Virus genome (UHGV): UHGV-0103780
Source of the DNA: a virus
DNA length: 49,301 nucleotides
Direction: 5' to 3' (one strand)
Part shown: piece after piece, positions 1-49,301 of the stretch
How the letters are laid out: each line of letters begins with the position of its first letter
How positions within the stretch are numbered: position 1 is the stretch's first letter
Made by a program: the position numbers and the translations under genes
Notes under the pieces: generated by a model
Database searches by the model: none
What the model saw: only the letters and a program-made list of their open reading frames with translations
What the model was told of the DNA's origin: nothing

Positions 1-420
1 CGTTAGCCAGGTCATATGCAGCCTTGACAGCTTTCGGTGTGGCGGCCAGCACTTCAGACGTGCTGTTAGTGGCACTACTGAGCTGAGTGATGCCTTTCGC
101 TGTCAATGAAGCTGTTGGCACACCAGTGATCTGATTCCAGGGATGTGTATGACTGGATGGTGCCTTTCCGGCTGCTAGATCGTATGCAGCTTTAACCGCT
201 TTTGGAGTTGCAGCTAATGTTTCAGAAGTGCTGTTAGTGTCGCTACTGAGCTGAACTATCCCTTTTTGTGTCGTGGTTGCATCCTGGGCTGTATACTTCC
301 CGTTAGCCAGGTCATATGCAGCCTTGACAGCTTTCGGTGTGGCGGCCAGCACTTCGGACGTACTGTTAGTGGCACTACTGAGCTGAACTAATCCCTTTTG
401 CGTTGTGCTTGCATCCTGCG
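1..420. repeat. intragenic tandem repeats inside the tail fibre gene
   Basis: Positions 1-60 are nearly identical to 301-360; 181-300 is a diverged copy; they encode the repeated tail-fibre peptide unit. Confidence 0.8.
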
Positions 421-1051
421 CCGTATACTTGCTTTTCGCCAGATCGTAGGCTTTTTTAACTGCCAGCGAACTCGCAGCAACATCACTTCTGGTACTGGTT
501 ACAGAGTCTGAAATATCAATGCCGATCGTGCGGTTGATACGCTCGGATGTATCAATCATCTCTTGAGTAATGGTAGATACGCCAGCAGGGATATTCACCG
601 TACAAACCAGCAGTTCCCCATCACCTAACTGATATGAATCGGTATAGGTTCTGGCAACAAATTCAGCTGCATGAATATGTGACGCGGTATTCACCTGATA
701 GGTATCTTCTCCAAGAAGGTATCTTCCCTTCAGCACAATTGCATATTTCTTGCCTGCGTTAAGTGCAAGAGAGATATCCTTACGATGCTGAATAGTTACC
801 TGGTAGAATTCACCAATATCCACTGACGCCGCGCCAGCGGTTTTATCTCCATCCACTGAGGTGATTAACAGGTTCATTCCACCGCCAGGCTTAGGCAAGA
901 AACCAGCATAAAATCCCGGGTCAACAATTCCCCTGAATTTTCGGTTTAGAGCGGCTGACAGATATGGTTCGTGGTATTGCACATCAGCCACCAGAGCCAA
1001 CGACTCGGGTGATGGGTAAGTAACCGATGTAACAACTGTAACGTCATTCAT
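1..1051 (-). CDS. tail fibre protein, N-terminal portion (3' end lies beyond window start)
   Basis: Minus-strand frame opens at ATG (complement of 1049-1051) and stays open where checked; translation MNDVTVVTSVTYPSPESLALVADVQYHEPYLSAALNRKF... ends in tandem KAAYDLA-GKYTAQDA-TTQKG-VQLSS-TNSTSE-LAATPKAV units typical of phage tail fibres. Not in ORF track because it runs off the edge. Confidence 0.7.
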   Translation of the reverse strand, partial: MNDVTVVTSVTYPSPESLALVADVQYHEPYLSAALNRKFRGIVDPGFYAGFLPKPGGGMNLLITSVDGDKTAGAASVDIGEFYQVTIQHRKDISLALNAGKKYAIVLKGRYLLGEDTYQVNTASHIHAAEFVARTYTDSYQLGDGELLVCTVNIPAGVSTITQEMIDTSERINRTIGIDISDSVTSTRSDVAASSLAVKKAYDLAKSKYTAQDASTTQKGLVQLSSATNSTSEVLAATPKAVKAAYDLANGKYTAQDATTTQKGIVQLSSDTNSTSETLAATPKAVKAAYDLAAGKAPSSHTHPWNQITGVPTASLTAKGITQLSSATNSTSEVLAATPKAVKAAYDLAN

Positions 1052-1062
1052 CAAGCATATCC

Positions 1063-1497
1063 TTATGCTGTAGTCGAGTTTATGGCCATAACTGCGGTAT
1101 ATGTTTTGCCCACATACAGCGAGTCTTCTTGGACACAAATAATGGCGATTGGCTTATTCTCGTTATCCAGAACAACCAGAGTGTTGAATGGGTAGTTTTT
1201 CCCTTCCTGCAACTGACTTTGATCAAGGTCCATTCGGACAGTAATTATCCCGCCTGAGTAGGTTGGGACGAGGTTGATGGTGCAAAATTGACTGGTCAGT
1301 TCTGCCAGATCGAAAGCCTTTGGCAGTTCTCCAATCTCATAAGTGCCATCTCCTTTCTTAGTAACCAGTGAACTGGTACCGAAAACGGCCTTGCTGATTA
1401 AAAATCGAGAGCCTTTGTTAATGGACGATTCAGCGCGCCGCTGATAGTAATAGTCCAACAACTGACTCTTATAGAGGTTTGTTGAGACGTCAGACAT
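1063..1497 (-). CDS. tail-fibre-associated protein (P1 gpR-like position), 144 aa
   Basis: ORF ends 12 bp upstream of the tail fibre ATG, same strand, last gene of the baseplate operon; function from position only. Confidence 0.55.
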   Translation of the reverse strand: MSDVSTNLYKSQLLDYYYQRRAESSINKGSRFLISKAVFGTSSLVTKKGDGTYEIGELPKAFDLAELTSQFCTINLVPTYSGGIITVRMDLDQSQLQEGKNYPFNTLVVLDNENKPIAIICVQEDSLYVGKTYTAVMAINSTTA

Positions 1498-1575
1498 GAT
1501 TTTCCCTAATCAATGTTGTGAAGCCTCATTGTAAGATAAGTAACTTGTCACCCCGCCCTGCGGACGGGGTGATTG

Positions 1576-2415
1576 TCACGCATCGCTATCCAACAGCAAA
1601 TCATCTGCGCGGGTGCGATCAAACGTAGGCGTTGCTTTCACAATAGTGCCGCCCGGCGTTGCAGTGATCGGGGCGTTAATCGACGTAACTTCAGTAAGCG
1701 AAGTTGTATCCGAAGTTTCAAACCAGCAGAATGCTTTTTCGGTATCAGAAATCTCATTCAAAGTGATCATGTCGGCCTGTTCATTTACAACAACCGACAA
1801 ATAGAGCGTAAGCCCATCAAACACTATATGCAGTGGCAGTAGAGGCTTTACGAACTGATTAAACTTTCTGAGAATTTCTTCTGTAATTGCGGACTGATCT
1901 ATCGTTCCAGTAATACCCATTGTCCGGGCCAAGTCGTTTATGGGAATACTGATCATTCCTCTGGAAGTCAGAAACATCTCGCCGAATGTGCCGCCGGTGG
2001 TTTCCAGTGTGCTTTCTGGAATCAGGACCGTGCCATAGGGATGACGTTCAAAGTCCACCGGAGCATATATGGGATCCCATAAAACCGATATACCGTTAAA
2101 TTCGCGATAAATTGTCTGGTTTATAGGGCGTTCAGTACCCTTAAAATGGATCTCATCAAACCGCTGTTGTAACAACATCGGAACGGAAGATGAATTCGAC
2201 GTTCTGATAGTAAAAAACTGGCCAAGTTCATTTGTCCTAGTCTCCAGATCCTCCTTGCTCATGGAGAAAATAGACTTCCGGTTGGTAATTCGCTCCAACC
2301 ATGGGTCAACAAAGGTGTCCATCATTGACTGAACCAAATCAGCCAATGATTTATAAAGTAATGACTTTTGCTTAGCTGATGTAAGCCGGTTATTAAACCA
2401 GGAACGCTGCATCAC
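1576..2415 (-). CDS. baseplate protein (Mu gp48 / P2 gpI-like position), 279 aa
   Basis: ATGA overlap with the upstream 477-aa gene (2412-2415); part of a W-J-I-like baseplate gene order. Confidence 0.6.
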   Translation of the reverse strand: MMQRSWFNNRLTSAKQKSLLYKSLADLVQSMMDTFVDPWLERITNRKSIFSMSKEDLETRTNELGQFFTIRTSNSSSVPMLLQQRFDEIHFKGTERPINQTIYREFNGISVLWDPIYAPVDFERHPYGTVLIPESTLETTGGTFGEMFLTSRGMISIPINDLARTMGITGTIDQSAITEEILRKFNQFVKPLLPLHIVFDGLTLYLSVVVNEQADMITLNEISDTEKAFCWFETSDTTSLTEVTSINAPITATPGGTIVKATPTFDRTRADDLLLDSDA

Positions 2416-3845
2416 TCCTCCTCATACGAAATATTAAAGGTGGAGTTTTCTGTATCCAGATAAACGAAATCGTAAAAGCCGTTGGACTCATTCCACTCGA
2501 CAAATTCCAGATAAAAGTCGCGGAAATAACCCAGCGTTTCGATAAATGCCCAAACGTCTTTTTTCTTGATTAGGATGTACTTGCCGACACGGTTCGGATC
2601 AAAGAAAGTTGAGTCACGCCCAAATTTTGTTTCCAGTGCCGACTTCAGCTCATCAGTCACGTTCTCAATGGTCAGGCTTGCCGATATCCGCCCAGTGATG
2701 GTGATCTTAAAGGGTAGTTTTCTGACCTCTTTATACGAGAATTTCTTGTTCAACTCATTCGGCACCTTCTTAAAGGCAGCCAGGATCATTTCTTCAAGCT
2801 CTGACTGGCTTTTGTTTGGATGCCATCCTGAAATAAATATCTTATTGATATTCCGAACATTATAAGCACCATCTAATTTCTCTTGCTGGCCTTCGCCCCA
2901 TGCCTTTACCCAGGACAGTCCCGGGATGTTACGCACCAGAAAATACGTATAGTCCCCGCCCCATACGACCTGATCATCATAGGCAAGGTAATATTGTGCA
3001 CGATTACGTGTGATCTCCGTTGTTTCGGCATCGGTACCTGCGGTTATGGGTGTCGTTGTCTTAACTGAAATCAAATTAGCTAAATTAGCCGCAGAATCGA
3101 CAGGAGTCAGGTTTTGGCCAGCAACCAGGGTTATATCTCCGTTGGTGCACCATACCTTAAGTGTAATGGTCGAGCCTTCTGGCGGTATTTGCCCAATTAG
3201 CCCATCACCGAATCGAACCCCCAACTGCTCGGATGGCTTATAAAACTCAACGTAGACCTGGCTTTTACTACCGGCTAACCGGAACATAGTGCTGGAAGAC
3301 CACTGCGTGGTCTTACCATCGGTCGTCACGAATACTTCCAGCTTATAGCAGACAGCAGTGAGAGCCTTTGATAACACGACTTCCAGAAATTCTTTGGCTG
3401 CCGTAACGGTATATGTCACCTCCTGGATTTCCAACTGTGCCACTTCTACCGTACCGGTGCCGTCAACCAACCTGCATACATCCATAGTCATGTAAGGGTA
3501 CTGGTCGTCAGATATTAAAGGCATGTTTTTGGGGATTACCGCTGGGGCATCTTCACTTGTGGCAGTGATCTCAATCATCCCCGATGACGGTGTTGGCTTG
3601 GTACCAACGTAACTATTCGTTTCTGCTGCTGCCAGGATAGAGGAACGCCGCGTCGCGGTCGATATAAAGCCTTCAGCCAGCGCCGCATCGGCATACTGAA
3701 AGCACCTGTAGACAATCTGGGTAATAAACAATGTCAGCATCGAGACAAATTGAGAGCCGACAAACTTCGACCAGAATGAATCTTTCTCGACAAGCTCTTC
3801 AAACTCTGCACGAATACTGTCTTTAGTCGGTGTTGTTTTACTCAT
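2412..3845 (-). CDS. baseplate J-like protein, 477 aa
   Basis: Size and position between a W-like and an I-like gene; translationally coupled at both ends (overlaps 3842-3845 and 2412-2415). Confidence 0.6.
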   Translation of the reverse strand: MSKTTPTKDSIRAEFEELVEKDSFWSKFVGSQFVSMLTLFITQIVYRCFQYADAALAEGFISTATRRSSILAAAETNSYVGTKPTPSSGMIEITATSEDAPAVIPKNMPLISDDQYPYMTMDVCRLVDGTGTVEVAQLEIQEVTYTVTAAKEFLEVVLSKALTAVCYKLEVFVTTDGKTTQWSSSTMFRLAGSKSQVYVEFYKPSEQLGVRFGDGLIGQIPPEGSTITLKVWCTNGDITLVAGQNLTPVDSAANLANLISVKTTTPITAGTDAETTEITRNRAQYYLAYDDQVVWGGDYTYFLVRNIPGLSWVKAWGEGQQEKLDGAYNVRNINKIFISGWHPNKSQSELEEMILAAFKKVPNELNKKFSYKEVRKLPFKITITGRISASLTIENVTDELKSALETKFGRDSTFFDPNRVGKYILIKKKDVWAFIETLGYFRDFYLEFVEWNESNGFYDFVYLDTENSTFNISYEEE

Positions 3846-4201
3846 AGCACCACGTCCTGTGTGATAGTTATATCCCTGATACGAATGGATATTTTCAACT
3901 TATCAAAAGCATCTCCCTCGGCTACTGACAAGCCAGAAATCGGTATGTCGGGTAAATCTACCGTCAGTTTTTGCAAAAGCATTGCCTCAACCGCAATTTG
4001 AACATGCGACAAGTTGGTCGGTTCGTGTTTAAACTGCGGTAAAACATTGCCCCATGACGGATCTCCGTATACCTCACCCTGATAAGTGTTTAGCCACTCA
4101 TATAAACGAGCGCCCCAGGCCTCCTCCTGGGACTCATACGTTTTTACGCCGGATAACTCCAGCGTCAGTAAAGGATCAATTTCATTATTGTTGGCCATCA
4201 A
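3842..4201 (-). CDS. baseplate wedge protein (GPW/gp25-like), 119 aa
   Basis: Small acidic protein directly downstream of the Sit-like gene with a 4-bp overlap (4198-4201); standard position of a W-like subunit. Confidence 0.55.
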   Translation of the reverse strand: MMANNNEIDPLLTLELSGVKTYESQEEAWGARLYEWLNTYQGEVYGDPSWGNVLPQFKHEPTNLSHVQIAVEAMLLQKLTVDLPDIPISGLSVAEGDAFDKLKISIRIRDITITQDVVL

Positions 4202-7200
4202 TCAACTCTCGCGTAGTCATTCATCAACGGATCATCAATTGACAGTGGCACCGTGCGCATAACGCCCGGTTGAGGCGTGCTGACCTTTACGACAGTTCCC
4301 TGGCCTTTCGCCGAGTCTTTAGTGTGCTCTTCAATCCTGGCAAGCAATGAGGTCATCTGCGCAAACAGCCGCTTCGTTTCACCATCAAGTGAAACGGTAT
4401 TATCAGCCAACTGCATTGTCGGCTTGGCACCGGAGCCGCCAAGGTCACTAATAACCTGTCCGTCTATCTGCATACGACCGGTTGGTTGCTGCAAATCGTT
4501 GGCGGCAGTCGTCACCTGGGACGTGGAGGCTGGTTCAGGCGCATTATTTTTCCGCATCCCCGGCGAGTTGCGGAGTTTATCGAATAGTCCATCAATCCCC
4601 ATTTGTGCGCCGAGTTGGTCAAAGTAACTTGAGTTGCTGGCCACCGGACGCGCCTCTTCAACTGGCATCGGAGTATCAACATACACATTGCCAGCTGCTG
4701 TTGCGGTCCCCTTCCCTCGTGCACGTTCTTCGAGCGTTCCCTGAACGACTTCCCGACGCATACCCCGGCCATTCATGAATTTGTTGACCAGATCGTTAAC
4801 GCCAACAGCATTGCCGATTTTGTCTACCAGACCGCCTTTCTCAAACGGGCTATCACCAGGGGTAAACGCCAGACCAGTAGACTGATCGATAACGGCGTTA
4901 TCAGGCAGTGGTCCCCTCACTCCATATTGCGCCCCACCCTGTGCTCCTGCCCCAGGTGTATAGATTTCACCACCTAAATAGCGAGCACGATGAGTATTGA
5001 CCTTGATCGCGTACTCACGGTTTTCCTTCGATAAGTCACCGGTGCCTTTTTTCCACTTATTAATAGTGCCAAACCCAGCGTTATATGCAGTGATGGCCTC
5101 GTTTAAGTCTCCATTGGCTTGCTTCAGATACTTGCTCATGAGAAGAGCCGCAGCTTCTGCCGATTTCACAGGATCAAACGATTCACCTTCAGCTAAGCCA
5201 GTCTCTTCACGAGCAATGCCCGTGAACTGAAACATCCCCAGAGCACCAGTTTGGGATTTTGCGTATGGATTACCACCAGATTCAGTTGCAGCAATCGCGT
5301 AAAGAGTGCCTTCAGGAAGACCATATTTATTCTCTAGTTCAGCAAAATACGGAGCTAACTTATCGAGATTTGCCTTACCTTCAGCGCCAAGGCTTCCGAC
5401 TTTTACATCTAAGTTGCCATTATTGTAGGTATCAGCAGCTTTCTGAATGTCATTCCCAGTGCCGGTGGTATTACGCGACGATGATGACGAGCTATTTTGT
5501 CCAATAGCTGAATCAATTTTCCGCACCGCGCTATTGCCCGTTTCTACGGCATTTGCATTGATAATCTGATTGGCAGTTTCTTTAACTGTTTTATTGCTAT
5601 CTTTCGCCGTGTCCAGTGCCGCATTTATCACGCGGGTAGCAATATTAGTCTGTTTAGCATCGGATTCAGTTTTAGAATCAGATGTCTCCTGGTGGCTATT
5701 AACCGGAGCTTTTAACTCTGGAGTGATTTCTTTTGCATTAGCCTCGCCGATCGGATTGGGTATTTTTGATACAATCATTGCCGCAGGGGTATTTTTAACG
5801 GCATCAACCGCTGCATCTAATGCTTTACCGGGTAAATTTTTAACCCCATCCCAAATATTACCAGCCGCCTCTTTAATGTGTTTCCCTGGGTTCTTAATGA
5901 AGTCAATTGCACTATCAATTGCATCACTGAAAACCTGTTTCAGGTTATCGACAGTAAAGAAGTCTTTTATGGCATCCAGCTTTTCAAGCAACTTATTAGA
6001 TGTATCGCTAAACCATGCTGAAACAGCATCACCAATCTTTGCTGTGTAATCATCGAACCTGGTAGAAATGGTGTCGCCAAGGTTAGAAATATATGTTTCT
6101 AAGTTGGTAACCCCGCTATCAATGGCCTGGGCAATACTTTCCGTCGAAAATGATTGCAACATATTGCCGATATCCTCAAATCCAAGTGATTTGAGAACAT
6201 CACCAATAGCACTGCTTATACCAGATACCAGTCCCCCCAAATCAAGAACATTGGCTAACGTATAAGCGGCTTTTTGCTGGAATGATGGATCTTGTCCTGA
6301 TTTAAGCCCAAACGCTCGACGTTGCGCTTCTGTATCATTCCAACCGGTTACCGCATCATAAATACCTCCAGCCACTGTGCCGACTAGGGGAATTGCGCGT
6401 AACGCCCCTTTACCAACTGCCTTTAATCCAAGTTTACCTGCTGCCCGGGCAGCCAAATCTCCGCCTTCATGAGCGAGAGTCTTCTTGCCACCACCGCGTA
6501 GCATTCCTACAAGTTTCTTTGCCCCCAGAGCGCCAAAAGCGAGTGCTCCAGCTTTTTTCAACATGCCACGCCCCATTAACAACGACGCGACGCCACCGGC
6601 CCCCTTCCCTAACAGGCTAAATAGTTTGGACAGCAAGCCGCCCTTCTTTTTACCGGTGTTTTTGGCTATCTGATCAAGGGCGCGGAGAATCTTGTCATTG
6701 CCCTCTTTAATTTCGCTGGTCTGCTCCTGAAGTTCCTGAACCGTCCGTTTTTGGGTGTTAACCTGAACGACATCGGCACTATTTTGCGATTTACGCCTAA
6801 AAAAACCTTTTCTACGGCTGTTATCGTCATTGCCACGAATCACATCGGCAATAGACTTTCTGGCACCATTAAGCGATCCACCAACTTCTTTTGATATCCC
6901 GCCAAGCTCCTTCCCTGCTGCCCACAATGGACCAGCAACGGCATAACCTAACGCATCGACGGCACGAGTCTCTGAAGGGTTACCTATGCCTTCAGCTACT
7001 TTTGACAGTTTTTTTAATAAACCTGCTTCAGCATTTAGACGCTCATCATCCTCTTTGAGCCTGGCCTTTTCAGCACGTTCAGCACGGGCATCTTCCGCTG
7101 CGGCCTTACTCCCTGACTTTCCAATAAAACGACCACGCGCATCGCGTTGGTTTTGGCTTTTTTGCGCACCGCCTTTTTGACCGAACATTTCGCGAGCGTG

Positions 7201-7590
7201 TTCGGCTGCTTCGGTCCGTTGCGCCTTTACATCTTCTGTTATAGCCTTCTTGCGTCGTTTTTTACGCTTTCGCGTAGTTGATTTGGCCTGCGGTTCCTGT
7301 TGAGCAACATCTTCCTGAACTACACGAGAAACGTCCCCTAAATTAAGCCGTTTCATTGCCTCAACAATAGGGTCCACTGATGGCGCATTGGCCACAAAGT
7401 CTGGCCGGGAATTTTCGATTGTGCGATTTAATGCCGACACACTGCGAGAGACAGGATCAACAGTTGCAACGCGTCCCCCTTTCAAATCTTCAACAGCTTC
7501 CCGGATACCTGCAAGCTCTTCCAGCTCTTTTGCACTGGCGGTTTCAACTGTCCTTATAACATCGTCAATGTTGGCGTTTTTTCTTTCCAT
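4198..7590 (-). CDS. sit: structural injection transglycosylase / tape-measure-like protein (P1 Sit-like), 1130 aa
   Basis: Soluble lytic transglycosylase motif (ESGGNPYAKSQTGALGMFQFTGIAREETGL), long Ala/Gly/Lys-rich regions with a hydrophobic Gly-rich segment; size close to P1 Sit as recalled. Confidence 0.8.
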   Translation of the reverse strand: MERKNANIDDVIRTVETASAKELEELAGIREAVEDLKGGRVATVDPVSRSVSALNRTIENSRPDFVANAPSVDPIVEAMKRLNLGDVSRVVQEDVAQQEPQAKSTTRKRKKRRKKAITEDVKAQRTEAAEHAREMFGQKGGAQKSQNQRDARGRFIGKSGSKAAAEDARAERAEKARLKEDDERLNAEAGLLKKLSKVAEGIGNPSETRAVDALGYAVAGPLWAAGKELGGISKEVGGSLNGARKSIADVIRGNDDNSRRKGFFRRKSQNSADVVQVNTQKRTVQELQEQTSEIKEGNDKILRALDQIAKNTGKKKGGLLSKLFSLLGKGAGGVASLLMGRGMLKKAGALAFGALGAKKLVGMLRGGGKKTLAHEGGDLAARAAGKLGLKAVGKGALRAIPLVGTVAGGIYDAVTGWNDTEAQRRAFGLKSGQDPSFQQKAAYTLANVLDLGGLVSGISSAIGDVLKSLGFEDIGNMLQSFSTESIAQAIDSGVTNLETYISNLGDTISTRFDDYTAKIGDAVSAWFSDTSNKLLEKLDAIKDFFTVDNLKQVFSDAIDSAIDFIKNPGKHIKEAAGNIWDGVKNLPGKALDAAVDAVKNTPAAMIVSKIPNPIGEANAKEITPELKAPVNSHQETSDSKTESDAKQTNIATRVINAALDTAKDSNKTVKETANQIINANAVETGNSAVRKIDSAIGQNSSSSSSRNTTGTGNDIQKAADTYNNGNLDVKVGSLGAEGKANLDKLAPYFAELENKYGLPEGTLYAIAATESGGNPYAKSQTGALGMFQFTGIAREETGLAEGESFDPVKSAEAAALLMSKYLKQANGDLNEAITAYNAGFGTINKWKKGTGDLSKENREYAIKVNTHRARYLGGEIYTPGAGAQGGAQYGVRGPLPDNAVIDQSTGLAFTPGDSPFEKGGLVDKIGNAVGVNDLVNKFMNGRGMRREVVQGTLEERARGKGTATAAGNVYVDTPMPVEEARPVASNSSYFDQLGAQMGIDGLFDKLRNSPGMRKNNAPEPASTSQVTTAANDLQQPTGRMQIDGQVISDLGGSGAKPTMQLADNTVSLDGETKRLFAQMTSLLARIEEHTKDSAKGQGTVVKVSTPQPGVMRTVPLSIDDPLMNDYARVD

Positions 7591-7671
7591 GATCTTATCG
7601 CCTACCGTTTCGGTTTAAGTTTTTCTTCCAGTTTCTCCAACAGGAAAAACGCATAGGATTCAGTAAGCCTT

Positions 7672-8553
7672 TCAGCGTCCTGAATCGGTATACCCCCATA
7701 CAAAACCAGGTTGGACACTAAGGTCTGATAGCTTTTCAATCCCCACCTGTGGAATGAAGTCGGTAGCCCGAAAGGGCACCCACAGACGGGTATACGCACC
7801 CTCTGTGGACTCCTTTTTATCCTGATTTGGGCATTTATGCGGCGGGAGACGAAGACGCATTTCACCTTTATCGATGTAGCACGGTAAACCATGTTCGAGC
7901 TTTTCATGAGCCAGTCGGATGTGTGCCGCCAGCTTCATAAATTCAGTATCAATGGCCATCCGTTTAATCGTTTCATAACGACGCTCAGCCTGATCTTCAC
8001 GAGTACCGCTAACATCGTTATAAAGCTCACACTGATAAGCGAATTCCCAAAAACGCAAATCAACGATCGCTTCTTTGAATTCCGCGTCGTCTTCAGGTGG
8101 CAATGCTGCACGGCGCATCTCCAGCATTTCCATTGCCCAACCATCAAGCGGCACGATACGCCATTGATAAGGTACTCCCTCTACAGACACCTCAATATCG
8201 TCAATGAAAGGTTCCACTTCCAGGACCTGGATATCTTCAGCCAGAGCATTCATATCGCAATCGTAATAATGCTCTTTACCGCAATGTTTACAGGTGTAAG
8301 TGAATGTCTCGACCGGTGTTTCACGGGAGCCGGTAAATATCCACCATAACGCGGTAATCCGGTCCTGCGCCGTCCATGTCAGGGGATCATGTTTCGCGGG
8401 TTCAGCCAGCAAGGCTTTTAAATACGCCGTTGTCTGTTGTTCTTGTTCCTCCGGTGTTATCGAGTTGAAACGCATCGCATCAGCAATATTTGGCTGACGG
8501 AACTGGATCAATTCAGTTGGCCGCGATGGTAGCGGGAAAAGGGGTAAAAGCAT
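7672..8553 (-). CDS. hypothetical late protein (P1 pmgB-like position), 293 aa
   Basis: ORF upstream of sit in the same leftward operon; Cys/His cluster CKHCGKEHYYDCD. Confidence 0.55.
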   Translation of the reverse strand: MLLPLFPLPSRPTELIQFRQPNIADAMRFNSITPEEQEQQTTAYLKALLAEPAKHDPLTWTAQDRITALWWIFTGSRETPVETFTYTCKHCGKEHYYDCDMNALAEDIQVLEVEPFIDDIEVSVEGVPYQWRIVPLDGWAMEMLEMRRAALPPEDDAEFKEAIVDLRFWEFAYQCELYNDVSGTREDQAERRYETIKRMAIDTEFMKLAAHIRLAHEKLEHGLPCYIDKGEMRLRLPPHKCPNQDKKESTEGAYTRLWVPFRATDFIPQVGIEKLSDLSVQPGFVWGYTDSGR

Positions 8554-8567
8554 CCTTGCTCCTTAAT

Positions 8568-9179
8568 TCAAAGAGAAAAACTAAAGCCCAGAAGGGAAGC
8601 CAAAGAACTTGAGGATTGGTTAAACGTGCTGTGCAATGCGAAGGTCATTGGGAATGACTTAAATTCCGTAACCTGATCCCGCGCATAGGTGACATCGCCG
8701 GTAGTGACCGGGAATACAGTCATCTCATTTTCCAGTTTGGTTAAGCCGGAAGACAGCAACCGATAAATACGCACATTGAGCAAATATTTAGACGGTATAT
8801 TCCCGGTACCGTCTGGATTAATCACCCGACTTTTTGCCGTCTTAAACCAGTCCAAAACGAGGCCATCAACGGTATCCCTGACCATCATTGTTATCTGCCC
8901 TGGCGAACGCTCCGTTGGTTGAAGGATATTCCCTCCGCCGATTTTAATCGTTTCATATTCGATGCTGTAATCGTGGTAGGTAATGTCTTTAGCAAAGAAG
9001 TCTGCCCCCTCCAGACCATCAACTTCGACAGAGAACTGCCATCCTTGCGCGAACAGCATTTTGTTCATGATGATTGACGTCAGCTTACCAACTTCCCGCT
9101 CACCAACGCCGGAGCCAAATAATGTCGTCGTTAATGCCGAAGATACATAAGACTTTACTGAAGCAACATTAAGCCCCAT
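8568..9179 (-). CDS. putative tail tube protein (P1 Tub-like), 203 aa
   Basis: About 22 kDa, in the late operon between pmgA-like and pmgB-like genes; assignment by position and size only. Confidence 0.45.
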   Translation of the reverse strand: MGLNVASVKSYVSSALTTTLFGSGVGEREVGKLTSIIMNKMLFAQGWQFSVEVDGLEGADFFAKDITYHDYSIEYETIKIGGGNILQPTERSPGQITMMVRDTVDGLVLDWFKTAKSRVINPDGTGNIPSKYLLNVRIYRLLSSGLTKLENEMTVFPVTTGDVTYARDQVTEFKSFPMTFALHSTFNQSSSSLASLLGFSFSL

Positions 9180-9189
9180 ATCAGCCCCC

Positions 9190-9780
<591 letters not shown>

Positions 9781-9787
9781 TTAACCG

Positions 9788-9809
9788 ATTCTACGAGTAG
9801 TCATTTGTT
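9788..9809 (-). promoter_or_regulatory. candidate late promoter (minus-strand sense AACAAATGACTA-N4-TAGAAT)
   Basis: Same motif and spacing recur at 20871-20892 and 41483-41504, each 25-35 bp upstream of the first ATG of a leftward structural operon. Confidence 0.5.
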
Positions 9810-9904
9810 CATTGAGTAGGAATATTGTTGTCTGGGGGGTAATCAGTGTAGGTGGAATGAGGGATATGATATGGTTATCACATAATCAGGTTGTTTTGAG
9901 TAAA

Positions 9905-9937
9905 ACAATAAAACGCCCTTTAATGGGCGTTTTTTTA
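9905..9937 (-). terminator. rho-independent terminator (bidirectional-looking)
   Basis: Hairpin CGCCC-tttaat-GGGCG flanked by an A-run and a T-run, just downstream of the sim-like operon. Confidence 0.6.
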
Positions 9938-9964
9938 AACTTAAATTGACTATCCTTTCAAATA

Positions 9965-10777
9965 CTATTTTAATTCTATGTAATTTTTAAATTCTCCCTC
10001 ATATTTATACATGATGCTATCAAATCCTTCCATTACATCAACGAATTGTTGTGAACATTCCGGCTTCCAAGGCGTACACTTACGAACCATATCCATTTTT
10101 TTCTTATCCTTCGTTGTATCGACTAAGGATAGGTACCCTATAAAATTCATCATCTGAACAGGATCTTGATTTGTGAATATATATTTGACGTTTTGCTTAG
10201 TAGGCGAAAAAGAATCAAAAGCAGGGAACATATATTCACCAGAAAAAGAGAGTGCAGCATCAATGACGTCTGTTGCAGGAGTGCAGTTGCTCAGAATTGG
10301 CACTAAGCTAAAATTAGCACCTGAGCACACTGCATATATATCATCCCCTTTTTTTAGTTTTAACAGAGAGTCTTGCTTTGAATCCAATATTTTCAATTTG
10401 ATATAATTTAGTGGCGTTGCATTTTCCCCTGGAGTAAATAACTCTACAATTGGTTTATTATTCACCATTCTTATGGATTTTATTTCACCATGCACAATTG
10501 GAATTGTGTTCCATTTTTCCTGAGCAGCAAATTCATTATCTTTAAAATCATTAACCAACTCAGATGGCAAATGATAACCAAATTGATTGTTCATTGCTTT
10601 CGAAGCAAATCCAGACAAATAGAATGCCCTTACTAAATCATAATCTTTCTTTGAGGTAGAAAGCCAATCTGGCAATTTATTATCAGCTATCGCGCTTCCA
10701 GCAAAAATAGCACAACAAAATGTTATTACATTAAATAATTTCATTTTCCATTCACTCATTAATCGGTTTAAACTCAC
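9965..10777 (-). CDS. simC: secreted protein, SimC-like superinfection-exclusion candidate, 270 aa
   Basis: N-terminal signal peptide (MKLFNVITFCCAIFAGSAIA); sits immediately upstream of the immI (c4-icd-ant) region as sim does in P1. True start may be the internal Met near 10744. Symbol is by position and size. Confidence 0.45.
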   Translation of the reverse strand: MSLNRLMSEWKMKLFNVITFCCAIFAGSAIADNKLPDWLSTSKKDYDLVRAFYLSGFASKAMNNQFGYHLPSELVNDFKDNEFAAQEKWNTIPIVHGEIKSIRMVNNKPIVELFTPGENATPLNYIKLKILDSKQDSLLKLKKGDDIYAVCSGANFSLVPILSNCTPATDVIDAALSFSGEYMFPAFDSFSPTKQNVKYIFTNQDPVQMMNFIGYLSLVDTTKDKKKMDMVRKCTPWKPECSQQFVDVMEGFDSIMYKYEGEFKNYIELK

Positions 10778-11087
10778 TAATTAATTCACCAAGACTATTT
10801 GGGTATGCTTTATAAATAACATACTCCGAAGAGCCATCTGAATATTGGTAAACCCCATAACAGACCAGTTTATTTATTCCTTTCTGAATAGTTTTTTGAT
10901 TATAAGAATCAACCACTGTTATTCCATATGACGATAATATTTCGTTATATTCTTCAATAAGAGCTTTTCTTGTTTCCACTGAATTACAATCTACCTTCGA
11001 AAAGTCAACTTCATCAGCAAAAACATTAAATGTTAAAAAGGAAAGCACTAAAAACAAACGAATCAGCATAAATCCACTCCTACGCAT
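10752..11087 (-). CDS. secreted protein (SimB-like position), 111 aa
   Basis: Signal peptide MLIRLFLVLSFLTFNVFA; upstream of and co-directional with the SimC-like gene. Confidence 0.45.
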   Translation of the reverse strand: MRRSGFMLIRLFLVLSFLTFNVFADEVDFSKVDCNSVETRKALIEEYNEILSSYGITVVDSYNQKTIQKGINKLVCYGVYQYSDGSSEYVIYKAYPNSLGELISEFKPINE

Positions 11088-11090
11088 GGA

Positions 11091-11222
11091 TTAATAGTCA
11101 TTGATCGCAAAGGCGTAAACTTGCCAAAGGTATTTCGTATAATCGGTACAAATCTCCTTTACGCTTGATGCTGCATTAACAGTCCCAGCCATAAATAATA
11201 ACGATAGTAATAGTTTTCTCAT
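11091..11222 (-). CDS. small secreted peptide (SimA-like position), 43 aa
   Basis: Manual read of the minus strand: MRKLLLSLLFMAGTVNAASSVKEICTDYTKYLWQVYAFAINDY; below the ORF-track size cutoff. Confidence 0.3.
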   Translation of the reverse strand: MRKLLLSLLFMAGTVNAASSVKEICTDYTKYLWQVYAFAINDY

Positions 11223-11318
11223 TATAACCTCACCTGCCTTATAACCCATTTAGGGTACATATTTTCGCCTTTAAAAAAAAGAGGTTATTAGATCCAACTG
11301 TGTATTTATTAAGCAGAT

Positions 11319-11335
11319 AATGCTCTAATAAATTT
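11319..11335 (+). promoter_or_regulatory. C1-repressor operator-like site (AATGCTCTAATAAATTT)
   Basis: 16/17 match to the recalled P1 C1 operator consensus ATTGCTCTAATAAATTT; upstream of c4-icd-ant. Confidence 0.7.
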
Positions 11336-11520
11336 GTATTTTTAAGTCACGAATGCTATCTTTTCGCATCATATTGACCTTTTAATCGTTCAGGCTTATA
11401 GTTCCGCCGTCGTAGCAAATTCTGCGACCGGGTTTAGCAGCCTGAATGATTGTGCGGACAGCCGCAGATATCCGATATTGCGGTATTTTTGTGTCCGTAA
11501 AACCGCGTTACGCCCAAATT

Positions 11521-11600
11521 ATGGTGGGGCGTGATGGGGAGGCTTCGGCCTGCTGGTTTCACAATCGCCAGTCTGCTAACCCCGTCACGTCCTGCCACCT
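11521..11600 (+). ncRNA. c4: c4-like antisense immunity RNA (boundaries approximate)
   Basis: Contains CACAATC (11560-11566) and CTGCTAA (11573-11579), each complementary to paired sites TTAGCAG/GATTGTG upstream (11434-11454) and downstream (11603-11638, just 5' of icd). Confidence 0.5.
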
Positions 11601-11649
11601 GTTTAGCAGCGGGTAGCAGGTTGTTAAACCTGATTGTGAGGCCGTAACT

Positions 11650-11871
11650 ATGGTTAATGCCAATCCTTGCGCACGCCCAGAATTCATCTGGCGTTTCTAT
11701 TCCTGTAAAAAACACCACTATCACTTCGTTATCGCAGCAACTGAAGACGAAGCACGCTCTCAATTGCCTGATGGCCCCTGCATTTTTACTGCCCGTTTTT
11801 CAACTAACTCGCGCAATTCACTTAGTTACTGGAGCCTCCCCTTCTCTGCCGACGTTCAGGGGGGTTTATGA
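11650..11871 (+). CDS. icd: Icd-like small protein, 73 aa
   Basis: Small ORF whose stop overlaps the ant ATG (ATGA at 11868-11871), downstream of the c4 target sites; the P1 immI arrangement. Confidence 0.6.
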   Translation: MVNANPCARPEFIWRFYSCKKHHYHFVIAATEDEARSQLPDGPCIFTARFSTNSRNSLSYWSLPFSADVQGGL

Positions 11872-12911
11872 AAAAACCTCTCGTCACCCGTAATGACATA
11901 GCCGAAGCGATCGCCCTGCATACTGCCTGTATACCGACACGGGAGATCCCCGGCGCAATTGCCAACTATTTCATGATAACCAGGCGTTTTTATACCCGAA
12001 CAGATAAGGCTGTGATCAACAGGCTACTGATAGCCGAGATCAGGGATTATTTGATTGAACAAGGACGTCTACGTTACGCAACGGTGGCAGCAGAAATGAG
12101 AAAGGAGGCACATAGAATGACCAGTAATAATTTGAATGTTAAAAAACCAGCACCTGTTGCTTCAGCAACGCCAGCACCAGCCGTGAATGTCATCCCCACC
12201 ACCGGAGACACAATCGACAGCCTGACACTGTTAAAGATGGTCAATGAAGCGCGTAAGTTATGTGGGGAACCAGAGGTTCGGAACAACAAATTCATCGAAA
12301 AAATACTCGACGAATTAGAAGGTGAGGACGGTTACACAAAAAGTGCAACCGTGCCGCCAGGTGGCGGTACGCCTATGGTTGTCATAACCATGACCTACAA
12401 ACAAGCCCTGCGAGTCGCCGCGCGCGAATCGAAAGCGGTCCGCCGTTCGCTGATCGACAAACTGGAAGAATTGCAGCAGGCAAACTCCCCTACCCCATCG
12501 ATCCCCCAAACATTACCAGAAGCCCTACGCCTGGCTGCCGAGTTGGCAGAACAGAAATTGCAGCTGGAACAACAGCTGGTGGCCGCAGCCCCTAAAGTCG
12601 ATTTTGCCGACCGGGTATCAGTGGCTAATGGAATCCTGATCGGGAACTTTGCAAAGGTCGTTGGACTTAAGCAAAACGCCCTTTTCTCATGGTTGCGCCA
12701 GAACGGCATTCTCATGGCTTTTGGTGCGCGCAAAAACGTACCGCGCCAGCAGTACATTAACGCCGGGTATTTCACGGTGAAAGAAGTGGTGCTGGATGAT
12801 GAAAATGGCTACCAGATACGGCTGACGCCCCAATTAACGGGTAAAGGCCAGCAGTGGTTAACTCGCAAGCTACTTGATGCTGGTTTGTTAAAACCAGTAG
12901 CAATAGGTTAA
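11868..12911 (+). CDS. ant: antirepressor Ant1-like (in-frame Ant2 start likely), 347 aa
   Basis: Translationally coupled to icd; C-terminal ~130 aa (LPEALRLAAELAEQK...GKGQQWLTRKLLDAG) shared with the KilA-like protein downstream. Confidence 0.7.
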   Translation: MKKPLVTRNDIAEAIALHTACIPTREIPGAIANYFMITRRFYTRTDKAVINRLLIAEIRDYLIEQGRLRYATVAAEMRKEAHRMTSNNLNVKKPAPVASATPAPAVNVIPTTGDTIDSLTLLKMVNEARKLCGEPEVRNNKFIEKILDELEGEDGYTKSATVPPGGGTPMVVITMTYKQALRVAARESKAVRRSLIDKLEELQQANSPTPSIPQTLPEALRLAAELAEQKLQLEQQLVAAAPKVDFADRVSVANGILIGNFAKVVGLKQNALFSWLRQNGILMAFGARKNVPRQQYINAGYFTVKEVVLDDENGYQIRLTPQLTGKGQQWLTRKLLDAGLLKPVAIG

Positions 12912-12988
12912 CAAAAGAAAAAACCTGCCAGCAAACTGGCAGGTTTCTGAGCAGATCGACCAACCCGATCTGGATCGAGTCAGAAAAA

Positions 12989-13005
12989 TTTGCTCTAATA
13001 AATTT
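12989..13005 (+). promoter_or_regulatory. C1-repressor operator-like site (TTTGCTCTAATAAATTT)
   Basis: 16/17 to consensus; upstream of kilA-repL. Confidence 0.7.
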
Positions 13006-13074
13006 CGTTTTCTAAGTGCAAAGAATCACCATTTCGAGCTGGTGATTGAAGGTTGATGCAAATTTGGAGAAAAA

Positions 13075-13875
13075 ATGCAACAAACATTCAATGCGGATAT
13101 GAATATATCAAACCTTCATCAAAATGTCGATCCTTCAACCACTCTGCCTGTTATTTGTGGTGTTGAAATTACGACCGACCGCGCTGGCCGTTACAACCTT
13201 AATGCTCTACACAGAGCGAGCGGACTCGGTGCCCATAAAGCGCCAGCTCAATGGCTAAGAACGCTGTCAGCCAAACAGCTCATCGAAGAGCTTGAAAAAG
13301 AAACTATGCAGAATTGCATAGTTTCGTTCGAAGGCCGTGGCGGCGGCACTTTTGCCCATGAATTGCTCGCTGTGGAGTACGCAGGCTGGATTTCTCCCGC
13401 GTTTCGGCTGAAGGTAAACCAGACATTTATCGACTATCGAGCCGGAAGATTACAACCTGCTATTCCGCAGAGTCTCCCTGAAGCTCTCCGTTTGGCTGCC
13501 GACCTGGCAGAGCAAAAGCAACGGCTGGAGCAAAAAATGCTTATGGATGCACCTAAAGTCGAATTCGCCGAACGCGTTGCTACCGCCAGCGGGGTTCTAA
13601 TCGGCAACTATGCCAAAGTGCTCGGTCTGGGCCAAAACTATCTCTTCACCTGGTTGCGTGATAACGGAATTCTGATCGCAACCGGTGAACGCAGGAACGT
13701 CCCCAAACAAGAATACATATCCCGTGGGTATTTCACCCTTAAAGAAACCGTGATCGATACAAGCAATGGAAGCAGGATTTCTTTCACGACTCGTATAACC
13801 GGCAAAGGTCAGCAGTGGCTGATGAAGCGATTGCTTGATGCTGGTGTGCTGGTACCTGTCGCGGCAACGCGCTAA
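13075..13875 (+). CDS. kilA: KilA-N domain protein, 266 aa
   Basis: N-terminal KilA-N-like domain plus the C-terminal domain shared with Ant; followed by repL as in P1. Confidence 0.7.
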   Translation: MQQTFNADMNISNLHQNVDPSTTLPVICGVEITTDRAGRYNLNALHRASGLGAHKAPAQWLRTLSAKQLIEELEKETMQNCIVSFEGRGGGTFAHELLAVEYAGWISPAFRLKVNQTFIDYRAGRLQPAIPQSLPEALRLAADLAEQKQRLEQKMLMDAPKVEFAERVATASGVLIGNYAKVLGLGQNYLFTWLRDNGILIATGERRNVPKQEYISRGYFTLKETVIDTSNGSRISFTTRITGKGQQWLMKRLLDAGVLVPVAATR

Positions 13876-13904
13876 CAGACGTAGTAAGAACCACCAGCAT
13901 TGTA

Positions 13905-14750
13905 ATGCTGGCTAAAGTCACTTTCCTGAGCTGTATAACGATGAGCGATTTTACTTTTTCTGGCTATGAATTGGCCTGCTTTGTAACACACTCCGGTCTA
14001 TCCCGTAGCGCCGGGCATATCCTGTCGCAATGTGCAAATCTAGCGGCAACAACCAGTGAATACTTCATTCACAAGCCTCACCGCCTGATCGCGGCAGAAA
14101 CTGGTTATAGCCAATCAACCGTCGTTCGTGCATTCCGTGAAGCTGTAAACAAAGGAATTCTGTCTGTAGAGATTGTTATCGGCGATCACCATGAACGTCG
14201 CGCTAACCTGTACCGGTTTACACCATCCTTTTTGGCCTTCGCACAACAAGCCAAAAATGCGCTGATTGAAAGCAAATTAAAGATCTCTTCAGCGGCAACC
14301 AAGGTTAAAGCTGTTCTCGCTAAGACATTGGCTTTATTTAATTTTTTATCCACACCCCCATGTCAAAATGATACCCCCTCCCCCTGTCAGGATGACGTGG
14401 CAATAAAGAATAAGAAGTCACAAGTTAAAAAAACAAAAAGATCAGTTTCCGGCGGTGCCGGAACGAGCAGACTCAAAAAATTGACTTCATGGATCGCTGA
14501 GGCAAAAGCAAAGGCTGACAATCTGCGGTTATCCAAAAAACGCGCTCAAAAACATGAGTTCAAGCAGAAAGTAGAGGCGGCAGCGCGGAAATATGCTTAC
14601 CTGAAGAACAAGCGTTCTCCTGATATTGGCGGGGTATCAAACTTCGATAATTTGCCGCATTGCATGACGGTAAACGAAGCTCTTAATGCGATTTTAGCCA
14701 AAAATAAAGATAACGAAAAATGGGGTATACCGGCAGGATTCAGGGGGTGA
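13905..14750 (+). CDS. repL: lytic replication protein RepL-like, 281 aa
   Basis: Immediately downstream of kilA under the same C1 operator; size as recalled for P1 RepL. Confidence 0.65.
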   Translation: MLAKVTFLSCITMSDFTFSGYELACFVTHSGLSRSAGHILSQCANLAATTSEYFIHKPHRLIAAETGYSQSTVVRAFREAVNKGILSVEIVIGDHHERRANLYRFTPSFLAFAQQAKNALIESKLKISSAATKVKAVLAKTLALFNFLSTPPCQNDTPSPCQDDVAIKNKKSQVKKTKRSVSGGAGTSRLKKLTSWIAEAKAKADNLRLSKKRAQKHEFKQKVEAAARKYAYLKNKRSPDIGGVSNFDNLPHCMTVNEALNAILAKNKDNEKWGIPAGFRG

Positions 14751-14800
14751 TAGATTGCTCTAATCTGGAGTCACCTGGCGTTTTCAGTTTGAGGTCGGAG

Positions 14801-15046
14801 ATGCAATCTGATTTTTTACAGTTAGCGATCGCTTTTGCAGGATATGTTTGTATTGGCTTCTGTGTATACATGATCAGCCGAAAAATGCTTGTCGATATCG
14901 ACCGCAAAGAACGAGCAGAGGAGATCTTAGTATGGATTTTCTTTGGCGCGGTCTGGCCATTAGGGATCATGTTTGCTGCAACATTTCTTCTGATGTGGAT
15001 ATTCACCCTTCCAGGTGATTTCTATAGAAAAAAAGCCAGACATTGA
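14801..15046 (+). CDS. small membrane protein (two predicted TM helices), about 81 aa
   Basis: ATG at 14801 preceded by GGAG; hydrophobic segments LAIAFAGYVCIGFCVYMI and ILVWIFFGAVWPLGIMFAATFLLMWIF. ORF track gives a longer 14720 start that overlaps repL. Confidence 0.4.
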   Translation: MQSDFLQLAIAFAGYVCIGFCVYMISRKMLVDIDRKERAEEILVWIFFGAVWPLGIMFAATFLLMWIFTLPGDFYRKKARH

Positions 15047-15227
15047 TACAATCGTTGCGGGTGCTTGAGGCTATCTGCTTCAGGCATTACCCGAAAAGCA
15101 GATAGAAGAAAGCCCCAGATAACATTACGCGTCCTGCAAGACGCTTAACATTAATCTGAGGCCATATCTATGCTTAGCATACGTAGATTAGCCTCTTACC
15201 GACCAAAAGGTCAAGGAGAAGCAGGCT

Positions 15228-15383
15228 ATGAAGCAGCAAAAAGCGATGTTAATCGCTCTGATCGTCATCTGTTTAACCGTCATTGTGACGGCACTGGTAA
15301 CGAGGAAAGACCTCTGCGAGGTACGAATCCGAACCGGCCAGACGGAGGTCACTGTCTTCACAGCCTACGAATCTGAAAGGTAA
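15228..15383 (+). CDS. hok: Hok/Gef-family type I toxin, 51 aa
   Basis: Manual read MKQQKAMLIALIVICLTVIVTALVTRKDLCEVRIRTGQTEVTVFTAYESER, a close match to recalled Hok/Gef sequences; overlapped by the mok-like frame 15170..15376 from the ORF track. Confidence 0.8.
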   Translation: MKQQKAMLIALIVICLTVIVTALVTRKDLCEVRIRTGQTEVTVFTAYESER

Positions 15384-15463
15384 GAGACCTGGCGGGGAGA
15401 GATCCTCGCCACTCTTCGTGTGTCAGGTATCCTCAATGCACCCTTTCCTCTCCAAATAAAAAA

Positions 15464-15479
15464 GCTCCCGAAGGAGCTT
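15464..15479. terminator. hairpin terminator between the convergent hok and tube-fold genes
   Basis: AGCTCC-cgaa-GGAGCT with an A-run upstream and T-run downstream. Confidence 0.6.
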
Positions 15480-15499
15480 TAAAATACAAGGGATGACTC

Positions 15500-16009
15500 T
15501 TAATCCCACTCAATCCAGTTGTAGACGATACGAAGTGACGGGCGCACAGCGGCAGTCACATCTTCGGTACTAAAGTCGATTGCATCACTGTAGATTTTGC
15601 AGTCCAACATTTCAATTGTTGTAGCAGCTTTTGTCACAGCGTTAACCCCGGAAGATTTGGATTCAGGGGTAGCAGCCATCGTGATATCAACATAGTCCTT
15701 CGCCGCAATGCGATCCTTGATGAACTGAAGAATATCGCCTTCGATAGTCTCCACGCACTGGACCTGGATTTCCCCAGAGTTTCGAATTGGTCCGTGCTGG
15801 TTGAACTTCACACCATTCGGACCATAGTCCTCCACATCCTCGCGGGTCATTTCAGGAATTTGCGACGTGCGAACCAGTACGCTGATATCTTCATGGCCTG
15901 CAAAAGTGAGCTGGAATTCAGAAGATACCAGTCGTTCGCCTTTGGCCGCGTTGGCAGTATAGCGGCCCTTAATAAATTTACGGTTTCCCTTAGTGTTATT
16001 GTGCCCCAT
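15500..16009 (-). CDS. tail tube-fold protein (T4 gp19-like), 169 aa
   Basis: Size, N-terminal ...ERLVSSEFQLTFAG and C-terminal ...LRIVYNWIEWD resemble the tail tube family as recalled; downstream of the sheath gene. Confidence 0.45.
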   Translation of the reverse strand: MGHNNTKGNRKFIKGRYTANAAKGERLVSSEFQLTFAGHEDISVLVRTSQIPEMTREDVEDYGPNGVKFNQHGPIRNSGEIQVQCVETIEGDILQFIKDRIAAKDYVDITMAATPESKSSGVNAVTKAATTIEMLDCKIYSDAIDFSTEDVTAAVRPSLRIVYNWIEWD

Positions 16010-16020
16010 ATAAAATCCTT

Positions 16021-16602
16021 TTACTGGAACGCCCGAACAATATCGGAGCTGTTATATATCGAAGAACCGGTCAACTGGAGGTTGACGGTGTTTTTCAGGA
16101 AATGCCCATTGCTGTCCCTGGGCGCATCGAGATCGAAACTTATGTCCTGGATAGCGACATCAATGATGTTGATCCGGCGACCAATGTTTAGCGTCACGCG
16201 CTCCGGGATTCGACCACCAATACTGGCATCTTTAAGTTCCGGGCTAATCATCGCTGACAATGCGGCGATAGCTCCTGAAACCTCCGTGAATGGGTCAAAC
16301 AAAGCGATGAAAGTTACTGGCAGCGTGAAAGTCGGCGGTGTTCCCCCTTCCCAAACCATTAAGCTGTTCCAACGGGCAACCGACGTTGTTTCAGTACCAA
16401 CCTGCGCAAAACCACTGAAGGCACCAGCAACAGATCCCATGGACATACCGGTAAACGGCGCTTCCCAATTCTGGGCCATGTTCATTGCCGCCCCCTGGCT
16501 GATATATCCGGTAACCTGGTACTGAGAGTTCGTTAAAGTAACTTTCAGAAATGGCGATACACCGTCAGCCTGGCTGTAAACCCCATAAGGAATAGGTGCC
16601 AT
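16021..16602 (-). CDS. hypothetical tail/baseplate structural protein, 193 aa
   Basis: Co-directional late gene between the sheath and tube-fold genes. Confidence 0.5.
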   Translation of the reverse strand: MAPIPYGVYSQADGVSPFLKVTLTNSQYQVTGYISQGAAMNMAQNWEAPFTGMSMGSVAGAFSGFAQVGTETTSVARWNSLMVWEGGTPPTFTLPVTFIALFDPFTEVSGAIAALSAMISPELKDASIGGRIPERVTLNIGRRINIIDVAIQDISFDLDAPRDSNGHFLKNTVNLQLTGSSIYNSSDIVRAFQ

Positions 16603-16637
16603 TCAAGTTAAAGGCCGGAGTTCTCCGGCCTCCTCCT

Positions 16638-17453
16638 TTAGCCAAGGCGCTTACGGCGCAGTTTCATTGACTTTTTGCGGGCAAGTTTTGCCGCGCCGGT
16701 CTGGGCTTTTCGACGCGCTTTTTTCAGCGCCGATTTTTGAGCCGCAGTCAGACGTTTTTTACGCAGGCGTTTACGGATGAGTTTGATCTCACCGTTACGA
16801 ACAACCTTCTTAAATGCTTCAGTCAGCATTTCATCAGAAGTGCCAGCAACAACAAACGCCGCTTCTAGTTCGTCGCGGTCGTCGCTATCTAAACCAGCGA
16901 TAGAGGCACCAACATCAGCAGCTGCGTCGTCGTCTTCATCGTCAGCCAGTGCTTCGATCAGGTCATCATCTACACCGCATGCTGCGAGGAAGTCAGCAAC
17001 ATTTGCCCATGCTTCGTTATAGGCATCGTCCTGTTCTTCTGTAACTTCGGAGTCGTCGTCATCAGAGATACCAGCGATAGCCTGAACGAAACCATCAAGG
17101 GAGTCGAAAGTCAGATCACCGCTATCAGCCCAGGCGAAAACGGCGTCGGCCGCATCACTCAACGCATTTTGCATAGCACTTCGATTTGCAGCTTCCAGAA
17201 TCATCTGGTGCGCCTGTTCGACGGTCCATTCTTTACCGTCTTTCCCTTCCAGGATTTGCTCAGGAGCCTGGGCAGATGGAACGTTATCGTTAGTCTGTGC
17301 CGCCGGTTCCGGATTATTATTAATAACCGGATCTGTTGGCGGTTCAGCGCTTGCTCGGGCAGACTCCATCAGCTGCACAGGATCAGAGTTCAAAGCGAAA
17401 CGAGACAGTCCATTCCCCAAAAATGCCCCGGATTGAAAAAAGTTTTTGCTCAT
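16638..17453 (-). CDS. acidic protein with a strongly basic C-terminal tail (possible scaffold or internal protein), 271 aa
   Basis: Asp/Glu-rich body ending in KLIRKRLRKKRLTAAQKSALKKARRKAQ...; directly downstream of the sheath gene. Confidence 0.5.
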   Translation of the reverse strand: MSKNFFQSGAFLGNGLSRFALNSDPVQLMESARASAEPPTDPVINNNPEPAAQTNDNVPSAQAPEQILEGKDGKEWTVEQAHQMILEAANRSAMQNALSDAADAVFAWADSGDLTFDSLDGFVQAIAGISDDDDSEVTEEQDDAYNEAWANVADFLAACGVDDDLIEALADDEDDDAAADVGASIAGLDSDDRDELEAAFVVAGTSDEMLTEAFKKVVRNGEIKLIRKRLRKKRLTAAQKSALKKARRKAQTGAAKLARKKSMKLRRKRLG

Positions 17454-17462
17454 TGTATTCCC

Positions 17463-19052
17463 TTACTTAATAAGCAGCGGTACGCCCTGGATACGACGGG
17501 CTACGCCAGTCGGGCAGCAGGCCCAGACTACTTCCCATTTATCGAATTCCGCCTGCGTAACTTTCAGCACATACGGTTCTGTACCGTCAGCATCAGGATC
17601 ACGAGGAGCCACCAGAGCGCCGGAGGCGACAAAGCGATCTAAAAGTTTGGTCATCCCTTTAGTCAGGCCAGCCGCAGTAATACCGTCCGGGCTATGCTTC
17701 ATCTGTCGGGCTAACTGGACAAAGAAACGGCTGATTGCATTCATCAGGGATGGGACGTGCTGGAAGTGCAGATAGTTATCCTGCGTGCAGCAAGTTAAAG
17801 CATCGTCGATGATCATCTGGCCAGAGGTGCCAACAGATACTTTATTGAGACGGCCCTTGACCATTGCTTCTTCGTCCGGGGTATCTTCCGGATACAGCGG
17901 TTGAATTGACGCACGAGCAATGACGGCACGTTCTTCACCAGCCGGTGAGTAATGCCAACCGCCGACATCAGAGTTTTTCTTGACGCCACGAGCTTTCGCC
18001 GCATACGCCACGCCAGACAGACCAAAGACCACACGGGATTGGGTCCATTTGTCTTTGCAGGAGAACGGGTAGTGATAGACAGCACAGCTTACATAATCGG
18101 TACCAAGTAAACCGGTATCTTCAACAGCAGAGATCGCTTCCGTGTACGTCAATGTCGGTTTGACATCAAAGAAGCCATCAATCAGGCGATCTGCACAGAT
18201 TTTACCTAATGCGGTGATAGCCGCATTGTCATAGCAGCCCAAGCCAAGAACAGCGGTGTACATGTACGGCGCATTATTCAGCACTTTAACCGCACGCAGG
18301 TACGCAGCGGTTGAGATTTTCGACTGATCGCCGTTGGTACCGCCAGTGAACGCCAACGATTTTTTGTTTGTTACTTTCGCTGTCGAAATCAGCTCTTCAT
18401 TAACAACCGCGCGCAGATATTTAGAACGGGCTTCCAGAGCCGTAGGCAGATAACACAAGCGGCCCATGTCATCTTTCGCTTCTTCCGCCAAAGACACAGT
18501 GTGTGTCTCCAGGGTCGTTACCACGCCGAGCGAAGTCGTCTGGGTCAGTTTTAAGAGGAAGCGTTCATTACCCGCGCTGTCCGCTGTTGCCGTTTCGATG
18601 GTTAACTCACGGGTAGGTGAAATACACGGATCACCATCATCAACGTAGATAGCAAAGGCTTCGCCACTATCAAGTTCAATTTCAGAACCGTATGGCAACG
18701 CACTGTAAGCCGGTTCGCCTGATTCATCGAACATAATAATCGGGAACTTCGCATCATCCGGAACAGCGCGAACAACATAACCAGACGTTTGCTGAATAGC
18801 TTCGTATACATGGCGAATTGGTTCGAACTGTGAGCCGGAAGACGGCTTCAGCGGTTCGCCGAGAACATCTTCGTAATTGGACTCAGTAACCGCAAGAACA
18901 GTAAACGGCTTGCCACGCGCAAATACGCCAATACCAGCCCATAAGCTGCTATTTAATGCAACACCGGTAGATAACGTCGCATCGGCATTGATCGGGCTAA
19001 CCGCGACGCCGGATGCATTACCTAATGACTGTTGAATTGAATATTGAGACAT
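17463..19052 (-). CDS. contractile tail sheath protein (P1 gp22-like), 529 aa
   Basis: Size and composition typical of sheath proteins; between the major capsid gene and tube-fold genes. Confidence 0.6.
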   Translation of the reverse strand: MSQYSIQQSLGNASGVAVSPINADATLSTGVALNSSLWAGIGVFARGKPFTVLAVTESNYEDVLGEPLKPSSGSQFEPIRHVYEAIQQTSGYVVRAVPDDAKFPIIMFDESGEPAYSALPYGSEIELDSGEAFAIYVDDGDPCISPTRELTIETATADSAGNERFLLKLTQTTSLGVVTTLETHTVSLAEEAKDDMGRLCYLPTALEARSKYLRAVVNEELISTAKVTNKKSLAFTGGTNGDQSKISTAAYLRAVKVLNNAPYMYTAVLGLGCYDNAAITALGKICADRLIDGFFDVKPTLTYTEAISAVEDTGLLGTDYVSCAVYHYPFSCKDKWTQSRVVFGLSGVAYAAKARGVKKNSDVGGWHYSPAGEERAVIARASIQPLYPEDTPDEEAMVKGRLNKVSVGTSGQMIIDDALTCCTQDNYLHFQHVPSLMNAISRFFVQLARQMKHSPDGITAAGLTKGMTKLLDRFVASGALVAPRDPDADGTEPYVLKVTQAEFDKWEVVWACCPTGVARRIQGVPLLIK

Positions 19053-19112
19053 AACTTTCCCTGTTATGCGCCCCGCACGGGGGCGCTATGTTAAACGGAG
19101 AACTTCCCCTGA

Positions 19113-28317: not shown

Positions 28318-29215
28318 GCACTGGAAAAACATTACTATTTATAAACTTTCTCGTGAGGCGGATCTGACCGACTTAGAAGATAAAAAGAAAATGATCCTTT
28401 TCACGCCATGCGGTAGTCAGGATATGGCCAAGTTCGGTTTTGTATCTCCATTTGGTGATAATTCCGAAGTTATCGCTATGCATGGAAATGGTTTTATCCT
28501 TGTTGAAGCAAAGCGCGAAACAAAAATTCTTCCCCCGCCGGTTATCCAGCGAGCTATTCAAGAAAAAATTGAAAAACTTGAGCAAGAACAAGCGCGTAAA
28601 CTGAAGAAAACAGAGAAGGACTCCCTGAAAGACGAAGTTCTGCATTCTCTTCTGCCACGGGCTTTTTCAAAGTTTTCTGTTATCCAGGCGATCTACGACG
28701 GTTCAACTAAACGTATCTATATCAATGCCAGCGCGCGGCAGGCAGAGGATATGCTCGCGCTTATGCGTAAGTCTCTGGGTTCTCTTCCTGTTGTTCCCCT
28801 GAGTGTTGAAAATCCCATTGAATTAACGCTGACCGACTGGGTACGTGATGGTAGTGCTCCACAGGGATTTCAAATGGGGGATGCGGCAGAACTTAAGGCA
28901 GTGCTTGAGGATGGCGGTATTGCCCGGGTGAAAAAGCAGGATTTGGGAAGCGATGAAATTTCCACACACCTGGAAGCTGGCAAGCTCGTCACTAAGTTGG
29001 CACTCGACTGGCAGAACCGCATTAAATTTACACTGGACCATAACTTCAGCCTTACCAGCGTCAAATTTGCGGATGAATTGCTTGAGCAGAACTCTGATAT
29101 TGATAGTGAAGATGTTGCGCAGCGACTGGACGCAGATTTCTTCCTGTTGACCAGTGAAATTTCGTGCCTGGTTGATGCTCTGGTAAATGCCCTTGGTGGA
29201 GAGGCTAAGCAGTGA
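28310..29215 (+). CDS. hrdC: RdgC-like recombination-associated protein, about 301 aa
   Basis: Begins [16 protein letters not shown]..., close to the recalled RdgC N-terminus; start moved to the internal Met at 28310; stop overlaps the dmt start. Confidence 0.7.
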
Positions 29216-31476
29216 AAGAGCTGTGCTATGGATCTGTTTGCAGTGGAATTGAAGCCGCGAGTATTGCCTGGGAACCGTTGGGTATGCGTCCGGTGTGGTT
29301 TGCTGAAATCGAGTCTTTTCCATCTGCCGTTCTTGCGCACCGCTGGCCCCATGTCGCCAACCTTGGCGACATGACAAAACTTGCCAAAAAAGTCCTGGCT
29401 GGGGAAATCGAATCCCCTGATGTGCTCGTCGGGGGTACGCCTTGTCAGGCATTCAGTATCGCGGGCTTACGTGGTGGGCTTGATGATGAACGCGGCGCGC
29501 TAACTTTGAAGTATGTGGAGCTTGCAAATGCAATTGACGACAAACGGTCTGAGTCCTTCCTCAAACCGACAGTTATCGTCTGGGAAAATGTCCCAGGAGT
29601 CCTGTCATCGGCAGATAACGCCTTCGGATGTTTCCTTGCCGGATTGGCTGGAGAAGATGCGCCATTTGAACCAGGTGATCGACCTGAATCAGGAAAAAGT
29701 AACGCGTTCTGGCGGTGGGATGGCAAAACCGGTTGCCATGCTCCAAAGTGGCCGCAGTGTGGTTGTATTTATGGACCGCAGCGAAAGGTGGCCTGGAGAA
29801 TCCTTGATGCCCAATACTTCGGAGTGGCACAACGACGCCGACGCGTGTTTGTTGTCGCAAGTGCTCGAACAGACCTCGATCCCGCAACGGTACTTTTTGA
29901 GTTCAAAGGCGTGCGCCGGAATATTGCGCCGAGCCGAAAAAAGAAGGAAATCGCTTCCGCCATTATTGCAAATGGCGCTGCAATCAGTGGCGAAAGCCTA
30001 AATCCATGCCTACACGCTGACATGCCACCCGGTATGAAATCGACGAAAGCCGTAAACGCTTTCAGGATGGCAGCATTTGGGGAATATATTGACGATGAAA
30101 CCGCATCGACAGTAAAGGCAAGAGATTTTAAAGATGCCACTGACCTTGCCGTTTTTAGCAGCACAGGAGCAGGTTTTTGGTCAGAAGGGCATGGTACATT
30201 GCGGGCACGTGAGCAAGAAAGCCATGAGCATCTTGTTACATTGGCTTTTCCTGAGCGTATGAGCGGTACACAACATGCTGCAACTAAGAATACTTCACCA
30301 TCTCTAATGGCTAAAAATCCAACAGCTGTTTGCTATGAAGTAAGAAACGCAGAAGTAGCTGTCCGCCGTCTTACCCCTGTCGAATGTGAAAGGCTGCAAG
30401 GTTTTCCTGATGGGCATACGTTGATCCCGACGGAAAAGCGTAAAAAAGTTAATTCAGATGAACTGGCATATCTTCGCAATCACTATCCAGATTTAAGCGA
30501 AGAAGAGGCCGCGATGCTTGCAGCTGACGGACCGCGTTACAAAGCGATCGGCAATAGTATGGCAATACCAGTAATGCGCTGGATTGGCGATCGGATTACT
30601 AAGTCCGTATGTCGGCAGAAAGAAGGAAGTGAAACAAAAGAGCGAAAAGTTAAACCAGCGGCAGAATTCGAACGGTCCATATTCAAATGGGCTGGTGGAA
30701 AATTTGGTGTTCTGGAACAAATCTTTCGCTATTTGCCAGAAGGGAAGCGCCTGATTGAACCTTTCGTTGGTGGCGGAGCTGTCTTCATGAATGCCGGATA
30801 CCAGGAAAATCTGCTAAATGATGTGAATGCTGACCTGATTAACTTTTACAAGACTCTGCAACGCGAGGCGCATTCACTTATCACTCTGGCACATCGTTTC
30901 TTCCAGGACTACAACACACAGGAAGGATACCTGGCAGTACGGAATGCGTTTAACAAACAAGTCTATGATGATTTACATCGCGCAGCGGCGTTTTTGTTCC
31001 TGAACCGACATTGTTTTAACGGATTGACGCGTTACAACCAGGCCGGTGAGTTCAATGTCGGTTATGGGAAGTATAAAACTCCGTATTTCCCATTACAGGA
31101 GATGGAAGCCTTCCTCGGTGCGGAAGGGCGGTCTGAGTTTGTATGCGGTGATTTTGCAGCGGTGATTGAAGCTGCCGGAGAAGGAGATGTCATCTTTTGC
31201 GATCCGCCGTATGAACCGCTTCCAAATACAGAGGGATTCACGAACTATTCCGGTCATGACTTTAAGTTTGAAGAGCAAAAACGCCTGGTGTCTCTGTTGA
31301 CGGATGCTCATCGTCGAGGTGCAAAGGTTCTCATTACTAACAGTGGCGCGCCAAACATCAGAGAGCTTTATCATGACAGTGGCTTCAGAGTGGAACCTCT
31401 TTTTGCCAGACGTTCTGTGTCTTGTAAGGGGGACACTCGAGGTGTAGCTCATGACGTTTTGGGTATATTGCTCTAA
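29212..31476 (+). CDS. dmt: bifunctional DNA methyltransferase: N-terminal C5-cytosine domain fused to C-terminal Dam-like N6-adenine domain, 754 aa
   Basis: C5 motifs [12 protein letters not shown] and ENVPG; adenine motifs KWAGGK and FCDPPY; size as recalled for P1 Dmt. Confidence 0.85.
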
Positions 31477-31483
31477 TAAATTT
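31467..31483 (+). promoter_or_regulatory. C1-repressor operator (ATTGCTCTAATAAATTT, perfect consensus)
   Basis: Overlaps the dmt stop codon and the -35 of TTGCTC-N17-TAATAT; extends into the palindrome CTAATAAATTTATTAG. Confidence 0.8.
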
Positions 31484-31657
31484 ATTAGTGTAATATCGCC
31501 TCAATGAATCGTGATTTATAGAGCGATTTAGCTGTTAGCCGCGACAGGCGCGGCGGTAAGCATGGCTGGGCCTAGTCCTCCCAGACAAACCACCGAGTTG
31601 CCAGGTTGACCATGCGCCTAAGTGGCAACTCCGAAGTGCGTTACGAGCTTCCAGTTT

Positions 31658-31685
31658 GCCCATCTTCGGGTGGGCGTTTTTTTTC
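31658..31685 (+). terminator. rho-independent terminator
   Basis: GCCCATC-ttcg-GGTGGGC followed by GTTTTTTTT. Confidence 0.7.
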
Positions 31686-32149
31686 AGGGTTTTCGTCATG
31701 GTTAGCGACTTTGCGGCGGTTTAGAAACTGACCATTAAAGTAAATGCAAACGATGATCTGATGATGGTAGCGGCCTAAGAAGCCAGATGCCACGGGGTAT
31801 GAGTCGTCCCCCGTCAAAAAATCGACCGCAGAGTGTCCCCGTCTGTGTATTAGGGAACGGGGAGGCACAACAGGTAAGGGCGCTGGTGTGATTAACCAGA
31901 TGAACGAGAAGGGGCCATCTGTTGGTCAGCGTCCTTTCCTGTTGCGTTTTCTTTTCAGCGTAACAGCGGTGCTTAACAGCACTTTGGGTACAGTTCCACG
32001 AATTTACGGGTATATCCCGTCATGCTGAAAGCGCTAATCACGCTGGAAGCCAGGGTTGTGCATCCCCTGTTACCGAATTGCAGCCAGGGCGCGGTGCGCC
32101 GAAAAGCATACGGAGGTGGAAGCCCTCGCCGGAGACGTACCCGGCAAGT

Positions 32150-32225
32150 GATGGTGTAGCTCAGCGGTTAGAGCGGTTGACTGTTAATCAACGGGTCGAT
32201 GGTTCAAATCCATCCACCATCGCCA
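32150..32225 (+). tRNA. tRNA-Asn (anticodon GTT)
   Basis: Manual cloverleaf: acceptor GATGGTG/CACCATC, anticodon loop CTGTTAA, T-loop TTCAAAT, encoded CCA; 76 nt. Confidence 0.85.
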
Positions 32226-32227
32226 AT

Positions 32228-32303
32228 GCCGGTTTAGCTCAGTTGGTAGAGCGCCTGCCTTGTAAGCAGGATGTCAGCGGTTCGAGTCCGTTAATCGGCA
32301 CCA
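32228..32303 (+). tRNA. tRNA-Thr (anticodon TGT)
   Basis: Manual cloverleaf: acceptor GCCGGTT/AATCGGC, anticodon loop CTTGTAA, T-loop TTCGAGT, encoded CCA; starts 2 nt after tRNA-Asn. Confidence 0.85.
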
Positions 32304-32304
32304 G

Positions 32305-33105
32305 CACAACAGGTAAGGGTATTTTGCGACGTCGGAGATCGCCGAGCTTGGCAGAGGGTTCGAATCCCTACGAAGTACCCTTACCGTTGTGATGAATGCG
32401 CAGGCTGATGCGCGAAAGACATTGCAGCTATTGCGGAAAAGAGCTGTTCGGCGGGGCAATTAAACGCCCGTGAGAGTCTGAAATAACCGCAAGCCGGAGA
32501 TCAGCACCGGTCATCACAACACAACAGGTAAGGGCATTCTCCCTTATGGGGCTTGGCTTAAATGCATCGAGTGCTCTTACCGTTGTGATGAAGTGCAGCT
32601 CTTTGAAGCAACCAGAAGATAAGCATCTGGCTTCACAACATAAACCGCAGGAACGACCAATAAACGGTAGTCCGTATGGAGAACACCCCGTTGAGGAAGA
32701 GGCCTGGCCGGAACCGTAACCGGCACTACAACGTTGAGAACACTGGCGTAACGGGGTCATATCCCAATCTACGAATAAATGTTGCGTTGCAGCGTGACAA
32801 CCAGTGTTCTCAACATTGTGGTGAATGCACAGGCTGATGTGCCGCAACTACAGTAGTGCGCGCTTTGCGGGGCTTGCTACAACCCTGTGTCGGAGTTCAG
32901 CACCGACCATCACAGTTTGATTCTCTGGCATGAGCATAACGCTGAAATAAGTCCAGTCTGGTGCGGCCCGATCACCCGCCGTTAGCTCCACGAAACGGAG
33001 CACGTAACAGGTAAGAGCATTCTCCTGTAACGGGTTCATATCCCAATCTACAGGTCCACCAGGAATGCTCTTTCCGTTGCGGTGAATGCGGCTAAGCGCA
33101 CGCGG
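32305..33105 (+). repeat. array of four related structured repeat units (long inverted arms around a tRNA T-arm-like hairpin)
   Basis: Copies at about 32305-32412, 32511-32600, 32733-32850, 33005-33105; examples CACAACAGGTAAGGGTA...GGGTTCGAATCCC...TACCCTTACCGTTGTG and a perfect 14-bp inverted repeat GTTGAGAACACTGG/CCAGTGTTCTCAAC. No convincing ORF. Confidence 0.6.
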
Positions 33106-33230
33106 GGAAATGGTTATATCTGTCCATTATTTCTCCTTATTTCCCCGTCCATGGTGGATAACCAGCCAAAGGACACCGGGAAGCACCCGGCACCGCAACC
33201 TTATTTCCCAACCAGTAATGAGGTTAATAA

Positions 33231-33656
33231 ATGCTCGGCATTCTCAAAAAGAAATTCCGCAAAGCGGCTGGCGGAGTCAAGAAGATGGAAAACCGTGATG
33301 CGGTGGAAGCGACTGTCTGGGGCGCATATTCCATTGCATACTCTGACGGCACCTGCGATGCGAAAGAAATTGCAGTGTTGGAAAAAACCATTGCAGCACT
33401 TCCTGCCTTTGCGCCGTTCTCCGGTGAAATTGCCCAGATGAGCGCCAATATTCGCGCTCAATATGAAGCCTCGCCGCGCCGAGCGAATGCCCAGGCTTTA
33501 CGTGAACTGGCTGACGTGTCTGGAACTAATGATGCGGTAGATGTTCTGTGCCTATGCATTGATATTGCTGACCAGGATGGCATTGGGGCAGAAGAGCAGG
33601 AGCAATTGAAGAAAATTGCCCAGGCTCTTCAATTGCCACTGGAACAGTATATCTGA
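33231..33656 (+). CDS. TerB-like domain protein, 141 aa (start may be the internal Met at 33285)
   Basis: Two A-x-(S/A)-DG-x5-E-x3-L-like motifs (AYSDGTCDAKEIAVL; IADQDGIGAEEQEQL) resembling the TerB fold. Confidence 0.5.
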   Translation: MLGILKKKFRKAAGGVKKMENRDAVEATVWGAYSIAYSDGTCDAKEIAVLEKTIAALPAFAPFSGEIAQMSANIRAQYEASPRRANAQALRELADVSGTNDAVDVLCLCIDIADQDGIGAEEQEQLKKIAQALQLPLEQYI

Positions 33657-33820
33657 TGGTTATAAAAGCACGTCTAATTCTGGCTTTGGTTTTTCTCGTG
33701 CTATCTGTGCTGGTGGATTTCACCAGCACAATCCTGTCGGTTTTATCCGACGGGGCGTTGGTAGCAGTAGCTGTAACATTGGTATGGCCGATATTAAAAA
33801 CAGCTTCTAAGGATCAGTGA
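33656..33820 (+). CDS. small membrane protein, 54 aa
   Basis: Manual read MVIKARLILALVFLVLSVLVDFTSTILSVLSDGALVAVAVTLVWPILKTASKDQ; start overlaps the TerB-like stop (TGATG). Confidence 0.35.
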   Translation: MVIKARLILALVFLVLSVLVDFTSTILSVLSDGALVAVAVTLVWPILKTASKDQ

Positions 33821-33927
33821 TGGGCTTCTGGGATTTTGCTGACAAGCATCCAATTGTTCTCGTTGTCATTGCTGGCATAGTTGTAGGCGGTATTGCTGGC
33901 GTCATAGAAGCACTCAGGAAACAGTAA
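33820..33927 (+). CDS. small single-TM peptide, 35 aa
   Basis: Manual read MGFWDFADKHPIVLVVIAGIVVGGIAGVIEALRKQ; start overlaps the previous stop (TGATG); ends 3 nt before tRNA-Ile. Confidence 0.35.
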   Translation: MGFWDFADKHPIVLVVIAGIVVGGIAGVIEALRKQ

Positions 33928-33930
33928 TCC

Positions 33931-34006
33931 GGCCCTTTAGCTCAGTGGTTAGAGCTGGCGACTCATAATCGCACGGTCACCGGTTCAAGTCCGGTAGGGG
34001 CCACCA
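33931..34006 (+). tRNA. tRNA with CAT anticodon, tRNA-Ile2 (lysidine) type
   Basis: Manual cloverleaf: acceptor GGCCCTT/AGGGGCC, anticodon loop CTCATAA, T-loop TTCAAGT, encoded CCA; close to E. coli tRNA-Ile2 as recalled. Confidence 0.8.
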
Positions 34007-34286
34007 TATTTGGTTGTAACACGGCGTCTGGCACATGCGTCGTTAGCGGTCTGGTGACGTTAAAAGGGGGGAACCTTGCCCCTAGCTCAGGCAACGAACC
34101 AGGTAGCCGGAATGTGCAAGCCACCGTTTGTTGTTTCTCGGGTAAAGGGATTCACCATCCTGGCGATTCGGTGTGACAGCCGGGAAGAGTCCGGCGCATT
34201 AATCCTGATTTTCTGGTGATGACTCATATCGTTAGGAGTGATTTGAGTATGCCGATTATATCTGACATTCAGCACGCCTGGGTGGA

Positions 34287-35657
34287 GTGCTAATGTCTGC
34301 ATCCCCTCTTGAATCCATGCCAAATTCCCTTAGTGCAGAACAAGCTGTACTTGGTGGCTTAATGCTTGATAACTGCCGCTGGGATGAAGTTGCAGATCGT
34401 ATAGTTGCTGATGATTTTTATACCAGTGCTCATCGTGAAATTTTCAGTGAGATGGAGAGGTTATTAAGTCATGGCAAACCGATTGATTTGATAACACTTG
34501 CTGAAGCACTTGAACAGAACGGTAAATTAGAACGCGCCGGTGGTTTTGCGTACCTTGCGGAGATGTCAAAGAACACGCCCAGCGCGGCAAATATTTGTGC
34601 TTATGCGGATATCGTTCGTGAACGCGCGGTTGTTCGTGAAATGATTTCCGTCGCAAATGAAATAGCCGAAGCTGGATATGCGCAGGATGGCAGGGGCAGC
34701 AATGAATTGCTGGATATGGCCGAGCGCCGCGTTTTTGAAATAGCTGAAAAACGACAAAAGAGCGGTAGTGGTCCAAAAGATATCGCCAGCATTCTCGATG
34801 CAACGGTATCTCGCATAGAAGAGTTGTTTCAGCGACCACATGATGGTGTAACGGGGCTTGATACGGGATTTACCGATCTCAATAAGAAGACGGCAGGGCT
34901 TCAGCCGTCCGATCTCATCATTGTCGCCGCCCGCCCATCTATGGGGAAGACCACGTTTGCGATGAATCTCGTCGAAAATGCTGCAGTTCGTAACGATAAG
35001 CCCGTATTGGTTTTTAGCCTTGAGATGCCGAGCCACCAGCTGATGATGCGCTCACTGGCTTCTCTTGCACGCGTTGATCAGACTCGTATTAGAACGGGGC
35101 AACTTAACGACGATGATTGGGCGCGGGTTTCTGGCGCAATGGGGATTCTGTTGGACAAGCAGAATATTTTTATTGATGACTCAAGCGCCCTGACACCTAC
35201 AGAGCTTCGTTCCCGCGCTCGTCGTGTTTATAAAGAAAATGGTGGTTTGAGCATGATTATGATCGACTACCTGCAACTTATGCGCGTCCCCGAGCTGCAA
35301 GATAACCGAACGCTGGAAATTGCCGAGATTTCTCGCTCACTGAAGGCGTTGGCGAAGGAATTACAAGTACCGGTGGTGGCATTGTCACAACTTAATCGAT
35401 CGCTTGAACAGCGTGCGGACAAACGACCGGTAAATTCAGATTTACGTGAATCAGGAGCAATTGAGCAGGACGCAGACCTGATTATGTTTCTGTATCGCGA
35501 CGAAGTTTATCACCCGGATAGCGAAATGAAGGGCATTGCCGAGGTAATTATCGGAAAGCAACGAAATGGCCCAATTGGCACGGTGAGATTGGCTTTTAAC
35601 GGCCAATACTCACGGTTTGATAACTATGCCGGTGCTGACTGGCAAGAGGATTATTAA
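34287..35657 (+). CDS. ban: DnaB-family replicative helicase (P1 Ban-like), 456 aa
   Basis: Walker A ARPSMGKTTFAMNL; near-colinear match to E. coli DnaB along the whole length as recalled; downstream of a C1 operator and phage tRNAs. Confidence 0.9.
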   Translation: MLMSASPLESMPNSLSAEQAVLGGLMLDNCRWDEVADRIVADDFYTSAHREIFSEMERLLSHGKPIDLITLAEALEQNGKLERAGGFAYLAEMSKNTPSAANICAYADIVRERAVVREMISVANEIAEAGYAQDGRGSNELLDMAERRVFEIAEKRQKSGSGPKDIASILDATVSRIEELFQRPHDGVTGLDTGFTDLNKKTAGLQPSDLIIVAARPSMGKTTFAMNLVENAAVRNDKPVLVFSLEMPSHQLMMRSLASLARVDQTRIRTGQLNDDDWARVSGAMGILLDKQNIFIDDSSALTPTELRSRARRVYKENGGLSMIMIDYLQLMRVPELQDNRTLEIAEISRSLKALAKELQVPVVALSQLNRSLEQRADKRPVNSDLRESGAIEQDADLIMFLYRDEVYHPDSEMKGIAEVIIGKQRNGPIGTVRLAFNGQYSRFDNYAGADWQEDY

Positions 35658-36655
35658 TGCAATGGAATGAGGAAAAGCCGATGAACATCCTGATCATTGG
35701 GCGAAAATTTGCAGCCATCAGTGATGTGAAAACATATACGGAAATGTGGTCTTATAACCTGGCCTGCGCCTTTAGTGAGGCAGGGGTAACATTGCAATAC
35801 CATCGTCCATATTCCCCTGGCGTCGAAAGCCCCGAGGATTATGTTGAAGCTGTGTTGACTGCTGCGACAGCATGTTCTGCGAAGGCCATTTTGGCACCAG
35901 GATTGAGGTATTTTACTACGGTACCCAGGGAAATAGGCATGCAACTGTGTCGCCGATTCTCTGGATGGGTAGCCCAGGTATATGACGGTTCTATGCTGGA
36001 TTCGGCACCAGTCGATATTACTTTTACTGTCCGCGATGATACCTGGCGGTACCTGGATAATCCCGGTCGGTTAGAACGTCATAATCGCTTTAACAAACAT
36101 GTTGGATGGGCAGCGAATCAGGAGCTGTTCCATCTGGAAACCAAAACGGACGATGTTCTGCGTATTTTTGTAGACCACGCTGCATTTGATGTTAGTGGTT
36201 TTGATCACTCCTTAAGTATCCTTATGAACCTTCAGCGTCTGACCGTTCCGTATGAGGCCAGAACGTTGACTGATGACGGATTGGTTACCATTGATCCGGG
36301 GAATATTTCGGTAACTCCATACAGGCGGACGCCGGTGCCAGCAACCGAATTTGCAGCTGAATTGCGTAAGAGTGACGTTTTTATCGTTACGCATCCCGAA
36401 AGCCTTGGATTAACTGTTCTTGAGGCGGCAATGTGTGGGGCGTTGGTATTAACGCCTCCCGATTGCCTTCCGCCAGATCGCCTGGCTTTGGTGAACCATA
36501 TGGTTATCAAGTCGCGGATTGATTGGGATGAGGTTATTGCTCGCGTTGATCGCGTGAAAAATGCTGAAAAGGTCCAGTGTCACACCTGGTCGGCAATTGC
36601 GGAAAAGATGCTTGAGACGTTTATCACGCAGAAACCGTCGCGCGGTAACGGATAA
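35657..36655 (+). CDS. glycosyltransferase-like protein (GT-B C-terminal signature), 332 aa
   Basis: C-terminal motif HPESLGLTVLEAAMCGALVLTP; start overlaps the ban stop (TAATG), with an alternative SD-preceded ATG at 35681. Confidence 0.5.
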   Translation: MQWNEEKPMNILIIGRKFAAISDVKTYTEMWSYNLACAFSEAGVTLQYHRPYSPGVESPEDYVEAVLTAATACSAKAILAPGLRYFTTVPREIGMQLCRRFSGWVAQVYDGSMLDSAPVDITFTVRDDTWRYLDNPGRLERHNRFNKHVGWAANQELFHLETKTDDVLRIFVDHAAFDVSGFDHSLSILMNLQRLTVPYEARTLTDDGLVTIDPGNISVTPYRRTPVPATEFAAELRKSDVFIVTHPESLGLTVLEAAMCGALVLTPPDCLPPDRLALVNHMVIKSRIDWDEVIARVDRVKNAEKVQCHTWSAIAEKMLETFITQKPSRGNG

Positions 36656-36680
36656 AAAATTGAACCCGTCATAACAGAAA

Positions 36681-36700
36681 AGCCCGAACGCCGGGCTTTT
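36681..36700. terminator. bidirectional hairpin terminator between convergent operons
   Basis: AGCCCG-aacgc-CGGGCT followed by TTTT. Confidence 0.65.
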
Positions 36701-36701
36701 C

Positions 36702-39848
<3,147 letters not shown>

Positions 39849-41066
39849 TTATCCTTTCCGTTTACGGGCTTCGTTAATTTGTGTCTCAAGAATGCTTCGC
39901 GCCTGCGCAGTGGCAGCGGCCTTGTCCATTCCCTGACTCATGAAAAACTTTATGAGGTTGTTCGCCTGCGTTTGCAGGGCTTTTTTGAGAGCGTCGGCTT
40001 CAGCGCGAGCCTGGGCTTCCCTCACCCGCGATGCTTTTAGTTCGGCATTCTTCCTGTTTGCCGTGGTGCGAGCTTTTTTTAACAACCGGCGAACGTTGTC
40101 CGTGGCGCTATCTTTTGCGCGTAGTTTTTTGCCTAATGCATCCTGAGATTTCAGATACAGCTCATACTCACGCGCAGCTTTAGCCTGATCCGTCGTTGTT
40201 GTCCGGTTGCGCGCGAGCGATTTAGCCAGTTCGCCTTTGAAATAGGTTGTTGTCTTCCGCTTGTCATCGCCGAAGGCTACCTGTTCAGCTGCTTTTTCCA
40301 GGGCAATAATGATGGCCTTGTGCCATGTGGGAGACTGAAAACGCGTCATAGCGTGCAAAACATGTTTGCAAGCCACACCAGTCAGATCAGGGTTGCGGAT
40401 TTTGGGGAATGCATACTCTTTTGGCGGCGCGACAGCATAGTTACCAGCCGTGGCCATATAACGATACCAGTATTGATGCCGTCCACAATCACAGTCGAAA
40501 GATACCCGGCCCTTGCAGAGATCGGCAGCGATTCGGGCTTTTTTCGCACCGTCTTCAGCAATTTCCTCAACGGCTTTATCCCATTCCTCAAATCGAATTC
40601 TGACACGGTGATGCTGGTGGACCGACTCATCCGAGGCATTAACAGATATCAATGCAAGGTTGTGTTTTAGCCCGAGGAATGTCGCGGCTTTGATCCCTGT
40701 GCCATCAGAAACCTTGTTGTTAGCGCGTTTTATATCAATGCTGGTGGACTGCGCCACCAGCTGAGCATAGGTAATGCCGGGTACCGTGCTCTTGAATTTG
40801 GTTTTATGAGCCTGCCTTGAGGTGTTGAAACTGCGTATATCTTCGGGCGTAAAGTAGGTGCCATCTTTCTTTTTCCCAAGGCTGAGGAATGCCTCAAGTT
40901 CGCGGTTACGCATCCCCATAATCCTTGGGGTGAGTGTACGTCGCGCGTTTCGCCGATTCTGACGCTGCTGTTTACGGATAAGATCGAAGACCTTGTTAAA
41001 GTCTTTTGCACTTAATCCATCAGTCTGATAGCGACCAAGGTTGTCGCGAGCATATTCAGTTGGCAT
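39849..41066 (-). CDS. hypothetical protein with SWIM-like zinc-finger motif, 405 aa
   Basis: CKGRVSFDCDCGRHQ...x21...CKHVLH (CxCxnCxH pattern) plus a long basic coiled-coil C-terminus. Confidence 0.5.
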   Translation of the reverse strand: MPTEYARDNLGRYQTDGLSAKDFNKVFDLIRKQQRQNRRNARRTLTPRIMGMRNRELEAFLSLGKKKDGTYFTPEDIRSFNTSRQAHKTKFKSTVPGITYAQLVAQSTSIDIKRANNKVSDGTGIKAATFLGLKHNLALISVNASDESVHQHHRVRIRFEEWDKAVEEIAEDGAKKARIAADLCKGRVSFDCDCGRHQYWYRYMATAGNYAVAPPKEYAFPKIRNPDLTGVACKHVLHAMTRFQSPTWHKAIIIALEKAAEQVAFGDDKRKTTTYFKGELAKSLARNRTTTTDQAKAAREYELYLKSQDALGKKLRAKDSATDNVRRLLKKARTTANRKNAELKASRVREAQARAEADALKKALQTQANNLIKFFMSQGMDKAAATAQARSILETQINEARKRKG

Positions 41067-41075
41067 TCATTTCCC

Positions 41076-49301: not shown

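Follow-up and report, generated by a model that had tools for sequence, protein, structure and literature searches.

The immI locus of a P1-group phage-plasmid segment: a c4 antisense RNA module with predicted P7-type specificity

Organization of the immI locus

The analysed sequence, called the window here, is a stretch of 49,301 nucleotides from the virus genome UHGV-0103780. The first 25 kb of the window shares 98.4% identity with Ro157c2YLVW across 93% of its length, and other records named "Punavirus P1" are similarly close to this part; judged from these similarities, the window is a segment of a P1-group phage-plasmid. The sequence around the immI locus is mosaic. The simC, simB and simA genes (9800-11299) are 98.7-100% identical to those of P1 and about 60% identical to P7 and Ro157c2, and P7 itself has upf50.0/upf50.5 upstream of the operator where the window has the P1-type simABC. 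P1-like sequence gives way to P7-like sequence at the C1 operator, at about 11300-11320. From the operator on, the window is P7-like, with 98-100% identity over the c4-icd module and 100% identity over 11450-11599. When GenBank phages were compared over longer intervals, 11321-11900 was 99.3% identical to P7, and 11250-11900 was 96.0% identical to P1. In the middle of ant1 (12200-12500), the window diverges from both phages, with just 88-90% identity to P1 and 74-83% to P7.

The positions of the features were obtained by carrying over the annotations of P1 and P7 through alignment A1. The features of the locus are the following.

11319-11335 (+): C1 repressor operator Op51 / Oc4, AATGCTCTAATAAATTT, placed by the P1 and P7 annotations
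11334-11362 (+): promoter P51a (P2c4), which the operator overlaps, placed by the P1 annotation (window coordinate = L002 + 9749)
11374-11402 (+): promoter P51b (P1c4), TTGACC-17 nt-TATAGT, 10 of 12 positions in the sigma-70 scan
11396-11448 (+): c4-a1b1 structured leader with two hairpins, a1 in the second loop (Rfam RF03163)
11434-11440 (+): a1, UUAGCAG, complement of a'; labelled in P1 'putative a1 target site for C4 RNA'
11448-11454 (+): b1, GAUUGUG, complement of b'; P1 annotates an 8-nt site corresponding to 11448-11455
11461-11492 (+): weak terminator-like hairpin followed by UAUUUUUGU, between b1 and c4, at the 3' end of an isrK-like match
11523-11599 (+): mature 77-nt c4 antisense RNA of predicted P7 specificity, equal to the P7 c4 misc_RNA and matched by Rfam C4
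11560-11566 (+): b', CACAAUC, in a c4 hairpin loop (RNA nt 38-44), unpaired in the fold, complement of b1 and b2
11573-11579 (+): a', CUGCUAA, in a single-stranded joint of c4 (RNA nt 51-57), unpaired in the fold, complement of a1 and a2
11603-11609 (+): a2, UUAGCAG, target in the icd-ant leader; in P1 'target site a2 ... repression of icd ant translation'
11632-11638 (+): b2, GAUUGUG, from the P1 annotation, where the site has 8 nt (to 11639)
11638-11641 (+): icd Shine-Dalgarno sequence GAGG, overlapping b2; the icd ATG at 11650 follows GAGG by 8 nt
11650-11871 (+): icd, 73-aa cell-division inhibitor, first gene under c4 control (ORF; P1 and P7 annotations)
11868-12911 (+): ant1, antirepressor of 347 aa (ORF; P1 and P7 annotations)
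12117 (+): in-frame start of ant2, equal to Met84 of Ant1, transferred from P1 (L002 2367 + 9750)

The sequence of operator Op51 is the same in P1, P7 and the window. The generic promoter scan made no call at P51a, and its call at P51b coincides with the P1c4 promoter annotated in P1. Among the gene products, Icd matches the NCBIfam family phage_ICD_like with 52.3 bits (cut-off 25), and Ant1, KilA and RepL, which have no NCBIfam family, take their identities from the P1 and P7 annotations. The antirepressor function of ant1 is assumed here, because the centre of the gene (12200-12500) differs from both P1 and P7. The start of ant1 overlaps the stop of icd in ATGA, and this arrangement suggests translational coupling of the two genes.

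Two further groups of features were observed elsewhere in the window. The Rfam sok model (hok/sok antitoxin RNA) matched 15059-15233 on the + strand with 114.9 bits against a cut-off of 59, at a site after repL where P1 has rlfA/rlfB. Over 14760-16200, the surrounding sequence shares 99.5-99.9% identity with phi456, MH422554 (annotated 'MokW') and Ro157c2YLVW, and the region is a plasmid-addiction module that only some P1-like elements carry. Three tRNA genes, as expected for a P1-group genome, lie on the + strand at 32150-32222, 32228-32300 and 33931-34003 (74.5, 72.9 and 64.7 bits, respectively).

Direct reading of the sequence places TTAGCAG at 11434-11440 and 11603-11609 and GATTGTG at 11448-11454 and 11632-11638, all on the + strand. 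Between the two target pairs lie CACAATC (11560-11566) and CTGCTAA (11573-11579), which are the exact reverse complements of these heptamers. The coordinates given by an earlier sequence-only reading of this DNA are exact, and the c4 region proposed there (11521-11600) is at most 2 nt off the 77-nt c4 obtained by transfer of the P1 and P7 annotations.

The c4 RNA and the specificity of its pairing elements

The Rfam C4 model (RF01695) matched 11517-11602 on the + strand over its full length (model positions 1-87 of 87), with 69.6 bits (gathering score 45), and this was the only C4 match of the Rfam scan in the whole window. The c4 of the window is 100% identical to the annotated c4 misc_RNA of P7; the family match and this identity agree on the position of c4, which maps nowhere else in the window. 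When the 77-mer was folded, the minimum-energy structure was the same as the centroid structure and had an energy of -44.9 kcal/mol, compared with -27.7 ± 3.0 kcal/mol in shuffled controls (z = -5.7). The predicted fold consists of a long closing helix and two internal hairpins; b' is held in a 9-nt loop, and a' fills the whole of a 7-nt unpaired joint. The recognition elements are complementary to a downstream site that overlaps the ribosome-binding site (a2/b2, at icd), which is one of the properties by which membership of C4 is judged.

Duplex energies were calculated for isolated single-stranded elements against the leaders and were summed per target pair. At this element level, the cognate duplexes had -15.1 kcal/mol for a1b1 and -18.5 kcal/mol for a2b2, and the crossed duplexes (c4 of the window with P1 or D6 targets, and P1 or D6 c4 with the targets of the window) ranged from -6.9 to -13.5 kcal/mol. 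When full-length RNAs were used, c4 was wholly unfolded in the predicted duplexes and the cognate and non-cognate energies were similar; helix-constrained cofolding, a method that cannot represent the pairing of a loop with an external strand, returned about 0 kcal/mol for all pairs.

A third 'a' site was also considered in the spacer between a2 and b2, where UAGCAG (11615-11620, +) can pair with a P7-type a' at -8.5 kcal/mol. This near-copy of a2 was rejected on covariation: it also occurs in P1, which has a different a', and its variation does not follow the a allele. UAGCAG at this position is probably no target of c4.

The window agrees with P7 at every one of the six pairing elements, both in alignment A1 and by direct extraction. 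In P1, the target elements are UUGACAG and GUUAGUG with CACUAAC and CUGUCAA in c4, and in D6 they are UUGACAG and ACUUACG with CGUAAGU and CUGUCAA in c4, and the base differences of both P1 and D6 are matched across all three copies. The window thus has the combination that defines the P7 immI class (a' CUGCUAA and b' CACAAUC with matching targets), and each of its elements has 2 mismatches to the combination that defines the P1 immI class (a' CUGUCAA and b' CACUAAC with matching targets). Assigned by these sequences, the element in the window is of the P7 immI class; homoimmunity with P7 at immI, and heteroimmunity with P1, would be expected. Comparison with P1 c4, which the sequence-only reading had suggested, held in part: the architecture and the RNA scaffold are the same as in P1, but the specificity is that of P7. 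Matched differences in a and b are the classical basis of P1/P7 heteroimmunity.

To see how the elements vary, we collected IMG/VR loci, 80 by way of Icd and at least 120 with a c4 DNA pattern, and added P1, P7, Ro157c2 and D6. Removal of duplicates left 90 distinct segments, and all six elements were readable in 86. The segments contain at least two a alleles (TTAGCAG and TTGACAG) and at least seven b alleles (GATTGTG, GTTAGTG, ACTTACG, ACGAATG, ACTTGTG, GTACATG and GTTCAAG), and 12 complete a/b combinations occur out of 14 possible. The commonest of them is the P7 type of the window (21 of the 90 distinct segments). Of the 86 loci with six readable elements, 85 had perfect Watson-Crick complementarity in all three copies, which shows that the heptamers, whose lack of conservation in relatives had been named as a possible refutation, are kept or changed together. 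The combination pattern implies repeated concerted change, with at least six matched substitutions for every switch of specificity, and it suggests that enterobacterial phage-plasmids contain more specificity classes than the two textbook ones. If this is true, there would be many mutually heteroimmune immI classes beyond P1 and P7. No G-U intermediates were seen among the pairs of the relatives, so that coordinated change alone cannot separate RNA pairing from a repeated double-stranded DNA site; the RNA nature of c4 rests on the covariance-model matches, the fold and published experiments.

The sole mismatch among these loci was found in a 4.9-kb contig, IMGVR_UViG_2565956613_000015 (L018 / L125), where b2 is GTTAGTG and b1/b' are ACGAATG/CATTCGT. 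The locus was considered as a natural c4-escape variant or recombinant, and this was rejected in favour of an assembly chimera as the likelier origin: the contig ends beside c4, and a second contig of the same genome (L156) likewise ends at c4. Another observation concerns the 97-kb P1-like contig IMGVR_UViG_2703718869_000013 (L027, L076, L099 and L134), where at least two c4 modules that differ in specificity are present: TTGACAG/ACTTGTG, the P1 type, and TTAGCAG/GTACATG; a D6-like plasmid likewise has a second c4-icd region (PMC6799933). Beyond phage collections, the region is present in 579 PLSDB plasmids, of which 185 have an identity of at least 99%.

Other explanations of the three copies were weighed against a P7-type antisense RNA. 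Taken singly, the heptamers occur in the window at chance frequency (7 compared with 5.9 expected, and 8 compared with 7.8 expected), as would be the case if the matches were chance intergenic repeats without function. However, the composite TTAGCAG-N(5-30)-GATTGTG occurs three times in the window, twice on the + strand and once on the - strand, with every copy at the c4 locus within 205 bp, and it occurred 0 times in 100 dinucleotide-preserving shuffles. The elements are also the annotated sites of P1 and P7, and they change in step over the 12 combinations. The arrangement of the heptamer pairs is confirmed as real and chance is excluded, leaving functionless repeats a negligible probability. 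The copies are always exact in identity or complement, without G-U pairs, and this would equally suit double-stranded DNA sites for a protein, one of them inverted, with 'c4' encoding a protein repressor. Short ORFs do overlap c4, at 11446-11616 (56 aa) and 11531-11647 (38 aa), and the record X15639 once listed 'c4: CDS'. These ORFs are without family support, however, and the structured-RNA covariance model scores well over its threshold, with a fold far more stable than its shuffled controls that places the elements exactly in its loops. In P1 and P7, frameshift or stop mutations in the ORFs overlapping c4 reportedly leave repression intact when the RNA fold is preserved. The c4 repressors were shown to be RNAs (Citron & Schuster 1990, cited in PMC12197685 and PMC8198154), and we consider DNA sites with a protein repressor very improbable. 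It is also hardly credible that the immunity specificity is that of P1 and not of P7. The flanking sim genes are indeed of P1 type with 98.7-100% identity, and Ant1 has 347 aa as in P1 (1044 nt, compared with 1047 nt in P7), but the six elements are those of P7, each two positions off P1, and the predicted cross-pairing with the P1 targets is 5-7 kcal/mol weaker.

The a1/b1 leader and its likeness to isrK

The Rfam model of the c4-a1b1 leader (RF03163) matched 11396-11448 on the + strand at full length with 55.5 bits, compared with a gathering score of 46.7. The leader is predicted to fold into hairpins at 11409-11428 and 11429-11444, with b1 immediately 3' of the a1 hairpin, and this layout is the one described in the PMC2864571 supplement, where a1 is placed within a conserved two-hairpin motif. 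Further downstream, a hairpin at 11461-11484 of about -8.9 kcal/mol has a large loop and is followed by the U-run UAUUUUUGU. The generic terminator scan, which has a loop limit of 8 nt, missed 11461-11492, and its sole call (11677-11691) is a chance-level hairpin inside icd. The terminator-like hairpin is kept in all relatives among the 90 distinct segments.

When the Rfam scan was run with relaxed thresholds, the model of the Hfq-binding sRNA isrK (RF01394) matched 11409-11490 on the + strand at full length, with 43.7 bits (gathering score 50) and E = 3e-8, and this isrK-like match begins at the transcription start expected from P51b. The match differs from the isrK model in that it stays below the gathering score, and its terminator loop is 12 nt larger where the model has 3. 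Sub-threshold isrK matches were also found at the homologous position in P1 (35.1 bits) and D6 (46.5 bits). In ST64B (L209 1108-1296), Stx2a_1447 (L210 1137-1325) and an ECO95 fragment (L208 514-709), isrK lies about 25 nt upstream of C4 in tandem, with both above cut-off. In Rfam, isrK is outside the C4 clan. We regard the relation of the window to isrK as a resemblance and a probable homology, judged from these model matches, and not as curated membership. In two of the tandem-bearing genomes, the annotated CDS spans both the isrK and C4 matches (sb41 of ST64B, L209 754-1911; the 'antirepressor' of Stx2a_1447, L210 777-1928), and the starts of these antirepressor CDSs are probably over-extended across the non-coding leader.

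The sequence-only reading had described two sets of paired target sites. The downstream set holds, since a2/b2 is the established repression site; the upstream set has a different standing, since a1/b1 is called 'putative' in the P1 record and has been proposed as a competitor. If a1/b1 were nevertheless a second true repression target, its pairing with c4 could serve autoregulation or attenuation of its own operon at the 11461-11492 hairpin. The complementarity of a1/b1 to c4 is as perfect as that of a2/b2 and co-changes in relatives, a terminator-like hairpin is conserved after b1, and in P4 the action of CI RNA on the upstream seqA causes termination (PMC4825925). On the other side, the large-looped hairpin has little stability (about -8.9 kcal/mol), and the predicted pairing at a1b1 (-15.1 kcal/mol) is below the -18.5 kcal/mol at a2b2. 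The P1 record goes no further than 'putative', the short IsrK RNA of Gifsy-1 activates downstream translation (PMC4825925), and the published proposal, in the PMC2864571 supplement, is a competition in which a1/b1 frees a2/b2. We therefore regard a second repression target as unlikely, and a competing site for c4 as the most likely role of a1/b1.

Proposed regulation of the locus and comparison with known systems

We consider it very likely that the locus is the immI module of a P1-group phage-plasmid with P7-type c4 specificity, in which c4 blocks icd-ant. The analysis itself establishes the sequence elements and their complementarity, their exposure in the predicted fold, the overlap with the ribosome-binding site, the family membership, the identity to P7 and the coordinated change among relatives, and no part of the sequence speaks against this reading. 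Processing, trans action, the translational block, the polarity on ant and the immunity phenotype are taken here from the literature. Transcription would start from P51a and P51b, both under C1 control, and continue across the a1/b1 leader into c4, icd and ant1/ant2. From this operon transcript, the 77-nt c4 (11523-11599) would then be cut out; identity with P7, together with Hartmann et al. 1995, points to 5' processing by RNase P and to a promoter common to c4 and its target. The predicted fold would expose b' in the hairpin loop and a' in the single-stranded joint, and in trans a' would pair with a2 (11603-11609) and b' with b2 (11632-11638). Ribosomes would be barred from the icd start by c4 bound to b2, because b2 runs into the icd Shine-Dalgarno sequence. 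Since ant1 would depend on icd translation, no antirepressor would be made and C1 repression, that is, lysogeny, would hold. The translational block on icd reportedly leads to Rho-dependent loss of ant transcription. Pairing would need both 7-nt elements, and therefore two short sequences would set the immunity specificity. The upstream a1/b1 would most likely act as a competing c4 site and not as a second site of repression.

These steps follow published work on P1 and P7. The c4 repressors of both phages are trans-acting 77-nt antisense RNAs according to Citron & Schuster 1990, as summarised in PMC12197685 and PMC8198154, and the same papers state that c4 acts on the ant mRNA around the ribosome-binding site through loop-exposed complements, which explains P1/P7 heteroimmunity. 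That c4 pairs with the icd-ant leader and blocks its translation, as the sequence-only reading had it, is thus the published mechanism. Full repression of ant needs both C1 at the operator and c4 (PMC8198154), and the c4 precursor is a substrate of RNase P (Hartmann et al. 1995, listed in PMC2190699). The PMC2864571 supplement further states that a' and b' are able to base-pair at either set, a1/b1 or a2/b2, and that a1/b1 is a proposed competitor permitting ant expression. The c4 antisense switch is already known from textbooks, and the locus brings no new mechanism; the allele survey and the link to IsrK are modest by-products that could be new. The annotation itself is settled, with a P7-type secondary immunity (immI) beside P1-type superinfection-exclusion genes (sim), and the types of immI and sim predict which related phages are excluded or tolerated. 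The c4 system is a classic case of immunity specificity determined by two 7-nt RNA elements. The further specificity classes suggested by the survey bear on the co-residence and competition of resistance-carrying P1-like plasmids.

Among known systems, P7 is the closest (AF503408; RF01695, RF03163), being 98-100% identical from the operator to mid-ant1 with identical c4 and elements, and it shares the order of operator, P51a/P51b, a1 b1, c4, a2 b2, icd, ant1/2 and kilA. P1 (AF234172) has the same architecture and c4 scaffold, with 96% identity over the region and sim, icd, kilA and repL in common, but its a is UUGACAG compared with UUAGCAG in the window and its b is GUUAGUG compared with GAUUGUG. 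More distant is P4, where CI is a processed antisense RNA complementary to seqA and seqC, up- and downstream in its own transcript, as c4 is in the window (PMC4825925). Compared by description, the outcomes differ: in P4 the replication genes undergo premature transcription termination, and the main documented effect of c4 is a translational block at the icd ribosome-binding site.

The IsrK locus of the Salmonella prophage Gifsy-1 resembles the window in several respects. In Gifsy-1, either a terminated 77-nt IsrK sRNA or a read-through isrK-orf45-anrP mRNA is made, STnc1160 is a processed RNA of about 80 nt complementary to IsrK, and a small ORF is translationally coupled to the antirepressor (PMC4825925). 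IsrK is read as an activator in that paper and likened to seqA/CI of P4, and P1 c4 is unmentioned there (PMC4825925). As in the window, a promoter-proximal two-hairpin RNA thus complements a processed RNA of about 80 nt encoded downstream, and a terminator-like hairpin is followed by a small ORF coupled to the antirepressor. By this resemblance, the a1/b1 leader looks like a P1-group version of the IsrK module, and the likeness fits the proposal of competition by a1/b1. No short terminated a1/b1 RNA of P1 or P7 is documented in the accessible literature. That immI specificity is a two-part combinatorial code and that the a1/b1 leader is the counterpart of IsrK is, when both are taken jointly, a tentative proposal and rather improbable as a whole. 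If it is true, elements of the P1/P7 type may produce a short a1/b1 RNA by which c4 is titrated and icd-ant is turned on, and the systems of P1 c4, P4 CI/seqA and IsrK/STnc1160 would be unified.

Follow-up and report, generated by a model that had tools for sequence, protein, structure and literature searches.

An apparently functional hok/mok/sok type I toxin–antitoxin cassette in the variable repL–bplB slot of a P1-like phage-plasmid

The window analysed here (the whole stretch of 49,301 nucleotides from the viral genome UHGV-0103780) carries what is apparently, to judge from its sequence, a functional type I toxin–antitoxin cassette of the hok/mok/sok kind, placed in the variable slot between repL and bplB. 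It is nearly certain that the 51-aa open reading frame and the RNA elements surrounding it make up a complete and intact cassette. Its role is probably post-segregational killing, by which the low-copy plasmid prophage would be stabilised; to identity and role taken together we assign a probability of about 0.7. Confidence was set separately for each reading considered below; the readings overlap, in that a stabiliser may also act on induction, and the values are not meant to sum to one. Both the family and the variable slot are already known, hundreds of records annotate the cassette, and neither a new mechanism nor a new family is involved. The features are collected in Table 1.

Table 1. 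Features of the substituted block and its two breakpoints, in order along the window
Feature	Position	Strand	Description	Basis
C1 operator Op55 (Orlf) remnant	14754-14770	+	left breakpoint	comparison with P1
orf81	14801-15046	+	small hydrophobic protein, function not assigned	PHROG 3772
hok promoter	15025-15052	+	-35 TAGAAA (15025-15030), 16-nt spacer, extended -10 TGaTACAAT (hexamer 15047-15052)	promoter scan
full-length hok (mok-hok) mRNA	15059-15443	+	~385 nt; R1 mRNA 398 nt	Rfam start, fold
tac element	15059-15070	+	5' GGGUGCUUGAGG	pairs with 15431-15443 in the MFE fold
Sok antisense RNA (predicted)	15106-15178	-	~73 nt	coordinates transferred from the annotated sokW of 933W
ucb (anti-SD)	15110-15122	+	AAGCCCCAGAUAA	pairs with the mok SD region 15151-15162 in the full-length fold
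mok Shine-Dalgarno	15158-15161	+	GAGG, 8 nt before the mok ATG	direct reading of the sequence
mok frame	15170-15376	+	68 codons	ORF list
sok promoter	15185-15214	-	-35 TTGACC (15214-15209), 18-nt spacer, -10 TAATCT (15190-15185)	alignment
dcb	15191-15195	+	GCCUC	pairs with GAGGC 15158-15162 in the Rfam consensus
hok Shine-Dalgarno	15215-15218	+	GGAG	
hok toxin gene	15228-15383	+	51 aa	Pfam HOK_GEF, HokW identity
GC-rich 3' UTR hairpin	15390-15411	+	predicted 3' end of the processed mRNA, by analogy with R1	fold
fbi element	15431-15443	+	CCUCAAUGCACCC	pairs with tac, 6+6 bp with a one-base bulge
P1-backbone hairpin, bplB terminator	15458-15480	-	right breakpoint	P1 homology, terminator scan

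The identity of the toxin, which a first-pass annotation made from the letters alone had given as Hok/Gef, is borne out by profile searches. The match to Pfam HOK_GEF (PF01848) spans the model from end to end (E = 2.4e-22; 78.7 bits, cut-off 22), and the same frame matches PHROG 251, 'MokW-like host killing', with E = 4.9e-32. The protein is identical to HokW at 47 of 51 residues (92%) and to R1 Hok at 22 of 52. With the NCBIfam Hok subfamily model it scores 49.5 bits, under the curated cut-off of 73; PGAP/RefSeq names identical copies of the gene hokD, and GenBank record MH422554 calls the gene MokW. HokW has proved toxic in experiment and is neutralised by sokW, transcribed from its own promoter (PMC8621323). 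The mok-like frame described in the first-pass annotation overlaps hok at exactly the coordinates proposed there. It uses a different reading frame from hok and starts 58 nt ahead of the hok ATG, an offset shared with R1, and ends in ...HSLRI where the mok of R1 ends in ...HGLRIR.

A generic sigma-70 scan, which asked for 4 or more matching positions out of 6 in each hexamer, called the hok promoter, whose -10 occupies the same alignment columns as the R1 hok -10, TATGAT, validated by mutation (PMC9841398). The -35 element sits within the 3' end of orf81. Because homology to prophage copies of the cassette begins only at 15047, this -35 is of local origin and not ancestral to the cassette. That it differs from the ancestral one bears on promoter strength and counts against our preferred explanation. 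The mRNA is predicted to begin at about G15059 and to end near 15443. The first-pass annotation had bounded the locus at 15120-15485, with the left edge drawn too narrowly, leaving out the promoter and the first 60 nt of the hok mRNA with tac and ucb, as well as the 3' end of Sok.

The leader of this mRNA is matched on the plus strand, at 15059-15233, by the Rfam family RF01794 ('sok') with 114.9 bits (gathering score 59, E = 1.6e-25). The model spans the leader of the hok mRNA as far as the hok AUG, including the tac stem, ucb, the mok start hairpin and dcb; since the match is on the plus strand and covers the leader, it proves the leader and not the antisense RNA itself. Between this match and the fold, the tac, ucb and fbi elements, which had been proposed as the points of comparison with the hok/sok family, were all found. 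In the Rfam consensus ucb pairs with tac. The dcb element overlaps the sok promoter of the opposite strand, at the end of its spacer and 1 nt from its -10, and a published sok promoter mutation falls in dcb (PMC9841398).

The full-length mRNA has a minimum free energy of -153.5 kcal/mol (z = -7.9). Over 62 distinct homologues, 93.1% of cells are paired in the tested structure, which was derived from the window sequence itself, compared with 36-43% in slid controls. The compensatory changes are mostly common to ten P1-type rows and represent few independent events; as double changes are few and shared by related rows, the comparative support for the mRNA structure is mainly conservation. The tac element is invariant, and the 12 bp of the tac/fbi helix are paired in 100% of the 62 homologues. 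All changes in this helix are from G-C to G-U, with no compensatory double change among the 62 sequences, so that here too the support is conservation. The GC-rich hairpin of the 3' UTR (helix 16) is paired in 92% and shows one compensatory pair; it is followed by a tail of ~30 nt that carries fbi. A minimum-energy fold of the trimmed mRNA (15059-15413) was dropped as a test of the open tac/ucb form: ucb stays paired with the Shine-Dalgarno region and forcing the open form costs 16 kcal/mol, and the R1 control gives the same failure.

A Sok-like RNA had been expected on the minus strand near 15150-15220, with a search for its -10 and -35 elements as the proposed check. Both promoter and 5' end (15214 to 15178) are placed inside that interval, and the predicted RNA continues to ~15106. 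The minus strand reads CTCCTTGACC-ttttggtcggtaagaggc-TAATCT-acgtatG, in alignment with TTGCGC-17-TATCCT of R100/R1 and TTGCCT-17-TAACCT of 933W. The generic scan that called the hok promoter did not call this one because its -10 matches at 3 of 6 positions only, and it was placed instead through the alignment with R1/R100 and 933W. The predicted +1, G15178, corresponds by homology to the annotated sokW 5' end in AF125520, and the sokW promoter has been shown by mutation to be functional (PMC8621323).

As predicted, Sok has a single-stranded 5' tail of 16 nt, a long hairpin (15162-15112) and a UUUCUU tail, with a folding energy of -31.9 kcal/mol (z = -5.1). The 5' tail is complementary to the mok start region and covers the mok start codon. 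Thus the putative antisense RNA would have its own promoter and terminator and be complementary to the mok initiation region. Its hairpin is almost invariant in close relatives and two divergent sequences misalign, which amounts to conservation and not covariation. The most variable segment of the cassette is the 16-nt target of the Sok tail, with a column entropy of 0.83 (coding sequence 0.06, tac 0.00), and the P1-type allele of the tail differs from the prophage alleles at 3-8 of the 16 positions. Such a variable tail would fit a private antidote, that is, allele-specific recognition in hosts that hold several cassettes.

With all the defining sequence-level features of hok/mok/sok intact, the R1 mechanism is the best-supported account of the cassette. 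Taking the steps from the R1 and HokW paradigms (R1 as summarised in PMC9841398), the constitutive promoter would produce an mRNA of ~385 nt, which would remain stable and silent at full length through tac-fbi pairing and through ucb hiding the mok ribosome-binding site. Slow trimming of the 3' end as far as the GC hairpin would strip off fbi and expose the mok site, and translation of mok would then drive that of the overlapping hok. Meanwhile short-lived Sok, made from its own promoter, would lay its 16-nt tail over the mok start, blocking translation and exposing the duplex to RNase III. On loss of the plasmid prophage Sok would decay first and the stored mRNA would yield Hok, predicted to be an inner-membrane toxin. 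Post-segregational killing, alongside phd/doc where that is present, would therefore be the most likely role on the evidence of this analysis. Two precedents speak against it: seemingly intact chromosomal hok loci gave no post-segregational killing, according to work cited in a Hok survey preprint, and the nearest tested relative, hokW-sokW, has been assigned a role in phage release, not maintenance. The sok promoter missed by the generic scan, and the predominance of conservation over independent covariation in the structural support, also weigh against our preferred explanation.

The window is a P1-like phage-plasmid (Punavirus) backbone. Positions 363-42997 align with P1 37153-79999 at 97-99% identity, apart from three substitutions. 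Further markers of this backbone are the C4 RNA and its targets, three tRNAs, and nine matches to the C1 operator where 0.18 would be expected by chance. The first-pass annotation put the cassette in the slot after repL in such a backbone, and noted that P1 has no hok at this point; the alignment with P1 agrees on both counts. Homology to P1 (NC_005856) stops at window position 14764 (P1 51585) and restarts at 15458 (P1 53412), and the intervening 693 bp (14765-15457), consisting of orf81 and the cassette, stand in place of the ~1.83 kb with rlfA, rlfB and pmgF. The flanks of the slot are 97-98% identical to the P1/P7 backbone. On the plus strand the slot is preceded by KilA (13075-13875, with ANT and KilA-N domains) and RepL (13905-14750); the neighbours on the minus strand are bplB, pmgG, gp21 and the sheath gene.

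Both breakpoints can be read in the sequence. On the left, ATTGCTCTAATctggag in the window corresponds to P1 Op55, ATTGCTCTAATTATAAC, of which the first 11 bp remain; this remnant is absent from the nine operator matches, for which up to 3 mismatches were allowed. The substituted block opens with orf81, which matches PHROG 3772 (E = 1.7e-53) over residues 28-108 of a 108-aa open reading frame. Homologues found by tblastn come from Punavirus records only, and that of SJ46 is 44% identical. The hok cassette of ~400 bp (15047-15443) forms the second part of the block. On the right, a hairpin follows hok that the first-pass annotation took for the terminator of the toxin gene. The hairpin exists, at 15461-15480, but its sequence, AAAAAAGCTCCCGAAGGAGCTTT, is identical in P1, and it scored as a terminator on the minus strand only, the plus strand having three T past the stem. 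We therefore rejected it as the hok terminator and regard it as P1 backbone oriented for bplB.

It had also been suggested that the cassette is an extra or replacement addiction module. Plasmid p12579_1, whose slot is 100% identical to that of the window, has phd/doc too, ~39 kb away; the hok cassette is thus an extra module, which replaces rlfA-rlfB-pmgF and does not displace phd/doc. This co-occurrence also agrees with a stabilising role beside phd/doc. The window itself ends ~6 kb short of the position that phd/doc takes in p12579_1.

The position of the cassette could also point to a different use, as a helper of lysis coupled to induction, in the manner of hokW-sokW of prophage Sp5. Under this proposal, the main rival though we think it unlikely, derepression of C1 would let sense transcription from the kilA-repL promoter (operator 12989-13005) continue past orf81 into the cassette, where it would disturb the convergent sok promoter; Sok would drop and Hok would appear, and the damage to the membrane would speed or increase the release of P1-like progeny. 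The close likeness of the toxin to HokW speaks for it, as does the behaviour of Sp5, in which mitomycin C makes sokW RNA disappear and HokW appear in a RecA-dependent manner, and in which the phage yield is halved without the hokW-sokW locus. The cassette moreover follows immediately after the C1-controlled kilA-repL operon and shares its strand, with only a weak terminator-like hairpin (15003-15018) in between. However, read-through is itself only presumed, and the C1 operator search gave no operator or induction-responsive element inside the cassette. P1 has a holin, an antiholin and a lysozyme, and canonical P1 manages without hok. The position is accounted for by insertion into a generally variable slot, which takes up unrelated cargo too. 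The search gave no C1 operator that would control hok either; all that is left upstream of orf81 is the 11-bp remnant of Op55.

It is also conceivable, though quite improbable, that the cassette is wired by its position to the lysis-lysogeny switch besides any post-segregational killing. On induction, read-through from the C1-repressed kilA-repL-orf81 unit may hit the convergent sok promoter and so remove the antidote. Hok production may then be timed to lytic growth, where the toxin may hasten lysis or guard against an abortive induction.

We consider it very unlikely that the cassette is an anti-phage module acting by abortive infection or exclusion. A lytic phage that shuts down host transcription would deplete Sok and release Hok, and the lysogen population would be protected. 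Against this, PADLOC gives no match for Hok or orf81, the Hok survey saw no enrichment of hok beside defence systems, and the effect known from R1 is modest and was measured at high copy number.

To follow the arrangement in other genomes we used a query of 1201 bp across both junctions, counting matches at 80% coverage or more. The hok-type junction occurs in 206 PLSDB plasmids, many of them 99-100% identical, and in 187 of 5426 complete E. coli genomes; over these 206 plasmids and 187 genomes the arrangement is preserved at 98-100% identity, a persistence that favours a stabilising role. The P1-type rlfA-rlfB-pmgF arrangement was found, at 80% coverage or more, in 98 plasmids. Among sequenced P1-like plasmids the hok form thus outnumbers the P1 form by about two to one (206 vs 98), and other slot contents exist: 673R5, SJ46 and a further locus, L007, have different cargo there. 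That rlfA-rlfB-pmgF can be replaced in P1-like plasmids has been described before (Venturini et al. 2019), with two ORFs 'including antibacterial toxin' in the slot of pSvP1 and three ORFs between repL and bplB in pTZ20_1P. Our literature search found no paper that dissects the hok cassette of P1-like elements.

The same distribution bears on whether the cassette is a selfish or inert passenger of no benefit to the phage-plasmid, a ~400-bp unit that entered the P1 cargo slot by recombination and persists as it is hard to lose, or silent. Units with the boundaries 15047-15443 are present in many lambdoid prophages at 81-91% identity. Of the 5426 complete E. coli genomes, 4748 match the 1201-bp query that includes the cassette, at a median of two places each, and most of these matches are chromosomal with 80-95% identity, the range of prophage copies. 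IS186 targets the 3' GC hairpin as well: reverse-complemented, GGAGAGATCC (15396-15405) gives the direct repeat reported for IS186B (PMC6906374), the loci L011, L014 and L020 break at this hairpin, and some P1-like copies have an IS4-family insertion in it that removes fbi. Comparable insertions have been reported for inactivated chromosomal hok loci, and the chromosomal loci without killing activity cited in the survey preprint point the same way. In the window, however, the regulatory elements are all intact and the coding sequence is conserved, and a cassette that kills on loss effectively stabilises its carrier. Together with the twofold excess of the hok form over the P1 form, this makes a mere passenger quite unlikely in our estimation.

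The main value of these results lies in annotation. Public records label the toxin gene only (hokD, MokW or "antibacterial toxin"), whereas mok, Sok, the two promoters and the tac, ucb, dcb and fbi elements can now be given base-exact positions. For the repL-bplB slot, laboratory P1 is atypical. Many P1-like elements carry resistance genes, and elements that combine type I and type II addiction modules may resist curing more; at least one hok-bearing plasmid, p12579_1, combines the two. Should the cassette indeed be coupled to the lysis-lysogeny switch, the hok-bearing lineage, which is the common one, would be physiologically unlike the laboratory P1 reference.

Among named systems, hokW/mokW/sokW of 933W and Sp5, with the Rac-type hok loci, is a unit of ~400 bp with the same boundaries and 86.5-91% DNA identity to the cassette described here; lambdoid prophage cassettes overall (933W, Sp5, Rac) share the boundaries at 81-91% identity. 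The tac, ucb, Sok hairpin, dcb and fbi elements of the 933W/Sp5 cassette match those of the window, and the 933W record carries an annotation for the Sok RNA. The carrier differs, being a plasmid prophage here and an integrated lambdoid prophage in 933W and Sp5. So does the source of the hok -35, which orf81 supplies here, unlike in the 933W/Sp5 cassette. An extra T at 15211, not found in 933W, gives the sok promoter its -35 TTGACC and 18-nt spacer and puts mok and hok out of frame at an offset of 58; the corresponding 933W value is 57, and 'MokW' there is an N-terminally extended Hok. The 5' tail of Sok differs from the 933W-type allele at 6 of 16 positions.

The hok/mok/sok system of R1 (parB), which we compared through its R100 copy, has the hok -10, the sok -35 and -10, and the starts and Shine-Dalgarno sequences of mok and hok in the same alignment columns as the cassette of the window. 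Both have an mRNA of ~390 nt (398 nt in R1, 385 nt here) with pairing of its 5' and 3' ends, by GGGUGCUUGAGG and CCUCAAUGCACCC here and by GGCGCUU and AAGCGCC in R1. Both Sok RNAs, that of R1/R100 and the one predicted here, consist of a 5' tail, a hairpin and GGGGCU(A/U)UCUU, and their hairpin sequences differ.

A further comparison is with P1-like relatives: p12579_1 (NC_017653), MH422554, phi456 and vB_EcoM-Ro157c2YLVW, among others, have the order repL-orf81-hok-bplB at 99-100% identity to the window. Nothing of substance is different in these relatives, although some add an IS186-type insertion or an extra gene beside the cassette. The phd/doc module of P1, by comparison, is a type II system of two interacting proteins, and its presumed purpose, stabilisation of the plasmid prophage, is the same as that presumed for hok/sok.

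Orf81 is present in every P1-like locus that carries the hok cassette, and matches to it come from Punavirus records only. It also occurs without hok, in 673R5 and in SJ46, where the homologue is 44% identical. The 3' end of orf81 contributes the -35 element of the hok promoter. The left recombination breakpoint lies within the C1 operator Op55 (14754-14770), of which only the first 11 bp, ATTGCTCTAAT, remain.

Across the 62 distinct cassette homologues that were aligned, there is almost no variation in tac, in the Sok hairpin or in the coding sequence of hok. The segment targeted by the 5' tail of Sok (15163-15178) is hypervariable, with 17 alleles among the 62 sequences. Judged from the alignment, this variability looks like diversifying antidote specificity.

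The relation between the mok and hok frames also differs between cassette types. In 933W-type cassettes (1616-1828 of the 933W locus, compared with 15170-15383 of the window) mok is read in the same frame as hok from an ATG 57 nt upstream, and the 'MokW' annotated in 933W is therefore an N-terminally extended Hok. The P1-type alleles and those of the type found at locus L029 have one additional T (window position 15211), which results in an R1-like, out-of-frame offset of 58 nt.

The Tyr47 codon of hok lies within an invariant UACGAA motif (15366-15371). UACGAA is the tRNA-Arg2-like context in which A-to-I editing by TadA has been reported; the editing turns Tyr into Cys in hokB and, at the matching position near the C-terminus, in hokC, hokD and hokE. 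If the Tyr47 codon were edited, the toxin would gain a second cysteine, which could pair with Cys30 in a disulfide.

The plasmid replication region (23359-25619) has no match to P1 61313-62814, which holds incA and repA. Because this region is unlike that of P1 and encodes a different Rep_3-type initiator, the plasmid replicon of UHGV-0103780 is non-P1. Two short stretches of the window also lacked a P1 match by megablast: 1-362, at its tail-fibre end, and 32404-32569, which adjoins the tRNA genes. Relative to the plasmid p12579_1, the window diverges from 47521 to its end at 49301.

Features of orf81, the replication region and the divergent end of the window
Feature	Coordinates	Strand	Description
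orf81	14801-15046	+	81 aa, hydrophobic; belongs to PHROG 3772, which has no assigned function
T5orf172-domain protein	23428-24237	-	
Rep_3-type initiator	24530-25450	-	differs from P1
336-aa ORF	47486-48496	+	PGA_cap domain (capsule synthesis / metallophosphatase-like); in divergent end region

Two P1-like loci (L007 and L008) have an additional 270-aa gene of unassigned function (1711-2523, minus strand, locus coordinates) that separates the hok cassette from the backbone, and the bplB segment is absent from the position that it takes in the window. The slot in these loci has acquired more cargo.

In three other P1-like loci (L011, L014 and L020) an IS4-family transposase gene follows the hairpin of the hok 3' UTR and fbi is severed. 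The break falls at approximately 1378 of these loci, equivalent to window 15396-15405. The site reads GGAGAGATCC; reverse-complemented, it equals the direct repeat of IS186B reported for pSvP1 (Venturini et al.). These IS4-family insertions in P1-like copies are reminiscent of the IS insertions that adjoin chromosomal hok loci.

Follow-up and report, generated by a model that had tools for sequence, protein, structure and literature searches.

How are the tRNAs and the DnaB-type helicase Ban of phage P1 expressed through a strong terminator and ~1.7 kb of untranslated RNA? The question is posed by a stretch of viral DNA of 49,301 nucleotides (UHGV virus genome UHGV-0103780; here, the window), in which ~1.1 kb around the leader of the ban operon shares 99.9% identity with RCS47 and 99.5% with P1, and thus belongs to a P1-type phage. 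More distant relatives of the same ~1.1 kb are P7, SJ46, and D6. The P1 GenBank record (AF234172) already annotates Obanab (formerly Op72ab), a divalent C1 operator, as well as two promoters (P1ban and P2ban). It also marks a “dicF-like region,” which corresponds to ~31591–31692 of the window and spans hairpin H3 and the terminator described below. These are the same features at the same positions. Downstream, the record lists tRNA-Asn, tRNA-Thr, plp and upl (both on the opposite strand), tciABC, a third tRNA, and ban, in that order. The P7 record annotates the same operator and remarks that the tRNAs are under its control. The P1 genome paper behind AF234172 is said to be that of Lobocka et al. 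from 2004. A C1-controlled ban leader is largely known already from the P1 annotation, and hence is not new. What is new here is the homology of the leader to an element that precedes DicF, the puzzle of read-through, and a tmRNA-like RNA that lies behind the terminator in a modular array of non-coding RNAs. Literature searches on P1 with dicF or tmRNA, on phage “tmRNA-like” RNAs, and on tmRNA tags returned no description of either RNA, a P1vir transcriptome preprint offers nothing at the resolution of the leader, and Rfam at gathering threshold gave no match in 31484–32149. The features of the leader are as follows.

31467–31483, plus strand: C1 operator Obana (Op72a), the 17-mer ATTGCTCTAATAAATTT, with 0 mismatches; annotated in P1 and P7
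31478–31494, minus strand: C1 operator Obanb (Op72b), with 2 mismatches, overlapping Obana; annotated in P1
31468–31496, plus strand: promoter P1ban, with −35 TTGCTC at 31468–31473, a 17-nt spacer, and −10 TAATAT at 31491–31496
31507–31528, plus strand: 5′-proximal hairpin AAUCG...CGAUU from the MFE fold, in P1-type leaders only (P1, P7, E. albertii plasmid)
31527–31654, plus strand: “pre-DicF” element of ~125 nt, from covariance model R1, RNAalifold, pair counts, and compensatory changes
Within 31527–31654, plus strand: closing helix of the element (K), with exact pairs uncertain in P1
31538–31554, plus strand: hairpin H1, GCCGCG-ACAGG-CGCGGC (RNAalifold consensus)
31554–31557 with 31592–31595, plus strand: junction helix J, CGGU/ACCG (RNAalifold consensus)
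31566–31584, plus strand: hairpin H2, CUGGG...CCCAG (RNAalifold consensus)
31597–31629, plus strand: hairpin H3, GUUGCCA...UGGCAAC, with an invariant 19-nt loop (RNAalifold consensus)
31560–31615, plus strand: pseudoknot of GCAUGG (31560–31565) with CCAUGC in the H3 loop (31610–31615), paired in 44 of 44 sequences
31633–31651, plus strand: weak P1-specific hairpin GAAG...CUUC, at the position of the DicF-type sRNA of lambdoid phages
31657–31684, plus strand: intrinsic terminator, an 8-bp stem with UUCG loop (31657–31676) and U8 (31677–31684)

The preliminary description had read a perfect C1 operator overlapping TTGCTC-N17-TAATAT at the head of the leader. Both are present, and a second operator site with two mismatches was found as well. 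The 17-bp asymmetric operator matches ATTGCTCTAATAAATTT, which we take to be the C1 operator consensus and which is identical to the site annotated as Obana, and it overlaps a sigma-70 promoter whose position coincides with the “sigma 70 promoter P1ban” annotated in P1. Obana, Obanb, and P1ban are collinear with the annotated P1 and P7 sites. The operator begins 17 nt 5′ of 31484, where the preliminary description let the locus begin. A generic sigma-70 scan misses P1ban, which matches only 7 of the 12 consensus positions. Transcription is predicted to start near 31503. Pban would be repressed by C1, as the deposited annotation and the older literature have it, and in bac mutants it is the Op72 promoter region that drives ban.

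The same description had placed a terminator, GCCCATC-ttcg-GGTGGGC-T8, at the end of the leader and before the tRNAs. The terminator itself is borne out by a GC-rich hairpin directly 5′ of a U-tract, with a fold of −12.8 kcal/mol (z = −4.3) that 0 of 200 shuffles equal, and all P1-type phages keep it (P1, P7, D6-type, and plasmid prophages), the U-tract being 6–8 long. Direct adjacency to the tRNAs did not hold up, as 465 nt of conserved non-coding RNA lie between the terminator and tRNA-Asn at 32150. From a start at ~31503 to an end at 31684 the transcript would measure ~182 nt, and a discrete terminated RNA of ~180 nt is predicted. A sigma-70 scan of 31000–34400 returned zero consensus sites, and none between the terminator and ban, although such a scan is blind to weak promoters such as P1ban, and a non-consensus promoter may still lie 3′ of the terminator. 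The P1 record likewise annotates no plus-strand promoter between Pban and ban. Because neither a consensus nor an annotated promoter separates the terminator from ban, the tRNAs and ban should depend on read-through.

The reading that we prefer, with a probability of about 0.55, is that the Pban leader is C1-repressed, yields a terminated RNA of ~180 nt, and attenuates entry into the downstream array, the tRNAs, and ban. Upon inactivation of C1, E. coli RNA polymerase would start near 31503, and the nascent RNA would fold into the ~125-nt element, with H1–H3, the junction helix, and a loop-to-linker pseudoknot, before the polymerase reaches the canonical intrinsic terminator. Most complexes would then stop at 31684 and release the structured RNA, which would be the P1 counterpart of an element-plus-DicF unit with the DicF seed missing. 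The fraction that reads through would transcribe the tmRNA-like RNA, sRNA-like cassettes, tRNA-Asn, tRNA-Thr, tciABC, the third tRNA, and ban. As an attenuator, the leader would set the share of Pban output that reaches these downstream RNAs and ban, and the element may have a role in processing of the RNA or in read-through. A repressor-controlled small RNA and an attenuating leader had been offered as alternatives; both fit the evidence, and they are probably both true rather than exclusive of each other. An 8-bp GC stem with U8 should stop polymerase efficiently, which counts against a reading that calls for appreciable read-through.

All three hairpins previously named in the leader are present as H1, H2, and H3, and structure prediction with conservation in related genomes, which had been suggested as a check, identifies a multi-helix element that is conserved with compensatory changes from P1 to Qin of E. 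coli K-12. The element is defined in this analysis by H1, the junction helix, H2, H3 with its invariant loop, and the 6-bp pseudoknot, all of which are found in the window; it has no Rfam entry. RNAalifold with 44 sequences yields K, H1, J, H2, and H3 independently, and the pseudoknot was added afterwards. On this structure 97.6% of cells are paired, compared with 29–52% when partners are slid, and double changes number 23 cells against 4.6 in shuffles, though the sequences are close relatives of one another (effective sequence number 1.52) and the covariation reflects a small number of independent events. Pseudoknot pair 37:95 is UA in 36 sequences, CG in 7, and UG in 1 (n = 44), and the P7 pseudoknot, GUAUGG/CCAUAC, has the U:A form of the pair. 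P1-type plasmids of greater divergence supply compensation of their own. In H3, the GUGAUCA/UGAUCGC of an E. fergusonii plasmid differs from the GUUGCCA/UGGCAAC of P1 by three compensated pairs, and the 19-nt loop is invariant throughout (GGUUGACCAURCGCYURAG). Fold energy is unexceptional for the whole leader (z = −1.76) and for 31531–31655 (z = −0.67); the hairpins are judged real on account of conservation and covariation, not thermodynamics. A protein-coding leader was rejected, since Pfam and PHROG gave no match for the overlapping ORFs at 31535–31699 (minus strand), 31606–31731 (plus strand), and 31641–31868 (minus strand), and conservation between P1 and mEp460 does not extend to the short plus-strand ORFs of the leader.

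A sensitive search with 31495–31690 found the full leader only in P1-type phages, among which the element is 94–100% conserved, and matched the leader centre (31539–31633) to ~43 lambdoid phages at ~76% identity. At least 120 further loci came from an IMG/VR pattern scan, from which 69 distinct sequences of the element were obtained, or 66 over its core region. An intrinsic terminator lies shortly 3′ of the element in 65 of these 66 distinct copies, L173 being the exception. In mEp460, the match just precedes dicB and a DicF that Rfam confirms (76.7 bits). With model R1, 31527–31654 of the window reaches 104 bits and 1649250–1649375 in Qin of E. coli K-12 reaches 153.7 bits; the Qin copy falls between ydfC and dicF and stops 6 nt short of mature DicF, and the element is unannotated in K-12 too. 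RNase E produces DicF from a longer precursor.

The dicF locus (Qin of E. coli K-12; mEp460, cdtI, and Stx2c phages) has, besides the same ~125-nt element, an order in common with P1: a repressor-controlled early promoter, the element, a hairpin with terminator, and genes that would depend on read-through. Unlike the dicF locus, P1 lacks DicF and an ftsZ seed; the closing helix of the element is degenerate in P1, where a small extra hairpin is also present. Its repressor is C1, compared with a DicA/CI type in the dicF locus, and its downstream cargo comprises the tmRNA-like RNA, tRNAs, and a helicase, compared with dicB.

The “dicF-like” label of the P1 annotation corresponds to another reading of the leader, in which its 3′-end (~31634–31684) would be a trans-acting, Hfq-binding sRNA of the DicF type, released by RNase E and repressing ftsZ or other host mRNAs. 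The position relative to the element is exactly that of DicF, directly 3′ of it, and a Rho-independent terminator with a long U tail closes the segment. In lambdoid relatives, this position is taken by sRNA payloads of several kinds: classic DicF, a cdtI type, and a variant whose anti-ftsZ loop, CAGUUUCUCUCC, is perfect. However, the Rfam DicF model (RF00039; gathering 48 bits) has no match in P1 31400–32320 even at E ≤ 10, whereas mEp460, the positive control, reaches 76.7 bits. Only ~20 nt separate the element from the terminator hairpin in P1, and the spacer is shorter still in the P1-like variant L096. The ftsZ-RBS-complementary loop of DicF (AGUUUnnCUCC type) is absent from P1, which has CCAGUUUGCCC instead; its CAGUUU motif is partly buried in the terminator stem, and no CUCC is there to serve as the anti-Shine-Dalgarno portion of an ftsZ-pairing loop. 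The RNAduplex energy with the ftsZ initiation region (−26.8) is worse than the shuffle mean (−31.2), in a crude test that ignores intramolecular structure and in which even DicF is barely better than shuffles. A DicF-type sRNA in P1 is therefore considered unlikely. Given the absence of an Rfam DicF match and the ~20 nt before the terminator, the P1 “dicF-like region” reflects homology to the conserved element preceding DicF, and not to DicF itself, which corrects a 20-year-old annotation. P1 appears to have lost its DicF payload, with a bare terminator hairpin in its place.

With similarly low odds, the element could be a cis-acting processive antiterminator or anti-pausing RNA comparable to put of phage HK022, reading through the next terminator, which would be that of DicF in lambdoid phages and 31657–31684 in P1. 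The 65 of 66 distinct copies noted above sit just 5′ of a terminator that has to be passed for dicB, ban, and other genes to be expressed. The element is promoter-proximal in P1, and its invariant H3 loop on a covarying stem suggests a binding surface. No antiterminator, whether an N- or a Q-type factor, is known for the P1 ban operon. Against this, model R1 finds nothing at E ≤ 1 in HK022 24000–31000, the immunity region, which presumably holds putL and putR, and D6-type phages have the terminator without the element. The put RNA shares with the P1 leader a promoter-proximal position in an early operon of a phage, a structured nascent transcript, and terminators downstream, but this factor-independent antiterminator consists of ~70 nt with two stem-loops (PMC9378689), compared with ~125 nt, 4–5 helices, and a pseudoknot in the larger and more complex P1 element. 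Homology to put was rejected on the basis of the model search and the differing architecture, and a put-like function is only a candidate. In D6-type relatives the terminator and the tmRNA-like core are kept although both Op72 and the element are missing, with >700 nt of other modules upstream of the terminator instead. Expression of the downstream RNAs therefore does not require the element.

It is more doubtful still that 31657–31684 is a plain terminator or insulator of the upstream operon uhr-hrdC-dmt and that the hairpins are a functionless remnant of a lambdoid sRNA locus. The dmt ORF does end at 31476, no other terminator-like site occurs before 31657, and the DicF payload seems lost in P1. 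Nevertheless, the strong conservation of the element among P1-type phages, with pairing kept by compensatory changes, speaks against a remnant, and a promoter between a gene and its terminator would still produce the leader RNA.

Under attenuation by the leader, the first RNA to be reached by read-through would be the tmRNA-like core, with the following parts.

31687–31871, plus strand: tmRNA-like core without a tRNA-like domain, from a conserved pattern, tag frame, and covarying pseudoknots
Within 31687–31871, plus strand: 5′ domain of the core
31746–31778, plus strand: tag frame ANDDLMMVAA* of 10 codons, with the stop (31776–31778) in a hairpin loop
~31793–31826, plus strand: pseudoknot A of the core, both stems covarying
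~31829–31863, plus strand: pseudoknot B of the core, both stems covarying

An Rfam scan by E-value gave a sub-threshold tmRNA_permuted match at 31672–31778, driven by UAAAU GCA AAC GAU GAU CUG AUG AUG GUA GCG GCC UAA, which reads ANDDLMMVAA-stop. The scores for tmRNA_permuted (26.1 bits in P1 and 22.9–33.4 in four other phage types) and for alpha_tmRNA (11.7–21.9 bits) do not reach the respective thresholds of 47 and 50. Sub-threshold matches to four tmRNA models (permuted, alpha, beta, and standard) came independently from the four other phage types. In the sequence search, 31688–31863 matches most of ~280 other, unrelated phage records and is unannotated wherever listed; carriers of the core include Ackermannviridae, N4-like phages (Schitoviridae), and T1-like phages (Drexlerviridae). 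A conserved pattern of 28 bases was found in at least 120 contigs of IMG/VR, but in a set of 185,579 bacterial genomes, each representing a species, only 4 have it. Some phages give the core a promoter of its own, TTGACA-N17-TAGATT, ~12 nt upstream.

The tag frame has exactly 10 codons in 129 of 129 copies, AN[DE][DEN]xx[LMK][AMVI][AV][AP]*, and none of the 129 tags ends in LAA. There is evidence that the tag frame is under selection: among single-step tag differences, 13 of 22 are synonymous (22.6% expected), and the third codon position accounts for 15 of 22. The U(−5)A(−4) before the GCA resume codon is invariant in core copies, and matches the conserved U85/A86 ahead of the resume codon in tmRNA (PMC2481249). 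In three tag types, the end of the tag lies in a hairpin that contains its final codons and has the stop codon in its loop. Two H-type pseudoknots follow 3′ of the tag, and all four of their stems covary. Clade variants are CGGGG/CCCCG, CAAGG/CCUUG, and GUGAGG/CCUCAU in one stem, CCGA/UCGG, CCAG/CUGG, and GUCG/CGAC in a second, and GCCCG/UGGGC, UCCCC/GGGGA, and GGCGGGAGG/UCUCCCGCC in a third. The second stems of the pseudoknots were found by per-sequence complementarity, for which the shuffle control was non-discriminating and a constrained second RNAalifold pass returned nothing, and the evidence for them is covariation between clades.

The core resembles tmRNA (SsrA), especially the permuted coding piece, in its GCA resume codon with U(−5)A(−4), its tag of 10 codons (AND...AA), a stop codon located in a hairpin loop, the pseudoknots after the tag, and the sub-threshold matches to four tmRNA models. 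It differs in having no tRNA-like domain nearby, only two pseudoknots, no LAA tag end, and Rfam scores below threshold. A tRNA-like domain with G3:U70 acceptor stem, T-arm, and 3′ CCA was not found in the core, ARAGORN made zero tmRNA calls in the window and 57 related loci, and a regular expression for an acceptor strand complementary to GUUUUCG after a T-loop found none. A pairing of core UUUGCGG with downstream CCGCA exists in P1, was not conserved, and was dropped. The core is best classified as a putative tmRNA-like mRNA-domain RNA that falls outside tmRNA proper on its tRNA-like half. Forms of tmRNA that lack the coding sequence and have the tRNA-like domain only have been described (PMC11915505), of which the core would be the mirror image.

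It is highly improbable that the 180-nt RNA of the leader is the acceptor (tRNA-like) piece of a two-piece tmRNA with the core as its coding piece: the gene order, with the piece 5′ of the coding piece, recalls permuted tmRNA genes, the best Rfam likeness of the core is to permuted tmRNA models, and an ACCACC string is found at 31590–31595, but the leader has no T-arm, G3:U70 acceptor stem, or ARAGORN call, 31503–31655 has no tmRNA or tRNA match, and the element also occurs in lambdoid prophages without the core while most core phages have no element, so that this proposal is effectively refuted.

The terminator of the Pban leader could gate an undescribed class of phage RNA, a tmRNA-derived “tag-template-only” RNA. 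Taken jointly with its possible functions, we hold this reading tentatively, at somewhat less than even odds. With tags such as ANDDLMMVAA, ANDDVVLMAA, and ANEEMYLAVA, the class would occur in P1-type phages, Drexlerviridae, Schitoviridae, and Ackermannviridae of enterobacteria. It might reprogram trans-translation with a separate tRNA-like piece, or with the host tmRNA machinery via complementary cassette flanks, or it might act on SmpB, S1, or RNase R as a decoy. In P1, its deployment would have to await inactivation of C1 and read-through of the terminator. The core RNA and the element associated with dicF might then be cargos of one modular boxA-flanked cassette system in temperate and virulent phages. 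If the core is translated, this widespread tmRNA-like RNA without a tRNA-like domain would let phages specify their own trans-translation tags. Phages would then have a new means of manipulating ribosome rescue and proteolysis in the host, for which P1 would be an easy test system.

The ~1.7 kb from Pban to tciA, hitherto a “ban operon leader,” is revealed as a dense array of non-coding RNA cassettes. Beyond the core it comprises the following features.

31873–31886 with 31926–31939, plus strand: cassette stem GGUAAGGGCGCUGG with UCAGCGUCCUUUCC, UGUUGCG/CGUAACA being next
Up to 32149, just before tRNA-Asn, plus strand: P1/D6-specific structured spacer
32150–32303, plus strand: tRNA-Asn(GUU) and tRNA-Thr(UGU)
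32304–33199, plus strand: continuation of the array past tRNA-Thr, with cargos between conserved flanking segments
32312–32385, plus strand: tRNA-like cargo with a T-arm
From ~32386 and from ~32815, plus strand: two STnc100/PasD-like cargos, read by eye, with no Rfam match
33076–33199, plus strand: STnc100-like cargo, with a sub-threshold Rfam match at 33078–33197 (39.2 bits, E = 7.8e-7; gathering threshold 47)

Many cores are flanked by stems of GGUAAGAGCAUUG and CAGUGCUCUUUCC on either side of an insert, and then by stems of the form GUUGUGG[insert]CCACAAC. Both flanking segments are near-complementary, with G:U pairs that are valid on this strand only. The lambdoid element is found as a cargo within a GUUGUGG/CCACAAC helix, with AGUGCUCUCUUC preceding. 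In P1-type phages, the terminator hairpin replaces the 5′ flanking stem of the core, occupying the position of the flanking “H-stem” in other phages. The tRNA-like cargo was rejected as a universal partner of the core, since the two co-occur in only 35 of 129 loci (strict pattern).

The flanking segment CAGUGCUCUUUCC-GUUGUGG resembles boxA CACUGCUCUUUAACAA and boxC UGUGUGGG of the rrnB leader. The array is further comparable to rrn operons in that its cargos are held in ~13–20-bp helices, as in rRNA processing stems, and in that a long untranslated transcript would need protection from Rho. The likeness of the flanks to boxA/boxC suggests that such protection may be Nus-dependent, and boxA-protected CRISPR arrays offer an analogy for an untranslated array. 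In the window alone, the boxA core is not significantly enriched (8 matches, 3.9 expected; 5 of 100 shuffles reach 8), and the first P1 cassette, the leader at 31484–31685, is unlike an rrn leader in that a good boxA-like segment is absent. The opposite-strand ORFs plp and upl are probably mis-annotations. STnc100 and PasD are reported to be related prophage sRNAs (bioRxiv 10.64898/2026.05.13.724894); the P1 cargos that resemble them are located downstream of 31484–31685, and an STnc100-like sequence is also found 3′ of dicF in Qin.

Directly 3′ of the terminator that ends the ban leader lies a tmRNA-like RNA lacking the tRNA-like domain, which we refer to as the core and which is not annotated in the P1 record. 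It carries a conserved 10-codon tag (ANDDLMMVAA*), whose stop codon is located inside a hairpin loop, together with two pseudoknots, both of which covary. At least 120 phage contigs, which come from four unrelated groups of phages, contain the core; among bacterial species-representative genomes, it occurs in only four. The features of the window discussed here are as follows:

11396–11448, 11517–11602 and 15059–15233: above-threshold Rfam matches (C4 antisense RNA with its a1/b1 targets; sok)
31687–31871: tmRNA-like core, with its tag frame at 31746–31778
31873–31939, 32304–32385, 32519–32581 and 33004–33075: stretches that show the modular cassette syntax
32274–33039, minus strand: plp and upl, annotated as genes in P1, antisense within the ncRNA array
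32312–32385: tRNA-like cargo, in which an extended acceptor-like stem of 13 bp is combined with a small hairpin and a T-arm, AGAGGGUUCGAAUCCCUAC
32386–32520, ~32815–32915 and 33076–33199: three cargos, each starting with GGUGAAUGCG
32713–32833: long near-perfect hairpin of ~19 bp with a loop of ~50 nt

The array of untranslated cassettes between the C1-repressed Pban and tciA has a modular syntax, in which variable RNA cargos are enclosed by the near-complementary flanking segments CCACAAC-A-GGUAAGAGCAUUG and CAGUGCUCUUUCC-GUUGUGG. The second of these resembles the boxA/boxC region of an rrn leader (L251, 163–200). The same syntax is found in loci L010, L012, L030 and L044, among others.

The tRNA-like cargo received no call from ARAGORN or Rfam. 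Its pairs A3:U70 and U4:G69 set it apart from alanine tRNA, which has G3:U70. It recurs in loci L012 and L030, where its stem covaries. The last of the three GGUGAAUGCG cargos has a sub-threshold Rfam match to STnc100 (39.2 bits, E = 7.8e-7). Matches of the long hairpin to microRNA families occur on both strands and are spurious. Plp overlaps tRNA-Thr and is probably not a gene, since its reading frame extends over no more than 61 aa in the window, compared with 125 aa in P1.

The terminator U-tract (31677–31684) differs in length among isolates when compared with L001, L248, L249 and L250, comprising eight residues in the window, six in P1, in P7 and in three plasmid or viral contigs of P1 type, and seven in some viral contigs. 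The length of this homopolymer could tune termination. In three D6-type or hybrid P1-like contigs (L024, L038 and L096), the 700 nt preceding the terminator contain no C1 operator, its place being taken by a long series of other structured modules; the array and its control thus vary among P1-like phages. Both the P1 leader, with a covariance-model score equal to that of the window, and the core motif are also present in L129, a contig of 5.9 kb placed in a “Bacillota bacterium” MAG; this contig is probably P1-like and either mis-binned or a contaminant.

The conserved “pre-DicF” element also occurs in the Qin prophage of E. coli K-12 (1649250–1649375; 951–1076 of L247, the dicF locus), where it lies in the 340 unannotated nucleotides separating ydfC from dicF and ends 6 nt 5′ of mature DicF. 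Sequence related to the GGUGAAUGCG cargos follows dicF (L247, ~1150–1290).

Among other RNA genes of the window, C4, an antisense RNA, belongs with its a1/b1 targets to the immI region, and sok is an antitoxin RNA. ARAGORN predicts tRNA-Met(CAU) at 33931–34006, the same gene being tRNA-Ile2 (ileX-like, lysidine-dependent) in the P1 record.

What the first reader, a model, noticed from the sequence alone, without database searches (positions are those of the whole stretch)
32305..33105. About 800 bp of non-coding DNA beside the phage tRNAs with four copies of a long-stemmed, tRNA-T-arm-like structured repeat
Directly after tRNA-Thr there is no credible ORF, only four related units. Each has inverted arms of 14-20 bp (CACAACAGGTAAGGGTA / TACCCTTACCGTTGTG; ATCACAACACAACAGGTAAGGGCA / TGCTCTTACCGTTGTGATGA; perfect GTTGAGAACACTGG / CCAGTGTTCTCAAC) enclosing a hairpin like a tRNA T-arm (GGGTTCGAATCCC, GGGGTCATATCCC, GGGTTCATATCCC), then a GTGATGAATGCGCAGGCTGATGCGC-type hairpin. 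Copies begin with tRNA-3'-end-like GCACCA/GCACCG. They do not fold as canonical cloverleaves. Possibilities are a family of structured small RNAs (tRNA mimics, processing substrates, retron-like msr/msd without a nearby RT) or decayed tRNA duplications.
Basis: seen in the sequence. Interest (0 to 1): 0.7.

Follow-up and report, generated by a model that had tools for sequence, protein, structure and literature searches.

The report
Phage array of tRNA-shaped RNA modules
The 800-base tract after the phage P1-type tRNA genes is a tandem array of folded non-coding RNA modules from two families that are widespread in enterobacterial phages, one of them undescribed, and it is not decayed tRNAs or protein-coding genes.

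Summary
The window is a P1-like phage. The tract lies in the untranslated middle of the C1-repressed ban operon, between tRNA-Thr and tciA.

It contains four long-stem units, U1-U4, and a fifth, U0, lies upstream at 31865-31946. These alternate with a second module type, S1-S4, which has a short closing stem, two small hairpins and a variable insert. S4 is a sub-threshold match to the prophage sRNA family STnc100/PasD.

Both module types recur in hundreds of phage and prophage sequences with different interiors. In 44 distinct arm pairs, 14 of 18 U-stem pairs show compensatory changes. G·U pairs favour the + strand 72 to 9. The + strand also folds better (z -8.9 against -4.7). In other phages the same modules form promoter-to-terminator operons that contain only tRNAs and these RNAs.

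U heads are hypervariable. Ten of 52 carry a canonical T-loop hairpin, and U1's head is a D-arm/T-arm "elbow" with no anticodon arm. No unit scores as a tRNA. I saw no reverse transcriptase in the neighbourhood examined. The P1 minus-strand ORFs plp and upl look spurious.

Most likely these are co-transcribed RNAs cut out by tRNA/rRNA-processing nucleases; that step is inferred, not shown. The function is unknown. A tmRNA-like tag-template module lies just upstream.

The parts
31593..31684 (+). DicF-like region ending in an intrinsic terminator, first element after the C1-controlled ban promoter
   Evidence: P1 reference annotation transferred by homology. Terminator-like site 31654-31676 plus a T run.
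31687..31864 (+). tmRNA-like module. The 5' part resembles the ssrA 5' end; the tag ORF at 31746-31778 encodes ANDDLMMVAA*.
   Evidence: Sequence. Six tag variants in related phages. Weak Rfam tmRNA hits only. ARAGORN calls no tmRNA.
31865..31946 (+). U0: fifth long-stem unit, upstream of the tRNAs, with no T-arm-like hairpin
   Evidence: family D4; z -5.5
32150..32225 (+). tRNA-Asn (GTT)
32228..32303 (+). tRNA-Thr (TGT). Its CCA end abuts U1 directly.
32304..32391 (+). U1: stem of about 26 bp with a bulged A. The head has a D-arm-like hairpin at 32326-32342 and a canonical T arm at 32355-32369, with no anticodon arm.
32389..32517 (+). S1: closing stem GUGAUGA/UCAUCAC, 5' hairpin GCGC-AGGCUGAU-GCGC, a 79-nt insert, and 3' hairpin GCCGG-AGAUCAGCA-CCGG
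   Evidence: The same module at 95-99% identity is in 846 of 5426 E. coli genomes.
32520..32587 (+). U2: long-stem unit with a short head and no T-arm-like hairpin
32585..32636 (+). S2: minimal, degenerate S module in which only the 3' hairpin CCAGA-AGAUAAGCA-UCUGG is kept
   Evidence: (family D2)
32706..32724 (+). Small hairpin GGCCGG-AACCGUAA-CCGGC that precedes U3. Relatives of it precede tRNA-Asn here and other U units elsewhere.
32724..32823 (+). U3: long stem with diverged, compensated arms (GTTGAGAACACTGG / CCAGTGTTCTCAAC). The head has two hairpins, including GGGGTCATATCCC.
   Evidence: I1; z -6.7
32818..32913 (+). S3: S module whose 3' hairpin GUCGG-AGUUCAGCA-CCGAC is compensatory relative to S1
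32985..33001 (+). Small hairpin GCUCC-ACGAAAC-GGAGC, conserved just upstream of U units in several phages
33003..33081 (+). U4: long-stem unit whose head holds the GGGTTCATATCCC hairpin
33079..33197 (+). S4: STnc100-like module just upstream of tciA
   Evidence: Rfam RF02076 at 39.2 bits (gathering 47), E 2.8e-6, with the same architecture
32274..33039 (-). Minus-strand ORFs corresponding to P1 plp and upl (61, 139 and 63 aa here), judged not to be genes

Best explanation
The tract is the untranslated, + strand-transcribed middle of the C1-repressed ban operon. It is built from two kinds of tRNA-shaped RNA modules that alternate.

- **U modules (U0-U4).** A closing duplex of 15-27 bp with a bulged A and conserved U·U and U·G irregularities is capped by a freely replaceable head. 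In U1 the head is a D-arm plus T-arm elbow with no anticodon arm.
- **S modules (S1-S4).** These are relatives of STnc100/PasD. A 6-10 bp closing stem is followed by a D-arm-like hairpin, a hypervariable insert, and a T-arm-like hairpin that abuts the 3' strand of the closing stem. The two hairpin loops are invariant and mutually complementary.

The modules are co-transcribed with tRNA-Asn and tRNA-Thr. Most likely the host's stable-RNA maturation nucleases cut them out of the precursor. RNase III would cut the long U duplexes, and RNase P or RNase E would cut at the tRNA-like junctions. This would free the tRNA 3' ends and release compact stable RNAs, and the variable heads and inserts of those RNAs would carry the specific activity.

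Shown: the repeats, the folds, selection on the stems, the folding strand, family membership, and co-operonic linkage with tRNAs. Inferred: the nucleases, the existence of discrete products, and what the variable parts do.
For: **Identity and context.** The window is 99% identical to P1-type phages. The tract lies between trnT and tciA, downstream of the C1-controlled ban promoters. There is no promoter-like site on either strand and no + strand terminator-like site inside it. ban-operon genes are expressed in P1vir RNA-seq.

**Fold.**
- All five U units fold 6-10 kcal/mol better on the + strand than on the - strand.
- For the whole 897 nt, z is -8.9 on the + strand and -4.7 on the - strand.

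**Selection on the U stem** (44 distinct arm pairs from phages):
- 94.8% of cells are paired, against 40-53% in slid registers.
- 14 of 18 pairs show changes on both sides, in 71 cells; 0 of 500 shuffles reach this.
- G·U occurs in 72 cells, against 9 A·C cells that would be G·U on the other strand.

**Family.**
- The S 5' motif hit the 120-stretch return limit of IMG/VR, so there are more. About 75 of 99 unique contexts have a U unit directly upstream.
- 71 of 93 unique S copies end in GCCGG-AGAUCAGCA-CCGGC-CACCAC, with inserts that bring total length to 56-226 nt.
- Both S hairpin stems covary while their loops stay fixed.
- An S1-type copy is in 846 of 5426 E. coli genomes, always unannotated.

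**Link with tRNAs.**
- 25 of 125 S copies lie within 600 nt of a tRNA, all on the same strand.
- L074 and L019 show the order promoter, tm-like module, U, S, tRNA(s), terminator, with no annotated gene in between.
- tRNA-Thr here and tRNA-Ser in D6 abut a U unit with no spacer.

**tRNA-like shape.**
- 10 of 52 heads hold a T-loop hairpin, against 0.07 expected.
- L197 and L161 heads fold as complete cloverleaf-like shapes on a 14-bp acceptor-like stem.

**Stem length.** The median is 19 bp and the range 15-27 bp, about two helical turns, which suits RNase III.

**Modularity.** P1 relatives differ by whole-module gains and losses at the shared arms.
Against: - No transcript ends, cleavage sites or stable products are available for this tract, so the RNase III and RNase P steps rest on stem length, tRNA-like shape and analogy.
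- An intrinsic terminator (31654-31684) lies between the ban promoter and the array, so expression needs read-through.
- U units were selected partly by their ability to pair (duplex <= -20 kcal/mol). This inflates the percentage paired, though not the compensatory changes.
- G·T is also tolerated in single-stranded DNA, so the strand asymmetry alone does not prove RNA.
- The T-arm-like hairpin of U4 is deleted in one relative, and 36 of 52 heads have no recognisable motif, so the heads may be dispensable.
- I found no antisense targets for the variable parts within the window.
Confidence: 0.5

Rival explanations
1. The tract is only a cis-acting leader. Its dense structure exists to carry RNA polymerase and the transcript across about 1.5 kb of untranslated RNA. 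It would deny Rho a loading site, block exonucleases, or tune tciA/ban expression, and would produce no functional small RNAs.
For: - The tract sits inside an mRNA operon upstream of tciA and ban.
- In lambdoid phages the modules lie in the early-left operon leader, just after the repressor gene.
- The heads are hypervariable and partly dispensable.
- The U 3' arm often reads UGCUCUUUCC, which resembles boxA (the resemblance is judged from memory of boxA).
Against: - In L074 and L019 the same modules form operons that end in a terminator after the tRNAs, with no downstream gene to serve.
- Some S modules have their own promoter.
- The S scaffold sequence is nearly invariant across distant phages, which suggests a trans-acting partner.
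- The GCUCUU motif is absent from several compensated arm variants.
Confidence: 0.2
2. The modules are decoys or mimics of translation-apparatus RNAs. The long stems and S scaffolds display tRNA-elbow, tmRNA or rRNA look-alikes that titrate host factors or blunt RNA-targeting defence systems.
For: - U1's head has D-arm and T-arm hairpins that are invariant across P1, an Enterobacter podophage and other phages, while the surrounding stem covaries.
- T-loop hairpins are strongly enriched in the heads.
- A tmRNA-like tag template lies in the same operons.
- The S inserts of L055, L062 and L162 contain a look-alike of a small-subunit rRNA helix (Rfam 33.4 bits, E 8e-8).
Against: - Most heads and inserts match nothing known: ten further loci gave no stable-RNA match, and none of the window's own inserts do.
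- The heads lack anticodon arms, so anticodon nucleases would not be decoyed.
- No binding partner has been identified.
Confidence: 0.1
3. The units are decayed tRNA duplications: pseudogenes left after loss of tRNA cassettes, with no present function.
For: - U1 has a T-arm sequence, and the tract adjoins real tRNAs.
- Relatives carry extra tRNAs (Tyr, Ser) in the same tract.
- Heads are gained and lost freely.
Against: - No unit is reported by ARAGORN or by the Rfam tRNA model even at E<=10.
- The arms show compensatory evolution across many phages.
- The heads of different copies are not homologous to each other or to the neighbouring tRNAs.
- The tRNA-Ser of D6 sits between modules and does not replace one.
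Confidence: 0.07
4. The features act at the DNA level. The imperfect palindromes would fold in single-stranded DNA as recombination or cassette boundaries (like integron attC sites) or as priming signals, or they would be MITE-like selfish repeats.
For: - The arms have an AAC...GTT core, a bulged base and a variable centre.
- Whole modules are exchanged at the arms.
- G·T pairs are tolerated in DNA hairpins.
Against: - Orientation always matches the operon and the neighbouring tRNAs (25 of 25).
- Copies are clustered in transcribed non-coding tracts rather than dispersed in both orientations.
- Dedicated promoter-to-terminator units exist.
- No integrase or transposase is associated in the annotated neighbourhoods examined.
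Confidence: 0.05
5. The tract encodes the minus-strand proteins Plp (putative lipoprotein) and Upl, as annotated in the P1 reference genome.
For: - ORFs of 139 aa and 63 aa are open here, and a common core stays open in P1, P7, D6 and Ro157c2YLVW.
- PHROG families exist for Upl.
Against: - The N- and C-termini of the plp ORF differ in every relative because whole RNA modules come and go.
- In P1 the ORF overlaps tRNA-Thr in antisense.
- There is no Pfam domain.
- The relatives are 95-99% identical, so an open frame means little.
- The DNA shows compensatory changes and a G·U bias for + strand folding.
- The PHROG hits are only the same annotated ORFs.
Confidence: 0.04

Closest known systems
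STnc100 (Rfam RF02076) / PasD prophage sRNAs
   Same: S4 (33079-33197) aligns to the STnc100 model with the same layout: closing stem, GGUGAAU linker, 5' hairpin, variable middle, and a 3' hairpin abutting the closing stem. A copy in Klebsiella phage K751 passes the gathering score. The family is known as prophage-borne, Hfq-associated sRNAs of unclear function.
   Different: S1-S3 and the abundant GUGGUGAAUGCGCAGGCUGAUGCGC...GCCGGAGAUCAGCACCGGCCACCAC type are not detected by the Rfam model. The U hairpins are not part of it. STnc100/PasD have been described in the late operon of lambdoid prophages, not in tandem arrays beside tRNAs.
Small stable RNAs of the phage T4 tRNA cluster (species 1 and 2) and RNase III/RNase P processing of that precursor (from my own knowledge, not checked here)
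   Same: These are structured, partly tRNA-like RNAs of unknown function, co-transcribed with phage tRNAs and matured by host tRNA-processing nucleases.
   Different: I could not test sequence or structure similarity. The T4 RNAs are single genes, not an alternating two-family array with hypervariable interiors.
C4 / P4-CI / IsrK antisense RNAs (Rfam clan CL00128). P1's own C4 RNA is cut out of its operon transcript by RNase P (from my own knowledge).
   Same: A P1-encoded, tRNA-acceptor/T-arm-like RNA is excised from a polycistronic transcript, with its specific function carried in loops.
   Different: No Rfam C4 or IsrK match falls in the tract. I found no complementary targets in the window.
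tRNA and the tmRNA tRNA-like domain
   Same: U1's head has a 4-bp D-like stem with a GG-containing loop and a canonical T arm stacked on the closing stem. Heads in L197 and L161 are full cloverleaf-like folds.
   Different: There is no anticodon arm and no free CCA end, and the acceptor-like stem is extended to 14-26 bp. The units are not scored by tRNA or tmRNA models.
Bacterial Y RNAs (YrlA, RF02553)
   Same: Both have a long stem formed by the 5' and 3' ends plus a tRNA-like head.
   Different: The YrlA model matches only the true tRNAs here (25.6 bits, gathering 69). The topology differs, because in U units the T arm stacks on the long stem. No Rsr gene is in the annotated neighbourhood.
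RNase III processing stems (rRNA operons, T7 early mRNA, lambda N leader and sib; from my own knowledge)
   Same: Duplexes of about two helical turns with small irregularities flank or separate functional RNAs in a polycistronic transcript.
   Different: Cleavage has not been shown here, and the sequences are not related to any site I can recall.

Membership tests
tRNA gene or pseudogene (RF00005) | Cloverleaf scored by ARAGORN or by the Rfam tRNA covariance model (gathering 29 bits) | tested here: not met
   Only the three true tRNAs are reported. Nothing in 32304-33105 is reported even at E<=10. The heads of L197, L161, L071, L070 and L076 are also not called.
tRNA gene or pseudogene (RF00005) | T arm: 4-5 bp stem with a TTCRANN loop | tested here: met
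   Met by U1 only (AGGG-TTCGAAT-CCCT at 32355-32369). U3 and U4 have GTCATAT and TTCATAT loops, and U2 and U0 have none.
STnc100 (RF02076) | Score at or above the Rfam gathering threshold of 47 bits | tested here: not met
   S4 scores 39.2 bits, E 2.8e-6, over model positions 31-147 of 206. S1-S3 give no hit. K751's copy scores 48.8 bits.
STnc100 (RF02076) | Architecture: closing stem, GGUGAAU linker, 5' hairpin, variable middle, 3' hairpin adjacent to the closing stem | tested here: met
   The alignment of S4 to the model's structure line shows this layout. S1 and S3 have the same layout by inspection and by regex over 71 unique copies.
Retron msr/msd | Adjacent reverse transcriptase gene | tested here: not met
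   The annotated neighbours are dmt, tRNAs, tciABC and ban. In the other annotated phage loci examined no RT gene lies next to the modules. The rest of the window was not screened for RT domains.
tmRNA (RF00023 and permuted forms) | tRNA-like domain with acceptor stem and CCA, plus a tag reading frame, called by ARAGORN or Rfam | tested here: not met
   This row applies to the upstream module at 31687-31864. A tag ORF is present in six SsrA-like variants. ARAGORN calls no tmRNA. Rfam scores are 26 bits or less against a gathering score of 47. No acceptor 3' strand partner lies within 2.5 kb.
Y RNA-like YrlA (RF02553) | Covariance-model match at or above 69 bits, with an Rsr gene in the neighbourhood | tested here: not met
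   The only hit is 25.6 bits and spans the two real tRNAs. No Rsr gene is among the annotated neighbours.
RNase III substrate | Roughly 20 bp or more of near-continuous duplex RNA | tested here: met
   The outer helix is 15-27 bp, median 19, in 56 units, and can be extended by flanking pairs. The window's units have about 20-26 bp.
RNase III substrate | Staggered double-strand cleavage in vivo or in vitro | not testable with these tools
   No RNA-end data are available.
Integron attC-like site | Associated tyrosine integrase and cassette ORFs, with R''/R' core sites RYYYAAC / GTTRRRY | tested here: not met
   No integrase is in the annotated neighbourhood. CACAAC and GTTGTG do not fit the core consensus. 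The modules flank RNAs, not ORFs.

The most novel reading that the evidence does not exclude
U, S and the upstream tmRNA-like module could together form a widespread, unrecognised phage system of tRNA-shaped scaffolds. These scaffolds would display look-alikes of translation-machinery RNAs: a tRNA/tmRNA elbow, an SsrA-type tag template, and in some phages a 16S rRNA helix. They would be made from tRNA operons and used to hijack ribosome rescue or to blunt host factors and defence systems that target stable RNAs. On this reading, P1 would carry a tmRNA-derived gene that has been missed since the genome was annotated.
Probability: 0.12. Interest if true: 0.85.

Novelty: new variant of a known kind. 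Interest (0 to 1): 0.62.

Why it matters
- **Annotation.** P1 is one of the best-studied phages, yet this tract is annotated as two hypothetical minus-strand genes. The evidence says it is instead an array of selected RNA structures. One of its families (U) is absent from Rfam 15, and four characteristic U and S sequence strings matched no paper in the literature library.
- **Spread.** The modules occur in P1-like phage-plasmids, lambdoid and Stx prophages, P22-like podophages and Klebsiella Ackermannviridae. The S1-type module is in about one in six complete E. coli genomes.
- **A unifying picture.** The prophage sRNA family STnc100/PasD, the unexplained structured RNAs next to phage tRNAs, and a tmRNA-like element can all be read the same way: tRNA-shaped scaffolds with replaceable cargo.
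- **Testability.** The nucleases, the products and the role of the variable parts can all be tested directly with standard P1 genetics.

Tried and rejected
- **Rfam scans** of the window tract and 17 related loci at permissive thresholds gave nothing for U units except microRNA-like hairpin noise.
- **Literature search** for four characteristic sequence strings returned no papers. Searches on the P1 ban operon with tRNA, and on tmRNA in phages, returned nothing that bears on the tract. One P1vir RNA-seq preprint shows only that ban-operon genes are expressed.
- **A complete tmRNA.** I looked for an acceptor 3' strand partner for the tm-like 5' end in five loci and found no consistent candidate. 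ARAGORN's tmRNA call in L019 is an artefact that borrows the end of tRNA-Met.
- **Antisense targets** of the variable heads and inserts within the window: the longest complementarity is 13 nt, about what chance gives.
- **boxA / Nus antitermination reading of the 3' arm.** The GCUCUU motif is not kept in the compensated arm variants, so I did not adopt this reading.
- **General 'stable-RNA fragment cargo' idea.** Only the SSU-helix case and the T-loop heads support it; ten further loci gave no match.
- **Kissing-loop covariation in S.** Both loops are invariant, so no test is possible.
- **Protein-level tests** of plp and upl found no Pfam domain, and the PHROG hits are only self-matches.
Full report
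**Where this is.** The window is a P1-type phage: megablast gives 99% identity to P1, RCS47 and JL22 over the region. In the P1 reference the tract lies in the ban operon. The order is: the C1-controlled promoters P1ban/P2ban, a 'dicF-like region', trnA (Asn), trnT (Thr), then about 730 bp annotated as the minus-strand genes plp and upl, then tciA, tciB, tciC, trnI and ban. ARAGORN and Rfam find tRNA-Asn (32150-32225), tRNA-Thr (32228-32303) and a CAT-anticodon tRNA (33931-34006), and nothing tRNA-like in between, even at E<=10.

**The observation.** The units are U1 32304-32391, U2 32520-32587, U3 32724-32823 and U4 33003-33081. A fifth copy, U0, lies at 31865-31946, upstream of the tRNAs.
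- The 5' arm motif occurs 4 times in 49 kb against 0.07 expected.
- The 3' arm junction occurs 4 times against 1.17 expected.
- All copies are on the + strand within 1.3 kb.
- Each unit folds much better than shuffles (z -3.6 to -6.7).

Some details need correcting. U2 and U0 have no T-arm-like hairpin. Only U1 has a canonical T loop. The 'GCACCA' start is the real end of tRNA-Thr. The 'GTGATGAATGC...' hairpin belongs to a second module type.

**Two module types.** Reading the spacers shows a second repeated element, S. Its parts are GUG(G/A)UGAAU, a hairpin GCGC-AGGCUGAU-GCGC, a variable insert, a hairpin GCCGG-AGAUCAGCA-CCGGC, and CA(C/U)CAC, which pairs with the first six bases.
- S1 (32389-32517) and S3 (32818-32913) fit this layout, with compensatory differences: GUGAUGA/UCAUCAC against GUGGUG/CAUCAC, and GCCGG/CCGG against GUCGG/CCGAC.
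- S2 (32585-32636) is a degenerate minimal copy.
- S4 (33079-33197) is the sub-threshold Rfam STnc100 match (39.2 bits, E 2.8e-6) with the same architecture.

STnc100 and its relative PasD are prophage-borne, Hfq-associated sRNAs of unclear function.

The tract therefore reads: tRNA-Thr, U1, S1, U2, S2, small hairpin, U3, S3, small hairpin, U4, S4, tciA.

**The families outside P1.** blastn finds pieces of the tract in 117 phage records: P1-like phages, lambdoid and Stx phages, Klebsiella, Salmonella and Cronobacter phages, and Ackermannviridae. Nearly all matches fall on unannotated DNA.
About 75 of 99 unique upstream contexts have a long-stem U unit ending exactly at the S start.
- 71 of 93 unique S copies end in the conserved 3' hairpin and closing strand, with total lengths of 56-226 nt.
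- A second scan anchored on the 3' motif shows the 5' hairpin stem covarying (GCGC, ACGU, GUGCG/CGCAC, GACGG/CCGUC, GUCGG/CCGAC, UCGC/GCGA) around an invariant GGCUGA loop.
- The two invariant loops are complementary over six bases (GCUGAU / AUCAGC). This would give S a tRNA-like layout in which a loop-loop contact replaces the D/T elbow. That is an inference; no covariation test is possible.
- An S1-type copy is present in 846 of 5426 complete E. coli genomes, on chromosomes and P1-like plasmids, always unannotated.
- The exact U-S junction occurs in species-representative genomes of Pantoea, Serratia, Kosakonia, Pluralibacter and Pseudocitrobacter.

**Selection on the U stem, and the strand.** I aligned 44 distinct arm pairs: 22 nt from each arm joined by an artificial GAAA linker, with the heads removed.
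- 94.8% of cells form standard pairs, against 40-53% when the partner is slid by 1-3 columns.
- 14 of 18 pairs have changes on both sides, in 71 cells.
- No shuffle out of 500 reaches any of the measures.
- The irregularities recur in many copies: a bulged A after the sixth pair (26 of 44), a U·U (15 of 44) or U-A (14 of 44) at one position, and a U·G in 28 of 44.
- G·U cells number 72. A·C cells, which would be G·U on the opposite strand, number 9.
- All five window units fold 6-10 kcal/mol better as + strand RNA. For the whole 897 nt, z is -8.9 on the + strand and -4.7 on the - strand.

One caveat applies. Units were picked partly by duplex energy, which inflates the percentage paired but not the compensatory changes.

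**Heads are replaceable, and some are tRNA-like.** Among 52 distinct heads, at least 36 share no motif.
- Ten hold a 4-bp stem around a TTCRANN loop, against 0.07 expected from shuffles.
- Five carry the motif GGGNYCATAWCCCAAYC, as in U3 and U4.
- U1's head is GCGA-CGUCGGAGA-UCGC, then 12 nt, then AGGG-UUCGAAU-CCCU, stacked on the long stem. It recurs with invariant hairpins and covarying surrounding stem in an Enterobacter podophage (L006) and in L104 and L047. It is a tRNA or tmRNA-type elbow without an anticodon arm.
- In the high-GC loci L197 and L161 the head is a complete cloverleaf-like fold on a 14-bp acceptor-like stem, yet it is not called as a tRNA.

**Linkage with tRNAs and transcription.** Of 125 S copies in 120 viral loci, 25 lie within 600 nt of a tRNA, and all 25 are on the same strand. 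In L074 and L019 a consensus-like promoter (TTGACA, 17 nt, TAGATT) is followed by the tm-like module, U, S, a hairpin, one or two tRNAs and a terminator, with no annotated gene in between. These are pure RNA operons. Some S modules have their own promoter. tRNA-Thr here and tRNA-Ser in D6 abut a U unit with no spacer. Inside the tract there is no promoter-like site on either strand and no + strand terminator-like site. RNA-seq of P1vir shows that ban-operon genes including trnA are expressed.

**Modular evolution.** P1 relatives differ by whole modules.
- The P1 reference and D6 lack window 32380-32575. This is a crossover between the shared 3' arms that removes S1 and most of U2.
- P7 and Ro157c2YLVW lack U1 and S1.
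- Ro157c2YLVW has a 158-bp insertion before U3, and its U4 has lost the 13-nt hairpin.
- D6 and P7 carry another S insert, a tRNA-Ser and a different U unit.

**The annotated ORFs.** A minus-strand frame is open here (139 aa) and in the relatives. Its termini differ in each relative because modules come and go. In P1 it overlaps tRNA-Thr in antisense. It has no Pfam domain, and the PHROG hits for Upl are only the same annotated ORFs. Given the + strand compensatory pattern, I regard plp and upl as annotation artefacts.

**Mechanism.**
- Shown: strand-specific, selected RNA structures of two families, co-operonic with tRNAs.
- Inferred: the modules are cut from the precursor by host maturation nucleases.

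The U duplex has a median of 19 bp and a range of 15-27 bp, which suits RNase III. A stable hairpin placed directly after a tRNA CCA end would otherwise block 3' trimming. S modules and U1-type heads have the stacked acceptor/T-arm geometry that RNase P reads. P1's own C4 RNA and the T4 tRNA cluster are precedents for this kind of processing; I am recalling those from memory. I put about 0.9 on 'selected + strand RNA modules' and about 0.4 on the specific processing scheme. What the variable parts do is unknown.

**Rivals.** The rivals are a purely cis-acting leader, decoys of translation RNAs, decayed tRNAs, DNA-level palindromes, the plp/upl genes, and a retron. Each is weighed in the structured fields.

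**Seen nearby.**
- A tmRNA-like module (31687-31864) has SsrA-type tag ORFs in six variants but no acceptor partner.
- A DicF-like sRNA with a terminator lies at the operon start.
- A leader upstream of ban (about 34010-34200) is homologous to the leaders that follow the repressor gene in lambdoid phages.
- A small-subunit rRNA helix look-alike sits inside S inserts of other phages.

Noticed in passing
window 31687-31864 (+); also L007 2350-2500, L074 4325-4480, L019 3040-3200, L047 9640-9810: A tmRNA-like half gene. Its 5' part resembles the ssrA 5' end. A resume-codon ORF encodes SsrA-type tags in six variants: ANDDLMMVAA (window and P1), ANDDLMMAAA (P7), ANDDVVLMAA, ANDDLMLMAA, ANDNTFLAVA (Klebsiella phage K751) and ANEEMYLAVA. 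The stop codon sits in a small hairpin loop, as in ssrA helix 5 (the helix-5 and ssrA comparisons rest on my recall of ssrA), and a covarying hairpin follows. I found no T arm, acceptor 3' strand or CCA partner. ARAGORN calls nothing, and Rfam tmRNA models score 26 bits or less.
   Followed up: partly
window 31593-31684 (+): A DicF-like sRNA region ends in a strong intrinsic terminator (8-bp stem plus T8) between the ban promoter and everything downstream. The tRNAs, the array, tciABC and ban therefore need read-through or antitermination.
   Followed up: no
window 34010-34200 (+): The stretch between trnI and ban is homologous to the leader that follows the repressor gene in lambdoid phages (L008 2190-2375, L006 2330-2495). 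It includes GGTAGCCGGAATGTGCAAG and a terminal hairpin with a GAAGAG(A/T) loop whose stem covaries (GCCGG/CCGGC, CCTGG/CCAGG, CCTCG/CGAGG). It may be a nut-like or other leader RNA.
   Followed up: no
L055 5882-5928; also L062 and L162 (S-module inserts): The variable insert of some S modules contains a look-alike of a conserved small-subunit rRNA helix (CAUCAGCUAGAUGGUGAGGUAAUGGCUCACCAUGGCGACGACGG). It scores 33.4 bits against an Rfam SSU model, E 8e-8. Ten other loci with long inserts gave no stable-RNA match.
   Followed up: partly
L007 (Klebsiella phage K751, Ackermannviridae) 1500-4800: About 3.3 kb has no annotated gene. It holds the tm-like module, a U unit, an S module, a full-length STnc100 match (48.8 bits, above gathering), several tRNA-like pieces (for example 2138-2195) and a tRNA-Met. 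This is a large non-coding RNA tract in a virulent phage.
   Followed up: partly
window 32274-33039 (-); P1 reference plp and upl: The P1 reference genes plp ('putative lipoprotein') and upl are read antisense through the RNA modules, and plp overlaps tRNA-Thr. They are probably annotation artefacts that have been propagated to relatives and to PHROGs.
   Followed up: partly
L002 (phage Ro157c2YLVW) 2395-2566: This P1 relative has a 158-bp insertion between S2 and U3 that carries a small annotated + strand ORF (42 aa). It also has an extra tRNA-Tyr between tRNA-Asn and tRNA-Thr. The tract is a hotspot for insertions.
   Followed up: no
L019 3200-3574: ARAGORN reports a tmRNA here with the tag AKAVRLRKCSFRCGECAG. 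This is a false call that spans U, S and the end of tRNA-Met. The real tag-like ORF lies upstream at about 3095-3127.
   Followed up: yes
many loci downstream of S, e.g. L091, L055 6003-6052, L008 2640-2690: In lambdoid-type phages the S module is typically followed by a conserved hairpin (AUCACG...CGUGAU) and then a DicF-like sRNA with its terminator. DicF-like RNAs may therefore be made from precursors that begin with U and S modules.
   Followed up: no

What the first reader, a model, noticed from the sequence alone, without database searches (positions are those of the whole stretch)
33231..33927. TerB-like protein and two tiny membrane peptides coupled by TGATG overlaps, between the tRNAs
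A TerB-fold-like protein is followed by 54-aa and 35-aa hydrophobic peptides, each start overlapping the previous stop, then tRNA-Ile. TerB-like domains with small membrane partners recur in stress and phage-defence contexts; alternatively these could be holin-like or exclusion peptides.
Basis: partly seen in the sequence, partly recalled or inferred. Interest (0 to 1): 0.5.

Follow-up and report, generated by a model that had tools for sequence, protein, structure and literature searches.

The report
Phage P1 tciA-tciB-tciC gene cluster
This is the already annotated tciA-tciB-tciC cluster of a P1-type phage-plasmid: a TerB-family protein followed by two tiny membrane proteins, real and conserved, non-essential, and still without a tested function.

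Summary
The window is a P1-like punavirus, 99.8% identical to phage JL22 and 99.6% to P1. The three ORFs sit base for base on P1 tciA (141 aa), tciB (54 aa) and tciC (35 aa). They are joined by two TGATG stop/start overlaps and followed 3 nt later by tRNA-Ile2(CAT). P1 has carried this annotation since 2004, so the finding is a rediscovery.

TciA is a true TerB-family protein by Pfam, by a family profile that hits Klebsiella TerB 2JXU at E 7e-23, and by its AF2 fold. TciB is a DUF3927 two-helix membrane hairpin, and TciC has a single transmembrane segment.

New context from this work:
- The tciA-tciB pair is a conserved, overlapping two-gene module in 93 of 94 related loci.
- It also occurs in virulent N4-like, jumbo and Pseudomonas phages.
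- In lambdoid prophages it sits between antiterminator Q and the holin.
- TciC is restricted to P1, P7 and D6-type elements.

In P1 the genes lie in the C1-repressed ban operon and are non-essential. They match no PADLOC defence model. The most likely role is a lytic-phase accessory complex at the inner membrane, analogous to TerB-TerC. That mechanism is inferred, not shown. Interest is low.

The parts
33231..33656 (+). tciA: 141-aa cytoplasmic TerB-family protein. Its N-terminal tail (residues 1-19) is basic with net charge +7, and the six-helix body has net charge -11.
33656..33820 (+). tciB: 54-aa DUF3927 protein, predicted to be a two-helix membrane hairpin with the turn at the conserved D32-G33 and basic ends.
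   Evidence: Pfam DUF3927 matches at E 7e-31. AF2 of a natural TciA-TciB fusion gives two helices in the TciB part at pLDDT 57-74. A DUF3927-like ORF overlaps the tciA stop in 93 of 94 loci.
33820..33927 (+). tciC: 35-aa single-pass membrane peptide with an FWDFADKxP head, a glycine-rich hydrophobic segment and a basic tail. An alternative GTG start lies at 33817.
   Evidence: It is identical to P1 TciC and P7 Upf69.6 and matches phrog_23152 at E 3e-27. There are two alleles of about 75% identity, with dN/dS about 0.6. A divergent 37-aa homologue is unannotated in D6. No Pfam family matches.
33931..34006 (+). trnI: tRNA-Ile2 with anticodon CAT, starting 3 nt after the tciC stop.
   Evidence: ARAGORN and Rfam tRNA at 64.7 bits find it. 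P1 annotates it as trnI, ileX-like. PGAP names it tRNA-Ile in 541 E. coli genomes.
32150..32303 (+). trnA (tRNA-Asn GTT) and trnT (tRNA-Thr TGT), upstream members of the same rightward transcription unit.
31451..31496 (+). P2ban and P1ban promoters overlapped by the bivalent C1 operator Oban (Op72, at 31467-31494). This is the only annotated rightward promoter upstream of tciABC.
   Evidence: The sequence is identical to P1 68651-68696, with the annotation taken. A strict sigma-70 consensus scan finds no promoter between 31300 and 34400.
31654..31676 (+). Terminator-like hairpin with a T-run at the end of P1's 'dicF-like region'. It is a possible attenuation point between Pban and the tRNA and tci genes.
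33078..33197 (+). Partial STnc100-like RNA element immediately upstream of tciA, below the Rfam gathering score.
   Evidence: It scores 39.2 bits against a gathering score of 47, E 2.5e-6, covering model positions 31-147. The same partial element precedes tciA in P7 and D6, and full-length copies follow tciB in lambdoid loci.
34293..35657 (+). ban: DnaB-like replicative helicase, the downstream gene of the operon.

Best explanation
The region is the tciA-tciB-tciC cluster of a P1-type phage-plasmid.

Shown:
- TciA is a stand-alone TerB-family protein.
- TciB is a DUF3927 two-helix hydrophobic hairpin.
- TciC is a single-pass hydrophobic peptide.
- The three reading frames are joined by one-base stop/start overlaps.
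- They sit on the same strand between the C1-controlled Pban promoters and ban, interleaved with three tRNA genes.
- The genes are dispensable for plaque formation.
- TciA protein and tci transcripts are detectable during lytic growth.

Inferred:
- The three products are made together by translational coupling when C1 repression is lifted.
- They assemble at the inner membrane. TciB, plus TciC in P1-type elements, acts as a minimal membrane partner. TciA docks onto it and onto acidic lipids through its basic N-terminal tail.
- This would be a miniature analogue of the TerB-TerC pair of ter operons.
- Its likely job is to condition the inner membrane of the infected cell against depolarising or pore-forming insults, such as colicins, superinfecting phage or premature holin firing.
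- It is unlikely to resist tellurite or to defend the lysogen.

My confidence by step is about 0.98 for the identity, about 0.6 for a membrane-associated complex, and about 0.25 for the specific protective role.
For: Identity:
- The region is 99.6-99.8% identical to P1 and JL22, with coordinates matching P1 gp074-076 and trnI.

TerB membership:
- Pfam TerB is above its cut-off.
- The family profile hits 2JXU TerB at E 6.9e-23 across the full length.
- The best fold matches are the TerB-like structures 2h5n and 2ou3.

Membrane partners:
- DUF3927 is matched at E 7e-31.
- Hydrophobicity is, and the hairpin prediction.

Functional linkage of tciA and tciB:
- The overlapping pair is kept in 93 of 94 loci.
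- It is also kept in the N4-like phage Pollock, the jumbo phage Huxley, Pseudomonas phiK7B1, the lambdoid phage JLK-2012, D6 and P7.

Link to TerC:
- Vibrio phage PhiImVa-1 has TerB-TerC-TerB in place of TerB-DUF3927.
- TerB is reported as a TerC interaction partner (PMC11003894).
- TerB proteins are described as amphitropic.

Lytic-phase expression:
- Pban and Op72 are conserved upstream, with no strict consensus promoter in between.
- tciA and tciB/C were quantified by RNA-seq at 10 and 20 min of P1vir infection.
- Two TciA peptides were found in virion preparations.
- The module is present in virulent phages.
- In lambdoid prophages it lies in the Q-dependent late region.

Non-essentiality:
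- CRISPRi gave EOP 0.65, 0.99 and 1.3 for tciA, tciB and tciC, all scored non-essential.
Against: - No experiment assigns any phenotype to tciA, tciB or tciC.
- No interaction or localisation data exist.
- The AF2 fusion model gave no usable interface information.
- A terminator-like hairpin lies between Pban and the cluster, and plp and upl are transcribed in the opposite direction between them. The transcription unit is therefore inferred from annotation, not demonstrated here.
- The expression class differs between phage types: early in P1, late in lambdoid phages, and in the early or replication region in N4-like phages. A single timing-dependent role is therefore not obvious.
- P7 and D6 carry a TciA only about 30% identical to P1's, next to a nearly identical TciB C-terminal half. 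Any TciA-TciB contact is therefore not allele-specific.
Confidence: 0.4

Rival explanations
1. The cluster is a prophage-encoded defence or superinfection-exclusion module. TciABC would be expressed in the lysogen, or very early in infection, and would block incoming phages or colicins at the inner membrane. This resembles the Phi and PacB phenotypes of the IncHI2 ter cluster, or TerB-containing defence systems.
For: - The ter cluster confers resistance to phage and to pore-forming colicins.
- TerB domains occur in Shango, Bunzi and Dionysus, the last paired with a multi-TM pore-forming effector.
- Small membrane proteins are typical exclusion factors, as in T4 Imm and Sp (own knowledge).
- Exclusion during lytic growth would be compatible with presence in virulent phages.
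Against: - No PADLOC model matches at E<=1.
- None of the enzymatic partners of Shango or Bunzi is nearby.
- The genes lie behind a C1-repressed promoter.
- PHROG classifies them only by the old homology-based name.
- No exclusion phenotype is reported for these genes in the papers searched.
Confidence: 0.2
2. The cluster is a lysis-timing accessory. TciB and TciC would act as holin- or antiholin-like peptides, and TciA as a membrane-state sensor that tunes when the holin fires.
For: In 53 of 94 related loci tciA-tciB lies directly upstream of a phrog_198 holin, with a median of 221 nt from the tciA end. A second holin, an endolysin and a spanin follow, and a Q antiterminator lies upstream in 20 of these loci. 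The proteins are small and hydrophobic.
Against: - The Q-to-holin interval is a known insertion hot-spot for accessory genes and tRNAs, so adjacency is weak evidence.
- In the window, in Pollock, Huxley and phiK7B1, the module is not next to lysis genes.
- Pollock has its own holin/antiholin pair.
- No holin PHROG or Pfam family is matched.
- CRISPRi knock-down has no plating defect.
Confidence: 0.12
3. The cluster is a genuine tellurite or metal-ion resistance determinant carried as a lysogenic-conversion gene.
For: It is homologous to TerB of the ter operon, and database names say 'tellurite resistance'. The paired DG....E acidic motifs typical of TerB are conserved.
Against: - TerB alone is not considered sufficient, because resistance needs terC, terD and terE (view cited in PMC8421299). 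No other ter gene is annotated next to the cluster in P1 or JL22.
- Expression is repressed in the lysogen.
- The module occurs in virulent phages, where host metal resistance has no obvious value.
Confidence: 0.06
4. The small ORFs, tciC in particular, are not real genes. They would be chance hydrophobic frames in the spacer before the tRNA.
For: - tciC has no Pfam family.
- PGAP does not annotate it in RefSeq E. coli plasmids.
- dN/dS of about 0.6 on 13 differences is not decisive.
- tciC is absent from most tciAB loci.
- There is no direct evidence of translation.
Against: - The frame, the 35-aa length, the stop/start overlap and the AAGGA motif are kept in two alleles of about 75% identity, and the replacements are conservative hydrophobic ones.
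- D6 has a divergent homologue with the same MMxFWxxxDKxP head, a hydrophobic core and a basic tail, again overlapping the tciB stop.
- For tciB the case is settled: DUF3927 at E 7e-31 and presence in 93 of 94 loci.
Confidence: 0.05

Closest known systems
Bacteriophage P1 tciA, tciB and tciC (P1_gp074-076; Lobocka et al. 2004 annotation) and their P7 (terB, upf69.4, upf69.6) and D6 counterparts
   Same: The proteins are identical for TciA and TciC, and the DNA differs from P1 at two bases between tciA and trnI. Order, overlaps and neighbours match: trnA, trnT, plp and upl on the opposite strand, then tciABC, trnI, ban and dbn.
   Different: Nothing essential differs. The window follows the JL22 variant, with about 195 bp extra at the 3' end of plp relative to P1. 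P7 and D6 carry a TciA allele only about 30% identical.
[quoted passage not shown]
   Same: TciA is a full-length homologue of about 140-150 aa and all-helical, with paired 'ADG....E' acidic motifs. The family profile gives E 6.9e-23 to 2JXU, and the fold is TerB-like. TerB works with a membrane protein, TerC.
   Different: - No TerC, TerD, TerE, TerZ, TerA or TerF gene is annotated beside the cluster.
- The partner is a 54-aa DUF3927 hairpin, not the multi-pass TerC.
- TciA's direct Pfam score is marginal at 28.4 bits.
- TciA has a distinctive basic MxGxFKKK N-terminus.
- The module is phage-borne and expressed in the lytic phase.
TerB-containing anti-phage systems: Shango (SngA), Bunzi (BnzA) and Dionysus (DinA, DinB, DinC)
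   Same: A TerB-like protein is encoded next to membrane proteins. Dionysus pairs TerB-like DinB with a TM protein and a four-TM pore-former.
   Different: - There are no PADLOC matches.
- There are no helicase, ATPase, MAEBL or pore-forming-toxin partners.
- The partners here are 35-54-aa peptides.
- The module is encoded by phages, including virulent ones, not by defence islands.
Phage holin/antiholin pairs and small membrane superinfection-exclusion proteins (lambda S105/S107, P1 LydA/LydB, T4 Imm and Sp)
   Same: These are also very small proteins with one or two TM segments. In lambdoid relatives the module is adjacent to the holin.
   Different: No sequence family is shared. A soluble TerB partner is always present. 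In the window, P1 and the N4-like and jumbo phages the module is not in the lysis cassette, and it is non-essential for plaque formation.

Membership tests
P1 tciABC cluster (Punavirus accessory genes) | Sequence identity to P1 gp074, gp075 and gp076 | tested here: met
   TciA and TciC are 100% identical at protein level. There are two mismatches in 776 nt between tciA and trnI.
P1 tciABC cluster (Punavirus accessory genes) | Synteny: Pban/Op72, tRNA-Asn, tRNA-Thr, plp and upl on the opposite strand, tciABC, tRNA-Ile, ban, dbn | tested here: met
TerB family (Pfam PF05099, TerB-like fold) | Profile match above the curated threshold | tested here: met
   28.4 bits against a cut-off of 24.4, E 2e-6. 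The match is marginal but is backed by the family profile hitting 2JXU TerB at E 6.9e-23.
TerB family (Pfam PF05099, TerB-like fold) | All-helical TerB-like fold | tested here: met
TerB family (Pfam PF05099, TerB-like fold) | Conserved paired acidic 'DG....E' motifs | tested here: met
   D39-G40...E46 and D116-G117...E122 are invariant or nearly so among close and distant relatives.
ter operon (terZABCDEF) tellurite, phage and colicin resistance system | Co-occurrence with terC, terD and terE | tested here: not met
   No ter gene other than the TerB homologue is annotated around the cluster in P1 or JL22. I did not scan the rest of the window for ter genes.
ter operon (terZABCDEF) tellurite, phage and colicin resistance system | Confers tellurite, colicin or phage resistance | not testable with these tools
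   This needs MIC and plating assays. No published test was found.
DUF3927 (Pfam PF13064) | Profile match over the full length | tested here: met
   106.4 bits, E 7e-31, residues 2-54 against profile positions 1-53 of 53. Eleven of 13 diverse downstream ORFs also match.
Known TerB-containing defence systems (Shango, Bunzi and other PADLOC models) | Match to the system's protein models and presence of its partner genes | tested here: not met
   No PADLOC hit at E<=1 for any of the three proteins. The neighbours are tRNAs, plp, upl and ban. Dionysus post-dates the PADLOC copy used and was compared only by architecture.
Holin or antiholin | Membership of a holin family and location in a lysis cassette with an endolysin | tested here: not met
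   No holin PHROG or Pfam family is matched, and no endolysin is adjacent in the window. Adjacency to holins is seen only in lambdoid relatives. Lytic activity itself cannot be tested here.

The most novel reading that the evidence does not exclude
TerB-DUF3927, with or without a third tiny membrane peptide, could be a widespread phage 'membrane guard'. It would be a minimal TerB-TerC-like complex that phages of at least five lineages deploy during lytic growth. It would keep the inner membrane energised, so that the holin does not fire early and membrane-depolarising abortive-infection effectors, colicins or superinfecting phages are neutralised. In effect it would be a counter-defence and lysis-clock stabiliser rather than a host defence.
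Probability: 0.15. Interest if true: 0.6.

Novelty: already known. Interest (0 to 1): 0.2.

Why it matters
As a finding it adds nothing to the P1 map, because the three genes and the TerB homology were annotated in 2004. The residual value is that nobody has shown what they do.

P1-like plasmids are common. The adjacent tRNA-Ile is found in 541 of 5,426 complete E. coli genomes, and a tciABC-like stretch in 388. The TerB-DUF3927 pair also turns up in virulent N4-like, jumbo and Pseudomonas phages, and at the head of the late operon of many lambdoid prophages.

A phenotype for this small module would explain a recurrent phage accessory gene pair. It might also shed light on what TerB domains do at membranes, in both ter operons and defence systems.

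Tried and rejected
- NCBIfam gave no meaningful match for any of the three proteins, and PADLOC gave none.
- A PDB sequence search with the shallow profile A1 found nothing relevant. Only the broader profile A2 reached TerB 2JXU.
- The TciB word-index search returned only close relatives, so DUF3927 distribution was judged from the neighbours of TciA instead.
- The afdb50 fold library was unavailable.
- AF2 of the natural TciA-TciB read-through fusion P0003 gave a helical hairpin for TciB at pLDDT 57-74.
- dN/dS for tciC was about 0.6 on 13 differences, too few sites to be decisive.
- Rfam did not recover DicF in P1's 'dicF-like region' at E<=0.1.
- The P1 genome paper (PMC523184) is not held. 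What it says is taken from GenBank notes and from the Pollock announcement.
- I found no paper linking TerB-like phage proteins to holins or lysis.
- I rejected the idea that the tRNA is tRNA-Met. PGAP and P1 annotate it as tRNA-Ile2.

Full report
**1. What is there**

The window carries three consecutive plus-strand ORFs: 33231-33656 (141 aa), 33656-33820 (54 aa) and 33820-33927 (35 aa, with an alternative GTG start at 33817). Both junctions read TGATG, so each stop shares one base with the next start. GAGG and AAGGA Shine-Dalgarno-like motifs precede the first and third genes. The first product is soluble, with GRAVY -0.10. The second has GRAVY 1.49 and two hydrophobic stretches. The third has GRAVY 1.03 and one stretch of about 19 aa.

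A tRNA with anticodon CAT starts 3 nt after the last stop, at 33931-34006. tRNA-Asn and tRNA-Thr lie upstream at 32150-32303. ARAGORN names the CAT tRNA Met. P1's curators call it tRNA-Ile2 (ileX-like), and PGAP calls it tRNA-Ile in 541 of 5,426 complete E. coli genomes.

**2. Identity**

Megablast of 32000-35000 against phage genomes gives 99.8% identity over 100% of the query to Escherichia phage JL22, and 99.6% to P1. The three ORFs sit base for base on P1 tciA (gp074), tciB (gp075) and tciC (gp076), followed by trnI, ban and dbn. Between tciA and trnI the window differs from P1 at two positions in 776 nt.

[quoted passage not shown] The TerB homology is attributed to the 2004 P1 genome paper by later authors. 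The finding is thus a rediscovery of annotated genes.

**3. Family tests**

- TciA passes Pfam TerB narrowly, at 28.4 bits against a 24.4 cut-off.
- A full HMMER scan of 1.84 billion representatives finds only 140 related clusters. Most are stand-alone proteins of 140-150 aa at 28-41% identity.
- A profile of TciA plus these relatives hits the solved Klebsiella TerB (2JXU) at E 6.9e-23 across its whole length. It then hits 2ou3 and 2h5n.
- The paired 'DG....E' acidic motifs are conserved.
- The first 19 residues carry a net charge of +7 with interspersed hydrophobic residues, and the rest of the protein carries -11. I read this, by inference, as a membrane-binding tail.
- TciB is a full-length DUF3927 at E 7e-31. 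In an AF2 run on a natural read-through fusion, the TciB part forms two helices with a break at the conserved D32-G33, at modest confidence.
- TciC has no Pfam family, only a PHROG of unknown function.
- None of the three matches a PADLOC defence model.

**4. Are the small genes real?**

Across 94 related loci from GTDB genomes and IMG/VR with sequence downstream of tciA, 93 carry a TciB-like ORF. Its start overlaps the tciA stop by 1 or 4 nt in all but one locus, which overlaps by 8. Eleven of 13 diverse copies pass DUF3927.

The pair is also present in several other phages:
- The N4-like phage Pollock, where TciA is about 32% identical and the TciB-like ORF matches at E 8e-27.
- Pseudomonas phage phiK7B1.
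- The jumbo Erwinia phage Huxley.
- The lambdoid phage JLK-2012.
- D6 and P7.

Three phages have the TerB-like gene without a DUF3927 partner: Vibrio phage PhiImVa-1, PMBT3 and Pseudomonas phage AF. In the Vibrio phage two TerB-like genes flank a TerC gene.

TciC is narrower. It appears in about a quarter of the loci, as two alleles of about 75% identity with conservative replacements and dN/dS about 0.6. D6 has an unannotated 37-aa homologue with the same MMxFWxxxDKxP head, a hydrophobic core, a basic tail and an overlap with the tciB stop. PGAP does not call tciC in RefSeq plasmids.

I conclude that tciB is certainly a gene and tciC very probably one. The conserved core is the tciA-tciB pair.

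**5. Expression and dispensability**

The bivalent C1 operator Op72 and the P1ban and P2ban promoters are conserved at 31451-31496. A strict sigma-70 consensus scan finds no promoter between them and tciA, and P1's curators annotate none. A terminator-like hairpin closes the 'dicF-like region' at 31654-31676. The cluster therefore appears to belong to the C1-repressed ban operon and to be made after derepression. This is inference from annotation.

Published data agree with lytic-phase expression. The tciA and tciB/C transcripts were quantified at 10 and 20 min of P1vir infection. Two TciA peptides were seen in purified virion preparations. CRISPRi knock-down of each gene leaves plating efficiency at 0.65-1.3, scored non-essential.

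**6. Context elsewhere**

Of the 94 loci, 26 are P1-type with ban downstream. In 53, tciA-tciB lies directly upstream of a phrog_198 holin, at a median of 221 nt from the tciA end. A second holin, an endolysin and a spanin follow, and 20 of these also have a recognisable Q antiterminator upstream. That interval is the classical moron and tRNA site of lambdoid late operons.

Sixty-three loci have same-strand tRNA genes within the flank. Partial STnc100-like elements precede tciA in the window, P7 and D6. Full-length copies follow tciB in lambdoid loci. A recent preprint independently lists TerB (PF05099) among the conserved neighbours of the prophage sRNAs PasA and PasC, and finds STnc100 hits common in the flanks of PasA, PasC and PasD. 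The cassette looks like a mobile accessory unit exchanged between phage types.

**7. Mechanism**

These points are shown:
- A TerB-family protein is obligately paired, through overlapping reading frames, with a tiny membrane hairpin.
- The pair is carried by temperate and virulent phages.
- In P1 it sits in a repressor-controlled operon.
- It is non-essential.

The following is inferred. The products form an inner-membrane-associated complex analogous to TerB-TerC. TerB is a reported TerC partner and is described as amphitropic. A phage with TerC in place of DUF3927 supports the analogy. The complex would condition the membrane of the infected cell.

The ter cluster's phenotypes concern inner-membrane insults, namely pore-forming colicins and phage. 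In lambdoid phages the module immediately precedes the holin. The most economical guess is therefore protection of membrane integrity or energisation during lytic growth.

Rivals are defence or exclusion in the lysogen, a lysis-timing role, true tellurite or metal resistance, and non-genes. Each is scored separately. None is excluded by experiment.

**8. Verdict**

Novelty is 'already known'. Interest is low at 0.2, because the genes have been annotated for two decades and nothing structurally unusual emerged.

The modest added value is the demonstration that TerB-DUF3927 is a conserved, phage-wide two-gene module whose function is still open.

Noticed in passing
window 33078-33197 (+); L099 1348-1463; L107 1022-1142; L106 2159-2331; L086 3367-3570: A partial STnc100 (RF02076) match lies just upstream of tciA in the window, P7 and D6. 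It scores 39-43 bits, below the gathering score of 47, and covers model positions 31-147. Full-length STnc100 copies (79-107 bits) lie just downstream of tciB in lambdoid loci. This may be a recombination scar showing that the tciAB cassette moved between lambdoid late regions and P1-type elements.
   Followed up: partly
L019-L098 and L003-L017 (for example L063 2501-4656 and L086 661-5089): In 53 of 94 related loci tciA-tciB sits immediately upstream of a holin-holin-endolysin-spanin cassette. Twenty of these also have a Q antiterminator upstream. This places the pair at the Stx/moron position of lambdoid late operons.
   Followed up: yes
L107 (phage D6) about 1775-1888, overlapping the tciB stop: An unannotated 37-aa ORF (MMDFWTYIDKNPGWSLLFLLVIVYGVEQVAKNLRRRK) looks like a divergent TciC homologue. 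PGAP likewise does not annotate tciC in RefSeq E. coli P1-like plasmids.
   Followed up: partly
L103 (Vibrio phage PhiImVa-1) 1-1626: This N4-like Vibrio phage encodes TerB-like, TerC and TerB-like genes in a row, and lacks a DUF3927 partner. It suggests that DUF3927 and TerC are alternative membrane partners for phage TerB proteins.
   Followed up: no
window 32404-32569: About 195 bp is present here and in JL22 but absent from P1. It changes the 3' end of plp on the minus strand, giving a 139-aa ORF instead of 125 aa.
   Followed up: partly
window 31593-31694, hairpin at 31654-31676: P1's annotated 'dicF-like region' ends in a terminator-like hairpin with a T-run, between Pban and the tRNA and tci genes. 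Rfam DicF is not matched at E<=0.1. Read-through or antitermination may be needed to express the downstream operon.
   Followed up: partly
L099 (P7) 1501-2206 compared with window 33231-33927: P7 and D6 carry a TciA only about 30% identical to P1's. P7's TciB C-terminal two-thirds and its TciC are identical to P1's. This implies a recombination breakpoint inside tciB and two co-circulating tciA alleles in P1-like plasmids.
   Followed up: partly
94 related loci; L101 882-1354; L102 1457-1530: tciAB is very often next to phage tRNA genes. Sixty-three of 94 loci show this, as do jumbo phage Huxley and phiK7B1. The tRNA sets differ, for example Asn/Thr, Met/Arg/Arg and Thr/Gly. The reason is unknown, and both may simply occupy accessory hot-spots.
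   Followed up: partly
L100 (phage Pollock) 2559-2911: A group I intron (RF00028, 101 bits) lies about 450 nt downstream of Pollock's tciB-like gene.
   Followed up: no
L008 about 4575-4712: One locus, from an assembly labelled Pseudomonas lundensis, has a different 45-aa hydrophobic ORF overlapping the tciB stop in place of tciC. It ends ...WRSLVYSIVVGLVIWLLLGTWIVMFVAG. The third position may therefore accept unrelated small membrane peptides.
   Followed up: no
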